The notes beneath the pieces were generated by a model. The model had not been told where the DNA came from, did not search any database, and saw only the letters and a program-made list of their open reading frames with translations. 64,000 bases of DNA, from assembly GCA_963850935.1 (NCBI GenBank), contig CAWKNT010000007.1, forward strand, positions 153,172 through 217,171. Direction: 5' to 3'. A program made the position numbers and the translations under genes. This stretch comes from an uncultured Isosphaeraceae bacterium (GTDB lineage: Bacteria; Planctomycetota; Planctomycetia; Isosphaerales; Isosphaeraceae). This document shows, one piece after another, positions 1 to 64,000 of this stretch (the first letter of the stretch is position 1; each line of letters begins with the position of its first letter).

Positions 1-18
1 GGCCGGCGGTAGCCAGAT

Positions 19-120
19 TCAATTCGCACCTGCATTGGCTTTCGCCCCGATCACGACGCCAAGCAGGATGCCGATGGTGACGACTGTCGCGAAGTAGCAA
101 AGATGGGTCACGGTTAGCAT
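19..120 (-). CDS. small hydrophobic membrane protein (33 aa, MLTVTHLCYFATVVTIGILLGVVIGAKANAGAN)
   Basis: Not in the ORF track (too short). ATG at 118-120 (complement) with AGGAG 7 nt upstream; single predicted TM helix; stop at 19-21. The window edge truncates the upstream context. Confidence 0.3.
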   Translation of the reverse strand: MLTVTHLCYFATVVTIGILLGVVIGAKANAGAN

Positions 121-474
121 GACTGCGCTCCTCTGGCTGGCATCACGCTTACCCCGTTCGGCACGTCTATGTATACGTCATGGTCATTATACCTGTTCAC
201 CGCTCCGGTAAAACTTGCAAAGGACCGCTCGCAGGGAGCTTTTGCCGGACGTCCGGTTCGCGTCGCATCCCTCCGCACGTCGCAAGACCGCCCGTGAACT
301 GGCTGCCAGGGCGCGAGGTCCCAGGCGTCAGATCTCATGGCCGCCCCTGTCCTCGAGCCCTCCCCCGCCAAGCCGTGAGAATGAAAACCTCGCGAAATAC
401 TCGCACAAAACACCGACGCGGGACGAACCAGTTGTAGCGAGGGTGATCGGCCTGGCGAACCCGGGGTCCATCCG

Positions 475-2028
475 ATGATCCTTCAGTTCGACACCGCCGA
501 CGAGGCGATTTACCACGAGCGGCTCGCCCATCCCGCCCTACTCGCTGCACGGGCGAGGTTCGAGGGGCCGCTTAACCTGCTCGTGCTCGGCGGCGGCGAC
601 GGCCTGCTCGTCCGCGAGCTGCTTCGGCATGAGGGAGTCGCGTCGGTCCGCGTGATCGACTACAACTCGGATGTCCTCGCCCTTGCGGGTACCGAGCTCG
701 CCCCCTGGAACGGGTCGAGCCTCGCCGATAACCGGGTCGTCGTGGAGGTGGCCGACGTCCGGAAGGCGGTCGCGAAGGCCGGCTCATTCCACGCGATCTT
801 CTCGGACCTTACCGCTCCCGGCACGCTGGCCGACTGCGGTCTGTTCACGCGCGAATGGTTCCAGGCACTCGGCGCGCACCTGGAACCCGGGGGCATCCTC
901 GCCGTCAACGGGCTCTCTCCGGACCAGACCCCGGCGGCGTACTGGTGCCTCTACCAGACCCTCCGCTCGGCCGGACTCGCCGCACTCCCGGGCCGGTCGC
1001 GCATCCCCAGCTTCGCCGAGCTGGGATATGGCGACTGGGGGTTCTTCCTCGGCTCGGACCGAGCCATCACATCCGTCGAGATTTGTTCGGTACCCCTTCC
1101 CCAGGGCGTGCGGACGCTCGACGGGTCAGGGCTCGTGGATTGCTTCGAGTTTCCCCGGCAACACGCCGACTCGCGGACGACGATCCGACCTGCATCTGAC
1201 GCGGGGCGGACGCTTCTTGAGTATCTGCTCGATGCGACCGCGATCGAGCCGGTAGAAGCCGGGGAGACGGCTTGCTTCCTCGGGTTCGACGACCCGTTCC
1301 CACCGCCTGAGTCGGCGACCGCGACCGTTCCGAGCCCGAAGCTAAAAGAGTGGCTCGATCGCCAGCCCGGGACCGGGATCGACGACCTCCTGATGTGCGT
1401 ACCGCTGAGTCACCGGATCGTCACCCGCGAACTTGTCATGGAGTGGGCGGAACACCTGATTCAGGTTGCAAGCAACCTGGATCTGCGCCGATTGGTCTCG
1501 GCTTTGCTCCGCCGCGCCGCTGCCTTACGCGGGCGGCTCATCGCCGAGCTGAAGCGGTTCCGCGCGATCCTGGCGCAAGGTGAGGATCCCGCGGCCAACC
1601 TCTCGACCTGGGGTTGGCGGTTCTTCAGCGTATTGATGCTCGTGCTCGTCCTCGCGCAGACGGCCATGCCCACGGCCGTGTACGCCAAGGGGTTCGGCCA
1701 CAGCCACGGCCACTATGTGCCTCCGCCCGTAGGTGGAACTTATTTCGGAGGAAGGGCGTATCCCCCAGGCTGGTCCGGTTCGCCATGGGGCTGGGGCCAC
1801 CCAATGATCCCGCAGCCGCGCTGGGGCGGCGGGTTCGTGCCTGGAGGAGGGCCTTTCGTGAACGGTCCGTACTACTATCCCTATATACTACTACTATCGC
1901 ATGCCGCAGTAGGAGGGATCGTACGATGTCCGGCGCGCTCGAACGGATCAAGGTTGGCGACGAGTACCGTGACGCCTGGGAGAGGGCGGTGCGTGAGAAC
2001 CCTGCATGCGGATTCATGCAATCGCTGA
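475..2028 (+). CDS. spermidine-synthase-like (polyamine aminopropyltransferase fold) domain protein with a C-terminal TM helix and a Gly/Pro/Trp/Tyr-rich tail
   Basis: ORF 475..2028. The motif DEAIYHERLAHP...LVLGGGDGLLVRELLRH matches the spermidine synthase catalytic core (DE..YHE, GGGDG). A TM segment WRFFSVLMLVLVLAQTAMP is followed by a GHSHGHYVPPPVGG...PWGWG low-complexity tail. The N-terminal tetramerization domain is not seen, so the true start is uncertain. The 3' end overlaps the next gene by about 100 nt in another frame. Confidence 0.5.
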   Translation: MILQFDTADEAIYHERLAHPALLAARARFEGPLNLLVLGGGDGLLVRELLRHEGVASVRVIDYNSDVLALAGTELAPWNGSSLADNRVVVEVADVRKAVAKAGSFHAIFSDLTAPGTLADCGLFTREWFQALGAHLEPGGILAVNGLSPDQTPAAYWCLYQTLRSAGLAALPGRSRIPSFAELGYGDWGFFLGSDRAITSVEICSVPLPQGVRTLDGSGLVDCFEFPRQHADSRTTIRPASDAGRTLLEYLLDATAIEPVEAGETACFLGFDDPFPPPESATATVPSPKLKEWLDRQPGTGIDDLLMCVPLSHRIVTRELVMEWAEHLIQVASNLDLRRLVSALLRRAAALRGRLIAELKRFRAILAQGEDPAANLSTWGWRFFSVLMLVLVLAQTAMPTAVYAKGFGHSHGHYVPPPVGGTYFGGRAYPPGWSGSPWGWGHPMIPQPRWGGGFVPGGGPFVNGPYYYPYILLLSHAAVGGIVRCPARSNGSRLATSTVTPGRGRCVRTLHADSCNR

Positions 2029-2984
2029 CGTGGGCCGAGCTCCAGGCGCGCCAGGGGGTCGAGGTCTATCCGCGGCTCTGGCTGCGCGACGGCCGGATCG
2101 AGGGCGGGGCGATCTTCCAGGCGGCCCGCTCGCTCGACGGGCCGGGCGTCCTGGTCACGCCCGGAGGGCCGCTCGTGCCCTGGCATGACCCGGTGCGCGC
2201 CGCCGTCCTCTTCGCCGCGATCCGGCGCGAGGCGTGCCGGATGCGTCGGCGGACGGAGAGCATCCTCTGGCGGATCGAGCCCCGTCTCGCTCCTCCACAG
2301 CCGCCTTATCTGCGTGGATTCGTCCGCGCACCCGTCGATTTCGATCCGTTCGAGACGAACGAAGTGGACCTCTCGGGTGGGATGGCCGCCGTCCTCGTCC
2401 GGATGACGTCAAAAGGCCGGTACAATGTCGGGCTCGCGAGGCGGCACGGGGTCGAAATCGAGGTAACGACCGACCCGGCCTCCGCTGCGCGGTTCCATCC
2501 GCTGCTCGTCGAGACCGCTGCTCGTCAGGGCTTCGCCGCAGAGCCGCTCTGCTACCTGATGGACCTGGCGGCGATCCTTTTCCCCGCCCGGATGGCCGCG
2601 GCCTTCTTCGCGACGTACCGGGGCGAGACTCTGGCCGCTGCCATAGTGGTCTTCTTCGGCCCCCGCGCCACGTACCTTTACGGCGCCAGCCGCCGGGAAC
2701 ACCGCGAAGTGATGGCGCCCTCCGCCCTTCAGGCCGGCATCATGGCCGAGGCGATCGAGCGCGGCTGCGCCGCGTACGACCTTTACGGGAACGACGTCCA
2801 GGGCGACCAGACCGACCACTCGTACCGCCGGCTCTCGCAGTTCAAGCGTCGATTCGGAGGGGCCAACCGCGTCTACGTCGGCGCACACGACCTGTACGGC
2901 TACGACCGGATCGCCGATGCGATGCTCCGCTTCCTGCCGCACCTGCCAGTCGAGGAGGAACCCGCCTGTCGGCTCGCTCGGTGA
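1926..2984 (+). CDS. FemAB-family (GNAT-fold) peptidoglycan interpeptide-bridge aminoacyltransferase-like protein
   Basis: Internal ATG at 1926 of ORF 1614..2984 is preceded by GGAGG at -13..-9. The 352-aa product has a FemAB-like architecture (two GNAT-like halves). The call is from remembered family features, not a search. Confidence 0.45.
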   Translation: MSGALERIKVGDEYRDAWERAVRENPACGFMQSLTWAELQARQGVEVYPRLWLRDGRIEGGAIFQAARSLDGPGVLVTPGGPLVPWHDPVRAAVLFAAIRREACRMRRRTESILWRIEPRLAPPQPPYLRGFVRAPVDFDPFETNEVDLSGGMAAVLVRMTSKGRYNVGLARRHGVEIEVTTDPASAARFHPLLVETAARQGFAAEPLCYLMDLAAILFPARMAAAFFATYRGETLAAAIVVFFGPRATYLYGASRREHREVMAPSALQAGIMAEAIERGCAAYDLYGNDVQGDQTDHSYRRLSQFKRRFGGANRVYVGAHDLYGYDRIADAMLRFLPHLPVEEEPACRLAR

Positions 2985-3066
2985 TCGTGCACACGACCTT
3001 CGTTGCCGCTGGCCTGATGGTCGCCTGGAGCATATCCTGACCGCAAGAAGAAAGGTCTGATCATCA

Positions 3067-3306
3067 ATGATCGGTCAACACTTGCTCGCCGACCTTTGCG
3101 ACGTTGCCTCCGACCGGCTGGCCGATGCCGGGCTGCTGTCCGTTTGTCTCGACGATGCGGCGCGACGGGGTGGGATGAAGCCGATCGGCCGTCCGGTGCT
3201 GCACCGGTTCGAGGATCAGGGGATTGGCTTCAACAGCGTGACTGAAGGCATTGACACGACCACGCCGGGCGGCAAGGTGAACGGACGGCCAACGCCCGAA
3301 GCGTGA
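3067..3306 (+). pseudogene. serine recombinase (resolvase/invertase) internal fragment
   Basis: ORF 3067..3306 contains ...HRFEDQGIGFNSVTEGIDTTTPGGK..., matching the conserved resolvase catalytic-domain segment (E-rG-v-f-sltE-iDTttp-Gr). There is no N-terminal S-recombinase motif and no C-terminal HTH. Confidence 0.4.
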
Positions 3307-3358
3307 ACGCTTGACGACCATCGAAGAGGGGCGTCTATAACTATTGGATGTTTAAAGT

Positions 3359-3610
3359 GTGAACATCGCCGTCGCATTGACGAAATTCGAGACGTCCAGC
3401 AACAACTTACATCAAATTGCCCGTGTAAAGCCGCGACTAGAGATACTTGTGCTGGATAACACGCGGATCGGTGACCCAGGTTTGGTCGGCCTCGAGCGGT
3501 TGGGCAAACTCCGCGAACTCTCCCTTTGGGGGACCATGGTCAGCGATCGGGGAGAAGGTTGCGGATTCGTTCTTCGTGCTCCAGTTTCCACCGGGAACTG
3601 TCGTAAATGA
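3359..3610 (+). CDS. leucine-rich-repeat (LRR) protein fragment, possibly the N-terminal part of a frameshifted LRR-TlpA fusion
   Basis: GTG-initiated ORF; LEILVLDNTRIGDPGLVGLERLGKLRELSLWGT is LRR-like. It runs into the TlpA ORF in another frame. Confidence 0.3.
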   Translation: MNIAVALTKFETSSNNLHQIARVKPRLEILVLDNTRIGDPGLVGLERLGKLRELSLWGTMVSDRGEGCGFVLRAPVSTGNCRK

Positions 3611-4124
3611 TCAGGTGAAGGGACGGGTCGACAGAATCCCATCGCCGGACGATCAGCCTAGCCGGCGCTCATTGGACGCCCTTATCGGGAAACCCGCGCC
3701 TGAGTTCCCGGAGGGGGCGGCCTGGCTCAACAGCAACCCTCTGACCTGGAACTCGCTCCGCGGCAAGGTCGTCATCCTCGACTTCTGGGCCGAGTGGTGC
3801 GGGCCCTGTCGCAACGACTTGCCCCGGCTAAGCCGCCTCCACGAGGCCCGCGGTTCGAACGGCGTGACCGTCGTCGGCATCCACCCGCCGGGCAGCACGC
3901 CCGAGGCCATTGGGAAGGTCATGGAAGAGTTCCACCTTGGCTACCCGGTCTGTGTCGACATCCCAGACGGGGAGGAGGCGCGGGGCGGGGCCCAGCTCTT
4001 CCGACGGTTCGCCGTTGACCTCATCCCGCACGCCGTTGCTGTTGATGGCCGGGGCATCGTCATCGCCTCCGGACGGCTCGAAGACGTCCTCGCCAAGGCG
4101 TCCGCCCTGGTCAAACCCCGGTAG
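3447..4124 (+). CDS. TlpA/ResA-family thiol-disulfide oxidoreductase (thioredoxin fold)
   Basis: The WCGPC active-site motif sits in ...KVVILDFWAEWCGPCRNDLPRL..., typical of TlpA-like periplasmic thioredoxins. The first ~70 aa of the ORF have no signal peptide and look like out-of-frame sequence, so the real start or fusion partner is uncertain. Confidence 0.65.
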   Translation: MCWITRGSVTQVWSASSGWANSANSPFGGPWSAIGEKVADSFFVLQFPPGTVVNDQVKGRVDRIPSPDDQPSRRSLDALIGKPAPEFPEGAAWLNSNPLTWNSLRGKVVILDFWAEWCGPCRNDLPRLSRLHEARGSNGVTVVGIHPPGSTPEAIGKVMEEFHLGYPVCVDIPDGEEARGGAQLFRRFAVDLIPHAVAVDGRGIVIASGRLEDVLAKASALVKPR

Positions 4125-4261
4125 TGAAGCCGATTTGGGATCGCTGGGTCGATCGCTGCCCCGAATAGTGGCACGGCTGAACAATAGTTGACCCGGACGG
4201 GCGGGCTCGGAAGGATGCCGGAATCAGTAACGGGCGGGTCAAAAGGAAGATCAACGAAGCG

Positions 4262-4690
4262 ATGCGAGTCCTGAAAGTCGCGGCGATTCTGTCGATGTGC
4301 TGGCTTCAGTCGGCGTGCGGCCCCAGTGTTACCGCCGTACTCGACTCCGCCGAGGTCGCCGTCCAGCCTGTGATCGATGCCCTGCGAGCCTATCGGTCGC
4401 GCCACGATGGCTACCCGGCCGCCCTCGATGAATTGGTCCGCGACGGCTTGCTTCCCCAGTTGCCGGCTCAGGTTGCCGAAGGGCTCAAGTATGAAGTATC
4501 GGGCAAGCGCGACGTGTTCCTCCTCGCGATCTCCCAGCACGATCATTCCTTCCAGGTGGGTCCGGGGGATACCTTCTACCGCTGCTACTTCTCCGATGTC
4601 GGCCGATGGCAGTCGCTGGTTGGTTATCCCGGTCTAACGCGGCACTTGAAAGATCCGAAGTATCCGAGCGATTCGGAGATGGAACGGTGA
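4262..4690 (+). CDS. hypothetical lipoprotein
   Basis: ORF 4262..4690 begins with a signal peptide and a lipobox-like LQSAC motif. No recognizable domain. Confidence 0.35.
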   Translation: MRVLKVAAILSMCWLQSACGPSVTAVLDSAEVAVQPVIDALRAYRSRHDGYPAALDELVRDGLLPQLPAQVAEGLKYEVSGKRDVFLLAISQHDHSFQVGPGDTFYRCYFSDVGRWQSLVGYPGLTRHLKDPKYPSDSEMER

Positions 4691-4867
4691 GACACCATCG
4701 GCCTGGCTCCGCCATGGCCAGAGTGAATTACTTCGTGCGCATACGGTGACCCAAAGGTCACCCTTTCCAGTCCCGGCGACGATCCGGTCACGCCGAGCTC
4801 GAGGATCTGACACCCCCGTTTAGCGCCTATCCGCATGCCCACCTCTGCTCGGTGGTAAATCAAACGA

Positions 4868-5000
4868 GGGTTTTCTTTACAGCGCCGGTTGCTTAACGAC
4901 TTCATCTCAAAAAACCCACTCCGACGGGTTTCTTTACTCCAGGGGCTAGCCAGTGGAGGATGATCATCGGCTATGCGAGGGTTTCGACGACAGAGCAAAA
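4868..5000 (+). repeat. ~130-bp repeat copy A carrying a serine-recombinase N-terminal remnant (MIIGYARVSTTEQ)
   Basis: The stretch ...cttcatctcaaaaaacccactccgacgggtttctttactcc...atgatcatcggctatgcgagggtttcgacgacagagca is about 80% identical to 9160-9310. It encodes the canonical resolvase N-terminus GYARVSTxEQ, after which the ORF diverges immediately. Confidence 0.55.
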
Positions 5001-5136
5001 ATTCGGGTTGCGGCATGATGACCTGAAGCCGAAATTCGACGCTTCGGTCGATTACACAGAAGTACGCTACAGCCTCCGTGTCGAGGCCGGCTCCGGCCAG
5101 CGGGTCTCCGGTCAGATTCCCGGACCGCGGCCCGAT

Positions 5137-7527
5137 TCAGGGCGATTCGGGGGTGAGCTGGTCCGACAGCACCTGCAACTGCTTGCGCTCGTCCTCCGTG
5201 AACCGGATGTACTGCGTATTGTTCCCTTGGGCGTCGACCCGGACGAAGCCGTAGACAACGCGGATCCGGCGCTCGCCTGCGATCGGGACGCCCGGTTCGG
5301 CGAGGAGCCGGTCCACGAACTCGCAGACGCTGCCGACGCGTTTCTGGCCGACCATCCAGAAGACGTCACCCTCGGCGATCTCGCCGATCTTCAGACGACC
5401 GGGATTTGGACCCGGATCCACGATCAACGCCCCGCGATCGTTGCGAAGATCGTAGGCGGATTTCAGATCTGGCGTCACGTCCGCGAGCTGCATACCGAGC
5501 ACCGAGTAAGACTTGATACCGCCTGGCACCACGATGGGCTTCAGCCGGACAACCATGTCGATCTTGTCGCCGCTGAGGGCGATCGGCACCTCGGTCTTCT
5601 GATTGATCGCCAGGTTGCGGGGCGCAACAAGGTCAGGTCTCCGCTCAGGCCGCGCAGGGCGAACTTGCCGTTGGCGTCGGTCAGGGTCGCCTTTTCATGG
5701 CCCCGGTCCTCGCGGCCGACCATGACCGTCGCGTGGGGGACCGGTCTCCCGGTCCGACCGATCACGGTGCCCGTCACCTTGTAGCCCGTCCGGAGGACGA
5801 TCCGCACCGACTCGCGATCCTTAGGGGCGAGCGCGTAGACGTCGTCGAGCCGCCTATCGATGTAATCGGGATGGGAGAAGAAGACGAGTCCCCGGCCGGC
5901 CCCCTCCCCGAGGTCGGGGAGCTTCTCGGGATAGCAGAAGAGTTCGAACAACCCGTCCGGATTGGTGGCGGTTCGCTCGATCCCCCCTGAACTGCGGGCG
6001 TAGGACGCTTGGGCAGAAATGTTCACCCCCGAGATCGGCTTCCCCTGCTCATCGACGGCGGTGCCGCGGAAATAGAGCGAGGGCTCGAGCGTCAAAGACG
6101 CTTCAGCTTCCGTGGCCGGCGTGACTTCGACCTCCTTCGGATCGCCGCCGGACATCAGGGTCCCCACCAGCCGGCGATAGCCGGGCTTCATCGCATCGAG
6201 CGAGATCTTCGCGGGCCCGGTGACCCCGGGAATCTCCACTCGGTAGGCGCCGCCGGCATCGGTCCGCGTCTCGACCAGCTTGTGAGGGACGTCAGCACCC
6301 TGCACAAGCTCGCGGCTGACGTCGACGAACCGCATGTCAGTGGCGGGGATGGCCACGCGCACGCGGACGTCGGCCAGGGGGCCTCCCGCCTTGTTGGTCA
6401 CGCATCCTCGGAGCACCGCGGTCCGGGGCCTCGCGGATGGCGGGTCTTCGGGAGGCGTAGGCTTCGTGGGTTCCGGATCGGCGGCGAAGGCGATGGCCAG
6501 TGGAAAAATGACCAACCCGGCGACGAGCATGCCACTCAGGGTGCTCAGTCGCGTCGCCTGACACTGGGCCAGCATGTGAATTCTCCTGAACATTGAGCCG
6601 GTGGAATCAATCGCCGTCGGCAAGGGGACGGCGGTACGAGGTCGCTCGGCGAGGAATTCAATGGTGTCGACCAGTGCGGCGGCATACGTCCGCGGTTGAT
6701 TCGGGACAAGTTCGAGGACGCGGCCGTCGCAGCACTGTTCCTCGAGCTCGTGCAACTGCAAGCTCGCCCACCAGGCGACAGGGTGCCACCAAAAGATCGT
6801 TGTCGCAGCAAGCTCGAGGAGCCGGACGAGGTGATCGCCGCGCCGGATATGGATGAGTTCGTGGGCGAGAATAACCTCCTGGGCTTCGCGGCTCAGGCGG
6901 GCGAACAGCCCCGAAGGCAAGATTACTCGCCGGGAGAACCCGATCGACCAGACCAGAGGCGGTAGATGACGGGACGTCATCCGTACGTCGGGCGCGCCTT
7001 AGGCCCAGGCGGATCGAGAACTGGTCGGCCATCGCGCGGATGTCCGGCGGTGCCGCCCCGCACTCACGGATGAGGCCCACGAATCGGCGAATACGAACGG
7101 CGTAGCCCGCGGCCGTGCAGAAGATACCACAAATCCAGACCGCGGCGAGGACGGTGGAAAGCGACCAGGGCCCGTGGCCGTTTGTCTCCGCGGGCCGATT
7201 CCGGAGGACGCCTGGCCGGCCGTCCACGACGATCGTGCCGCGGGGATCCGTCATGGCCGCGGCCATTGGTGGCGTCGCGTTCAGTTGATATGGCAGCTCC
7301 AGTGCTCCCTTCCGCAAAGCAGATTGGGCCGGAGATGGCGGGAAGGCGAAGGCGGCCGGAAGCTCCGCGATGACTAGCGGCGGCGTGAAGAGTTTGAGCA
7401 GGACGACGACCCAGACGGCATGAAGCGCTGCGGGATGCTTCCAGATACGGCCCAGCAGGCCGGCGCCGATCGCCAGGAGCGCAGCGACGACGGCATTACT
7501 GGCGATGATTCCCCAAAAAGCGTGCAT
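5137..7527 (-). CDS. blaR1: BlaR1-like M56 peptidase sensor (TM region + HExxH M56 domain + CarbopepD_reg-like domain + PDZ), disrupted by two apparent frameshifts
   Basis: Three consecutive minus-strand ORFs make one gene. ORF 6658..7779 (true ATG at 7527 with GGGAGG upstream) holds the TM helices and RIRRFVGLIRE. ORF 5541..6980 holds PPLVWSIGFSRRVILPSGL...ILAHELIHIRRGDH (M56 zinc motif) and carboxypeptidase-regulatory-like repeats. ORF 5137..5589 is a PDZ domain. The frame changes near 6975 and 5585. Confidence 0.7.
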
Positions 7528-7558
7528 GGCAGCCTCCCGCATAAAGGGTGATCGATGG

Positions 7559-7945
7559 TCACCGGTCCGTCGGCCAGATCTCGTCGATGAGCCTGCGTAG
7601 CTCCTCGCCGTGCTTCTTCGAAAGTCCCTTCTTCGATCGGAGCAGCGTCGTGACCAGCGGCACGATGGCGCCGCCGCAGAGCCGATCGGCCAATCCCTGG
7701 AGGCGATGGCGCAGAAAATCTTCCCGACTGACCAGCGCCCGGAAGCGATGGGCCCGCTCGCGGCGATCGCGGTCCACACAGCCCTTGGCTTCCAGCCGCT
7801 CGAGCAGCTTCTGCACCGACGCCATTTTGGAGTCGGTGACCTTTTCGTAGATGACCGCCGCGATGTCGCGGCTGGTCGGAGCCCCCTGCTCCCAGATGAC
7901 CTCCAGGATCGAGAGTTCCCCCTCGGTCACCGGCTCGATCTTCAT
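7559..7945 (-). CDS. blaI: BlaI/MecI/CopY-family transcriptional repressor
   Basis: MKIEPVTEGELSILEVIWEQGAPTSRDIAAVIYEK...; winged-helix penicillinase-repressor family. ATG at 7945. Stop is 31 nt upstream of the blaR1-like start, the classic blaI-blaR1 arrangement. Confidence 0.85.
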   Translation of the reverse strand: MKIEPVTEGELSILEVIWEQGAPTSRDIAAVIYEKVTDSKMASVQKLLERLEAKGCVDRDRRERAHRFRALVSREDFLRHRLQGLADRLCGGAIVPLVTTLLRSKKGLSKKHGEELRRLIDEIWPTDR

Positions 7946-7974
7946 CGGACGGCCCTTTCCCAATTTCAATACCA

Positions 7975-8000
7975 AGACAGACAGACTGTCTATATTATAT
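7975..8000 (-). promoter_or_regulatory. putative blaI operator/promoter: palindrome AGACAG-A-CTGTCT abutting a TATAAT -10 (minus strand)
   Basis: Perfect inverted repeat at 7979-7991, 35-45 nt upstream of the blaI ATG. TATAAT (complement of 7994-7999) lies immediately upstream. Autoregulated BlaI operators are palindromes overlapping the promoter. Confidence 0.4.
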
Positions 8001-8526
8001 CGGTGGGCTGGTGACTGTCAACGGCACGCTTGCTCGAGAGTCGACGGGCCGGCCCGCAGAGGAACCGGCCTGCCGGTGGAGCAACCCGACGATCAGCCGC
8101 GCCTGTCATTGAGGTGGAGGCGGGCGGCATTATGCCCGGTTTCTTTGCTCGCGTCTCCGTCATCGGTGGCGAATCGATTTCGTTGCGTGCTTTCGCGGTC
8201 ATCAATCAAACGGCCGTCTGCTTTACGAAAGTTCGTCGTCGGTGCCAAGGCGGCTCTCCTTGCCTTTCGAGTGAAAGAAACTCGGTAAAGAAATCAAAGT
8301 AAGAATTCTGTTCGCAAGGACGGTTTTTTTTCACTCTGTAAATAAGGATGTGGGGAAGCGAGGAACGGTCCAGGTGGTCGTCTTTTGTGACTGCTGGGAC
8401 TCGACGTCGTTCGAGGAGGAACATCAAGAAGACCTGAGGGCCCACGAACGGAACGGACTACGATTACTGTTCGTGCTTGTCGGTGCTACCGATAAGAGAG
8501 TTGTTTTGCTTCCGGTCGAGCCCGGC

Positions 8527-8925
8527 TTATCGATTCAACGGATGAAGGTCTTTGCCGACTGGTCGAACCAGACCAATCTTGCCGCCAAACCGAGACACGT
8601 TGCAATTTTCACATCCGCCTGCGTCAGTCCCGCAAGTAGGGAATGACTGACTGGGCGCCGGCAGTTCTAACTCGTCGACATAGCACCACGCCCAGCGCTC
8701 ACCTGGCTCGAACGATGCAATCAACGGGTGGCCCTCGTGATGGAAATGCTTCGTTGCGTGGCGGCCGGGCGAGCTATCGCAGCAGCCCACGTGGCCGCAC
8801 GTCAGGCACAAGCGCAGATGGAGCCATCGCGCGCCCTTCTTTATGCATTCTTCGCACCCCGCGGTCTGCGGCGGCACGGGCTCGATACCGTTCAAGTGTT
8901 CGCAGCTCAAAGTCGAACTCTCCAT
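8527..8925 (-). CDS. UBP-type zinc-finger (zf-UBP) domain protein
   Basis: CEHL...CEECIKKGARWLHLRLCLTCGHVGCCDSSPGRHATKHFHHEGHPLIASFEPGERWAWCYVDE matches the zf-UBP Cys/His ligand pattern. Confidence 0.55.
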   Translation of the reverse strand: MESSTLSCEHLNGIEPVPPQTAGCEECIKKGARWLHLRLCLTCGHVGCCDSSPGRHATKHFHHEGHPLIASFEPGERWAWCYVDELELPAPSQSFPTCGTDAGGCENCNVSRFGGKIGLVRPVGKDLHPLNR

Positions 8926-9159
8926 GATGATTGCGAGTTCGAAGTCGCCTCGGTTGAGCTTACGCCGAAGGTCGGCAAGACGCCAGCCGGGTTCGACACT
9001 AATACGTAAGCTGGGGGCTTCGGGATCCTGCGGGACTTTTCCGCAAATCGTCCGCCAGGTAATTTAGCCCAAGATGAGCGCTCTCGTCTGGTACGCGCGG
9101 GGACGGCGCCGCCAACGCCCAGTAGTCGCTACAGAGTCACCCAATGTCTTTGCGCGATA

Positions 9160-9430
9160 ATTTGTCTACTGCTCCGGTGGTTTAGCTGCTTCATTGCAAA
9201 AAGCCCAATCCCAAACATTCCGACGGGTTTCTTTACTTTCGCAGCGAGGGGGGGGGTGGAAAGCCGCGGATCGGGTATGCGCGGGTTTCAACGACAGAGC
9301 AGAATATTGATTTACAGCGTGATGCCCTGAAGCGGACCGGGTGCAAGAAGATCGTCGAGGAGACGGTCAGTGGCGACAAGGTGCCACGACTCCGAACCGA
9401 ACGGTTGGTCTTCATCGTCGCCGGACCCGC
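9160..9430 (+). pseudogene. repeat copy B plus serine-recombinase N-terminal fragment (~55 aa: IGYARVSTTEQNIDLQRDALKRTGCKKIVEETVSGDK...)
   Basis: Same upstream repeat as copy A (ccgacgggtttctttact). Reading frame +1 from 9268 gives a near-consensus resolvase N-terminus, then the sequence degenerates. Confidence 0.55.
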
Positions 9431-9439
9431 CCGCCTGGC

Positions 9440-9672
9440 TGCCCACGGTCGGGAGGGTGATGTCGGTCGGGTTGCGGCCAATGGCCGCGGCAGATCGTCG
9501 TAGGTGGTCATACCCGCAATTCGCCTCGTAGCAGACCTCGAAGCGCTTAGGCAGGCCTTCGAGGATTCGCATCATCTCGTCGATGGTACGGGCCAGGGCG
9601 CGACGGATCACTTGCCCTGTCTCGCTCAGACACACGCCGCGTCCGACGGCACCGAAGCCGATTATTCGAGGT
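9440..9672 (-). pseudogene. IS110-family transposase N-terminal fragment
   Basis: The minus-strand frame (extended above ORF 9312..9635) reads RIIGFGAVGRGVCLSETGQVIRRALARTIDEMMRILEGLPKRFEVCYEANCGYDHLRR. This follows the IS110 N-terminal pattern (GIDxxK...GkvvxRRxvxR...mEAcxGahxwxR). It is truncated by the resolvase remnant. Confidence 0.4.
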
Positions 9673-9766
9673 TATGTCGGTCGATGTGACCACAGCGCCT
9701 TGGACCGTGCGCGTCCCAGCGGATTGGGCTGCAGAGGATAAGGACGTCGCTCTCGTCGATGGCTTC

Positions 9767-10186
9767 TCACACGCGCGGCTGGCTCGCGCGCTGGATCGCC
9801 GCCACGACCATTCGGTCGCCCGGGTCCGTCAATTCGGCGCTAGGGTCCATGATCGGACGAACCTCCACGCTGGTCAGCCGGGCCGGAAATTTCGAGACCA
9901 GCTCGAGCGCCTCGTCGAGGTCCCTGGCCTCAATAATCGTCATCCCGCCCAGGCCCTCCTTGGTCTCGGCGAAAGGGCCGTCGGTAATGCACACTCGGCC
10001 GTTCCGATTGCGTACGGTCCTGGCCGTCCCAACGGATTGAAGGCCCGCAGTAAATACGTGATGTCCTCCCTTCCTCATCGCCTCATTCCAGGCGGCGGCA
10101 CCCTGGCACTCTTCCACAATCGCGGCCAGCTCTGCCTCCGAAATAGCTTCCTTTTGCTCGTGGTAAACAAGGCAAGCGAATTTCAT
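9767..10186 (-). CDS. YciI-like (YCII-related domain) protein
   Basis: MKFACLVYHEQKEAISEAELAAIVEE...; size (139 aa) and N-terminal pattern are typical of the YCII/DGPF family. Confidence 0.6.
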   Translation of the reverse strand: MKFACLVYHEQKEAISEAELAAIVEECQGAAAWNEAMRKGGHHVFTAGLQSVGTARTVRNRNGRVCITDGPFAETKEGLGGMTIIEARDLDEALELVSKFPARLTSVEVRPIMDPSAELTDPGDRMVVAAIQRASQPRV

Positions 10187-10834
10187 GAGTTTCTCCGAAC
10201 CTGGGTTATTGAACGGTCGCTGTCATTGGCTGGCACGGCCCATGATCGACGATCGCTCATCGCCCTGGGTCGACCTCCATCAATTAGTCGAACGGGTGTC
10301 CCGGGATCGACACTCTTCCCAGAATATTCTTGAGCGATGGACCAACAACAACATTGTAACCGCGGGCATTGCCGGTGAACTGCAGCTGCTGGTTAGACCG
10401 CCCCGGAATCCAGGATTTGGGTTGGAGAGCAGCAACTGGCTGCTACTTGACCGCTGCGTTGGTACGCGTCCACTGAGCAATGGGTCGGCCATCACGCCGC
10501 CACCACGACCCAGCCTGGTCCTGTGGCCATCCGGCGGGTGAGTCCTCCCACGTCACCTGCCGGCCGAACGGAGTATGCTTCGTTGTGCTTCAACTCGGGT
10601 CCGCCATTGAGGCCGATGCAGGGGATACCCATTACGGCTGCTTCATTATACATCGCATCGCTTTCGGGATGAGTGCAAAATCAGGATCGACGGGAACGGA
10701 TTCATCTGAAGCGAACGCCCTCGGCCGACAGCCCATGATTCGGAGCCGACGGCCCGTGGCCTGCTCGGCGCAACAAGCGGGCGGTTTCGATCCCACACGG
10801 ACAGGCTTGCACTCTTCTTCGGACCCACGCTTGT

Positions 10835-13800
10835 TTACTTGGTGCTCGGCAGCTTCGGTTTTGCCAGCAGTTCTTCCGCTTCGCGCAGGAAGCCCTGAGC
10901 CTGCGATCGTTGCGTCGCGCGCGGATCCTTCATCCGCTCCCGTAAGCGCTGAAGCTCGGCCTCTGCTTCCTTGGCGTGGCCGAGTTGCTGGTGCGCCATG
11001 GCGAGGAAGGCGAGATCCATGGGATGAGAGCCTTTGTCTCGGATTGCGTGGATCTTGTCCGCGCGCGAGCACGTCCAGCGCTTTCTCATAGTTGCCTACG
11101 CGGTAATAGGCCATGCCTAGCGTATTCAAAAAGTCGCCATCCTCGGGTTTAAGCTGACAGGCTTCCTCGATGTAAGGCAGGGCCTTGCGATAGCCAGAGA
11201 TTTCGCCGCCAGGCAGCTTTACCAGTCCCCAGGCCAACTCATTGAGTTGGTATGGATCTTCGGGATACGTCTGGGCGACAGCGAGGACTTCCTGCCTGCG
11301 GGACGGGCTCATGCCGGGCAGTGTTCGCAACCGTTCCAGGACGTCGACACGCAGGGTCATCTGTCCGAAAAGATCGGCCAACATTTGATTGGTTGCCCGA
11401 TGGTCCCGCATTTCGGGCGAGACGCTCGTCGTCTCCCATAGATGGATAGAGCCTTCATCGTTCGCCGAGACGATGCGCTGGCCATCCGGGCTGAACGCTA
11501 CGCTCATGACCGCACCGGCATGGCCCTTGAGGGCGAACAGCTCCTTGCCGGTCGCGCTGTCCCAGATCTTCACCGTCTGGTCCTGGCTCGCGGACGCCAG
11601 GCGCTGGCCGTCCGGGCTGAACGCCACGCTCGTGACCCCACCGGCATGGCCCGTGAGGGGGAACAGCTCCTTGCCGGTCGCGCTGTCCCAGATCTTCACC
11701 GTCTGGTCTTCGCTCCCCGACGCCAGGCGCTGGCCATCCGGGCTGAACGCCACGCACGTGACCCAACCGACATGGCCCGTGAGGGGGAACAGCTCCTTGC
11801 CGGTCGCGCAATCCCAGATCTTCACCGTCTTGTCAACGCTTCCCGACGCCAGGCGCTGGCCATCCGGGCTGAACGCCACTTCAAGAACCGCGCCGGCATG
11901 GCCCTTGAGGGCGAACCGCTCATTGCCGGTCGCGATGTCCCAGATTCTCACCGTCTGGTCCCACGCCCCCGACGCCAGGCGCTGGCCGTCCGGGCTAAAC
12001 GCCGCGCTCATGACATCAGAGTCGTGGCCCCTGAGGGCGAACAGCTCCTTGCCGGTCGCGCAATCCCAGATCTTCACGGTCCGGTCATGGCTCGCCGACG
12101 CCAGGCGCTGGCCGTCCGGACTGAACGCGGCGCTCGCGACCCAACGTGCATGGCCTTTGAGGGCGAAGAGCTCCTTGCCGGTGGCGCTATCCCAGATCTT
12201 CACCGTCTGATCTGTGCTCCCGGAAGCGACGCGCTGGCCATCCGGGCTGAACGCCACGCTCATTACCAAACCGGCATGCCCTGCGAGGGTCAGTTCATCG
12301 GCATGGCACAAGCGGGTCAGGTAGAACGACTCGAACCCCGCAGGTTTCTGCCAGCCGCCTCCGTGGGTACCTCTGCGAGCAATTCGCGGGCGCGGACGAC
12401 ATTGTTCTCTTCCCACGCACGCTGGGCCAGCCCCATCCCGGAAGCATACGCGGTGAGACGAGCCTCGTCGCGCTGTCTGTCTGCCTCGGTCTTTGCTTCC
12501 AAGGCTTGCTGTTTCGCCACCTCCGCGGCGAGTCGCTGCTGGTTCGCATCGAGCTCGGATTGCTTGGCAATCCGCTCAGCCGACGTGGCCCACACGGCCA
12601 GCAACGTGCTCATCACCACACCGACGACCAACAGGACCGCAAACGCCGCCGTCGTCGCGAGTGCCGTCTTGTACTTGCGGGCAAATTTGCGCAGCCGATA
12701 GCTTGAGCTCGGCGGACATGCCTCCACGGGCTCGTCCGCCAGGTAACGCTCCAGATCGCGGGCCACGCCGTTGGCCGTCTCGTAACGCCGCGACCGGTCC
12801 TTTTCCAGGCACTTCATCACGATCCAGTCGATCTCGCCGCGGACCAGCTTCGACAACCGTGCCGGCTCGGTCTTGCGTGCGGCCGCGATCTTCGGCAGGT
12901 CATTGGAGCTGCTCAGCCTGAGGCTCGGCCGCGGCGGTTCCTCCTCCCTGATCAGCCGCACCATCTCGTCGAGTGCCGCCTCGCGCAGCCGGATGCGCTC
13001 CAGCGGCGTCGTCCCGGTTAAGCAGCTCGTAGAGCAACACGCCCAGCGAGTAGATGTCGCTGCGCGTGTCCACGCCGAAGGCGTTCATCTCCGCCTGCTC
13101 GGGGCTCATGTATTCGAAGGTGCCGACCAGGGCGCCGTACTGGGTGAACATCGTCTTTTCCGTGAGCCGTTGCTCGATCGCCTTGGCCACGCCGAAATCG
13201 ATCACCTTGGGCACCGGCTTGTCGTCGTACATGGTCACCAGCACGTTGGACGGCTTGACGTCGCGATGGATGATGCCCTTCTGGTGGGCATGCTGGATCG
13301 CCTGGCAGACGGGGACGAACAGCTCCAGCCGCTCGCGGGGCGTCAGCTTGTTGTCGTCGCAGAACCGCGTGATCGGCACGCCGTGGACCAGCTCCATGAC
13401 GAAGTAGGGCCGGCCGCTTTCGGTGGTGCCGGCGTCGAGGACGCGGGCGATATTCTGGTGGTCCATCATCGCCAGGGCCTGGCGTTCGGCCTCGAAGCGG
13501 GCGATGACCTGGTGGCTGTCCATGCCGGGCTTGATGATCTTGAGCGCGACCTTGCGGCGGACCGGCTCCTGCTGCTCGGCCATGTAAACGACGCCCATGC
13601 CCCCTTCGCCGATCTGCTGGAGCAGCTTGTACGGGCCGATGACCGTGCCGGGGCGCTCCGTGATCGACGGTTCACCGGACGTGCTGCCCGCTTCGATCGC
13701 TGGTGCCGCCGGCTGCTTCATGAAGTTGCCGGCTTTGTCGATCGCCTCCAGCAGGCTGTCGACCTCCGATCGCAGGTCGGCGTTGTCGCCGCAAGCCTCG

Positions 13801-13913
13801 TTCAAGTAAGCGGCTCGTTCACCGGGAGATTCGATCTCCAGGACTCGACCGAAGACACTTCGCACGTTGGGAGTGGAGTGATTCACGGGAAAGTTACCTC
13901 CGGCCCGATGCAC
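10835..13913 (-). CDS. Ser/Thr protein kinase - TM - coiled coil - WD40 repeats - C-terminal TPR; at least 3 apparent frameshifts
   Basis: ORF 12900..13913 is the kinase domain ([42 protein letters not shown]). ORF 12317..12964 continues after a 1-nt shift at YELL|TGTTP ([12 protein letters not shown], coiled coil). ORF 10632..12416 holds about 9 WD40 repeats ([31 protein letters not shown]). ORF 10835..11089 supplies the TPR C-terminus in another frame. Confidence 0.8.
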
Positions 13914-14209
13914 GTCGGACCATCTGCACGGGTCGCCTCGGGCGGATCATGCGCCGCACGTTCTCTACCCTTTAATGCGACGCCGCCGCAAGGCGACTGC
14001 CAAAAAAATATGAGGCGTCGGTCGACGAAGTCAGTCGGCGGCTAAATGCCCTTGCACGATTCTGGGAGGGCGAGCCTGGGCTGATGAAAACCGGGCGAAA
14101 TTCTCGCGTTTCTGACTTGGGCTGATTCTTCGAATCGGTTGCGCTCTCATGCAGAAGCTGCCGCTCATTCGACATGAGGAAGGCAGGAAAGCAGGAATCG
14201 CCTCACGAA

Positions 14210-14365
14210 GCAATGACTCGCTTGGGTTCGGGCGTTGTCTTGGCGAAGTTCAGTAGTAAACCGTGCTGCCTACCCACGGCCTTCAGTTGCGAGCGAACCA
14301 CCGCAAAGTGGATGTCGTCGACGTTCTTGATCGCCTTGAGATCCACGACAATCGTATCTGATTCG
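14210..14365 (-). pseudogene. GxxExxY-family protein C-terminal remnant
   Basis: The minus-strand frame reads ...DTIVVDLKAIKNVDDIHFAVVRSQLKAVGRQHGLLLNFAKTTPEPKRVIAS*, matching the GxxExxY C-terminal consensus (vivELKAv...aQllnYLk.tg..lGLLiNFg...l.kRiv). The N-terminal half is interrupted by stops. It lies in the 700-bp gap between the sigma and kinase genes. Confidence 0.4.
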
Positions 14366-14630
14366 CTCGGTCAAGGCTTCGTGTTCCAACGCCAACTTTC
14401 TTTCCTCCTGCTTTCCTGGTTTCCTTATCTAACTTCATGAATCGTCTCAGCCTGCACGGGCTCGAGGACTCATCTCGACTGTTGAGTTGTCCGCTTTCCC
14501 TCCGTCCGCGGCTCCAATGAATCGAAATCACTCTGAGCTTCAGGACGAACAACTCGCGCAACAAATTTGGCGGGAATCACGAGACGCTGCCGGGCCAACT
14601 TTTCATCACCCCAGCCTCGCCCTCCCGGAA

Positions 14631-15209
14631 TCACGTTAGGCCGTTTAGGGAGTTGTCCTTCGTCAGGCGCCGATAGAGCCAGGCCCGAGCGTAAGACCAG
14701 CTCCGATAGGCGGTTCGTGGGGAAAGCCCGAGTACCTCAGCGGCTTGCTCGATCGTCAGTCCGGCGAAATAATGCAGCTTGACCAGCTCCGCCGTTTGCG
14801 AGTCTTGGCCGGCCAGTTCTTGCAGGGCAAGATCGACGGCCAGCACGTCTTCCGCTGGCTCCTGGATCACCGGGATTTCGTCGTCCAGCTCAACACGCCG
14901 TACACCACCTCCGTGCTTGATTCGCCGCTTGCGCCGCGCATTTTCGATCAGGATCCGGCGCATGGCCTCGGCCGCCGCCACAAAGAAATGCCCGCGGCTA
15001 TCCCAGTGCCGGGCTTTTTCCGTGTTCACCAACCGCACGTACGCCTCGTGGACCAGTGCCGTGGCCTGGAGCGTCTGGCCAGGTTTTTCATGAGCCATTT
15101 TTTCGAGTGCGAGCCGCCGCAATTCCTCATAGACCAGCGGCAACAATTGCTCGGCGGCATGTTGGTCGCCGTGCTCGATGGCACCCAGGATTCGCGTGAC
15201 CTCGCTCAT
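14631..15209 (-). CDS. ECF-type RNA polymerase sigma factor (STK-associated subgroup)
   Basis: MSEVTRILGAIEHGDQHAAEQLLPLVYEELRRLA...ELVKLHYFAGLTIEQAAEVLGLSPRTAYRSWSYARAWL; sigma-70 regions 2 and 4. Directly downstream of the STK-WD40 gene, as in Planctomycete ECF/STK pairs. Confidence 0.8.
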   Translation of the reverse strand: MSEVTRILGAIEHGDQHAAEQLLPLVYEELRRLALEKMAHEKPGQTLQATALVHEAYVRLVNTEKARHWDSRGHFFVAAAEAMRRILIENARRKRRIKHGGGVRRVELDDEIPVIQEPAEDVLAVDLALQELAGQDSQTAELVKLHYFAGLTIEQAAEVLGLSPRTAYRSWSYARAWLYRRLTKDNSLNGLT

Positions 15210-15287
15210 GACGTACAGGATAGCGGCCGGGGGGATGACGGGCAAATCCGGGCCGTCGAGTCTGTGCAGAGCAGCATTACACGCGCA

Positions 15288-18200
15288 CTACTCCGGCAGC
15301 GGCGTGGCGTCCCAGATCCGCACGGTCATGTCCATGGAGGCGCTAATCAAGCGGTGCCCATCGGGGCTGAACGAAAGACCCGACACAACCTTGTCGTGTC
15401 CCTTCAGTGTCAGGGTTTCCTGCCCCGTCGTGAGGTCCCAGAGTTTCACGGTCCCACCAAAAGAGGTGGTCGTGGCCAGGCGGCTGCCATCGGGGCTGAA
15501 TTCAATCCTGTGGGCTAGGCTCTTTAGAGGGGGCGAGACCTCGCGGCCGCTGGCCGCATCGAGTATACGCACCTCGCCCCCGGAGCATGGTGCGGCCAGC
15601 CGCTTTCCATCTTGGCTGAAGCTCAGAAATCGGATAGACCCCTTCTGGAGTTTGGTGTTCCATAGCTCTTGGCCCGTGGCAAGATCCCAGGTCTTTACCA
15701 CCCCGCTGTTCTCGGTCGCTGCCAGGCGAGCATTGTCTGGGCTGAATCGGAACGACGAAAGATTGTCGAGTACGGGGAACGTGCGGAATTCGGCGCCCTT
15801 GTCCACGTCCCACACCTTCAGTCCCCCTCCCGGGCCCTTGCAAGCGAACCATTTTCCATCCGGGCTAAGCGCTGTGGCCAACGAACCTTCTGGGCCATCG
15901 TGTTTGAATGCGCGAACCATTTTGCCGGAGGACACATTCCAGGTCGTGACGTTCTTGCCATCGTCGGTAAGTACCAGATGCTTCCCATCGGCCGTGAAGT
16001 CATAGTTCACGGCCTTGTGCTGGAGTTTGATAGGCTCGCCCAACGGTTCGCCGGTCTCGGCGTTCCACAGGTGAATGGTGCTCTCATATCTGCCACGCAG
16101 GGCGATACGTCCATCGGGGGAAAGCTCGATATAAGCGAGTTGTTGCCCCATCTCGGGTGTCGGGATGACATCGCGGTCGCTGTTCACGTCCCACACTTTT
16201 CGCGCGTCCGTCCAACCCCGCGGAGGCGATGCGTGTGCCATCGGGACTGAAGGCAAGATCCATGACGAAACCATCGTGCCCCTTGAACGTGCGGATTCGC
16301 TGACCAGTTTTGGCGTCCCATAGCTCCAGACCAGAATAGTACCCCGCTGCCGCCAGTCGTTGCCCATCCGGACTGAACTTGAGCTTGTCGCGATAGCCTC
16401 CGTCTCCCGGACAAATCTTGACGAGTTCGCCGGTGCCGGCATCCAGGATTTGCACGTCACTGGTTCGGCCTGCCACAACCAAACGTCTGTCGTCCGGGCT
16501 GAAGGCCATGGACGTGACTGGATATTTCATGTCCTTCACAAAAAGCTCGCGACTGGAGAATGCATCCCGTACCGTCAGCACAGACTCGGCAGCATTAAAG
16601 GCCACGCGCTTCCCATCAGAACTGAAAGCCAGACTCCCAAAGCGATAAAGCTTATCGATGGACACGATGGCCTTGCGGGTATCCAGGTCCCAGATTTTTA
16701 TCTTTGCTGAATTATAATTAAATCTTATTGTGTTGGAGTCCATCGCCCGAGATGCCAGGTGCTTGCCGTCAGGGCTGAAAACAAGCTGCCAGATCTGGTC
16801 GCCCGTGTGCCTTTCCAATGTAGCGACGAGCGCGCCTGTTCCGATGTTCCAGAGCCGGATCCTCATGTCGAAGCAGCCCGCGGCCAGAAGTTGGCCATCA
16901 GGGCTCAGGGCGCCCGTCATGGAAACTTTGCCTGTCGCACCCTCGAGCCAAAGGGGCAGCGGAGTCAGGGTCGCTGCATCCCAGAGCTTGATTTCACCGG
17001 GTGCCGTGAAGGCTCCTTCTCTCTCCGTTGTCCCGATGCTGACAAGCCGTTTGCCGTCTGGCGTCCAGGCCACCGTCGTCGCAAGCCCAACGTGGGCGTT
17101 CACGGTGCGCAGGTGGCGGTGCTGGAGCCTGCGAAGGTAATGCCATTCAAAGCCGCGTAAGTCCGGCTCGCCGGGCTTGGGCCGCTGACGCTCCAGCAAT
17201 TCCCTCGCGAGGGTCACGTTGTTTTCATCCCAGGCGTGTCGTGCCAGATTCATGTCGGTGATATAGTTCAAGCGGCGGAGCTTTTCATTGAGGGCGACGA
17301 GTTCGTCACGGCGTTTCTCGGCCCGATCCTTGGCGCCGTCGGCCTCGCGCCTCTGCTCTCGGGCGTCCTGCTCGCTCGACCGGGCGGCCGCCTCGGACGC
17401 CGCCGCCTGTTCCGCCCTAAGCCGAGCGATCTGCTCGGCCTGCGTCGCCCGCACGGCCTGCCAGATGCTCACGCCCGATCCCACAAAGAGCGCGGCCGCC
17501 ACCACCGCGGCTGTCGTCAATGCCACCTTGTTCCGCCGGGCCATCTTGCGGAAGCGATACAACGTTGACGGCGGCCGGGCCTCGATCGGTTCCTCGGCCA
17601 GAAACCGGCGGACGTCGGCGGCAAAGGCGCTGGCCGTATCGTAGCGCCGATTGCGGTCCTTCTCGAGCGCTTTCATGACGATCCAGTCGAGATCGCCCTT
17701 CACCAGCGCCGACAACTGCGCCGGCTCGGTTTTGCGCTGACTGGAAACCTTCGAGAGAGACTCGCCCATCGTGCTTAAGCGCGTGCTTGGCCTGGGCGGC
17801 TCCTCTTCCTTGATGATGCGGCGAATCTCGTCATAGGCCGCCGTCGCGAACCGGTTGCGGTCGAACGGCGTCGTCCCGGTCAGCAACTCGTAAAGGAGCA
17901 CGCCGAGGCTGTAGACATCGCTGCGAATATCCACGTCAAGCGCGTTGAGTTCAGCCTGCTCCGGGCTCATGTAGAGCGGAGTGCCGATCATTTGCGTGAA
18001 CCGGGTGTAGATGGTCTTATCGGTCAACTGCTGGCCGGTCGCCTTGGCGACGCCGAAGTCGATCACCTTGACCACCGGAACGCCGTCGTGCGGGGCGACC
18101 AGGATGTTCGACGGCTTCAAGTCGCGGTGGATGATGCCCTTGCCGTGGGCATGCTGGACCGCCTGGCAGACGGCCAGAAACAGATCCAGCCGCTCGCGTG

Positions 18201-18720
18201 CCGTGAGCTGCTGCTGGTCGCAGTAATCAATGACGGGGATGCCTTAGACCAGTTCCATCACGAAGAAGGGGCGACCGCTGTCTGTCGTGCCGGCGTCAAG
18301 AACCCTGGCGATATTGGGGTGGTCCATCAATGCCAGGGCCTGGCGTTCGGCCTCGAACCGAGCGATGACGTCGCGGGTGTCCATGCCCGGCTTGATGATC
18401 TTGAGCGCGACCTTGCGGCGAACCGGGTGTTGCTGCTCGGCGACGAAAACCAGGCCCATCCCACCCTGGCCGATCTGCTCCATGAGCTTGTAAGGGCCGA
18501 TGACCGTGCCGGGTCGTTCGGGGATCGGCTCGAAATCCTCAGTCGCATCGGATTGGGATGAAAGATCCCCAAGAAAGCTGCCCGAGGCGTCATGGGCACG
18601 CAGCAGTGATTCGATTTCGTGGCGCAGCTCTCCATCGGAGGCGCAGGCCTGGTCGAGGAACGCCGCGCGACGCTCTGGAGACAATTTGACGGCGGCCTTG
18701 AAGATTGCAGAGTCGGACAT
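15288..18720 (-). CDS. Ser/Thr protein kinase - TM - coiled coil - WD40 repeats; one in-frame TAA in the kinase domain and one apparent frameshift
   Basis: ORF 18244..18720 is the kinase N-lobe (GPYKLMEQIGQGGMGLVFVAEQ...FFVMELV). Its stop (TAA, complement of 18244-18246) is followed in the same frame by GIPVIDYCDQ...HRDLKPSNILVAPHDG...DFGVAK... (ORF 16084..18120). The WD40 region continues in ORF 15288..16478 after a shift near 16200. The gene is paralogous to 10835..13913. Confidence 0.8.
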
Positions 18721-18793
18721 GGCATTCTCCTCCGGCTGAATGGTCTCTCATCATCCAATGCGAGAACGGAGAGCAAAAGCCCGGTGCCTTTAT

Positions 18794-19387
18794 TCAGTCC
18801 GGCGAATTGTTTTCCTCGTCCCGGCGCCATTGCCGGCGCAGCCAGGCCTTGGCGTAGGTCCAATCCTCTTCGGCGGTCGCCGGGGCGATACCCAGAATCT
18901 GGGCCGCCTCGGCCACGGTGCAACCGAGAAAGTAGCGGAGCTTGACCAGCTCAGCCTTGCGGGGCGACTTCTGCGCCAGCCGATCCAGGGCTTCGTGCAC
19001 GGCAATCACTTCGAGCGGGTCGCGAGGGTTTGCCACGGGGAAATCGTCTGGGTCCGCCTCCCGATGAACCAGGCCGCCCCCGTGTTTGCCGCTCAGTTTG
19101 CTGCGCGCGTTGTCGATCAAGATGCGGCGCATGGCCTCGGCGGCGGCGGCGAAGAAGTGGCCGCGGCTGTCCCAGTGCCGCTCCTCCCCTTTGCCGACCA
19201 AGCGCAGGTATGCCTCGTGCACCAAAGCCGTCGGCTGAAGCGTCTGGCCCGGCGTCTCCTGTGCCATCCTCCGGGCCGCGAGCCGCCGCAGTTCGTCGTA
19301 GACCAGCGGCAAGAGCTGCGCCGCGGCACGGGCGTCACCTTGCCCGATCGCGTCCAGGATTCGGGTCCCCTCATTCATCGACAGCAC
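18794..19387 (-). CDS. ECF-type RNA polymerase sigma factor (STK-associated)
   Basis: MLSMNEGTRILDAIGQGDARAAAQLLPLVYDELRRLAARRMAQE...; a paralog of 14631..15209. It ends 74 nt upstream of the kinase start. Confidence 0.8.
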   Translation of the reverse strand: MLSMNEGTRILDAIGQGDARAAAQLLPLVYDELRRLAARRMAQETPGQTLQPTALVHEAYLRLVGKGEERHWDSRGHFFAAAAEAMRRILIDNARSKLSGKHGGGLVHREADPDDFPVANPRDPLEVIAVHEALDRLAQKSPRKAELVKLRYFLGCTVAEAAQILGIAPATAEEDWTYAKAWLRRQWRRDEENNSPD

Positions 19388-19659
19388 CGGTCGATAGGTG
19401 AATCACAGTGGAAAATGCGTGCCCGGTTCCTTCAGGGAACGGATTTATCCGACCTCTCCGTGCACGTCTTTTGGATGGGCATCCAAGTCGATTTCGCACT
19501 CACGGAGTCAGCCCGCGAGTATACCACCCGCCTGGCCCTAATGCCTCGGGGCGACTAGATTTGAACCGGTAAGCGTATCTTCGCTATGCCGACACCGCCA
19601 AGCCGGTCACGGCCTCCAACATTGAGGAATGACAGCAGCAGCCATGCCGTCTCGAAGAA

Positions 19660-20022
19660 AGTTCGTCGGGTCGTAACCTCACATCAGCTCAACGCCGAGG
19701 AAGCCGCTGAGGCACGCCGCCTGCGCGAGCTCGTTGCGAAGGATAAGGATGAGATCATCGCCGAAGGGCTGCGCGTTCCTGGCCGAAGAGCGCCGGCATC
19801 GGGCCTGCGCTTATGGCGGCGCGACGCTCGGGCAGACGATCCGCGGCGCGCGAAGCCCGGGGATTGACGCAGTCCGACCTCGCCGCCCGCTCCCATGTAG
19901 CGCAGGCGGATCTCTCGTACCTTGAGCAAGACCAGCGCGAACCAAGCCTCTCAATTGCGGCCCGGATCGCTCGTGAGCTTGAGATAAAGCTCGACGATCT
20001 GACCAGCACCGTCATGCGATGA
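19660..20022 (+). CDS. XRE-family HTH transcriptional regulator (frameshifted)
   Basis: ORF 19813..20022 reads EARGLTQSDLAARSHVAQADLSYLEQDQREPSLSIAARIARELEIKLDDL, a Cro/C1-type HTH. The N-terminal part (KDKDEIIAEG...ATLGQTIR) lies in two other frames. Confidence 0.45.
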
Positions 20023-20297
20023 TTCCTCGCCGATGATGCATGCGAGACCTTCCTCATCGAAATGAAATGGGGACTCAGCCCAGACGAGGTCTCGAACATC
20101 GGAAATGAACCGGTCAGACCAAGAATCCGTTGGACCGGAATGGGAATTGCGTAAAAGAACTGCGTTGGCATTGGTGTGTACAGAAATGTTGATGTGCCCC
20201 TCGTCATCTGTATAAGGGTTCCCTATACGTTCTGATGAGGAGCGCACAGCACTGGCTCAAAGACCATCTCAAATCCACGATGGCAGCAGGTGCGAAA

Positions 20298-21505
20298 ATG
20301 CGTGCAAATTCTCTATCCAATCTGCTTGAGTGCTCGGACACTTCAAGTCGCCACCCGACGCGTCGAATCACACGATTCGCACTTTGCTGCGAACCGCTGG
20401 AAAACCGTGAACTGCTCGCGGGCGGCCCGGCCATCTTTGGCACCGGCGCAAGCGACCGAGGCCGCGCCGACGCCGCCAGTTTCCGTTCCCGCGGCTGTGG
20501 CCGGATCCGATCTATCCAGCTTCTCGAACACCACCCAATTCGGCTTCGCGACGTCGGGCGGTTTGAGTCTGACAGGACCGCTCGGCGCAGCCAACTCCAC
20601 GAATTCGGCGAACGAGTCGTTTTTCGTCCAGGGAAACGTGAACGGAAGTTCGGTCAGCCAGGGCACGAACTCACCTGGCCTGTCCCTGGATTTCGAACTC
20701 GGCGATCACTCCCTTGAATCCGAGCATGACGTCGAGCATGACAGTGAGTACCGAACCCGTGCCCGATCAGCCGAACTACGTGATTCCGCCGCCGTTGTCC
20801 GCAGTGGCGAACGTGCAGCTCGGCGCGAGCACCGCGCCGGAAACCGCAATGGCGGCAGCCGGTAACACGATGAACACCACCACGATTCTAAAGTTGGCTG
20901 CGCAGCCGGCGTCGTTGACGCAACTGGCGCCGAGCCAGGTCATCGGGCGGCGGAGCGTGGCGCTTGAGGGGCTCAGTGTCATCGAGCAGTCGGAGCCAGT
21001 GGTAACAGGCGGCGTGCCCGCACCTGCACAAGCTCCCGCCGCTGCGCCAGGGGCACAGCAGGTGCCTTCCACCAAAACTCCCGAGACTCAGCCGCCCCCA
21101 GCACCTAAAGGACCGGAGGGACAGCAGCAACCCGCGCCGTCGGCCGATGCACCGGCGCCAAAGTCGGCACCGCAGGGTGAACAAGGCTCGACGCCCGAAG
21201 CCATGAACGTGCGGACGCTGCCGCTGCCGCTATTCGGCGAACCGAGTGACGCAGGATCTGAAATGACCGACGCCGGCGTGCTTACTCGATACCGTGTTGA
21301 TGCAGTTTGGGATGCGGACGAAAATCTCGCCGCCTCCGACACGTCCCGCAGCATATCCAACGTTGTCAGCCTTACGGCCGTCGCCGTCGGCGGGTACCAA
21401 CTGGCCTTGCATGACGCAGGTCGCGTCACGCGGGGATGGGCTCTACGCCGGACGGGAACTGAGCGACCAGGCAAACGAAAGACGAGCGACTTACGGCTCA
21501 CTTAG
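20298..21505 (+). CDS. hypothetical secreted Pro/Ala/Thr-rich protein with Planctomycete-type N-terminal LExRxLL motif (3 frames)
   Basis: ...RRITRFALCCEPLENRELLAGG..., then low-complexity S/T/P/A/Q-rich sequence, spread over ORFs 20235.., 20290.. and 20714..21505. Confidence 0.35.
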
Positions 21506-21568
21506 GCGTTAGGCGAAAAGTTGTCGTGGTAGCCGCGCCTTTCGTGGCGCTCGCTGCGATTTCCGAAC

Positions 21569-21604
21569 AAAAAAAACCAAGAGGGCCGCGAAGGCCCCTC
21601 TTGG
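21569..21604 (-). terminator. rho-independent terminator (minus-strand orientation)
   Basis: Hairpin ccaagagggcc-gcgaa-ggcccctcttgg (21577-21604) is preceded on the plus strand by an A8 run. That gives a U-tract after the hairpin on the minus-strand transcript. Confidence 0.45.
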
Positions 21605-22021
21605 TGTGATTGATATGGTACCGAAAGCAAGCATGCAGCGGACCGCGAGAGGCTTCTCCGGTTCAGCCTACTTCTGAGCCCGAAGGACATGCTGATCGCG
21701 GCCCCATCGCCGACGATCGTTGCACTGAATGGTGGCACCCCTTGGATACGGCTTGATGGCGACATCGGAGAGACCTGCTGATCCAGAATAGATGGTTGAG
21801 CGAATCACTTCACGTCGGCTACCGCCTCGAATACTGCCGGCTAAGAGGGGGAGGAAACTCGGCCTCGGGCTCAGAGGATGTGTTGCGGGTTGCACAACCG
21901 ATTCGTCCGCGGAGAGGTCTGAGATGGGCCAGATCGACCGAAGCCGACGGCGAAGGGGATGTGCGAGAGGCCCGCGACACAAAAATCTGCACCGCCTCGC
22001 TTGACAAAGGCCCGCTCATAG

Positions 22022-22393
22022 ATGGATGTCTTTCGGTGCAAGTCGCCGGAAGTGGTCGAGAAGGAGATCTGGATGCATTTACTAGCTTACAACTTGATCC
22101 GAGTTGTGACGGCCCAGGTGGCCGAGGCACACGAAAAGCGTCCGCGGCAGCTGAGCGTCAAAGGCACGCTGCAAACGATCACGGCATCCCAAGAGGCAAT
22201 GCGGCGAGCAGCGCCGGCGGATCGGGAATTGTTGCTGCAAGCGATGCTTCGTGCGATCGCACAACAGGAGTCGGTGATCGATTTGGTCGAGTGGAACCTC
22301 GCCCCAACAAACGCCGTCCCCAAGGCACATCGATACCTGGTGGAACCACGCCCTAATGGCGCAAGCGCTTGCGCATGGCGGCATAACGGCTAA
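22022..22393 (+). pseudogene. IS4-family DDE transposase C-terminal fragment
   Basis: FRCKSPEVVEKEIWMHLLAYNLIRVV...YLVEPRPNG resembles the conserved IS4-family C-terminal region (...k.pegveqEiwahllayNLiR...). The DDE N-terminal part is absent. Confidence 0.45.
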
Positions 22394-22609
22394 TCTCTTG
22401 CCATTCGTGTCTGAATCCCCTGGGACTCTGAATCCCGCTGACCGCCCATGGTCCGCGGAAGCGATGGTAAACGGGCCGGATACTTAACCGGCCCGCGAGC
22501 TAACAGCGACCTCCGTGCGCAGAATGACTGCCCTCCATAATCATGCGGCGATGCTCTCATGAATTGAGGTCTGCGTTGATTAATGTATTGGGTGGCGAGA
22601 AGGGGGGGC

Positions 22610-23400
22610 TCAGTACTCGATGACCCCTGCGGCCTGCGGTGTGCCAATCGTGACGCTGCCAGCGGTGAGATTCACCAGGAAGCAATCCGTCGCGGCTTTT
22701 GTTGAACCGTAAATCGTCACGACGAACTTCTCGGTGACCGCACCCGGGGCAAAGGTGAGGACCTCTGAGGTAGCCGCGTAGTTGACGCCGGCCTTGGCGG
22801 TCAGATCTGCCGTGGTGGCCGTGACGGTGACCGGGGAAGTTTGCGCCTCATTGAGGCTTACGGTAAAGGTCATCGTCGTCGTGCCCCCGCCGGTCCCGAC
22901 CATCTCCTGCACGGTGGCAATCGATAGGCTCGGTGGCGGCGGCACGTCGATCGTCCCGGAGAGCTTGGGAGTGGCGATCGTTGCCCCGCTTGCCCCGCTG
23001 AGGCTTAGGTAAAACACCCTGTTCGTCGTCAAGTTCTTGTCAGCGAGCACCGTCACCGGGATTATCCCCGACGTCTTACCCGCCGGAATGGTGAGAGTCC
23101 CATGAGTCGCGGTGTAGTCCGTGCCGGCAATCGCCGTCGAGTTCGATGTCTGGTAATTGACAGTCACCGCTGTTGACGAGGCGGAGGTCAGGTCGATCGT
23201 GAACTGCATCGTCACCGAGCCCTTCCCGGGCTCGACGACCGATGCGCCGTTTGCGTACATTAACGGCACCGTGAGGAGTGTCCGCTCTTCCATCGCCTCG
23301 ATCGAAGGACGAGTTGACCGCCCACAGCGGCGGCCCGCCTTCATGGTGTTGCGAATTCCCCAGCAATTGACGCTTGCGTAAGACATCATGCAATTCTCCA
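22610..23400 (-). CDS. Calx-beta domain protein (two Calx-beta repeats), secreted
   Basis: TVNYQTSNSTAIAGTDYTATHGTLTIPAGKTSGIIPVTVLADKNLTTNRVFYLSLSGASG... and a second repeat. N-terminal ...SIEAMEERTLLTV (LExRxLL-type motif). Start codon choice is uncertain (23350-23400). Confidence 0.65.
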
Positions 23401-24822
23401 TGGAAATGGGGGAAACAACGTGCGCACAGCGATCCCGTCCGCGCAATACGGACCAATTTGAGCGCTGCGAAATCTTTAGATCAGGCCGACCTTGAGCCGG
23501 CCCAGGCGACACTGAAGCTTAGCTCGGACTTGTGAGCGAGCCTCCAGAAACTTACGACGCGGCAGCACCGCAGTCGGCATAGAGGTTACTATCATGCGAG
23601 CACTTCTCGTCGCGACGTCCCGAAAGCTTCGTCCATCCAACGAGGATTGCTTGCGCCAAGACCGTTGTCCAGCGAGAGCGGGCTTGCGTTGTTAGTGAAG
23701 GCGTCTCCGCCGCCCCTCCCGCCCATGTAGATGATATTGCTAACTCAGTGCCTTTAACGCCACCGGCAACGCCGTCGATCGGCGGACCGGTGCTCGTAAC
23801 GAGCGTGGAAAGCCTTCTGAAGTAAACCCGTCTTTAGATGTAGAAAACGCATAGGTCGCTCCCCTTCGATAAATACACCAGGGGATGGCACTCGGTCCCC
23901 TGCGGTCCGAGAAGAATTGGAGAAACTACCCTCGCTCGTCTCAAAATGTAGATCAGAGTAGGCATCTTGGGGCGAGTTACTTGCGAGAAAGCCCAAAATT
24001 TTTATGTCGAACTCATGCACGCGATCAAGTTGTCATCGATGTGAACTTGCACGACGAGACTCATGATGTTATAGCTTCATGAAAGCAGCCGTTCATATTT
24101 AACTCGGTGAAAACACTTTCGCTCCATCGGCTGTCGGTCCTCGATAACAAGAGTGATTTTTGGGAACTGCGCAGACGGCGACTGGTAGAACCGGCGTAGC
24201 CTGGTGGGCACATTCCGGCGCGAACCACTTTACGTTGATAGTGGAATCAAAAGGGCGGATCCGAGGCCCGATTGGCCCCGGTCAATCGAAAAAACGGCGG
24301 TATTTTGTGGCGAATCTAGAGGTTCGTCACATGAAATTCACTGAGAACAATAGCCGTCCCATATATAACGATAGATTCGTTTCCGGCATGACCGGGCAGT
24401 CATTACGATCGTGCGAACCCGAGCAGTTTTGCTTAAGAGGACACAATTCAGCGCTGAGCTGGCGTGTTCCTCCCAATCACTAGAATCAATCCAACAGACG
24501 CCACGGGTATCCTTGACCAATCGCGCCAGCAATGAGTGCAAGAATGACGACATAGGTACCTGCCACGACGCTATGCTCCAATTGATGCACGAAACAGGCA
24601 AAGCGTCACTCTCTTCCGCTTACTCAATATGGCGATTGATCAGTTGATGAACCACGCACGTATGGAGACACCCATGTTCTAACGCATCATTGTGAGTTGA
24701 TTTCTTAGTTGAGACGACACTTTAGGATCGATTTCGCGATGATGCAACCCTAGACCCAAATTTTTTTTTCGCAATTTTGTTGGTAGTGGTGTTAGGAGAT
24801 TCAAAGCACCTCATGCTAGTTC

Positions 24823-24852
24823 TTGTAAAGCACTAGTTATAAATATTATAAT
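24823..24852 (+). promoter_or_regulatory. near-consensus sigma70-type promoter (TTGTAA - 18 nt - TATAAT) inside the low-GC gene-poor stretch
   Basis: -35 TTGTAA at 24823-24828 and -10 TATAAT at 24847-24852 on the plus strand. Downstream lie ~350 nt with only a weak ORF, ending at the 21-bp repeats and a T-run. Confidence 0.3.
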
Positions 24853-25126
24853 CCATAAAAGGTGAAAATCAGAAGGCGCCGGATGCAAATGTGCCAACGG
24901 GCGTTCGTGATTCCGCCGGGAGCCGAGTGGATCGTTACATTTAACTAAGCGATTTGAGCCTGGCTCGTCTCTGTACCGGCCTTGAGCATTCTCATGGCTG
25001 AAGGGATTGCGCGACATGGCATCGACCGATTGATCGAGCACGATCTCCGTCAAAGGAAAAGGCCAGCTACAATAGCGAATTCGCCTGACGGCCTGGGTTT
25101 CTACTGGGCGCCGCAACGCCCTGCGC

Positions 25127-25210
25127 CATCAGCGTCGCATTGTGCGCCCTCGGCGTCGCGTTGTCCGCCCTCAGCGTCGCGTTGTGCGCCCTCGACGTCG
25201 CGTTGTTTTT
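25127..25210. repeat. 4 x 21-bp direct tandem repeat (gcgccctcRgcgtcgcRttgt) followed by T6
   Basis: gcgccatcagcgtcgcattgt / gcgccctcggcgtcgcgttgt / ccgccctcagcgtcgcgttgt / gcgccctcgacgtcgcgttgt, then ttttttg. In one frame the repeats encode APSAS[HR]C heptads at the end of ORF 24982..25215. Confidence 0.8.
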
Positions 25211-25692
25211 TGTAAACCTTGGTGCAGTACAAAAGTATATGTAAGGGCTGAGCTCCCTCAAATCTATCAAACATGCAGCCTCGACATAGCCCTTGGCGGT
25301 CGCTTGAGCTAAGAACCGGCCCTGTTGCGATTTAAGTCCAATTCTCGCCGGTTCATCTCGACAAGTGCTCGTCAACTGCGCCCATGCATTTAATCGCCGT
25401 GTTCAAGTTGCTCCTTGATGCGGGCATTCGGTTCAGATAGGTTCCATATCGGTGAATTGGAACTGATATTCTCGTTCGGAATGGACAATGATCACGCGCG
25501 ATGAATTCGTGAGCATTAGAAAAAGTGCTAGGACAGCAACGACTGCGTGAACTGGATTCTGAACAAGCGATTTGCCAGTGTTGTGCCACTCAAGGTGGGG
25601 TCGGTCTACCGTCCGTTCTTGGCCTTTCCATCAGATTCCAATTCGCGTGAGGATCTTGCACCTTTCGAAAATACATGAGGAGGCAACTAGTT

Positions 25693-26283
25693 ATGGGATG
25701 TAGAAAAATGTGGATTTTGGGGGCCGCGCTGTGCGGGGCGGTCCTCTGCGGGGCCAACTCACAGGCTGGCTCGATCACCTACCTCGCGACGGGAGTATTC
25801 ACGTCGTCCGGTACATCGACGTTCACCAACGGCGTCGCCAGTGTGACTGACACCGCGATACTATCGACGGCTAGTGCCCCGCCCCCGACTTTCGCGAACC
25901 TGGGCACGTTCACGACGGTCAATCCTAGTTCAACGCAGATATCGGCCAACGATACCTTCACCGTGACGATCGAGAACATTGCGACAACTGACACGATTAC
26001 GTTCTCAGGCAAGATGAGCGGTTCGTTTTCCGACGCCTCCAGCAGCGCAGTTTGTTCAGTTCAGCACGCCGCTCACGCAGACCCTTGATGGGTTTGTTTT
26101 CACGATCGTCTCGGCCGACGGGGGCACGCATGGCCGCGTCAACCTCAATGCTCCGTTGACGAACGGTGGCCAATCGACGATCAACGCTAGCGTGTCCTTC
26201 ATCCCGGAACCCAGCTCGGTCGTACTTCTGGGTCTGGCCGTTCCTGGATTGGCCGGACTTGCCTATCGCCGGGCTCGTCGTTG
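25693..26283 (+). CDS. PEP-CTERM sorting-domain protein (one apparent frameshift near 26040)
   Basis: GAGGAGG lies 9 nt upstream of ATG 25693; the protein starts with a signal peptide, MGCRKMWILGAALCGAVLCGANSQAGS. After a +1 shift the C-terminus reads ...NASVSFIPEPSSVVLLGLAVPGLAGLAYRRARR*, a canonical PEP-CTERM motif: PEP, TM segment, Arg cluster. Confidence 0.65.
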
Positions 26284-26345
26284 AACATATGACAGTACTT
26301 GCCGCTCGGCCTTGGTCCGACGGCGAAATGGCCTGATTAATTCAG

Positions 26346-26381
26346 AACGGCATGTTCCTTTAGGGAGCATGCCGTTTTTTT
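26346..26381 (+). terminator. rho-independent terminator
   Basis: aacggcatg-(13 nt loop)-catgccgtt hairpin followed by T7, 60 nt after the PEP-CTERM gene stop. Confidence 0.55.
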
Positions 26382-26994
26382 GTTTACCTCATCCCGCCTC
26401 ACCAACCGAGTCCGAATGACGTCGCTACAGCTATACCCCGTCATCTCATGCAGCGAATCAATCGGCCAAGTTAGCTTCCTGGCATGCAGTCGCGTTGGTG
26501 TCAGAAAGATCATGAGCAGCGTGCTCCAGGGCGAGAGAACTCAGAGTGATGCAGCCAGACTGCTTCACCAGAGCGAGCGCCAGGTTAGACCGAGACGTGA
26601 GTGTTTCGGAGAACTGATTGCATTAACAGATGACGAATAAATGTTATTGAACAAATTATATATATTACGTCGGTAATATTTCAGAAGCACATCGTTCAAA
26701 GCGAGTGCAGTTTTACGAGCGGTCGTCCCCTGACGTCGGACGTAGCCCCTTTTAGTAAGCGCGCTGGCACCCCATCCCAATCTTGTGGCAAGTTGCACCT
26801 CGGACGTCGTTCGATTTGGCGCAGGATCGCGGATACGCGAACGTACTAGATTCGTTCCGCGGCCAAAAAGGTGGGCTAGACCGCGCAACGTGAGCTGACG
26901 GTCGATTTCCATTGCGGCCCGTCAATCCTCAACGTGGCACGGCCACGAGCCCGTGGTTCATGACGAGCACGATGACCGTGGCACGTTGATCGAT

Positions 26995-27318
26995 TCACTT
27001 GCTGATCTTCGTCAAAACGCGCTCGCCGTCGCCGATCTTGAACAAAACGCCGCTCACCCTTCCCTCTCGATCGTGGCGGAACGTGAACCGGCCATCGGTG
27101 TGAGGCATGAGAAACTCGGTTGGGGAGATGGGCTCGATGACGAGCGGTGCGGGCCTGAACGCCAGTTTGACGACCAGGTGCCCGTCGCCGCGGCTGATCG
27201 TGACCGGGGGGGCATCGGCTTTCGATCCCATCGAATACTTGCCCGTCAGTGAATCGAGGACGTCAGGCGCGAGCGAGACAATCGGGGGTCGAGCGAGATC
27301 CTGCACCGTCGGAAGCAC
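26995..27318 (-). CDS. hypothetical protein (possibly a C-terminal extension domain of the DUF1080 protein in another frame)
   Basis: ORF 26995..27318 overlaps the end of the DUF1080 ORF by about 70 nt. No recognized motif. Confidence 0.25.
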
Positions 27319-28062
27319 CGTTCAGCCAGGTCGCGGATCCACATATTGCGGAAGCGGACCGGATGGCCGTGGTCTTGAAGCTGGATCGGCCCGCGATCGG
27401 CATGCGCTTCGTACGGAAGCGATTGGAGCCAGGATGTTCTACCTAGAAGTTCCTCATTGTTTTGTATAAGAATACCATTGTGGATTAGAGTGAGTCGGGC
27501 CGGCTCGAGCAACTTGCCCCCTTGGTCGAAACGGGGCCGGCGAAACGCGATGTCGTAGGTCTGCCATTCTCCGGGTGGTCGGGAGGCATTGGCCAGTGGT
27601 GGATACTGGCCGTAAATGGCTCCGGCCTGGCCGTCGGCGTAGGTCTCGGCGTGGTACGAATCCAAGACTTGCACCTCGTACTCGCCCATAAGGAAAATGC
27701 CACTGTTGCCGCGATCCTGGCCCACGCCCGCTGCCGGGCTGGGCGATGCCCATTCGACATGCAGTTGGGCATCCCCGAATTTGGCTTTGGTCTCGATCGC
27801 GCCGGTTCCCGGTGCGACTTCCATGTAGCCGTCGGTCACCTTCCAGCGCACGGGCCGCCATCGGCACTTTTCCAGCCATCCAGATTGGATCCGTCAAAGA
27901 GAATGACGGCGTCGTTGGGGGCCCGGGTTGAGACTGGGTTGTCCACAGGTGCGACAACGGGCGCTTGGGACGGCGGATGTCGTGCTGAAACCAGCGGTCT
28001 TGGGTTGCCATGTTACGGGCCTCGCCGGCTACGAGGAAAGCGAATAGTCCAGTGATCGGCAT
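27246..28062 (-). CDS. DUF1080 (3-keto-disaccharide hydrolase-like) secreted protein, two apparent frameshifts
   Basis: Signal peptide [13 protein letters not shown] (frame of ORF 27454..28101). [19 protein letters not shown] is in a second frame near 27850-27900. [10 protein letters not shown]...[18 protein letters not shown]...GAIYGQYPP...[11 protein letters not shown]...NGILIQNN...[22 protein letters not shown] (ORF 27246..27851) matches the DUF1080 consensus throughout. Confidence 0.7.
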
Positions 28063-28322
28063 CAACGAAAGGCATACCTGGCGGACGGATCGCGCACACA
28101 TTTTGTGTTACTCTCACGATGAAGGAAAACGATTGGTCGCCCTGAACCCGTCAGTATAAACCACTGCTTGACAAATCGATGGTATCGTGCGAGGTTAAAT
28201 TATCGTTCAACAGGACGCGATGCCCTACCTGCTGGTGCTGCTTGCCCCGCCCGACTGCCTTTCATTCCCGAGTGTGCGACTGCTCGGAGATTGCGGCGAT
28301 TTGTCTTAAAGAGATTCGTTCC

Positions 28323-30713
28323 ATGGTCAGAAAGCCCGCGGTCGCTCACGCTCTGCTCTTGGTGGTGGCCGGTTTCGTTCATTTAGCTGGTACAACGGGA
28401 AACGCCGCACCACCAAAGATCAACAACCTGTCGCCCCTGGGTGTTCCGTGTGGCGTAGCCACGGAGCTGACTTTCAGCGGCGCGAATCTGACGGGAAGTC
28501 CCCGGCTCATCGCGCCTGTTCCGTTTCAGATCGAGCCATCCTCGCCACCGGCCAAAAGCGATGCGGCCAACTGGAAGGTCAGACTGACAGTTGCACCCGG
28601 GGTGGCCGTGGGGGTCTACCCGATCCGAATTCAAACCGACGACGGGATCTCGGCCCCGTTTCTGCTGCCCGTCGGCCAATTGCCGCCAGGTCGCGGAGAA
28701 GGAAGACAACAGCAGCTTCGAGCTGGCCCAGGTGCTGCCCGAGCTGCCCGTGGTCGTCGAGGGCCAAGTGGCCGGCAATGACGTCGATTACTTCCGATTC
28801 CGTGGTATAAAAGGTGAACTGATCGTCGTCGACGCGCAATGTGCGCGGATTGGGTCGGGGATCGATCCGACGCTTCGGTTGACGACGGCTGGGCCCAGCC
28901 GCACTTATATCTCCTCGGCCGACGATTCGCCGGGACTGCAGACCGATGCTCGGCTGGTCACGATGCTGCCGGCAGACGGCGATTATGTGGTCGAGCTGTC
29001 CGACTCGCGTTATCAAGGAGGAGGGCGTCCGGTGTTTCGGCTGGTCATCGGGCCTGTGCCGATGGCTTCCGAGGTATACCCCCTGGGTGGCCGTGCCGGC
29101 GAGACCGTCGGCCTGGAATTTCGAGGCGGGACCCTGGCAGGGGTCAAGATCGCGGCGGCCGCGATGAATCCGCTTGCGGGCACGGAGCTGGTCGTGCCGC
29201 GCATCTCGAGCAATATGCTCACCCGGCCTGGAGGCGCTAGCGGCGTCGCTGATTGCGATCGGAAACTCGACGTCGAATCGCTGGGGCCGCTCGTGGCTTC
29301 GAGTTATCCTGAGATCCGCGAGCCGGCCGATCCCGCGGCGCCCCCTGTCCGGTCGGTCGCGCCCGTTGTGTTCAACGGTCGGGTCGACCCTGCCGGGCGA
29401 CGACGATCGCTTCGTTCTCGCGGTGACGCCCGGCCAGCGGTTGCGAATCAAGGTGGTCGCCTACGAAGTCGGCTCGGCGCTCGACGCCGTTTTGCGCGTG
29501 CTCGGCAACGGCGGCGCGGTGCTCGCCAACGCCGACGATACGACCACTCCTCTGCCGCCGGAAAACGGCCAGGCGCAGTCACTCGTTATCCCCGACCCGT
29601 CGCTCGAACTCACAGTGCCCGGCGGCACTAATGAAATCACACTCGTACTGCGTGACCTGGAAGACCGCGGCGGCGTCGGTTTCGCGTACCGGATCGTCGT
29701 TGAGCCGCTGTTGCCCGACTTCCAGATCGTGCTCAAGGAATCGGAAGTCAGCGTTCCCCGCGGAGGAACGGCCGCAGTCGAAGTGACCGTCCAGCGCCAG
29801 GGCTACACTGGGGCGATCAAACCACCGTTGCCGATCCACCGGCTGGATTGACCGTGCGGTCCGGGACGATTGCCGCCTCCCAGTCCACCGGCGTAATCTC
29901 GCTATCGGCAGCCGTCGACGCCTCGTTTCCCGCTGCTCCGATCAGACTGGTCGGCCGGGCGCAGGGAACCAGCGGGCCTTTTGAACGGCTCGCACATAAG
30001 CAGGCCGTATTTGCCCAGCAAGCAACGCTCGCGACTTGCTCGATCACAGAATACGGACTCGTCGCCGCGCCGGCGCTGGCCGAGCCCATTGTACTCGACA
30101 CCCCCCCTGCCCTATTCGAGGTCGCCCACGGCTTGAGCGCGACGATTCCGGTCAAGGTGACGCGCATCCAAGGGAGCCGACGCCGCGCTGGCGATTACGG
30201 CGTTGCCCCTGCCGCCAGGCCTGACTGTCGCCGCACTTACCATTGCCGAGAAAGCCTCGGAAGGAAAACTCACGGTCAATTCGGCGGTCGCAGGTCCCTT
30301 GGGGATAACGACCATCGGCTTGCAAGCCAAGGGCAAGTTTGGAGGCCAGGACCGGACGTTTGACCTGCCCGCCGTGACGTTAAGCATCGTGCCCCCCGCC
30401 ACCGTTGCTATTGGCCGCGCCGCGCTCGAAATCAAGCCGGGAGCAACCGTCGAGCTCAAAGGATCGATCGTCCGCAAGGGGGGTTATGAAGAGCCCGGTG
30501 ACGGTCAAGATCAACGGCCTGCCAGCGGGACTCAAAGCAGATCCTGTCAACGTGGCCGACAAAGTGACGAACTTCACGTTGAAGATCGTCGCCGACGCCA
30601 AGGCCGCTCCGACCTCGGCGGGAGCCCAGGTCGCACTCGCTTACCAGATCGAGAAGAAGGACTATTCGGTCAGTCCCGTCCCCCTGGCAGTCAAAGTCGT
30701 GCCGGTGAAGTAG
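28323..30713 (+). CDS. large secreted protein with pre-peptidase-C-terminal (PPC)-like beta-sandwich domains; at least 5 frame changes
   Basis: Signal peptide MVRKPAVAHALLLVVAGFVHLAG. The protein is then pieced from ORFs 28179.., 28591.., 29174.., 29848.., 30203.. and 30405..30713. Repeated motifs GNDVDYFRF and PGDDDRFVLAV are typical of PPC/collagenase-type domains. Confidence 0.5.
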
Positions 30714-30775
30714 AATAGAGTTGGGCTCAAGCCCAATGGTTGAGGAACAAGCCAAGCCACGGAGTACCCCGCATC

Positions 30776-32317
30776 ATGTTTCGGAGTCTTTGTTTCGGTG
30801 TCTTGGCGTTTGTGTGCCTGGAATCGAGCTTTTGTAAACTTGCAACGGGTGATGATAGCCAGACCAAGGGCCAGCAAGATACGAAAGCACCCCAAACCAT
30901 CGCGGCAGGGCAAGAAAGCGCAGCTCCCGTCGAGCCCAAAAAGGGCGGATCATCGGCGGCAAAGCCGGACGTTAAGCCCAAGCCGAAAGCAGTGGTCCAG
31001 GCGGTCAGCTTTATCCGCGATGTCGCGCCTGTTCTGGTCGAGAACTGCATCGCCTGCCACAATCCGCGCAAGTCGGAAAGCAAGTATGTCATGACGACGT
31101 TCGCCCAGCTTGCCAAGGGAGGGCAGCAGGGCGAAGGGACACACTCGAGCCGGGCAAACCCGACGAGAGCCGCTTGGTCGAGGTGATCCGGCTCGACGGC
31201 CAGCCGAGGATGCCGTTCAAGCAAGACCCTCTTCCCTCGGAGAAGATCGCACTCATCGAGCGCTGGGTCGCCGAAGGGGCCAAGTACGACGGCGAACTCG
31301 CCCGGCGAGGACTGGACGATCCTCTTGCGCAAGACGCAGCAGGTCACGATTCCCGCGGCCTATCCCGTGACCGTGCCGATCACGGCGCTCCAGTTCAGCC
31401 GGGATGGCTCGACAATCGCGGCGTCGGGTTATCATGAAATCACATTCTGGAAGACGGCCGACGGCACGCTCGACCGCCGGTTGACGGGACTGGCCGAGCG
31501 GGTGTACGACATCGCCTACAGTCCCGACGGCAAGTGGCTGGCGACCGCCAGCGGCGATCCGGGCGTCTACGGCGTCGCCAAGCTCTGGCTTGCCGAACCA
31601 GGGGGCGGAGGCAAACCGGTTCGCGACCTCGCCGAGACCCAGGACGTCGTCTTCGCGGTCGCTTTCAGCCCCGACAGCAAGAAGATCGCCACCGCCGGCG
31701 CCGACCGAACCATCCGGGTGTTCGAGGTCGAGACCGGCAAGCTCTTGACCCAGATCGAAGACCACGCCGACTGGATCTTCGGGATCGCCTTCTCCCCCGA
31801 CGGCAAGCGGCTGGCCAGCGCCAGCCGCGACAAGACCGCGCAAGGTCTTCGACCTCGAAAAGAAGGAGTCGCTGGTGACCTTCCCGGGCCACGCCCAGCC
31901 GGTTTACACCGTCTCGTTCACGCCCGACGGCAAAGGCGATTGCAACCGGCGGCGAGGACAACCGCATCCGCGATCTGGAACCCGGACAACGACGCCAAGT
32001 CGATCCGCGAGATCGGCGGCTTCGGCGGCACAGTATTCAAGCTGCTGTATTACGCCCGACGGCAAGAACTTGCTCGCGGTGCGGTGCCGACAAGACTGGT
32101 CCACGTTTTCGATGCCAAAGGATCGTCGCAGCGCAAACTGCAGGGACACAACGACTGGATCTATGCCCTGGCTGTCTCGCCCGATGGCAAGACCGTGGCG
32201 TCGGGAAGCTGGGACGGCGAGGTCAAGCTCTGGAACCTGGCCGACGGCAAGCTTGTCCGGACCATCATCGCCGCGCCGGGCTACAAGCCCGGCGGCGTAC
32301 AGGCGGCGGCAAAATGA
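30776..32317 (+). CDS. c-type cytochrome domain (PSCyt1-like, CIACH heme motif) fused to WD40 repeats; frameshifted
   Basis: Signal peptide MFRSLCFGVLAFVCLES; ...FIRDVAPVLVENCIACHNPRKSESKYVMTTFAQL (CxxCH); then WD40 repeats in ORFs 31325..32317 and 31875.. (AFSPDGKRLASASRDKT..., FTPDGK...). Confidence 0.6.
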
Positions 32318-32370
32318 CAAGCCTGGTGTGACGACGGCCCGATGGTGCAGCTCTGCGCGACGACGAGCGT

Positions 32371-33677
32371 TTATGCGAACAATTCTCGGAGCGGCGTGCC
32401 GTTATCGAGAAGGGGCAGCGACTTGCCGTCGGGTGCGGTAATGGACTCGTTTTCGCCGATTCCCAGGCTGTGGTAAATCGTGGCGGCTAGATCTTCGAGG
32501 GTGACAGGCCGGTCCGCGGGCACGGTTGCGTGGGCATCGCTGGCGCCCCAGACCTGGCCGCCCTGAACGCCGCCGCCGGCCAGAACGACGCTCCAGACGC
32601 CCGGCCAGTGGTCGCGGCCGCCAGACGCGTTCAACCGTGGGCTACGGCCAAATTCACCGGCTGCGATCACGAGCGTTGTCTCCAGCCGCCCGCGCCGGTG
32701 GAGGTCGTCGATCAACGCGGAAAAAGTCTGATCGAATGATGGTAGCACGGTGCTGGAGTAGTCGTCCAAAGTGCTGAACGGCGCCGCGCCATGGCAGTCC
32801 CAACCGACTCTGTTGAACACGGTGTCGAACATGTTCACCGTGACGAATCGGACGCCCGCCTCGACAAGCCGACGGGCCAAGAGACAGCTTTGACCGAAAC
32901 TGGTCTGACCGTATTCCTCTCTTACACTGTTGTCCTCTTGGGAGAGGTCGAAGGGATTGCGGGGGTGCCGGCGTGCGAGCGATCCCATAGTATGGATTGG
33001 AATCTGTGCACACTTGGCGTCGCTTGCCGTAAGGTCAAACGAAGCGTGCGCACGCTCGAGGGCCGAGCCGCGCAAAACCCGGGTGCTGTCGGATCGAAAT
33101 TCAAGTGGAACGGGTCGTAAACGGCTCCCAACCAGCCCGCCGATTGCCCATGGGGGATGTCGACGCCCGTGCTGGCAATCGGGAACGGCAGGATCGCCGA
33201 CGCGGGTAGTCCATACTTCGCTCCTCTCAGCCGGGCGACCACCGAGCCGATGTGCGGGTAATGCTCTCCCGCCCGGCAAAGCCGCCCGGTCTGGAGCAGT
33301 TGGTACCCCGTCTCGTGAATCGGTGCCGCGTCGTGATAAACCGAGCGCACGACCGCAAGTCGATCCATTCGCGTGGCCATTCGAGGCAGATGCTCGCAGA
33401 TCCGCACACCGGGACAGCAGGTTGCGATCGACTGGAACGGCCCGCGCACTTCCGCCGGCGCGTCGGGCTTGGGATCCCAGGTCTCCAACTGGCTGGGTCC
33501 GCCGACCAGCAAGAGCAAGATCACCGAGCGACCCGCCTGCCGCTCGTCGCGGGCGAGTACGCCTAGGTCGGTCAGTCTGAGACCGAGTGAACCGAGCCCG
33601 ACGCTTCCCACGCGAAGGAAATCTCGCCGAGTCGGGCCCACTCCAGGTGTCGATTTTTCCCGCCTGATGGTGCTCAC
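32371..33677 (-). CDS. DUF1501 (sulfatase-like, Tat-signal) protein; one apparent frameshift near 33000-33100
   Basis: Tat motif TRRDFLRVGSVGLG. ...ILLLLVGGPSQLETWDPKP... is in ORF 32922..33677. ...RDHWPGVWSVVLAGGGVQGGQVWGASD...LPLLDNGTPLRELFA is in ORF 32371..33279. The gene is family-typical of Planctomycetes. Confidence 0.8.
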
Positions 33678-33962
33678 TTACGTCTCTCCCTTCGTGTCGG
33701 TAGCGAGCATCTTAACTCGCAATCTCGCGCCGCGACAGAAGCGGGCGAAAATTTGCGGATTCCCCCGATAGATCCGGTTGTAACGAAAATAACTAACCTG
33801 GGTAATTTTGGTAAAATCGTTTCAGCTGCGAATCTGAGTGAAGCCGATAAAACTGTGAGAACGGGAACGGCACCGAAGTGCCAATTTGGTGGCGCCCTTC
33901 ATTGGGTTATGGCGGCTCAAGGCAGGCCCGCGTTGGACGTGAGCCAGTATCTATGCGAGGGA

Positions 33963-35607
33963 ACGAAGCCATGAGGAACGGCCGAATGGCCTGGGCGCTG
34001 GTCTGTGCCGGGGTTCTGGCCGCAACCGCGCTGCCCCGGCCTTGCCTGGCTCAGGCACCGACGATCGAGGAGACCGGGATCATTACACCAGGCGGGATGG
34101 CAATGCGGCCCGGGTCGCTTGACTCGCTTTTGGGGATGATGCCGGGTTCGAGTGGCGTGACCTTTGGCACGCAGCCCGGGCGCGATGACATGTTGCTCGG
34201 TCGAATCGGCCGGCGGCGCCGCGGGTGCCGACGTCGATCACGATGCCGGGAGGCACGTACCAAGGGCCCAGGCCAACCCGACCATCGGTCCGCTTCAACC
34301 GATTCCGGCGGCACGGCCTTTCCTCTACGGCACGCTCGAACTGCCCAAACACGAGGGGGACGAGGGACCGCCCGACGGCCTGACACTCGATCAGGCCATC
34401 GATCTCTTGGTGCGCCAAAACCTCGACCTGCGGGCCAAGCAGCTCGAGATTCCCCAGGCCGCGCCGATGTCTTGACGGCCAGCCTGCGCGCCAATCCGAT
34501 CTTCTATGCCGACAGCCAGCTTGTCCCTTATGGTTCCGACTCGGTGCGACGGCCCGATGGCCCTACACAATACGATGTGAATATATCACATCCTATTGAC
34601 TATTCGCACAAGCGGCTGGCACCGCATGGCGTATGCGTCGCGCGCGCTCGAGGTGATGGAGGCTCAGTATCCAAAACGAGGTGCGGCTGGCGATTCAGAA
34701 TCTCTACATCGCTTATGTGGATGTGCTGGCGGCGCGTGAGACGGTGCGTTACTTGGAGACGAGCATCACGGGACTGGACGAGGTCTTGAGGGTCTACGAA
34801 GGTCTCTACAAGGAGAAAACCGCCACGAGTGCCGACGTCGATCAGGCCCGAGTCGGACCGCGAGATCGCGGTTGTCGGGCTTGCTCGACGCCGGGAAGCC
34901 GTCCGCCAGCGGAAGCGTCGTCTCTGGGCGAGCTGCTCGAATCTTCCGCCCGACCAGGCCGAGCGACTCGAGCTGCGAGGCACGATTCGGCGACCTGGCG
35001 CCCGCCAGCCCCAGCCCAGCCGGAATTACTGCAGCTCGCGCTGGCAGCTCGCCCTGATGTGATCGGCCTATCGCCTGGGAATCACGTCGGCGCAAGCCAA
35101 TGTCGGGACTTCAGCGGGCCAACCGCTTCTCGGACGCTTACTTGCTCTACCAGCCGTACACGTACCAGAACAATGCCCCTTATGGCAAGCAGAGCGGCAC
35201 GTCGTGGGCGGTGGGAATCACGGTTCCGCTGCCGGTCTACAACCGCAACCAGGGCAACATCGAGCGCGCCAAGATCAACGTTTACCAGTCCGAGGTGCAG
35301 TTGGCTTATCAGGAGAGGCGCGTCGAAACCGAGGTGCGCCAGGCGATCAAGGAATATCAGGTCAGCGGGCAGATCGCCGATCGCATATCGCGCACCGAAG
35401 TCTTGCCGGGCCTCGAAGCAGGCGTACAGAGACCGGCTCAGGCTCTTCCAGGAAGGTGAGGTCACCAAGTTGTCTTCCTCGACTCGCAGCGCAAGATACA
35501 ACGAGATGGCCAAGAGCCTATCTCGACGCGGCGGTGCGTCATCGCCGCAGCATGTTGATCTTGAACACGGTCGTCGGCCAGCGAATCATGCCGTGATGCA
35601 GAGCTGA
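33963..35607 (+). CDS. TolC-like outer-membrane efflux protein (OMF), many frame changes
   Basis: Signal peptide MRNGRMAWALVCAGVLAATALPRPCLAQA. Fragments LTLDQAIDLLVRQNLDLRAKQLEIPQA, ADVLTASLRANPIFYADSQLVPYG, MRLAIQNLYIAYVDVLAARETVRYLETSITGLDEVLRVYEGLYKEKTATSADVDQARV and ...YRDRLRLFQEGEVTKL are spread over 5 or more ORFs, consistent with two OEP repeats. Confidence 0.5.
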
Positions 35608-35780
35608 GAGCAGGGGTGGGTCTTGAGGAGGACCGGGCAAGTGCAGGAGGTGATCTGGACAGCCCGACCGGGCTGTCCAGACGACCTCGAAATACCGGTC
35701 TGCTTCGGTCGCCTTTTGAACACGTGTCGCTACGTGCATACCATATGAAACGTGAACAGCTACGCGATAACAAATAATGA

Positions 35781-36139
35781 TCAGGAGATCAGATTCTTGA
35801 CAACATGTGCCAGACCGGCACCGGTGTCGGTCAGGCTGTAGAAGTTATTCTTGCCCTGGCGGCGCGGGGCGATGATTCCGCCGTGCCGCAAGAGGGCCAG
35901 GTGATGGCTGACGGCGGGCTGGCTCTGGCTCAGCTGGCGCACAGGGCACCGACGTGCCGCTCGCCTTCGGAAAGAATCAGGATGACTTGAAGTCGCGTCG
36001 GGTCGCTGACGTGCTTGAGCAAGATCGATGCTCGACGAGCCTGATGATATCGCTGCTCGGCTCCGCGGAAAGCCTTGGGTTTGCCCGCGGCCGACTTCGG
36101 GGCGGGGGCACTCTTGACGCTGGTCTTGGCTGCTGCCAT
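35781..36139 (-). CDS. ArsR/SmtB-family metalloregulator with N-terminal Lys/Ala/Pro-rich histone-like tail (one apparent frameshift)
   Basis: ORF 35930..36139 reads MAAAKTSVKSAPAPKSAAGKPKAF...ILLKHVSDPTRLQVILILSEGERHVGALC. After a shift it continues ...VRQLSQSQPAVSHHLALLRHGGIIAPRRQGKNNFYSLTDTG... (ArsR HTH and wing). Confidence 0.65.
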
Positions 36140-36203
36140 GAAATTACCCTCCTCAACGAATTAGTTCTGGTTGCGCAGGAACGATCACCCGCATCCCGAT
36201 TCC

Positions 36204-36261
36204 ATCCTCGGGATTCGCGGGAACACAATCGGCTGCCCCGAGGATCGTCTTATCCTCGGGG
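36204..36261. promoter_or_regulatory. candidate ArsR operator: three ATCCTCGGG half-sites including the perfect palindrome CCCCGAGGAT-cgtctt-ATCCTCGGGG
   Basis: Half-sites at 36204-36212 (direct), 36236-36245 (inverted) and 36252-36261 (direct), 65-120 nt upstream of the ArsR start codon. Confidence 0.4.
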
Positions 36262-36701
36262 CAACCCATCTTCGGCTCCACCGAATGGTGGCTGCGACCT
36301 CGAGAGCTCGACCGAAAACCTGACTGCAAACCGCGGGCTTCCTAGCTGCCCACATGGCTGCTGGATTCGCTCTAAGTCAAGAAAGCACAACCACCAAGGG
36401 CCACGTCGATCAATCGACACCTGACCGCCCGCAATCTAACAACGAAGCCATCACGATCTTGCGCGAACGTATCTCAACGTGGGTGGTTGTCGACATCTTA
36501 GAGCTTTTCTAACAACTGTCAACCGTAATTTGCAATCTTTTAGCGCTTTGATTCGTCACATTTGTTCGAGCGAGCCGATTACATGCGCGGCATGTCCGAA
36601 CATGCTATCGCCGCGATGTCATCGATCCCAAATATGTGCGTAGATGAACGTTGCAACACGCCCGGCAAAGATCGACGGATCGGGATGTGGTCATCCCGGG
36701 C

Positions 36702-37600
36702 TCATTTTGCCGCGGCGGGAAGCAGGGAATAGATTGTCTTCTGAAGGTCGGTGCTGTTCCATTTGTTGCGTTCCGTGCCGACTTCCAGGCGGGCCAGATT
36801 CCCCTCTGGATCGATGATCGCCGTGCATAGGTTGTGGGCGATTTCGTTGTCGCCCGGCTGGTAAAACAGCCCCAGCGGCGCACCAATTTTGGCCAGCTCG
36901 GCATGCGAGGCGACCGCGTACGACCAGAGGGGCGGCGTCGCCCCGCGAACCTGGGCATGCTTGCGCAAGAGATCCGGCGTGTCGTGCTCCGGGTCAAATG
37001 AGAGCGAAATCAACCGAATCTTGCTGGCACGCTCGGGAAATGCGCCGATCCGCTGGGCCAGCTCGGAAAACTTCTTGTCCATCAGCGGGCAAAAATCGGG
37101 TAGCGGACATCGCGTATAAATAAACGTGAGAGCGACGACATTACCGCGCAGATCGGAGAGCTTGACCGCCTTGCCGTCCTGGCTGGTCATGGTGAAGTCG
37201 GGGACCGGGTCGCCGATCTCCAGCCGCCGGTGGCTGCTCACGCGAGAGCGCTTGTTTCTTGGAGATATCAGGGGCAATCGCCGGCCGGCGCGGCCTGTGG
37301 TGACGGTGCAGGCCCAGAAGCTCGTAGTCATTGACGACGCCGTTCGGCACGCTCCACCCGCAGCGTCCCTTCCACATGGTCGCCGGGCCGGAGCGTGCCA
37401 AGCATGGTCTTGTCTTTATAGGCAAATCGCATTCTCATCGCATCCATGAAGCCGGGGATCGCCTCGTGCTGGATCGTCACATGCTCGAGCTCTTTCTCGA
37501 CCCGTTTGACCACCCCCTTGAGCCCGTAGTCGGTCACGACGCGGATTCGTTCTGCGGCGTCTGGCTGGCGACGGTGCCGACGGCGGAGCCGGTCGCGGTT
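36702..37600 (-). CDS. CusF-like copper-binding domain fused to SCO1/SenC thioredoxin-like copper chaperone (frameshifted)
   Basis: The C-terminal ORF 36702..37331 reads ...LTFIYTRCPLPDFCPLMDKKF... (SCO1 CxxxCP motif). The N-terminal ORF 37328..37705 reads ...VTIQHEAIPGFMDAMRMRFAYKDKTMLGTLRPGDHVEGTLRVE (CusF-like Met/His motif). The linker lies in a third frame. Confidence 0.6.
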
Positions 37601-37800
37601 CGCTCGCCGGAGCGATCGTCGTCCACAGCCCTGCCAGACGCGCAAGGGCGGCAAATCATCATCACGACAAGATCGTTTAGCATAACATAATGTGATTATC
37701 CACATGGCTATTGAGTTATTCGTGTCATCCCGTCCGGTTGGTGCGTCGGACGCAGTTCAAAACGGGAATGTGTCGTCCAGGGGGCTCTGGGCCAGCTCCG

Positions 37801-38517
37801 TCAAGAAACGGCCCGATGCGCTCGGCGACCAGGCTTGGTGAGCGATTCTCCCTTGGCGGCCGTGGCGGCCCGCGGGTCGCCGGCGCCCGAGTTGGTGGTC
37901 AGGAGGTGCCAGGGGCGGGTGATCTCGACCCAGCCGCGATTGACCGCCTCGAACCGGCTCGGCCTGACCGCGCCGGGGTCGGCCTGTTCGAGCGCGACCA
38001 AGCGCGGGAAATGCGCCAGCCCCATGCTCGTCTCCATCTCGCCGGCGTGGTCGTCCTTTTCCTCGAAGATCGTCGCATAGACGTCGGATGCGACTTTGAA
38101 CCAGTTGCAGAGAAAGAGATGCACCGGCGTTTGACGGTGCAGCTCGCGCAGCACCCACTTCAGATCGTTGCCCCCGTGCCCGTTCAAGAGCACGCACCGG
38201 CAAATCCCGTGCGCCGCCAGCGAATCGACCAGATCGGTGATCACCCGCGCCAGCGTCGTCGGGTTCAAATTCATCGCCAGGGGAAACTTCATCTGGTTGG
38301 TCTCGGTGCCGTAGGGCAAGGCCGGAAGCATGAGCACCCGGGCCCCCGCTTGGTGCGCAATCGCGCAGGCCCGCGCGGCGATCACCTCGACCTGGAACGT
38401 GTCGGTCCCGTAGGGCAGATGAAGGTTATGCGGCTCGGTCGCCCCCAGCGGCAAGACCGCGACCTCGAAAGAGGGTTCGCCTTGACCTGGCCGTAATTCA
38501 GCTCGTCCAGTCGCCAT
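37801..38517 (-). CDS. creatininase-family (creatinine amidohydrolase-like) protein
   Basis: ...FEVAVLPLGATEPHNLHLPYGTDTFQVE...LPALPYGTETNQMKFP...LLNGHGGND... matches creatininase-family motifs. Confidence 0.6.
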   Translation of the reverse strand: MATGRAELRPGQGEPSFEVAVLPLGATEPHNLHLPYGTDTFQVEVIAARACAIAHQAGARVLMLPALPYGTETNQMKFPLAMNLNPTTLARVITDLVDSLAAHGICRCVLLNGHGGNDLKWVLRELHRQTPVHLFLCNWFKVASDVYATIFEEKDDHAGEMETSMGLAHFPRLVALEQADPGAVRPSRFEAVNRGWVEITRPWHLLTTNSGAGDPRAATAAKGESLTKPGRRAHRAVS

Positions 38518-38728
38518 GGTTGCATCGTGAATGGTCCACTTGACGAGGTGGCATGCACGCGATGACGTGCTTGGTCTCATCGTCTCACGGCATCAGCCGG
38601 CCTGTCTGCCGTCTGTCCGCGCGATCAAGGTCCATTGCGGGTGGCCGGGGTGTCCGTTACGATCGGAGCGATTGGACCCGGCCGGTCCGCTTTCACCCAG
38701 TCCAGTTTATCCAGGGAACGGCGCTCTG

Positions 38729-39965
38729 ATGCAAGCCTTCGAGGCGACCAACTATTACTTCGAGCAGGCGGCGAATTGCCTCGACCTCTCGGAAAACGTC
38801 CGAACTCTCATGATCACGCCCGACCGCGAGGTCCGCGTCGAGGTCGTGATCGAGCTCGATTCCGGCAAGATCGGCAACTTCATCGGCTATCGCGTGCAGC
38901 ACGACAATGCCCGCGGCCCGTTCAAGGGGGGCCTGCGCTACCATCCGACGGTCGACGTCAGGACGAAGCCCGGTCGCTGGCCAGCTTGATGACCTGGAAG
39001 ACGGCCCTGGTCGATCTGCCGTTCGGCGGCGCCAAGGGGGGAATCAACTGCGATCCCAACAAGCTCTCGCGCGGCGAGATGGAGCGCCTGACCCGCAAGT
39101 TCATCGAGAAGATCCACGACATGATCGGCCCTCACAAGGACATCCCCGCCCCCGACATGGGCACGGACGCGCAGGTGATGGCCTGGATCATGAACGAGTA
39201 CGGCAAGTACGAAGGGTTTCGAGCCGGCCTGCGTCACCGGCAAGCCGGTCGAGTTTCACGGCTCGGCCGGCCGCGAGGCGGCCACGGGCTTCGGCGTGGC
39301 GATCGTCGCCCGGGAGATGCTGGCACGGCTCGAAGCGCACGATCACGCGGCACGTCGTTCGCCATCCAGGGATATGGCAACGTCGGCAGCCACACCGCTC
39401 GCTGCCTGGCGCAGATGGGGGGCAAGATCGTCGGCGTGTCCGACGCTTACGGCGCGGTCGTGAACCCCGAGGGGATCGACATCGCCGAGCTCGACAAGCA
39501 CGTCGCGCGTGTCGCGCAAGATCGTCGGCTTCAAGGGGGGCGACGCCATCACCAACGAACAGCTCTTGACCATGCCGGTCGACGTGCTTGATTCCCGCCG
39601 CCCTGGGCGGCGTGTTCGATCGCGAGATGGCCAAGGCCGTCGCCGCCCCGGTGATCGTCGAGGCCGCCAACGGCCCCACCTGGCCCGAGGCCGACGAGAT
39701 CTTCAACGCACGCGGAATCCTCGTCGTTCCCGACGTGCTCGCCAACGCCGGCGGCGTGATCGTCAGCTACTTCGAGTGGGTCCAGAACCTCCAGCACTTC
39801 CGCTGGCCGCTCGAGCAGATTCAGCGCGAGGAAGAGTTCAAGCTCGTCGAGGCGTTTCGCGAGGTCTACGACCTCGCCCAGCGCAAGAACGTCACGATGC
39901 GCACCGCCGCCTTCATGAAAGCCATTTCCCGCGTCGGCCGCGCCCGAATCCTGGGCGGCATGTAA
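38729..39965 (+). CDS. gdhA: NADP-specific glutamate dehydrogenase, requires 3 or more frame changes to reconstruct
   Basis: [16 protein letters not shown]...[24 protein letters not shown] | ...[27 protein letters not shown]... | ...[29 protein letters not shown]... | ...[46 protein letters not shown]... across ORFs 38531.., 38635.., 38907.. and 39588..39965. Confidence 0.8.
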
Positions 39966-40439
39966 CGCTGACCGGCTGCATTCGCTAGTCACGCTGCCAG
40001 ACGACGCCGTCGACCGCGCCTCGGTTCTGATCAGAGGCCACGTCCGCCTAAATGCTTGAGCTTTCTTGGGTTTCGCTTGCCGTGAATCTTGGCGCGTCGA
40101 CCCTTGGCGACCGGTGAGCTGTCGCATCGTTTGCGCCATTTATAGCTCTTGCGATGTCGTGTTTTGGCCTTCATGAATCTCTGCAATCTCCGCTGGAGCG
40201 ATTCTTGAAAATGCGTGGGGACCGACCGAGCCGTGGCGCGGACAACCATTATGCGGTGTTATCGGCACATGGTTCAAGTCAAGGCCTTGGCGGTGAGCCT
40301 GGACCGTGACGCACATAAGCGGTCTCGAATGAGTAAAAAGGCGAAGTTAGCGTCGCTCTCATATTATGATAGTTACGCGAAGTTCGAAGGCGGCCGTCGA
40401 CTGCACGTAACGGCGCGGATTCGAGTCTCCAAGCTGAGC

Positions 40440-41345
40440 AATACAGCCGGCGAAGGGGATCGATGTGGACAAGTTGGAGCAGCGATCTGCTCGTGGTCGT
40501 GCTCGCGATTCTGACGGATGCGTATCCGCAGCTCCGCGGTCGCCGAGGCGATGAAGATCGTGGACGCGAAAATTGACGAGGTCGCAGTCGCTGGCTTGAA
40601 GTGGCTCAAGGAGCGTCGGCGGGGCTCGACGACGCGCGATACCACGTCGCTCGAATGCCTGGCGTCGGCTCATCTGAAGGCACACCAGAACGACGTTCGC
40701 CTCAGTCTGATGCGTGGAATGCACTCGATCTCACCCAGGATGTGCTGACCGAGATCAACGACGACGCGTTGCGGACGACGTTCGGCGCTTCGCTGGGTGG
40801 CGACGAGACGCTTCCCGTTGGACGGCGGATCGCGAGCTGCGGCTGGCTGGTTTCGTTCGTGAACCTGCCGCAACGCGGCAATGAGGGCGAGCGTTTCCAG
40901 TTGATCCGCCCGCATGCGCAGGGAGGAATCGGGCAGGTCTGGCTGGCGCGCGACGGCGAATTGCAGCGCGACGTGGCCGTCAAGGAGATTCAGCCCAGCT
41001 ATGCCGAGCAGTGAAAACCAGCGAGCGCGGTTCGTGCTCGAGGCGGAGATCACCGGCAATCTCGAGCATCCCGGGATCGTTCCGGTTTACAGCCTGGGAC
41101 GAAACGCCGACGGCCGCCCTTATTACGCGATGCGGTTCATTCGTGGTGATAGTCGAGCGGATGGGTCGCTGGCTGCGTCAACACCAAGCGTGGACCCAGG
41201 CGGCGGTTGCTGCGCGGTGGGGATTTCGGTGGCGGCGACGATCGCGGCGGTGGTAGTGCTCCGCCGGCAGCTTTCCAATACCTGCTTCCGCGTGGGGGAG
41301 ATCACCCAGGAGATCAACTCTCGTGTCGACGCGATCGAGGCGTTT
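40440..41345 (+). pseudogene. truncated, internally deleted tandem paralog of the downstream TPR receptor kinase
   Basis: Nucleotide-level similarity to 41730-42420 (N-terminal extension, G-loop and start of kinase: ...QRGNEGERFQLIRPHAQGGIGQVWLARDGELQRDVAVKEIQP...), with a 1-nt insertion giving a stop after YAEQ. It then jumps to the TM segment (RLGRWLRQHQAWT...) and the first post-TM motif (FRVGEITQEINSRVDAIEAF) and ends. Confidence 0.6.
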
Positions 41346-41654
41346 CACTGAGCCCAGACCATTTGGGAACAGCTCGCATCCGCCGGCCCCGTCAATGATA
41401 AACTTCGACGGAAGGATCTGCCAACGCTCAGGCAAAATCCCGACTCCTGGGCTCTCTTCGCGCAGGCCGAGTCTGCGCCGCAATCAAGAGCCTGGAGTCT
41501 TCCCAGTCAAACCGACCACTCCGGCCGCAACAGCAGCAGTGAGCTATGGTTCGAGATTGGTCGCATGCGGCTAACGGCAGGCTCCAGGGCCCATTCGACT
41601 TCGTTCCGAAGCCGAAGGGATCCGGGGCGCGGCCCGATACCTTTGGAGAATTCG

Positions 41655-41678
41655 CGAAAAACGTGTTATACCAGACGG
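41655..41678 (+). promoter_or_regulatory. conserved upstream motif GCGAAAAACGTGTTATACCAGACG (site 1 of 2; 53 nt before the kinase start)
   Basis: 22 of 24 positions identical to 45406-45430 upstream of the GG-leader peptide gene, at nearly the same distance from the start codon. Includes TATACC as a possible -10. Confidence 0.4.
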
Positions 41679-41726
41679 ATACGACGAATGCGCATTGATC
41701 GTTCATGGTGCGGTTGAATCCACCGG

Positions 41727-44700
41727 ATGGAGCAACCGGCGAAGGGGATCGACGTGGACAATGTGAATCAAGATCTGCTGGTCGCGGTTCTGGCAATATT
41801 GACGGACGCCGTTCCTCGCCCAGCTCTGGCCGAGGCTTTGAAGGCCTGGACCGACCGAAAGGGGCAGCGTCTGGCTCTGTGGCTCAAGGAATCGGCCGGA
41901 CTCGATGACCAACGCATCCACGCACTTGAATGTCTTGCATTGGCGCACTTGGAAGCGCACCAGAACGACCTGCGTAAGAGCCTGGACTCGTGGAATGCAT
42001 TTGAACTGACGCAGGGGATGCTTACCGAGATCGAAGACGACGGGCTGCGTACGACACTCGGTGCTTCACTTGACAGCAACGCGACCTTGCCATTCAACGG
42101 CGGATCGCAAGCAGCGGCTGGCTTCTCGTTCATGAACTTGCCGCAACGCGGCAATGAAGGTGAACGCTACCAACTGCTTCGTCCCCATGCGAAGGGTGGC
42201 ATCGGCCAGGTCTGGGTGGCGCGCGATAGCGAACTGCAGCGCGACGTGGCACTGAAAGAGATTCAGCCCTGCTATGCCGAGCGTGAAGATCAGCGAGCCC
42301 GGTTCATGCTCGAGGCAGAGATTACGGGCAATCTTGAGCATCCCGGTGTCGTACCGGTGTACAGCCTGGGTCGAAGTGCCGATGGTCGCCCTTATTACGC
42401 GATGCGGTTCATTCGAGGCGAGAGCTTTTCGGTGGCCATCAGGCGATTTCACCAGGGCCGGAACGAAGCCGGCGCGGCGACGTCCGCGAGGACGCGGCCA
42501 CTGTTGGGTGTCGAGTTTCAGCAGTTGATCCGGCGGTTTCTCGACGTGTGCGACGCGATGGATTATGCGCATAGCCGGGGAGTTATTCACCGCGATTTGA
42601 AGCCGGCAAACGTCATGCTGGGGCGTTATGGCGAGACGCTGGTTGTTGACTGGGGTCTGGCCAAGGTGATCGGCAGGAACGACGTCATCCCGGCGCCGAC
42701 GGATGAGGAGGCCGAGCCGAGTTTCTCGGAAGCCACGTTGACAACGTCCGGAGACACGCAGCCAGGTACAACCATTGGTACGCCGGCGTACATGAGCCCG
42801 GAACAGGCTCGTGGCGACATCGAACAGCTTGGTCCAGCCAGCGACGTCTACAGCCTCGGGGCAACTCTTTACGAGATTTTGACCGGTCACGTTCCATTCC
42901 CGGATAAGAAGCTACCCGCGGTGGTCGAGAAAATCTTGAAAGGAGACTTTCCATCGCCACGAGCGGTCGAACCTGCGATACCGGCTGCGCTCGAAGCGAT
43001 TTGTTTGAAGGCGATGGCGGCGGAGCCGACTCGGCGTTACGAATCGGCGCGTGCGCTGGCGCAAGACATGGAGCACTGGCTGGCTGACGAGCCGGTGGCA
43101 GCCTATCCCGAAAGGCGACTCGAGCGGCTGGGACGCTGGCTGCGACAGCATCGAACCTGGACTGCCGCCGCGGTCGCCGCTCTGGTGGGGATCTCCGTGG
43201 TTGCGACGGTGGCCGCGGTCGTCGTCGAACAGTTAAGACGCCAGGAGTCCGACACACGCAAAGAGGCCGAGTCGAATTTCAAGATGGCCACGACCGCCGT
43301 AGAAGATTATCTAACGAGCGTCAGTGAAAACACGCTTCTAAAAGAGCAAGATTCGGTCGACATCCGGGGCCTCCGCCAGGAATTACTCACAAACGCACTT
43401 AAATACTACGAACGGTTCGCCAAAGAGCGGCAGCAACGACCCGGCCCTTCGAGAACAACTTGCTGACGCGTATTTCCGGGTCGGAGAAATCACCCACGAA
43501 ATCGATTCGCGGGAGCGGGCGATCAACGCGTTTCGCAAGGCCCAGACCATCTGGGAATCGTTGGTCAAGGCTAAACCCGAAAAGGATGAATTGAGCGGCC
43601 GTCTGGCCCAGTGCCATCTGGCCATCGGCAAGCAGCAAAGAGTGCTCGGTGACCTCAACGCGGCGATGGCCTCATTCATGGCATCCCGCATGATCCTCGA
43701 GGAACTCACCAATCGCAAACCGGAACAAGGATTTACAAGGCGAACCTGGCCGATTGCTACGCGCAGATCGGCATCATCCAGGGGCATGCTCGAATCCGGC
43801 GACAGCGGACTGGAGATCCTCGAGAAAGCGAAAAAGCTGCAGCAAGCGTTGATGAACCGTTTCCCCGCCAACACGGTATACAGGAAGCGAATGGCCGAGA
43901 TCATCAATGCTCTGAGTTTCGTTTACTCACAAAGGTTCGATTATACCAATGCGAGCCGCTGCTTCGAGGAAGTCCAACAGATCTGCCAGTCTCTCCTTTC
44001 CGAAATTGGGGAGGGCCCCAAGCCGGTCAGGCTCCTCGACCTGATGGCGCTTGCCCAGTACAACATGGCGGAAATTCACGAGGAAAATAGAAAGTTTGCC
44101 GCTGCCCTCGAGTTGTCCGAGAAATCGCTGGCGAACCGTAGAGCGCTCGTCGCAGCGCATTCGTCGGTAACGAGCTATCAGGAAAACCTCGGCAAGAGCT
44201 ATTGCCAGGTCGGCTCGCTGCAGCACAAAGCCGTCCGGAACGAAGAGGCGTTTGCCTCGCTGGCGAAATCGATCGCGATCCTCGAAAAGCTTACCGAGTC
44301 GGAGCCCGGACAGGCGCGCTACCACGCGGCACTTGCAAGAAGCTGGAACCTGCAGGGTTTCGTCCGGGACGAACTGGGCAAAAACGAGCAGGCAATTCCC
44401 GACTTCCAAAACGCGGTCGCCGAGCAGAAGGCAGCGATCATCCGATCGCCCGACGACAGTTCTTATAAGGTTTTTCTTGGCTGGTACCTTGAAAACTTAG
44501 GTGAGCAATTCGTCGACCTGGGCCAGGTGGAGGCCGGCCTGCCTTATTACCTGGAAGCACGCGACCGGCGCCGCCAGCTCCACGACAGCCACCCGGAAAA
44601 GGACGAGTACTCTGAGATCTTGGGCAACGGTCTTACAGCGTTGGGGGTCATCTATCGCCATGCCGGTGACCGCGACGCTGCTCGCGACACCTTGGCGGAG

Positions 44701-45294
44701 GCGCCGGATCCTGGAATCGCTCGCGCTCCAAGCGCCCGACGATCCGGCGCGGCAGGTCCGGCTCGCATTTGCCCTGACACGCGAGGCCGAGTCGCTCGCT
44801 GACTTCAAACAGACTGATGGGGCGCTAGAATTGCTCGACCGAGCCGTCAAAATTTGGTCGCAACTTGCCGTGAATTCAGCCACGGTTGAGCATTGGCGAG
44901 AGGGACTTTCCGAGTCTCTCTGGGAGCGTGCCCGGCTTTTGCGAACTCAGGGCAAATCCGTCGACGCCGAGAAGCTTGACGGCGATCGCGAAGCCCTGTG
45001 GAAGGGTCGAGCACCGGCGAGCTCGTTGCATTGGCCGGCGAGGAACTCAGCCGCGCGACGGTGATTGGCTACGGCAAGACGACTGTAAACGCCGACGGGA
45101 CCGCCGTTCGCCAGCTCGGATTGGATCTAGCTGCTGCGAATCTTCGCTTGGCCCTCACAATGGGATACAACGATCTGGGCACGATCCGATCTGATCCCCG
45201 CTTTGCACTTTTGCTATCACGTGACGATCTCCAACCGCAACTCAAGGAGCGGGAAACGAAGAATCGTCCCGGCTTAAGCGCTCCCCCACAGTAA
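41727..45294 (+). CDS. Ser/Thr protein kinase with single TM segment and large C-terminal (predicted extracytoplasmic) TPR-repeat domain; 3 apparent frameshifts
   Basis: ORF 41727..43466 reads ...GGIGQVWVARD...HRDLKPANVML...DWGLAK...GTPAYMSPEQ..., TM WTAAAVAALVGISVVATVAAVVV. ORFs 43561..44802, 44501..45064 and 44998..45294 are TPR-like repeats. Confidence 0.8.
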
Positions 45295-45405
45295 GTCGAT
45301 CGAGGCGATTGTTCCGCGCCGACGAACGACCGCGTGCTGACGGTCAGAACGTAGCACAACTGCTGATGGTCCGATTTTGGTCTTTAATTTAATTGCAACA
45401 TTTTC

Positions 45406-45430
45406 CAAAAACGTGTTATATCAGACTGGT
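45406..45430 (+). promoter_or_regulatory. conserved upstream motif CAAAAACGTGTTATATCAGACTGG (site 2 of 2; 59 nt before the peptide start), with possible -35 TTGCAA at 45394-45399
   Basis: See site 1. TTGCAAC, then 18 nt, then TATATC is promoter-like. An AT-rich tract (tttaatttaatt) lies immediately upstream. Confidence 0.4.
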
Positions 45431-45486
45431 CGCCATCGTATTTGTCATAGGTACGGGATTAAAAACTCTCTTTCGCGGAGTCAAAG

Positions 45487-45660
45487 ATGACCAATCAACC
45501 GAAAGACACAACAAAGCCGGCTGATCGGCCTGATAAGAAGAAATCAGAGACGGTGCAGCTGACACCTGAGGATCTTCGTGCCATTTCCGGTGGGGCCAAG
45601 GGACCCGGCACTGGGCACATCGTTCAGCCTGACGTCAAGGTTGCCACACCAAAGAAATAG
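45487..45660 (+). CDS. double-glycine leader peptide precursor (57 aa): MTNQPKDTTKPADRPDKKKSETVQLTPEDLRAISGG | AKGPGTGHIVQPDVKVATPKK
   Basis: Not in the ORF track (below 60 aa). ATG with GGAG 8 nt upstream. LTPEDLRAISGG fits the GG-leader consensus (L-x-x-E/D-L-x-x-I-x-G-G) cleaved by C39 peptidase ABC transporters. A terminator hairpin follows, then the HlyD/C39-ABC genes 150 nt downstream. The 21-aa predicted core is Cys-free and Lys/Pro/Gly-rich. Confidence 0.6.
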   Translation: MTNQPKDTTKPADRPDKKKSETVQLTPEDLRAISGGAKGPGTGHIVQPDVKVATPKK

Positions 45661-45737
45661 TCGCGCAAGGTTGCCGCTACGTCGCGTCCTCGTAGAACCC
45701 GACCTTTGCCTGCCGTACAGACGCCTTTTTCAGGCAA

Positions 45738-45774
45738 GCCCCCGCCGCAGTTTGCGGCGCCGGGGCCTTTTTTT
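45738..45774 (+). terminator. rho-independent terminator or attenuator between the peptide gene and hlyD
   Basis: GC-rich hairpin (gccccc-gccgca-gtt-tgcggc-gccgggg) followed by T7 at 45768-45774. Confidence 0.5.
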
Positions 45775-45811
45775 GTTGCCTACACATCTGGTTTCGTAGC
45801 GGGGTGCGGCA

Positions 45812-47146
45812 ATGAGCGATCTGGTTGTTGCGACGAGCAGTGCGGCGCCGGACCCGGCCAGAACCTCATTCGACCAGTTGGATCGGCTCGTTCGCGTGAC
45901 GACGATCCATGGTTGGGTGTATTTGGGTACGATCTTCCTGGTGTGCATCGGCGGTGGCTTTTTCTCTTTTGTATCAGGTTCCAACCAAAGTTTTCGGAGA
46001 AGGAATCCTTCTCATCGATGGCGACAGCCTTTCGCAGATACGAGCGCAGGCGACAGGAAGGCTCGCGACGCTGAAAATCAATATAGGAAAGGAAGTTGCA
46101 CCGGGGGACTTGATCGGTGAGATTTCACAAGACGAGCTCAAAGACGCGATTCAAGAGGCCGAACTTAAGCTGAAGGACGCCGAACGCGAGGACGCAGAGC
46201 TCACGCTATTCGAAGAGAAAGAGCGGAATCGGCGAAGCGAGGCCATCGGTCGTGTGAAACGGGCCGTCACACTTGCTCGTGAGACGTCGAACGAAAAGTT
46301 GCGCATCGCCAAACGAGTTGACGCTAGCAACGACCGACTGCACGCTCAGAAATATCTGGGTGACACGGAGCTGCTCGAATCGAAGGAGAAACTCTTTGAA
46401 ATCAAGGATGACTTGAACAAGGGTGAATCAAAGCTCGCTGAGCTAGATCTAGAGACGACTTTAACGGACTATACGCGCAAGAGGCCAGCTCGAGCGGCGG
46501 CTCAAGATCAGTCAGTTGCGGAACAAGCTGACACTTGACCGCGAGAAGCTAAATCGGACTTCGCAAATCATCAGCAAACTGCACGGACATGTCGCCGATG
46601 TGTTAAGCGCGCGAGGCGAGCTGATCCACGAGGGTTCGCCGGTGGTCTTGCTCCATTCACCCCGGGCAGATCGCGGCATCGAGGAGGCCGGGCTCTCGTA
46701 CGAATCGATCCTTTTTGTGCCCGCCGGCGTGGGGAAGAAAATCAGCGTTGGCGATGATGTCGAGCTGAGCCCGGCGACCGTGAAGCGCGAAGAGCACGGC
46801 TATATTAAGGGAAAAGTTGCTGCAATTTCAGAGCTGCCGGCCACCAGGCTGGCAATGGAAACCATGCTCGAACATCCGCAACTGGTCGACGCCTTTCTCA
46901 AGAGGTATGCCCCGGGCGTTTTGCTGCGCGTCGACGTCAAGCTCAAGGAAAGAAAGATCGCCAAGGCATCGGGCGCCGGTCCGCCACAAACCGTTCGTGG
47001 CAATCGGTTCGAAATGGTCGTCGTCGTCGGGACGCGCCCAGCCGCTCAAGACCGGGACGATGTGTAAGGCGGCGATCGTCGTCGAGAAGCGACAGTTGAT
47101 CAGTATGATACTCCCGTGGACCAAGAGAGTCGCGTGGACGGAGTAG
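45812..47146 (+). CDS. HlyD-family periplasmic adaptor (NHLM-type bacteriocin-system secretion protein); 2 apparent frameshifts
   Basis: N-terminal TM IHGWVYLGTIFLVCIGGG (shift in a t5 run near 45960). Coiled-coil region ...LKLKDAEREDAELTLFEEKERNRR.... C-terminus ...GTMCKAAIVVEKRQLISMILPWTKRV in ORF 46817..47146. Confidence 0.7.
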
Positions 47147-47316
47147 ATCGCCCCCGGAATTCCCGTTCCTTTGCAGCAACGGCTCGCCGTGTTGCCTGCC
47201 GCGCTCGTGCATAATTGATGTCGGGATCTAGTCCGGCGGCCGAGCACGGCGGACAAACCCGATGAACGCGGCGCACGGTAATCTGGCAGCAGGGCTCTTG
47301 CGGGAGGCGGTAAGGC

Positions 47317-49624
47317 ATGGCTAGTGCGGCACCTCGCAAGTACCGCCCGGTCCGCACGCCTACAGTCCTGCAAATGGAGGCGGCCGAATGCGGCGCCGCC
47401 GCGCTGGGAATCATACTGGAGTATCACGGCCGCTATGTTGCGTTGGACGTGCTGCGCGACGACTGTGGCGTCTCGCGTGATGGTAGTAACGCGTTTTACA
47501 TCAAGGAAGCCGCGCGGCGCTACGGACTGGAAGTCAAGGCTTTTCGCAAGCCTGCTGACGGTCTGTGGAACCGCCAGCCTCCGTTCGTCGTGTTCTGGGA
47601 GTGGAATCACTTCCTGGTAGTCGAGGGGTTCCGGCGCGGCAAGGTCTATCTGAACGATCCTGCCAGTGGCCGACGGTCGATCGGTTTCGACGAATTCGAG
47701 CGTGGCTACAGCGGAATAGCCTTTACTTTCGTGCCCGGCCCCCAGTTTGAGAAAAAAGGGAGGCGGCCCAGCGCAGTTCGCGGTCTGGCGCGGCGGCTGT
47801 CAACCTCCAAGACGGCGCTGGTCTTTGTAATCCTGGCCGGTTTGGCGCTCGTCATCCCCAATCTGGTCTCGGCCGCGTTTCAGCGCGTTTACATGGATGA
47901 GATTCTGATCGAAGGGCACCACGAATGGCTCAAGCCGCTGTTGTGGGCTATGGCCTTGACGGCGGCACTGCGGCTCGTTGCGGCGGCGCTCGAACAGGTC
48001 TACCTGACCCGCCTGGAAATTCGGCTGACCGTGGTCGAATCGATCGAATTCATGTGGCATGTCTTGCGGCTGCCTCTCGCATTTTTTCAACATCGTTGGA
48101 CCGGAGATGTCGTCAGCAGGGCGGCGAGCACGGCGCGGGTAGCTCGACTGATCTCGGGCGACCTGGCAACCACAACTGTCAGTTTGCTGACACTGGCGGT
48201 TTATGTCGCCGTGATGCTCCCCCGAGACGCTTTACTCGCTGCCGTCGGCGTGGGTTTCAGCAGTCTGAACCTGGTAGGCATCCAGTGGTTTGGCCGCTGG
48301 CGGGCCGATCGAAATCGGACGATCGAGCAGATCCGGGGACGGCTCCTGGCGGGCGTGATGTGGGCGATCCAGATCATTGAGAGTGTCAAGGCCGCCGGTT
48401 CCGAGTCGGATCTACTCGTTCGCTGGAGCGGCGAGCAGGCGCGCATGATCAACGAAGAGCAAGCGCTGGGCTTTTGCGATACGCTCTTGCTGGTTCTGCC
48501 CTCGTTTCTCGCAAGTTTGACGGCGATCGTCGTCTTGGGATTGGGGGGCGGGGAAGTCATCGTCGGCAGCCTGAGCGTCGGACTATCTGGTGGCATTTCA
48601 GTCGTTGCTGGCCAATTTCAACCAACCGTTCCGCGACCTGGCGCGGCTTGGGTCCGAAGTCCAGGAGCTTCGCGCCGACCTGGACCGCATCGACGATGTC
48701 CGCAACCGGCCGCTGGACCCGGTCTTTGCATCGGTGAAGTCGACTCCGCCTGATGCGGGCAACGAATTCGTGGACATCGACCGAGCCGTAGGGCGACGCC
48801 TCTGAGCGGCACATCGAATTCCGGCAAGTGACATTTGGTTACAACCGAACGGTCGAAGAACCGTTGATCAAGGATTTCTCCTTCGTGGCGCGGCCAGGCC
48901 AGCGGATCGCGCTCGTCGGCAGCTCGGGAAGCGGAAAATCGACCATCGGACGCCTAGCCGCCGGGCTTTACACAGCCGTGGAGTGGCGAGATCCTCTACG
49001 ACGGCAAGCCCTTGGCCGCGGCTGCCGCGTGCGATGTTTGTCAGCATCGGTCGAGCTGGTGGACTCGGAGATCTGCCTGTTCGAGGGCTCCGTCCGCGAA
49101 AACCTGACTCTTTGGGACGAGATGGTTCCGTCGGAACGATTGATCCAGGCCGGTGTCGACGCGGCGATCCACGGCGACCTGCTTGCAGCGCAGGGGCGGA
49201 TACAGCGCGGCCGTCAGCGAGCAGGGGCGAAATTTCTCCGGCGGCCAGCGCCAGCGGCTGCAAATCGCCCGGGCGCTGGTGCGCGATCCCAGCCTCTTGA
49301 TTCTCGACGAGGCCACAAGCGCGCTTGACCCGAAGACCGAGATGATCGTCGACGACAACCTGCGGCGCCGAGGCTGCACCTGCCTGATCATTGCCCACCG
49401 GCTCACGACGATCGCGACTGCGACGAGATCATCGTCCTTTCCGGCGGCCGCGTCGTCCAGCGCGGAACCCACGACGAACTGCTTGCGGCGAGCCAGGGCG
49501 AGTACGCCCGGCTGGTGTCGCATCAGGCGTTGCCCGGCCCCGCCGATCCAGTCGTTTTTCCCTGGTCAGACGCCCGAGCACCGATCAGGCGATCGTGCCG
49601 TTTCGAGGCGATCCGAGCGAGTGA
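47317..49624 (+). CDS. ABC transporter with N-terminal C39 peptidase domain (bacteriocin-processing, double-glycine type), TMD and NBD; 4 or more apparent frameshifts in the 3' half
   Basis: GGGAGG lies 9 nt upstream of ATG 47317. C39 motifs [16 protein letters not shown] (catalytic Cys), WNHFLVV (His) and NDPA (Asp). Six-TM ABC exporter domain. Walker [10 protein letters not shown] at 48828.., signature FSGGQRQRL, Walker [13 protein letters not shown] and IAHRLTTI lie in shifted frames. Confidence 0.8.
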
Positions 49625-49633
49625 GATTTCGAG

Positions 49634-52600
49634 CTGGTCGAGCTGCCACGTCGATCGAAGGGGCCGTCCCATTTCTCGATCAAGGCATCGGAACCAGCGC
49701 GGTTCATCGTCGAAGAGCTATTGCCTTATAGCCGGCCGGAGCAGACGGCCGCCAATCTTCCGCTCGCGCTCGACGATCCCGAAGCTGTCTGGTGGGTATC
49801 CTCGGGGAGTGTCGACGTTTTTTTCACGCAGTTCGAGCCCGGCGTTGACGGCGGGCCGGAGGCGCCATCTGTGCCGGGTCGAGGAAGGGGGCTCGATCTT
49901 CGCGATCAGCGGCGTACGCGGTCGATCGGGCGGCGGCCTGCTTGCCGTCGGGGCCGGGCCGGCGCAGCTCTTGAAGTTTGCCCGGGGCGACTTGATCCGG
50001 CTGAGCTTCGAGGAAGGTCTCTCCGAACAGGTCGCGGTGCTTGATCGACGACTGGGTGATCCGCGTCGGCCGGGCGTTGGCCCGATCCGCCGGGCTCGCA
50101 ACGCGCCAGAGCTGGAGCCCGGCGGCATCGCCGAGTTCGAACGCGAGACTCGTTTTGGCGTGCGCGAGGGAGTCGCCTGGGTCCGCCAACTGCTCGGTAC
50201 GTCGATGTTTCTCGACCGGGTGCCACTTCACGACGGCGAAATCGATACCCGTTTTCCTCTAACTGAGCATCTCTGGCTGACGGCGGTGACGTCGTGCCGG
50301 GTGACCGTTTGCGACACCACCGCCATGATTCGCACGGGTGATCCCTGGGCGGGGCTCGACGACTTTCACCGCGCCATTCTCGATTTTATAGCAGTATTGG
50401 ATGAGCAAGAAACGCAGACTCGTTGGGTGGAATTCGAGCGGTCGATCGCCCATGAGACTGCGCTCGTGCAATCGGCGTCGTCGCGGCTGGCGGCCGCGGC
50501 CAACACGGCGTCCCTTTCGGCAGTAGATCCTGGCGGCGATGCACTAGTGACCGCGTGCCGCGCGGTAGGACAAGACATGGGGATCGAGGTCCGTGCGCGG
50601 CAATCAAGCGGCGATGAATTTTGTCGGACCTTCGAACGACCCGCTGGGAGACCTGGCGCGGACCGGAGGTTTTCACGTCCGCCCAGTCATGCTCGCCGAC
50701 GGCTGGTGGCGCCGGCATGGAGGCGACCCGCTCTTGGGACGAATGGTCGACGACGGACAAGCACCGGTGGCACTTGTGCCGGTCCGGTCGGGTACCGGCT
50801 GGTTCGGGCCGGCTTACGAGATTCACGATAGAAATGGTGGCCGCCAACCCGTCGATCTCGATGTCGCCAGCCGCGTCGCTCCCACGGCGTGGATGTTTTA
50901 CCGGACGCTCCCGGACCGTGCGACTGGGCAGGCCCGACCTGGTGCGCTTTAGCCTGAGCATACCCGGGCTGAAGCACGAGCTTGCGATGGTGATCGCCAT
51001 GGCCGTCTTGGGCGCGATTCTGGGCTTGTCGATTCCCATGGCCTCCGGGATCATCGTCGATCAGGTACTGCCGCCAGCCGATCTTCGCCAGCTCACAATC
51101 GTCTGCCTGTTCCTCGTGGTCATGATCGTCGCGGCAACGATTTTCCAGGCGATCCAGGGGCTCGTGGTATTGCGCATCGAGGGGCGCGTCTCCGCGACGC
51201 TTGATTCCCGCATTCTGGGATCGTCTGCTCCGGCTCCCTAGCCGGTTCTTCGCCCGGTTTTCCTCGGGCGACCTCGCGGTGCGGGCGATGGAATTGAGCG
51301 AGGTTTTCAAAAAGGTCTCCGGCGCGGTCGTGGCCACCGTCGTCACGGGATTCTTCTCGTTCTTCAATCTCGCCCTCCTCTTCTTTTACAGTTGGAAGAT
51401 GGCCGCTTGCACGACATTTCTACTTGCGGTCTTGTTCGCTGTAACGGCGTTATTACTTGGGGGGCTGCTCCGGCATGAGAGCGCGATCCGTGCCATTGAT
51501 GGTTCGATCTCCGGCTTGCTATTGGAGCTGTTGGGCGGCATACAGCACGCTGCGGACCGGCGGCGCCGAGGGCCGCGCGTTCGCGCGGTGGGCACGCCGC
51601 TACACCGAACGGCTCGCGCTGGCGATCCGTGCCCGGCGATTTTCGAGCGGCATTCATCAGTGGTTTGCCGTTTATCCGATCTTGACCGCCATGGTCGTTT
51701 ACATCGGGGCGATTCACATCGACCCCGACCTGCTCAATGCGGGCAGCTTTCTCGCCTTCAACATCGCCTTTGCCAACCTCATGGCCGCCGTGCTAGACGT
51801 CGGCTACACGTCGATCGGCCTGCTGGAGCTGATCCCTCGATATGAACGTCTCAGGCCGATCCTGGACGAGCAGCCCGAGTTTGCCGCGGCATTAATCGAA
51901 CCGGTTCGCCTCATGGGCGCACTTGCGCTCAACCACGTTTCGTTTCGTTATCCCGGCCAAGAGAAAGGGGCGAAGGTTCTCGACAACGTCAGTCTTCAGG
52001 TCCGCCCGGGCGAATTCGTGGCGATCGTCGGCCCATCAGGCTCCGGAAAATCGACATTGATGCGTCTCTTGCTGGGATTCGAGACTCCCGATGTAGGCTC
52101 TGTCACTTATGACGGCCGCGAGCTGGCCACTCTCGATCCGCGCGAGGTGCGGCGCCAGATCGGGGTCGTGCTGCAACATTCCGCAGCTCATGCCGAGCGA
52201 CATCTTCAACAACATCGTCGGGTTCGCTCCCCTTCTGACCATGGACGACGCCTGGGCGGCCGCGCGCTTGGCCGGCCTGGAGGACGACATCCGCCGCATG
52301 CCCATGGGAATGTACACCCTCGTAGGTGAAGGCGGCGGAAACCTCTCCAGCGGCCAGAAGCAGCGGCTATTGATCGCCCGGGCGATCGTGCGCCGTCCCA
52401 AGATCCTCTTGCTCGACGAGGCGACAAGCGCACTCGACAATGTTACTCAGGCGATCGTCAGCGACAGCATCACCGAGAAGCTGAAGGGAGTCACCCGCGT
52501 CGTGATCGCCCATCGGCTCGATGCGATCGTGAACGCCGATCGTATCTATGTGCTTAAGGACGGCCGTATCGTCCAGTCTGGGCAGTATCAGCAGTTGATG

Positions 52601-52648
52601 GAGGAACCAGGCCCATTCCGAGACCTGGCCCGCCGTCAGGTGATCTGA
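49634..52648 (+). CDS. second ABC transporter (permease/ATPase) with N-terminal cyclic-nucleotide-binding-like domain (NHLM bacteriocin-system type); 4 or more apparent frameshifts
   Basis: N-terminus ...[32 protein letters not shown]... / ...[16 protein letters not shown]... (cNMP-binding-like beta-barrel). TMD pieces are in ORFs 50621.., 51201.. and 51457... [20 protein letters not shown]...[32 protein letters not shown]...VIAHRL... ends at 52648. Start is uncertain. Confidence 0.7.
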
Positions 52649-52732
52649 ACGCTGACCTCCTGTCCGCGGGTTGCCCAACGACGCGTGAAAAGGACGTCTT
52701 TCGTCGGGCCAAATTCCGGCGGCCTTGGATCC

Positions 52733-53654
52733 TTAGTTCGCCGTAGCGAGTGGTCCCTGGGGCGTGGCTTTGCCTACGGCGGTCGTTTGATGCTGCTTTG
52801 GTACGATCTTGATCAAGAATGGAGGACCGATGCGGCTGATGTGGCCGACTGTGTCGACTGCTTGAAGCCGGTATTCGTGCACGCCGATGGTCTGGGGCGT
52901 CGTGATCTGAACCTTGTAGTTGTTGTTCCGGGCGGCAAAACTCTGACCGACCACAACGCCTTCGGATGTGACGACCTGGATAGCGGTGTGGTAATGGTAG
53001 GTGCCCACGAGGATTGGGCGCTCGAGCGGCGTCTTGAAGTGCTGTGGGCCGGCATTGATTCCAGTGTCACTCTTCAGTTTCGGAAGCTGCGGCGGAGGCA
53101 TGGGCCGGCCGATCGCCAGGGCGGTTTGTAGGACGAGCGTGGCGTCGTTGCTTGCCAGGTACACCGGCATGACGCTGGCAGTGTCGACCTGCGACATCAG
53201 TGTCTGGAGCGCCATTCGAGATGCCTGTGACCGACGACTCTGGCGCCTTGGCGTTGCGCAGAACTGCTGCAACCCCGTGGTTTAATACCGCGATGTCGGC
53301 GGGCGCAAGTGAGTCCTTGGGCATTACCTGGCGGATTTGATAGTTGAAGTTGTCGAGAACTTGGGGCACGGGTTTCTGGATCGAGTCCATCATGTTGAAC
53401 AACGCGCCCTGGATCTCCTGGATCTCAGCATTGGGTAGGAACCGTCCCGAGTGGATCTGGCCGAGATAATACGGCAGGTGCTCGATTCGCTTGGCCTTTT
53501 GTTCGTACGTGATCGGCACATTCAAATTGCTGGTGAGCTGAGCCCCGAACAACGTGAGGCCAGTCGAGGCTTGCAAGGCGCGACCTTCCAGTCCTTCCGC
53601 AGAAGGAACATACCGGCGGCGATTGATGGCGCGGAGCTTCTTTTGAAAGGTCAC
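52733..53654 (-). CDS. hypothetical secreted protein with LExRxLL-type N-terminus (one apparent frameshift)
   Basis: MTFQKKLRAINRRRYVPSAEGLEGRALQASTGLTLFGAQ... (ORF 53067..53654) continues in ORF 52733..53272. No recognizable domain. Confidence 0.4.
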
Positions 53655-53970
53655 GCTTCAGTCCTGCGGAAATGGTTCAATCAAGTCGACCGGTCGAAGG
53701 GCGGTTTGTCATGCGCCGATCGAAGCCGGTATTCCCCGCGAGCAAAAAGATGTGTGTTCGCATCCCGTCCCTGGGAGCGCGGAGTTTTTACCACATTCGA
53801 CGTGGTCTGACTAGCTCTAATGGACCGCGCGTCATTCGAAAGTGGCCCGTCCACCGTATGAGGAGGGCGCATAAAACGAAGTGTGTCTGAAATAACGACT
53901 TACGTTTCTCGACGCGTCTGGTTTGTGCCTGCAAGACAGCAAAGTGCGTTTCCTGGACGTTGTGGTCTAG

Positions 53971-54560
53971 TCAGAAGTAGCGGGGCCCTCGAATGATGGG
54001 CAACGTTCGTTCTCGACCGTCTTGGCATGAGTTGCACGACTCACTGAAATCGCCGGGCCTACCCATGCTTGGAACTACTCCGTGCCCCGGCCCGAATCTC
54101 ACCGCAAAATTCCAGCAGCGTTTGCTTGAAGAGACCGGGCGCGGATTCCGGCAGGTTTTGATGACCGGCGCCGGAAAGAAAACCAGCTTCCCATGCGACG
54201 AGATCTGGCTAAAGAGAGCCTGAGCCTCGAACGGACGGGCGAGACGATCGGCAGTGCCGGCGAGAATCAGGACCGGCACGTGCCGTGCAGCAAGAGCACG
54301 CTCGGCGAATCGTCGCCGCCGCGCGAAAACCAGGCGCCGAGTTCCTCTCCATCGCTCGTTCTGATGCGGTGGTCTTCGAGTTGTCCCCATGAGACCGGCG
54401 GAATTGGCTCTTCATAACGTGGTCGATGACGATGCGTGAGCCGATAGGCAACTGTTGCGGACGCCGTCAACCACGCAGAAACAAGAATCGCCAGCGCGAT
54501 CGCACCACGCCAAAGCCACTTTCGGAATCCTGCTTGGCGGGATAGATTGCGGGTCGACAT
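53971..54560 (-). CDS. alpha/beta-hydrolase-like protein (short, frameshifted; possibly a degraded gene)
   Basis: N-terminal TM plus ...SPSVLLLHGTC... (ORF 54267..54560) and ...VPVLILAGTADRLARPFEAQALF... (ORF 53971..54390). The catalytic nucleophile region was not identified. Confidence 0.35.
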
Positions 54561-54580
54561 AAACGAATATGCCTCGACTA

Positions 54581-55180
54581 CTAAGGTGTTGATTGCTTAT
54601 TCGAAGCAGAATCCCTTCCCTTTTCTCTGTTCGCCTCCAGCTGCATCCGTAGATAGGATCGCGGCTCGACTTCGGTAAGGCCCAATTCATTCGCCAACGC
54701 CAATACGGCGGCCTGGGCGGAGGGTAGGTCCGTTTCGGTGCCCGCGAGGGTCTCGATCTCGGCGAAGTCGCCCAGGCCTTCGGCTCTGTCGAGCACCACT
54801 TCGAGTCGCCGGCCGTCCCGCGTGAGGTGAAATGGCGTGCGCGACTTCCGGATTGTCGCGACCGGTCGAAAGCCCAAGCACTCAAACAAACGAAATAATT
54901 CGGTGAACGTCTCTTCGCCCGACGTCAGTTCGATCTCAATTTCTTCGCGCGTCTTTGTGGGCCCACCGCGGCGGGGCCCTTTATAGGTGATTCGGTTCTC
55001 TTCCCCGATGCGGCGGATCCGAAATGCTTCGTTTGTGACGGCGAAATCGCGTGCGGGGTGGTTCAAGTAAATGTCCGCCTGAGTGATTGCCTGTTCAGCA
55101 ATGGCTCCGCGCTCGAACAGCGAGGCGATCAAGCGGTCGTGATGGACAAAGCGGTATTTGACTTCCACTTCAAAACCCAT
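54581..55180 (-). CDS. CYTH-domain protein (triphosphate tunnel metalloenzyme / class IV adenylate cyclase-like)
   Basis: MGFEVEVKYRF... (EVEVK motif opening a CYTH domain), ~199 aa. Lies 21 nt upstream of the hydrolase-like gene on the same strand. Confidence 0.65.
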   Translation of the reverse strand: MGFEVEVKYRFVHHDRLIASLFERGAIAEQAITQADIYLNHPARDFAVTNEAFRIRRIGEENRITYKGPRRGGPTKTREEIEIELTSGEETFTELFRLFECLGFRPVATIRKSRTPFHLTRDGRRLEVVLDRAEGLGDFAEIETLAGTETDLPSAQAAVLALANELGLTEVEPRSYLRMQLEANREKGRDSASNKQSTP

Positions 55181-55416
55181 GCAATCGAGAGTAGAGCAGC
55201 GCTGACAGCGTCGTCAACGGCCCCACCCGCCCGCGCAGACTTGCCGAGGGGATTTCTTGCAATATTTTAGCCCCGCAGCGAATAGACTCGCGCTTCGGAG
55301 GGCTGAACCAACCTCCGGCACCCGGATGATCGGGAAAACTGCGAGCGAGCTGAGACTCATCTCGGGTTGTTCCGTTTTGGGCAGCTCTTTCGCGCTGGTT
55401 CACGAGAGGAGTTCAC

Positions 55417-57754
55417 CGTGGGCTCGCCACTTGTAGAGCACGTGGCATCGCTTTTGTCGGCAATTTCGTTCGGCCCGCCTGTGTGGGGGGCATTGCCCGA
55501 ATTACCGGCTGGTTTGGTGTGGGTGGTGGGGGCAGTTCTCTTGGTGATCGCGGCCTGCGAGCTGGCAGGCTTGCGTTACATCGCCAACAACCGCGTAGGG
55601 ATCCTCGAGAAGCTCTGGTCGACGAGGGGGTCTGTCCCTGAAGGCCGGATCATCGCACTTGATGGCGAGGCCGGATTTCAGGCGGAGGTCTTGCGAGGTG
55701 GATTGCATTTCGGATTGTGGCGGTGGCAGTATCGCATCCACAAGGCGCCCTTGGTCTCAGTACCCCAGGGTAAAATCGGCTACATCTACGCTCGCGACGG
55801 CGAGGCACTCTTGCCCAGCCAGACGCTGGGACAGATTGTGCCGTGCAATAACTTCCAGGACGCCCGTCGCTTCTTGGGCGGCGAACCAACGAGCCCCGAG
55901 CACGATCCGGTCGTCGGACAGAGAGGCCGTCAGCGAGCCATCCTGCGTGAAGGTGTGTACGCGATCAATATCGCGCTCTTCACAGTCATGACCGAAGACA
56001 CGGTCTACCGCCTCGAGGCCGGTGGCGCCAAGGAGCTCAAGGCCCTGGTCAACTGGCAGAATGAGCTGTCCCAGAACGAAGGGTTCAATCCCGTGATCAT
56101 CGGCGGTCCGATCGAGGCCACCGACCCGCTGAATCCTGACAAGAAGACAATTGTCGACAGCATCGGCATCGTGACCGTGCACGATGGTCCCTCGCTTCCG
56201 CCCGGTGAGATTATCGCGCCAGCGGTCGGCGTAGATCGCAACGACAAAGACTTTCACAACAACTTCCAGGATCCTGAGGCGTTTCTTCGAGCCGGCGGCC
56301 GCCGCGGCTTGCAGTATGTGCCCTTGACCGACGGCACCTATTTCATCAACCGTTGGTTTGCCAGCATCGAATCGATCCCCAAGACAATCGTCCCGATCGG
56401 CTATGTTGGTGTGGTGGTCAGCTATTACGGACGGAGCGGACAAGACCTTTCTGGCCAAGGATTCCGGCACGGCGAACGGGTCGCCGAAGGAGAGCGCGGC
56501 GTCCAGGAAAAACCGTTCGGGCCGGGCAAGTACGCGTTCAATACGTATGCCGGCAACATCGTCGTTGTGCCGACCACCAACTTTGTCTTGCACTGGGTGA
56601 CCGGGCGGACCGAGGCGCATCGTTACGACGAGAGCCTGCGCTCGATTGACCTGGTTACCAAAGATGCTTATGAGCCGACCTTGCCGCTCTCGGTCGTCGT
56701 CCACATCGACTATCAAAAGGCCCCGAACGTCATCCAGCGATTCGGCGATGTCAAGAAACTGATCACGCAGACGCTCGATCCGATGCTAAGCGCCTACTTC
56801 CGCGACGTCGCGCATAAGAGGACGATGCTCGAATTGTTGCAAGATCGCGACGCGATCCAGAACGAATCCAGCAACGAGTTGGGCCGCAAGTTTCATAACT
56901 TCGACATCGAATGCGTCGACGTCTTGATCGGTAAGCCCGACACGCAGCAGGCCGGCGGAAAAATCGAGACGCTCCTCGAACAGTTGCGGTTGCGACAGCT
57001 CTCGCTCGAGCAGGTCGAGACCTACTCGAAGCAAGTCACCGCCGCCCAAAACCTGCGCATACTGAACGAGGCCCAAGCCCAGGCGCAGATGCAAACGCAA
57101 CTGTCGAACTCGCTGGTGCAGATCAAAATCGCCGAAAACGAGGCCGAGGCTCAGTTGGCAAGGGCTCGTAAACAGGCTGAGCAATTGGTCGTGACGGCCG
57201 AAGCCGAAAGCCAGCAACGCATTCTGGCCGGTCGCGGCGAGGGCGCGCGTATTCTCCAGGAGGGTTTTTCCGAAGCCTCGGTCTTGCTCCGCAAGATCGG
57301 CTCATTCTCCGACCCGCGTTTGTACGCCCTGACGATAGCCGCTCAAAACCTTGCCAGATGCAGCCAGCCCCTGGTCCCCGAGCGGGTTTTCATCTCGGCC
57401 GGTGGCGGGACCGGAACTGGGGCCGGAGATGGTCAGGCAGGTGCTGGCATGGGTGCGATCGCGAGCAACGGGGTCTTTGGTCTCTTGCTCAACATGCTGG
57501 TGGCCGAAAAGTCAGGGTTCAATCTCGTCGATCAGCCAACCCCGCCTGATTTGCACGATTTCACCGAAACGATCGCTAAGCACGCCATGGAAGCCATCCA
57601 GCAAGCCGTTGCCGCTAACGCCGCCGCGCCGCCGGCCGTTCGGCAGGGCAACGGGAATGGCGTCGGATCGGCCCTCACGGCTAGCCCGGTAATTCCTGCT
57701 GTCTCCCCGGTCTCCCCGCGTGAAGCGGCGGATTCAAAAGGAAAACGGAACTAG
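55417..57754 (+). CDS. flotillin-like SPFH/band-7 domain protein with long C-terminal coiled-coil and Gly/Ala-rich tail
   Basis: GTG start with GAGGAG 7 nt upstream. N-terminal TM, SPFH core and an extended QAQAQMQTQL...AEAQLARARKQAEQL... coiled coil. The 2.3-kb frame is uninterrupted. Confidence 0.7.
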
Positions 57755-58459
57755 GACGGCGTTCCTTCGGGCGGCGCGGGAGCGGGCCCAGACGGTGTTT
57801 AGGGGTCTTTCTCGATCGCCTCGTTCCGTTTCAACGACTGATCGTCGAACGGGCCGTTGGCGTCGCCAATGAACTCGAAGGAGCGGCGGGTTCTGGGCCG
57901 GAAGGACAGGCGGAAGGAGGCGCATCCTGCGTCCAGTGACGACGCTAAGATCGATCGCATTGGACAACCGCCCCCGCAGCACGAGATGATGTCTCATGGT
58001 CAGATAAGCGAGTTAGGATCGTTTGCGGCATCTGCCAATCCGGAGGTGCTGGCGCACGCAATGTATGTCCTCCTTTCTCCGCCTTGGTAGTCAATCCGGC
58101 GGAGATCCCGCCCATGCCCCGGATTCGGTGCATCAACTAATCGAGATCCAAAACGACCCGCGCCTCCGCGTTTGCCGGGATCGATCAGCCAAGCCGGCCC
58201 TAACCAGGGCGGAAATGATTCCGACGCGATTGACGAAATAGGCGCGGCGGTTTGGGTCTGGTTAGCAACCGACGTTGGACTTTGCGAGCTGTTGACTGCC
58301 TTGCGAGAATTCTCCGAGAATTCACGTCTGGGCGGAAATGAGCCAGAGCGCGGGTTCATCGCGGCAATTTCGGCCGATCGTGGCGATTGAACGACGACCA
58401 TGATGTTCGCTGATGCGGTTGGCGTTGCCCATCGTTGCGGTATCATCTATAATACCGGA

Positions 58460-58891
58460 ATGGAGCCGTACCAGGTTGTACTGGATACGAACGTAGTCTT
58501 CTCGGCGTTACTCTCAAATCAAGGCGCTTCCCACAAGCTGCTTTCGCTAGTGGGAGCGTCTGATCGGTTTCAGATCAATCTATCAGTACCTTTGGTACTG
58601 GAATATGAGGATGTCCTAAAGCGTGAGTCCGACAAACTTGGACTCTCTCACCAGGAGATTGACGATGTTCTCGATTATCTCTGTTCGGTCGCGCAGCGTC
58701 GTCGAATTTTCTTCCTGTGGCGAACCGTCTTGCGTGATCCCAAGGACGAGTTCGTGCTGGAGTTAGCCGTCGAGGGCGGCTGCGACTTCATCATCACTTA
58801 TAATAAGCGTGACTTCTCTGGAGCCGAACGATTCGGTCTGCAGACGATGACCCCGCACGGTTTTCTCCGGTTGATCGAGGTCTTGACATGA
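58460..58891 (+). CDS. PIN-domain toxin (type II TA)
   Basis: MEPYQVVLDTNVVFSALLS...LRDPKDEFVLELAVEGGCDFIITYNKRDF; PIN acidic residues are present. The 3' end overlaps the antitoxin start (ATGA). Confidence 0.7.
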   Translation: MEPYQVVLDTNVVFSALLSNQGASHKLLSLVGASDRFQINLSVPLVLEYEDVLKRESDKLGLSHQEIDDVLDYLCSVAQRRRIFFLWRTVLRDPKDEFVLELAVEGGCDFIITYNKRDFSGAERFGLQTMTPHGFLRLIEVLT

Positions 58892-59127
58892 GTACACTCA
58901 GTTTGCGCCTTCCCGAATCACTGCACAAGCAGGTTCGCGTTCTCGCCGCGAGAGAAGGCATCTCGATCAATCAATTCGTCGCGACGGCCGTGGCGGAGAA
59001 AATGGCGGCACTCTTAACAGAGGAATACCTGGAAGGACGAGCCAAACGAGGGAGCCGTGAGGGGTTCGAGCGTGCAATGGCCAAGGTCAAGAACCGAGCC
59101 CCCGACCCGCACGATCAGATTCCGTGA
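58888..59127 (+). CDS. ribbon-helix-helix/HicB-like antitoxin
   Basis: MSTLSLRLPESLHKQVRVLAAREGISINQFVATAVAEKMA... (RHH-type DNA-binding antitoxin C-terminus). Translationally coupled to the PIN gene. Confidence 0.6.
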   Translation: MSTLSLRLPESLHKQVRVLAAREGISINQFVATAVAEKMAALLTEEYLEGRAKRGSREGFERAMAKVKNRAPDPHDQIP

Positions 59128-59159
59128 ATTTGCCGCAAGGGACCTTTTCATTCGCGGTG

Positions 59160-59927
59160 TCCCTTGATTTTTGGTCTTCGATCGTGTCAATTGCCGCGAA
59201 GACTTTGTGCGTTTCGCTTTATGCTGATGGACGCCGACGTCTGGTGAACTCGCCCGTTTCAGGATATCAGCCAGATCGTTGGATAATTCGGGTGATGCTT
59301 TCAGCCGCCTTTCGATCCGACGCGTAAGGTTGGGGACGCTGTCGGGACGCGAAAGTCCCAACGGGGCGGCGAGCTCGCGTAGCGACGCCTCGGTGTGCCG
59401 GCGGCAGAGCCACGCCGCGACCGCTCGCGCCAAATGGGGGTCGTGACGCCGCGACAGTGCCACGTCGTCCAACCCGTAAAAAGACGTGACGGCTGCGAAG
59501 ATCCGCTTCGGGTCGAGGCCGGAGAGCTGTCGTGCCTCGGCGACCGGTGGATGGGACTGTATCGAACTGGCGAGACTTCGACGGTCCAGTCATAGCTCTC
59601 ATCCTCGATCATCTCAGCGCGGTACCGCCCTTGGAACAGGTGGCCCAGTCGCCGCCAACGTCGCCCCGCCCAGATCGCATAGCCTGAAAGAAAGCTCTGC
59701 ATCCCCGCACCGAGATTCGGGCGCGGGGTCTTGACCATGAGATGAAGGTGATTTCCCATGACGACGTAACAAAGCAAATCCCAGCCGTGCCGGACGACGG
59801 ATTGCTCGAGCCCATCGATCAGCCGGAGTCAATCCGCGTCATCGCGAACGATCTTCTGGCGGGCATTCCCCGGCGTCATCACGTGATAAATGGCGCCTTC
59901 GAACTCGAGTCGCAGTCTTCGTGGCAT
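59160..59927 (-). mobile_element. IS200/IS605-like Y1 tyrosine transposase (RAYT-like) fused to a C-terminal DnaA-domain-IV-like HTH; at least 1 frameshift
   Basis: N-terminus MPRRLRLEFEGAIYHVMTPGNARQKIVRDD (ATG complement at 59925-59927), then ...LLCYVVMGNHLHLMVKTPRPNLGAGMQSFLSGYAIWAGRRWRRLGHLFQGRYRAEMIEDESY (HuH and Y1 motifs). ORF 59014..59472 reads ...ARAVAAWLCRRHTEASLRELAAPLGLSRPDSVPNLTRRIERRLKASPELSNDLADILK, resembling the DnaA C-terminal HTH. 3' end approximate. Confidence 0.6.
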
Positions 59928-59939
59928 TTCGAGAGGTTA

Positions 59940-60320
59940 AAGGTCAGGAAACCAGCCGCCAAGCGAAAAACCAAAAACCAAGGCTGACACCGCGAAGCCG
60001 CCAGACACCGCGAAGCCGCCAAGGCTGACACCGCGAAGCCGCCAGGAAACCAGCCGCCAAGCGAAAAACCAAAAACCAAGGCTGACACCGCGAACCAAGC
60101 GAAAAACCAAAAACCAAGGCTGACACCGCGAAGCCGCCAAGGCTGACACCGCGAAGCCGCCAAGGCTGACACCGCGAAGCCGCCAGACACCGCGAAGCCG
60201 CCATGAAGGCTGACACCGCGAAGCCGCCATGACACCGCGAAGCCGCCACGGCTGACACCGCGAAGCCGCCAAGGCTGACACCGCGAAGCCGCCAGACACC
60301 GCGAAGCCGCCAACGCCTCG
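59940..60320. repeat. ~380-bp nested tandem-repeat (minisatellite) array: 23-nt unit GGCTGACACCGCGAAGCCGCCAA and truncated variants, inside a ~100-nt higher-order unit
   Basis: Directly visible: at least 12 copies of gacaccgcgaagccgcca with alternating connectors (agg/aga/atga/acg) and two copies of gaaaccagccgccaagcgaaaaaccaaaaaccaaggct. No unique spacers. Immediately adjacent to the Y1 transposase start. Confidence 0.85.
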
Positions 60321-60643
60321 GTATGCGGTGCCCGGTGAACCTTGCCGGCTGTCCGGCCCGCTGACGCGACAACTTGATGACGTCGGATTGTCGCCGCCCG
60401 ATTGCCTCGCTGTAACGCGAGAGTGGGGCCCTGGTCGAGCATATCTCAGCACAAGTCGTCGAACCACGTCACGAGTGCAATATCGAGCGCGGCCAGGTCC
60501 GCTTGAGCCGCGCCGTCGCTCGCTTCAGTGCCTCACCGCGCAGTGCGCCCTCGCTCGAATGAACCACCCAGCCGCATGGAGAAGCGGCGACGTCCTTCGA
60601 CCGCAAGCATGTCCTTGCAACTTTTGCAACTCGTCCCAGATCA

Positions 60644-60907
60644 TTACAAGCGATGTCGGACCAAGCGGATTAATTGAAATAAGGAAATTCCCACGATGGC
60701 GGCCCAAACTGATTGGAGCGACCAAGCCACAGCGGCCGCGATGCCAATGATGATCGCCGGGCCAAATACTCCGAACAGCAACACCCACGTAGGTCTGTCA
60801 CGCCGGAACGTCGGCGGGAAATAATATCTCCGAATTGCAATAAAAACACTTGGCACGAACAGGACTAGGACGAATACAACCGTTGGCCACAACTGCGTCT
60901 TACTCAT
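60644..60907 (-). CDS. hypothetical small membrane protein (2 TM)
   Basis: MSKTQLWPTVVFVLVLFVPSVFIAIRRYYFPPTFRRDRPTWVLLFGVFGPAIIIGIAAAVAWSLQSVWAAIVGISLFQLIRL. Confidence 0.3.
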   Translation of the reverse strand: MSKTQLWPTVVFVLVLFVPSVFIAIRRYYFPPTFRRDRPTWVLLFGVFGPAIIIGIAAAVAWSLQSVWAAIVGISLFQLIRLVRHRL

Positions 60908-61116
60908 GTGCGCACACTCTCGCCTATTAGAGTCGAGATGCTTTCCGCTAGCACGGCGGCGGCGGCGGCGGTGGACAGGGGATCTCCCTCGCGACAAGAA
61001 CGCAGACTAGAGTACACGTAGCCGTTCACGCCCCTGAATAGATCCTGTTCGGGCGGAGTACGCGAGCGCGCCTTCGGGGTTGCCTGAGTTACTGTAGTAG
61101 CGCGGCTTCGCGTCGA

Positions 61117-62520
61117 TCAACTGGTGTTGGGGACTATCGTGGGAGCTGGTTCGCCATGGAAGCTGGCACGGACGGCTTCGAGGAGGAAATCAAAAATCGA
61201 GCGACCTTGCTGGGTGCAAGTGGCGATGATCGTCCAGATCCGCTCGAGCCAGCGCTGGCCAGTTTCACTTCGCGAGCCTTGGGTTATGTGTCGGTCGATG
61301 ACCACGAAGCGAATCGCTTGCTCGGCCAAATTGTTGGTCGGCTCGATGCCCGGCGTTGTTATAAACCTGATGTAACTCGCACCGTGTTTCTTGAAGCGAC
61401 GGGCGAGATTTGCCGCCTCCGATGTACTGGGCACGCCCTTGACGGCTGTTCGACACAACGCCTTGCCAAGGAGTTCCAGCGTGGCTGCGAACGTCTGGGG
61501 TTTGGTGAGGTCGCGGCGATGGATCACATCGAACAACGTACGCACAGCTTCCAGAACTCGACGACCGTACGACTGATTCTTGGGATTGGGATGCTCGGCC
61601 AAGAACTTCAGATCTCGGATGAGGTGGGCCAAACAGAACTGCACCAGCACTCCGCAGTCGCCCATGTACTTGCGGTAGGCACTGAAGTAGTCACATCCCA
61701 GGACGCCGTCAAATTCTCGGCCCAGAACCTCGATCAAGACCTCGGAGCCCCGCGACGGTGCGATCTTGAACATGGTAAAGAGAGGGGCTCGGAAACACCA
61801 AGTCCACATGCGCTTGCCGCAGTCTTTGTGCCCGGTCTCGTCCACATTCAGAAACGACTCGTCCGGGAGGATGCCCAACAGCAGTTCGTATGTCTCCTTC
61901 ATGCTCCCGCTCACCTTGGCGATGAGCTTAGCAAGTTGCCCACGACTGATGGTCACGCAGGCGACGTCACGCAAGAACTTGCGAATGGTGGAGAATGAGC
62001 AGTGGCAAACACCTTTGAGATAGGCCACCAACGTACTCAGACGCGGTCCGACAAGACCCGCCCGGACCACCGGTTCATCGATTGGGGCAAAGTGCGTTTT
62101 CTTACAGTGAGGGCAGTAGCAAGCCATGCCGCGGTGCTCGCTGATCTCGATCGGACGCGGGATGATTTCGACCTGCTGGATGATCCGAGGCAGTTCGTCG
62201 CTCACCTCGACGTGGCCACCGCAATCAGGGCAAGCCGTCCAGGAATACTCCCACGCCTTGTCGATGTCGTCGAGGGAAAAGGGAGGTCGCTGGTGACGCG
62301 GGTGTCCCGGTTGCGCTCCTTGCTTGCGCTTACCTTTTCCCTTGGGGGCAGGCTTTGGCGGCTTGACGATATCGCTGGAAGGAGGTTTGGACGAGGTCGA
62401 CGAATTCTTCTTCGCACGGGCGAGCTCGGCTTCAAGCTTTTCCAGGCGCGCGGTGAGCTCGGCGATCTTCTTTTCGAGCTCAGCACATCGTGGGCAGCCG
62501 CCCGGTTGGGGATCGTCCAT
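61117..62520 (-). mobile_element. IS66-family transposase (TnpC-type, 467 aa), intact
   Basis: N-terminal leucine zipper CPRCAELEKKIAELTARLEKLEAEL, zinc-finger CPDCGG, ...FLNVDETGH..., ...GVLGCDYFSAYRKY..., ...QFCLAHLIRD..., ...TNNLAEQAIRFVVIDRHITQGSRS... are IS66 hallmarks. No internal frame disruption. Confidence 0.85.
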
Positions 62521-63064
62521 GATGAGGACAAGCTATCGGCTGACGCCAAATCAGCCAAGAGCAGTTCTGGCGGCCGTGAACGGCTACGAAAAAGATCCTT
62601 TCGTCGCTGAGATCTTCGCGTTCCCCGTCCGAGAACTCGTGTGATAACGATGACGTCCGTGTGCGGCGGCCGGCTAGCCTGGCAAGTCGAAAACGATCGC
62701 GCTTGGCGGTCCGGATCTGTTTCAATTTTGCCGCGACCTTGTCGGCGATGATTCGGCGCACGATCCTCAGCACGCCACTTTCGTCATCGATATTGCCGAT
62801 CTTGCCTTCAAGGACATCCTGAAGAGCTGTTCGGGAGGCGCTTTGCATCAGATCAGCCGGCTCATATTCCACTTCCGGCACGCGTTGCCGACGAAGCCGT
62901 CTCTTCGCGAATGTCGTCGGCGCTCGCGGTTTCGTTCGAGGATTTCGGTGATCGCTTTGAAGCGATGCTCGACGGATAACCGATTCAATCGCCGAAATTG
63001 GTCTGCGGGATCGAAATCCATGGGTTGCCGTCCCAACACCACGCTCGCTCGCGAACGTCGACAC
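62480..63064 (-). CDS. hypothetical ORF upstream-overlapping the IS66 transposase (possible degenerate IS66 accessory gene)
   Basis: ORF 62480..63064 ends 40 nt inside the transposase start, the same geometry as tnpB/tnpC coupling. Similarity to IS66 Orf2 is weak (…IFFVAVHGRQNCSWLIW…). Confidence 0.2.
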   Translation of the reverse strand: MSTFASERGVGTATHGFRSRRPISAIESVIRRASLQSDHRNPRTKPRAPTTFAKRRLRRQRVPEVEYEPADLMQSASRTALQDVLEGKIGNIDDESGVLRIVRRIIADKVAAKLKQIRTAKRDRFRLARLAGRRTRTSSLSHEFSDGEREDLSDERIFFVAVHGRQNCSWLIWRQPIACPHHGRSPTGRLPTMC

Positions 63065-63255
63065 TCCGTTGCCCAGGTCCGTGTGTCGAGCGTATTCGGT
63101 GAACAGAAGATGTGGCTGAAAACAACTCTAAACGAAGTGCGTCTCTTATAGATGCATAATCGCGCTGATCAAGAGGCTAGTTCCGACGGCCGAAGTGGCC
63201 GGCGCAGGTCGTTTTCGAGCTCGAACGGCGCACAGCCCGGCTGCGGGGGGAACCC

Positions 63256-63975
63256 TCACATCTCGACGGGCCAATCGTTGCCGAGCGACTCGCGCTGAAG
63301 GTCTGTCAACTGACTGATCCCCTGGTCGGCCAGTCCCATGAGCGTATCGAGCTGCTCCCGTGAGAAGGTTCCCCCTTCTCCTGTTCCCTGCACTTCGACC
63401 AGGCCACCCTTCCCCAGGCGGACGACGTTGAAGTCGACCTCAGCGGTTGAGTCTTCGCGATAGTCGAGATCGAGGACGGGCTCTCCCGCAACAATGCCAG
63501 CGCTGACGGCTGCCACGCTGTCTTTCAGAATCGTACGGCACAGTTCGGCGCCAAATCGGCATCGGACCGCATCGACAACGGCGACGAACGCCGCGGTGAT
63601 TGCGGCGGTGCGTGTGCCGCCGTCGGCGTTGAAAACATCGGCATCGATGTGGATCGTCCACGGGCCGAGCACCTGGCGATCGACGACGGCACGCAGGCTG
63701 CGGCCCAGCAGGCGCTGAATTTCGGTGGCGCGGCCGTCGGTGCCGCGGCGAATCCTCGTGGGCGTGCTTCCGGGGAGCATGGAGTATTCGGCCGTCAGCC
63801 AGCCGATCGATTTGCCCTCGAGAAACGGCGGCACACTGTCCGAAATGCTGGCGGTCACCAGCACTGCCGTCTCGCCCGAGCGGTACAATACACTGCCAGG
63901 ACTGTTACGAACAAACCCCCGCTCGATCGTCACTGGCCGAAGCTGGTCGTTTTGGCGACGGTGCGATCGGGTCAT
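63256..63975 (-). CDS. rph: ribonuclease PH
   Basis: MTRSHRRQNDQLRPVTIERGFVRNSPGSVLYRSGETAVLVTASI...GTRTAAITAAFVAV... matches the RNase PH consensus over its full length. Confidence 0.85.
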   Translation of the reverse strand: MTRSHRRQNDQLRPVTIERGFVRNSPGSVLYRSGETAVLVTASISDSVPPFLEGKSIGWLTAEYSMLPGSTPTRIRRGTDGRATEIQRLLGRSLRAVVDRQVLGPWTIHIDADVFNADGGTRTAAITAAFVAVVDAVRCRFGAELCRTILKDSVAAVSAGIVAGEPVLDLDYREDSTAEVDFNVVRLGKGGLVEVQGTGEGGTFSREQLDTLMGLADQGISQLTDLQRESLGNDWPVEM

Positions 63976-64000
63976 TTGCAAGCTCCAACCTTCGCGTATG

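Follow-up and report, generated by a model that had tools for sequence, protein, structure and literature searches.

Two nearly identical copies of a 20-nt motif were detected in the window (the whole 64-kb stretch of DNA analysed here), one upstream of a Hanks-type Ser/Thr kinase gene (K2) and the other upstream of a gene for a double-glycine precursor peptide, and comparison with related loci supports the view that both sites represent a cis-element that is functional, is maintained by selection, and has the anatomy of a promoter. The pattern of conservation makes it quite likely that this is a conserved functional promoter which the two genes share through duplication. The initial annotation had proposed a shared promoter or operator, and this proposal agrees with our finding of a conserved cis-element that has promoter anatomy and is not a dispersed repeat.

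Two copies of the motif in the window

Exact matches to the pattern AAAAACGTGTTATAYCAGAC were found at positions 41657-41676 (AAAAACGTGTTATACCAGAC) and 45407-45426 (AAAAACGTGTTATATCAGAC), both on the plus strand, and 19 of the 20 core positions are identical in register. When up to three mismatches were allowed, these two sites were the only matches in the 64 kb and none appeared in 100 dinucleotide shuffles; a chance origin of the pair is excluded. Ungapped extension gave 34 nt at 79% identity (41643-41676 versus 45393-45426), with a shared TTG at its start. The near-identical pair reported in the initial annotation is thus real and its sites are correct, but the exact positions were about 1 nt off, and the identity over the 24-nt frame is 21 of 24 rather than the 22 of 24 given there.

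The matching distance to the two start codons, which was part of the same claim, is only approximate and rests on a doubtful kinase start codon. From the end of the motif core, the ATG at 41727 is 50 nt away and the ATG of the peptide gene at 45487 is 60 nt away. A GTG at 41754, which follows AAGGGGA, is conserved as the kinase start in all paralogs and orthologs, and the upstream ATG is out of frame in the syntenic locus L002. Because the conserved kinase start is this GTG, the distances become about 77 nt for the kinase and 60 nt for the peptide. A 'weaker relative' of the motif, proposed at 40251-40272, has only GTGTTAT in common with the motif and lacks conservation in L002-L007; we rejected it because it lies within the non-conserved spacer of a different promoter. 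This divergent promoter (TTGAAC-N18-CATAAT, 40248-40277, minus strand) drives a gene for a 47-aa basic protein (40174-40031, minus strand), and its variable spacer contains the proposed site. Across six loci, the hexamers of the TTGAAC-N17/18-CATAAT promoter are conserved and the spacers are not.

Conservation across related loci

The motif was compared in 13 syntenic loci from Isosphaeraceae-like Planctomycetota, in which the motif block always stands in front of a gene for a double-glycine peptide of 52-61 aa. Among 10 of these loci, the mean pairwise identity of the 20-nt block is 0.87, versus 0.29-0.32 in its flanks; the surrounding DNA is non-coding and otherwise unalignable, and nothing is conserved upstream of the TTG of the block. 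The motif was present upstream of the peptide gene in five of the six loci retrieved by kinase homology, that is, independently of the motif, and in three of the four retrieved by peptide homology. L001, a near-identical 1.5-kb contig obtained by exact peptide look-up, was uninformative for footprinting. Two loci carry variants: the -10 element is replaced by TAAGGT in L006, with the flanks kept, and TGTTGTATC is found in place of the usual sequence in L053, implying either that the element tolerates change or that these loci are decaying.

A scan of 185,579 species genomes, a collection that does not include the source genome, returned 22 matches, one per genome and never two on the same contig. 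Four of them are peptide promoters of Isosphaeraceae/Planctomycetota metagenome-assembled genomes, and the others lie in unrelated contexts. In 223 kb of related DNA, the best other site found with a position weight matrix scored 17.5 bits, versus at least 23.6 bits for true sites. A metagenome-wide scan with a 19-nt pattern yielded 21 stretches, none of them from this locus and all of them chance matches or unrelated conserved coding sequence.

Promoter-like anatomy

Both sites, which lie on the plus strand, can be divided into the parts of a bacterial promoter. The -35-like hexamer of the K2 promoter is TTGGAG (41643-41648; TTGCAG in L002, L051, and L052), 18 nt upstream of TATACC and in register with the TTGCAA hexamer of the peptide promoter (45393-45398). 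The motif itself contains the extended -10 element, namely TGT-TATACC at 41664-41672 and TGT-TATATC at 45414-45422. Among 15 independent sites, TGT-TATA-C is invariant, and 13 have the TTG 18 nt ahead of the -10 (19 nt in L052 and 22 nt in L003). The two window sites therefore have a TTGACA-like hexamer within the 16-19 nt typical of sigma-70 promoters and, like all 15 sites, the TG at -15/-14 of an extended -10. The sites depart from the sigma-70 -10 pattern TAnnnT, since they have A2 but invariably C at position 6, and for this reason neither window site was called by a strict sigma-70 consensus scan. From this layout, transcription is predicted to start at about 41678-41680 for K2 and at about 45428-45430 for the peptide gene.

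These sites resemble extended -10 (TGnTATAAT) sigma-70 promoters in having the TG one base upstream of the TATA-hexamer and TTGCAA at 18 nt, and in lying 60-80 nt upstream of the start codon. They differ from them in that the hexamer ends in C and not in the near-universal T, and in that conservation as strong as that of the hexamer extends over 8 nt upstream (an A-tract and a C) and 4 nt downstream (CAGA).

Further elements were found in the leaders. The peptide leader has a second conserved box, TCGTAT (45436-45441, plus strand; consensus TTCGTATCA), about 21 nt downstream of the -10, which shows a mean identity of 0.69 among peptide loci and is retained in L006 despite the replaced -10; in K2 copies, GATACG lies 11 nt downstream. 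A Shine-Dalgarno sequence, GGAG, precedes the peptide gene at 45477-45480 (plus strand), and GCGGAG 6-9 nt before the ATG is conserved in all loci. An inverted-repeat search revealed an imperfect palindrome (ACGACGAATGC/GCATTGATCGT, 41681-41702, plus strand) in the K2 leader, which is kept in L002 via a paired change (ACGA..TCGT to ACGG..CCGT); the fold of this leader and palindrome is not significant, being no better than that of shuffled sequence. RNAalifold detected no conserved pairs in eight peptide leaders, an Rfam search gave no match, and no consistent or conserved dyad symmetry was observed when the motif was checked by hand.

Probable duplication of the kinase gene with the peptide promoter

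K2 (41754-45294, plus strand) encodes a helical N-terminal domain, a Hanks-type Ser/Thr kinase domain (Pkinase, E=2.7e-30), one transmembrane helix, and a TPR ectodomain (TPR_12, E=4.7e-14). Breaks in its reading frame, at about 43466 and 44802, resemble assembly indels found throughout the window. Upstream of it lies K1 (40465-41369, plus strand), the remnant of an older kinase paralog, which was recognised through repeat families D1-D9 shared with K2 and whose translation contains stops. In the window, K1 has a frameshift after codon 5, has lost about 700 nt internally, and is devoid of the TPR part; in L002 it is intact (1193 aa).

The second motif copy is present only in the four genomes with the K2 paralog (the window, L002, L051, and L052), and the K2 promoter is nearly invariant among them from the -35 to about +25. 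Between the window and L002, identity is about 95% from -40 to the start codon, versus about 68% further upstream, and in L051 a deletion of K1 ends directly upstream of the K2 -35 box. The second copy probably arose by tandem duplication of a unit comprising the kinase gene and the peptide promoter; such an event predicts equal distances between kinase stop codon and motif, and about 110-115 nt were found for K1-to-K2 and K2-to-peptide alike. Single-kinase genomes and the older paralog K1 have a different promoter with a TATGAT-type -10, and the motif shared by kinase and peptide is not a general property of the system. Peptides of the duplication clade begin with MTNQPKD.

Peptide gene and export genes

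The peptide gene (45487-45660, plus strand) encodes a 57-aa double-glycine precursor with AKGPGTGHIVQPDVKVATPKK as its predicted mature part. Across at least 220 cluster representatives, all of which are unannotated, a conserved leader (...VQLTPEDLRAISGG) is followed by a hypervariable, Pro-rich core. The leader shows the double-glycine pattern L(-12)TPEDL(-7)RAI(-4)SGG, and the gene lies beside one for a C39-peptidase ABC transporter. An intrinsic terminator or attenuator follows at 45738-45774 (plus strand), consisting of a GC hairpin and T7 (-28.4 kcal/mol, z=-3.8), with an equivalent hairpin in L002; the peptide gene is therefore a discrete unit that starts at the motif. About 38 nt downstream of the terminator begins a set of three export genes (45812-52329, plus strand) with NCBIfam/Pfam matches: an HlyD-type adaptor (45812-47067; TIGR03794, 2.3e-14), the C39-peptidase ABC transporter (47317-49731; TIGR03796, 1.4e-147), and a second ABC transporter (about 49730-52329; TIGR03797, 7.8e-74). 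The open reading frame starting at 47317 has a Peptidase_C39 profile match (2.5e-31) and the catalytic-Cys motif ECG at residues 24-26. The gene downstream of the transporters encodes an Ig-like secreted protein.

The same three-gene set beside a double-glycine precursor is characteristic of NHLP/Nif11-type RiPP export systems (TIGR03794/03796/03797). Unlike in those systems, the precursor here has no NHLP/Nif11 leader domain (the 57-aa peptide had no Pfam or NCBIfam match) and no Cys, no modification enzymes are encoded nearby, and the core is hydrophilic, Pro-rich, and 17-25 aa long.

Nature of the promoter and alternative explanations

Taken as a whole, the explanation that we favour, and consider fairly probable, combines a lineage-specific promoter, its duplication, co-expression of the genes behind it, a trans-acting factor, and possible feedback. 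In this promoter, here named P_pep, the -35 hexamer TTGCAA would be separated by 18 nt from an extended -10, (G)TGT-TATAYC; the 3' half of the spacer forms an A-tract (AAnAAC) that does not vary, and an invariant CAGA precedes the predicted start site. It would drive the double-glycine peptide gene in Isosphaeraceae-like planctomycetes and, by read-through of the terminator, probably also the HlyD, C39-ABC, and ABC export genes. In one clade, the tandem duplication would have placed a second P_pep before the new paralog K2, and this copy has been kept almost unchanged while K1, with its own TATGAT-type promoter, decays. Because the -10 lacks the final T and conservation extends beyond the hexamers, we infer a trans-acting factor, either an activator or a specialised sigma factor, which would read the invariant flanks.

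No regulator gene was found in the conserved module across the syntenic loci. An ArsR gene upstream was considered as the regulator and rejected since it is not linked in L005. In Firmicutes pheromone circuits, a histidine kinase sensor is combined with a LytTR response regulator and two 9-bp direct repeats upstream of the -35, and the LytTR/ComE-box consists of two direct repeats of 9-10 bp spaced 12 bp apart. Such an element was rejected here, as there are no direct repeats upstream of the -35 and no response regulator in the conserved module.

The classical layout of -35, 18-nt spacer, and TG-extended -10 could also belong to an ordinary constitutive promoter of the housekeeping sigma factor, the copies of which would be alike by duplication and give co-expression without specific regulation or feedback. 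The CGTG at -17 to -14 and the A-rich spacer could then reflect direct contacts with RNA polymerase; a '-16 region' with TRTG is known from Gram-positive promoters. However, the standard promoters that share these intergenic regions (CATAAT and TATGAT) conserve only the hexamers and have the canonical final T, whereas the motif lacks that T and is nearly invariant over a run of 20 nt that takes in the discriminator CAGA. The preservation of the flanks in L006 after exchange of the -10, and the failure to find the motif in front of other genes in 223 kb, also argue against such a promoter, which we regard as rather unlikely.

A promoter of an alternative sigma factor (such as ECF or another group 3/4 factor controlled by Ser/Thr phosphorylation) would fit the non-canonical -10, the invariant surroundings, and the uniqueness of the motif in each genome, and two studies mention many planctomycetal ECF sigma factors linked to Ser/Thr kinases (PMC11032199, PMC7826278). 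Nevertheless, it has a low probability: an ECF promoter of the form GGAAC-N16-17-CGT was rejected, with about 24 nt between AAAAAC and the conserved CGTAT, as was a sigma-54 promoter, whose GG-N10-GC pattern is absent from the site alignment, and a sigma factor gene lies nearby only in L004 and L005, none being conserved in the module. It is very unlikely that the motif serves mainly as an operator for a repressor or other DNA-binding protein, with the real promoter elsewhere. Although conservation covers positions that sigma usually does not read, and TTCGTATCA lies two helical turns downstream in peptide loci (with GATACG at the shorter distance in K2 copies), the block starts exactly at the TTG 18 nt before the TG-TATA box with nothing conserved further upstream, the deletion in L051 leaves K2 without any other upstream sequence of its own, and consistent dyad symmetry is missing. 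A dispersed repeat, which would have undermined the regulatory reading in the initial annotation, a mobile-element end, or a structured RNA element is extremely improbable, as nothing speaks for it beyond there being two copies and, against it, the motif has a single exact copy in each of four reference genomes, no further site in 223 kb of related DNA, just the two copies in the 64 kb covered of the source genome, and only chance matches in metagenomes, shows neither an Rfam match nor a consensus leader structure, and is present in the window in gene orientation both times instead of in the many copies of both orientations expected of REP/MITE-like elements.

A possible peptide-signalling circuit

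With the motif not being a dispersed repeat, the core promoter of K2 is the same as that of the peptide gene, and co-regulation of the two would follow. The peptide and the presumed receptor kinase are thus probably switched on together, and under P_pep the peptide, the exporter, and a membrane kinase with a periplasmic TPR domain would be expressed from one promoter type. The factor reading the flanks may act downstream of the kinase and thereby create positive feedback, a step that is doubtful at present; an autoinduction loop is plausible. Still more broadly, the gene content allows the tentative suggestion of a self-contained peptide-pheromone circuit of Planctomycetota, in which a peptide of about 20 aa, Pro-rich and unmodified, would be cleaved and exported by C39-ABC/HlyD and sensed in the periplasm by the TPR domain, with kinase feedback on the TGTTATAYC promoter. 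This promoter would drive the peptide, the exporter and, in the K2 clade, the receptor, and the hypervariable peptide cores together with the kinase ectodomain, which is faster-evolving, would define 'pherotypes'. If true, this would be peptide quorum sensing via a Hanks-type receptor kinase in a diderm phylum. To our knowledge, no quorum-sensing system has been described in Planctomycetota, and we know of hardly any promoters or regulatory circuits characterised in this phylum; our literature searches found no description of the motif or of the kinase/double-glycine peptide module in Planctomycetes.

The system resembles Firmicutes pheromone circuits in its LSxxELxxIxGG-type leader, in processing and export by a C39-peptidase ABC transporter (here predicted), in the same cis-element at the peptide and sensor-kinase genes, and in a core that is hypervariable between close relatives. 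It differs from them in that the presumed sensor is a Hanks-type Ser/Thr kinase with a periplasmic TPR domain (its signalling being likewise presumed), that a LytTR regulator is absent and the shared element overlaps the core promoter, and that the exporter is of the diderm HlyD plus two-ABC type. The double-glycine autoinduction circuits of Firmicutes (ComCDE, BlpRH, and Pln) have been reviewed previously (PMC7595303).

With its length of about 40 bp (-35, A-tract, TGTTATAYC, and CAGA), the element offers a defined handle, and the hypothesis that a receptor kinase senses the peptide can be tested directly. It also appears to illustrate how a gene can capture a promoter naturally through tandem duplication, with the kinase copy placed under the peptide promoter being the one retained, and it singles out one kinase subfamily as having a genetic link to a secreted peptide and the exporter of that peptide. 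Planctomycetota have many membrane Ser/Thr kinases with TPR ectodomains, a family expanded by lineage-specific duplication whose ligands are not known (PMC11032199). K2 has the same architecture of cytoplasmic kinase, single transmembrane helix, and periplasmic TPR; for the kinases of that study no ligand, linked peptide gene, or promoter was reported, whereas in the present loci a secreted-peptide operon is found in strict synteny with one subfamily.

A motif specific to the kinase-peptide locus

Exact matches of the 20-mer AAAAACGTGTTATAYCAGAC were found at 41657-41676 (+), upstream of the second kinase paralog (K2), and at 45407-45426 (+), upstream of the double-glycine peptide gene. The near-identical pair described in the initial annotation is thus correct in substance, although its coordinates were ~1 nt off and the reported agreement of 22 of 24 positions is 21/24 in register. 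Ungapped similarity between the two copies extends over 34 nt at 79% and begins with a common TTG. No third site was detected in the 64-kb window at up to three mismatches, and 100 dinucleotide shuffles of the window gave no match; a shorter 13-mer with two mismatches allowed added one window site, at chance level.

A common dispersed repeat, which would undermine any regulatory reading, was ruled out by scans of reference genomes, metagenome contigs, and related DNA. By scanning the exact pattern in one genome per species (185,579 species), 22 matches were obtained and no genome had two. Four of them mark peptide promoters of Isosphaeraceae/Planctomycetota MAGs (L010, L015, L025, which is the same as L007, and L029), and the remaining ones come from unrelated phyla or contexts; by our estimate the total equals the chance expectation for a ~34-bit pattern in ~10^12 positions. 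Metagenome contigs yielded only chance matches. With a position weight matrix built from the motif sites, true sites scored at least 23.6 bits and the best other site in 223 kb of related DNA 17.5 bits. These scans therefore indicate that the motif is locus-specific. The best off-target matrix matches in the window, at 24852 and 23838 (15-17 bits), fall in a low-GC stretch (23500-27000; GC 0.48-0.57 versus ~0.62), where we found no convincing long ORFs, tRNA, or Rfam match.

Gene organization and the peptide family

The gene order begins with glutamate dehydrogenase (38.6-40.0 kb), followed by a 47-aa basic protein on the reverse strand (40031-40174), a remnant of the older kinase paralog K1 (40465-41369), and K2 (41754-45294), which comprises an N-terminal helical domain, a Hanks kinase domain, one transmembrane helix, and TPR repeats. 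Next come the gene for a 57-aa peptide whose leader (LTPEDLRAISGG) is of the typical double-glycine kind, a strong intrinsic terminator (45738-45774), and an "NHLP-type" export trio (HlyD adaptor, C39-peptidase ABC transporter, and second ABC transporter; TIGR03794/03796/03797). The window is GC-rich and reading-frame breaks are abundant in clearly conserved genes: glutamate dehydrogenase (38635-39988), HlyD (45812-47067), both ABC transporters (47317-52329), and K2 are each split over two or three frames. Such breaks resemble the indel errors typical of a MAG assembled from long reads, and the closest relatives are contigs of soil MAGs, also from long reads, with the annotation Isosphaeraceae, Isosphaerales, or Planctomycetota; however, the HlyD break also occurs in an independent short contig (L001), and some of the breaks may hence be genuine or stem from the same read set.

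Six syntenic loci (L002-L007) were collected via kinase homologs (86-61% kinase identity) and chosen blind to the motif. In five of the six, TGTTATAYC lies 60-90 nt upstream of a gene for a 53-59-aa peptide. The sixth, L006 (13640-13900), retains the -35 box, the A-tract, and a downstream CGTATCA box, while its -10 TGTTATAYC is replaced by TAAGGT within GAGTAAGGT, a canonical TAnnnT, and ~190 nt are inserted in its longer peptide leader. Four more loci (L051-L054), reached through peptides, have three canonical sites and one variant, TGTTGTATC. The variant promoter, in L053 (8900-12000), lacks the A-tract and is followed by a GntR-family gene instead of HlyD/ABC genes; this locus is possibly decaying or rearranged. 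Kinase-peptide-exporter synteny is strict in 13/13 loci. Peptide profile searches recovered at least 220 cluster representatives, none annotated, which have a common leader, M(T/A)xQPxD...ETVxLTxEELRAISGG, and Pro-rich, Cys-free cores of 17-25 aa (window 45592-45657; homologs P0121-P0240) that are hypervariable and mutually unrelated, even between loci with near-identical leaders.

Anatomy of the peptide promoter

Alignment of 15 independent sites on TGTTATA gave (t)TTGcA(a), an 18-nt spacer, and TGT TATAYC aga, with A..A.C, TGT, TATA, and C invariant. Mean pairwise identity is 0.87 over the 20-nt motif and 0.62 over the -35 hexamer, compared with 0.29 upstream of -40 and 0.32 downstream of +30. 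Judged by conservation, this pattern is the footprint of a predicted extended -10 promoter, and identification of the motif as a promoter is solid. Extended -10 sigma-70 promoters are the closest known type, but the -10 of the motif has C instead of T at its last position, a departure from TAnnnT. Also unusual for a plain promoter, an A-tract (-24 to -17) and CAGA (-6 to -3) are conserved as strongly as the hexamer. A second box, TTCGTATCA, ~21 nt 3' of the -10, has an identity of 0.69 among peptide loci, L006 included, and forms no conserved RNA structure in their leaders. With the terminator that follows it, the peptide gene forms a short transcription unit; since HlyD starts only ~38 nt past this terminator, read-through is the simplest way for the exporter to be expressed.

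Another promoter of the same genomes served as an internal control: that of the 47-aa protein (reverse strand, 40248-40277), 100-200 nt away, which keeps TTGAAC and CATAAT while its 17-18-nt spacer varies. In the older kinase promoter, the -10 is canonical and of the TATGAT type. The "weaker relative" of the motif proposed upstream of K1 (40251-40272) sits within the variable spacer of this TTGAAC-N18-CATAAT promoter (40277-40248) and is kept in no relative. The 47-aa protein itself (MKAKTRHRKSYKWRKRCDSSPVAKGRRAKIHGKRNPRKLKHLGGRGL) is very basic, nearly unchanged in L002-L005 and L007, always accompanied by a textbook TTGAAC-N17/18-CATAAT promoter, and without a match in a Pfam search; it appears to be a conserved small protein that lacks annotation.

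Kinase paralogs and the second promoter copy

The motif precedes a kinase only in the window, L002, L051, and L052, which belong to the clade whose peptides start with MTNQPKD, and always the second paralog. From -40 to +25 there is hardly any difference among their K2 promoters, which are closer to consensus peptide promoters (e.g., L029, 34/37 by manual count) than to their own peptide-gene flanks. Between the window and L002, identity is ~95% from -40 to the K2 GTG start, ~68% further upstream, and 83% in the 5' coding end. Both from K1 to K2 and from K2 to the peptide, 110-115 nt separate the kinase stop codon from the motif that follows, exactly what tandem duplication of a kinase plus peptide-promoter unit predicts. 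K1 is intact in L002 (6309-9848, 1193 aa), carries a frameshift, an internal deletion, and a truncation in the window, and is reduced to ~20 nt in L051 (5100-5145), where a deletion has taken everything from about codon 6 onward and ends immediately upstream of the -35 box of the K2 promoter. Of the two kinases, it is thus K2, preceded by the peptide-type promoter, that has been kept. Single-kinase genomes (L003-L007 and L054) have no motif upstream of the kinase; thus, the shared kinase/peptide promoter anticipated in the initial annotation holds for these four genomes as a feature derived in one clade, but not as a general property. Its "matching spacing" was based on ATG 41727, which is out of frame in L002, whereas the start common to all paralogs is GTG 41754, preceded by AAGGGGA, giving motif-to-start distances of ~77 nt (K2) and ~60 nt (peptide). 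The K2 leader also contains a 22-nt imperfect palindrome (41681-41702, core AATGCGCATT), a candidate operator or small hairpin, which is preserved in L002 with a paired A..T to G..C change and has a different centre in L051 and L052.

A possible signalling circuit

The comparative sequence data show selective maintenance of an element with promoter anatomy, once per genome before the peptide operon and in a second copy before K2. Transcription would start ~7 nt downstream of TATAYC, in which case peptide, exporter, and K2 are probably co-expressed. A dedicated factor, whether activator or specialised sigma, is suggested by the defective -10 together with the invariant flanks; were this factor controlled by the kinase, the circuit would be autoinducing. 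The conserved module encodes no regulator gene, and the helical N-terminal domain of the kinase has its closest similarity to MshEN/GSPII domains and matched no DNA-binding or anti-sigma protein. A signalling loop, however appealing, is still a hypothesis. Pairing of peptide and kinase as ligand and receptor is circumstantially suggested by strict synteny, peptide cores that are hypervariable behind an almost fixed leader, and faster divergence of the TPR half, the fastest-evolving part of the kinase (68-74% identity among the four K2 genomes versus 80-91% for the cytoplasmic half). For planctomycetal kinases of this kind, a periplasmic location of the TPR arrays, which have no assigned function, has been predicted (PMC11032199).

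Neither the motif nor the kinase/peptide/exporter module turned up in literature searches. Despite its association with an NHLP-type exporter, the peptide does not belong to the NHLP/Nif11 precursors. The logic resembles that of the ComCDE/Blp/Pln pheromone loci of Firmicutes, with a double-glycine peptide, a C39 exporter, and a cis-element common to signal and sensor genes; here, however, a Hanks-type TPR receptor kinase occurs without a LytTR regulator, the element is embedded in the core promoter, and the exporter is of the diderm type.
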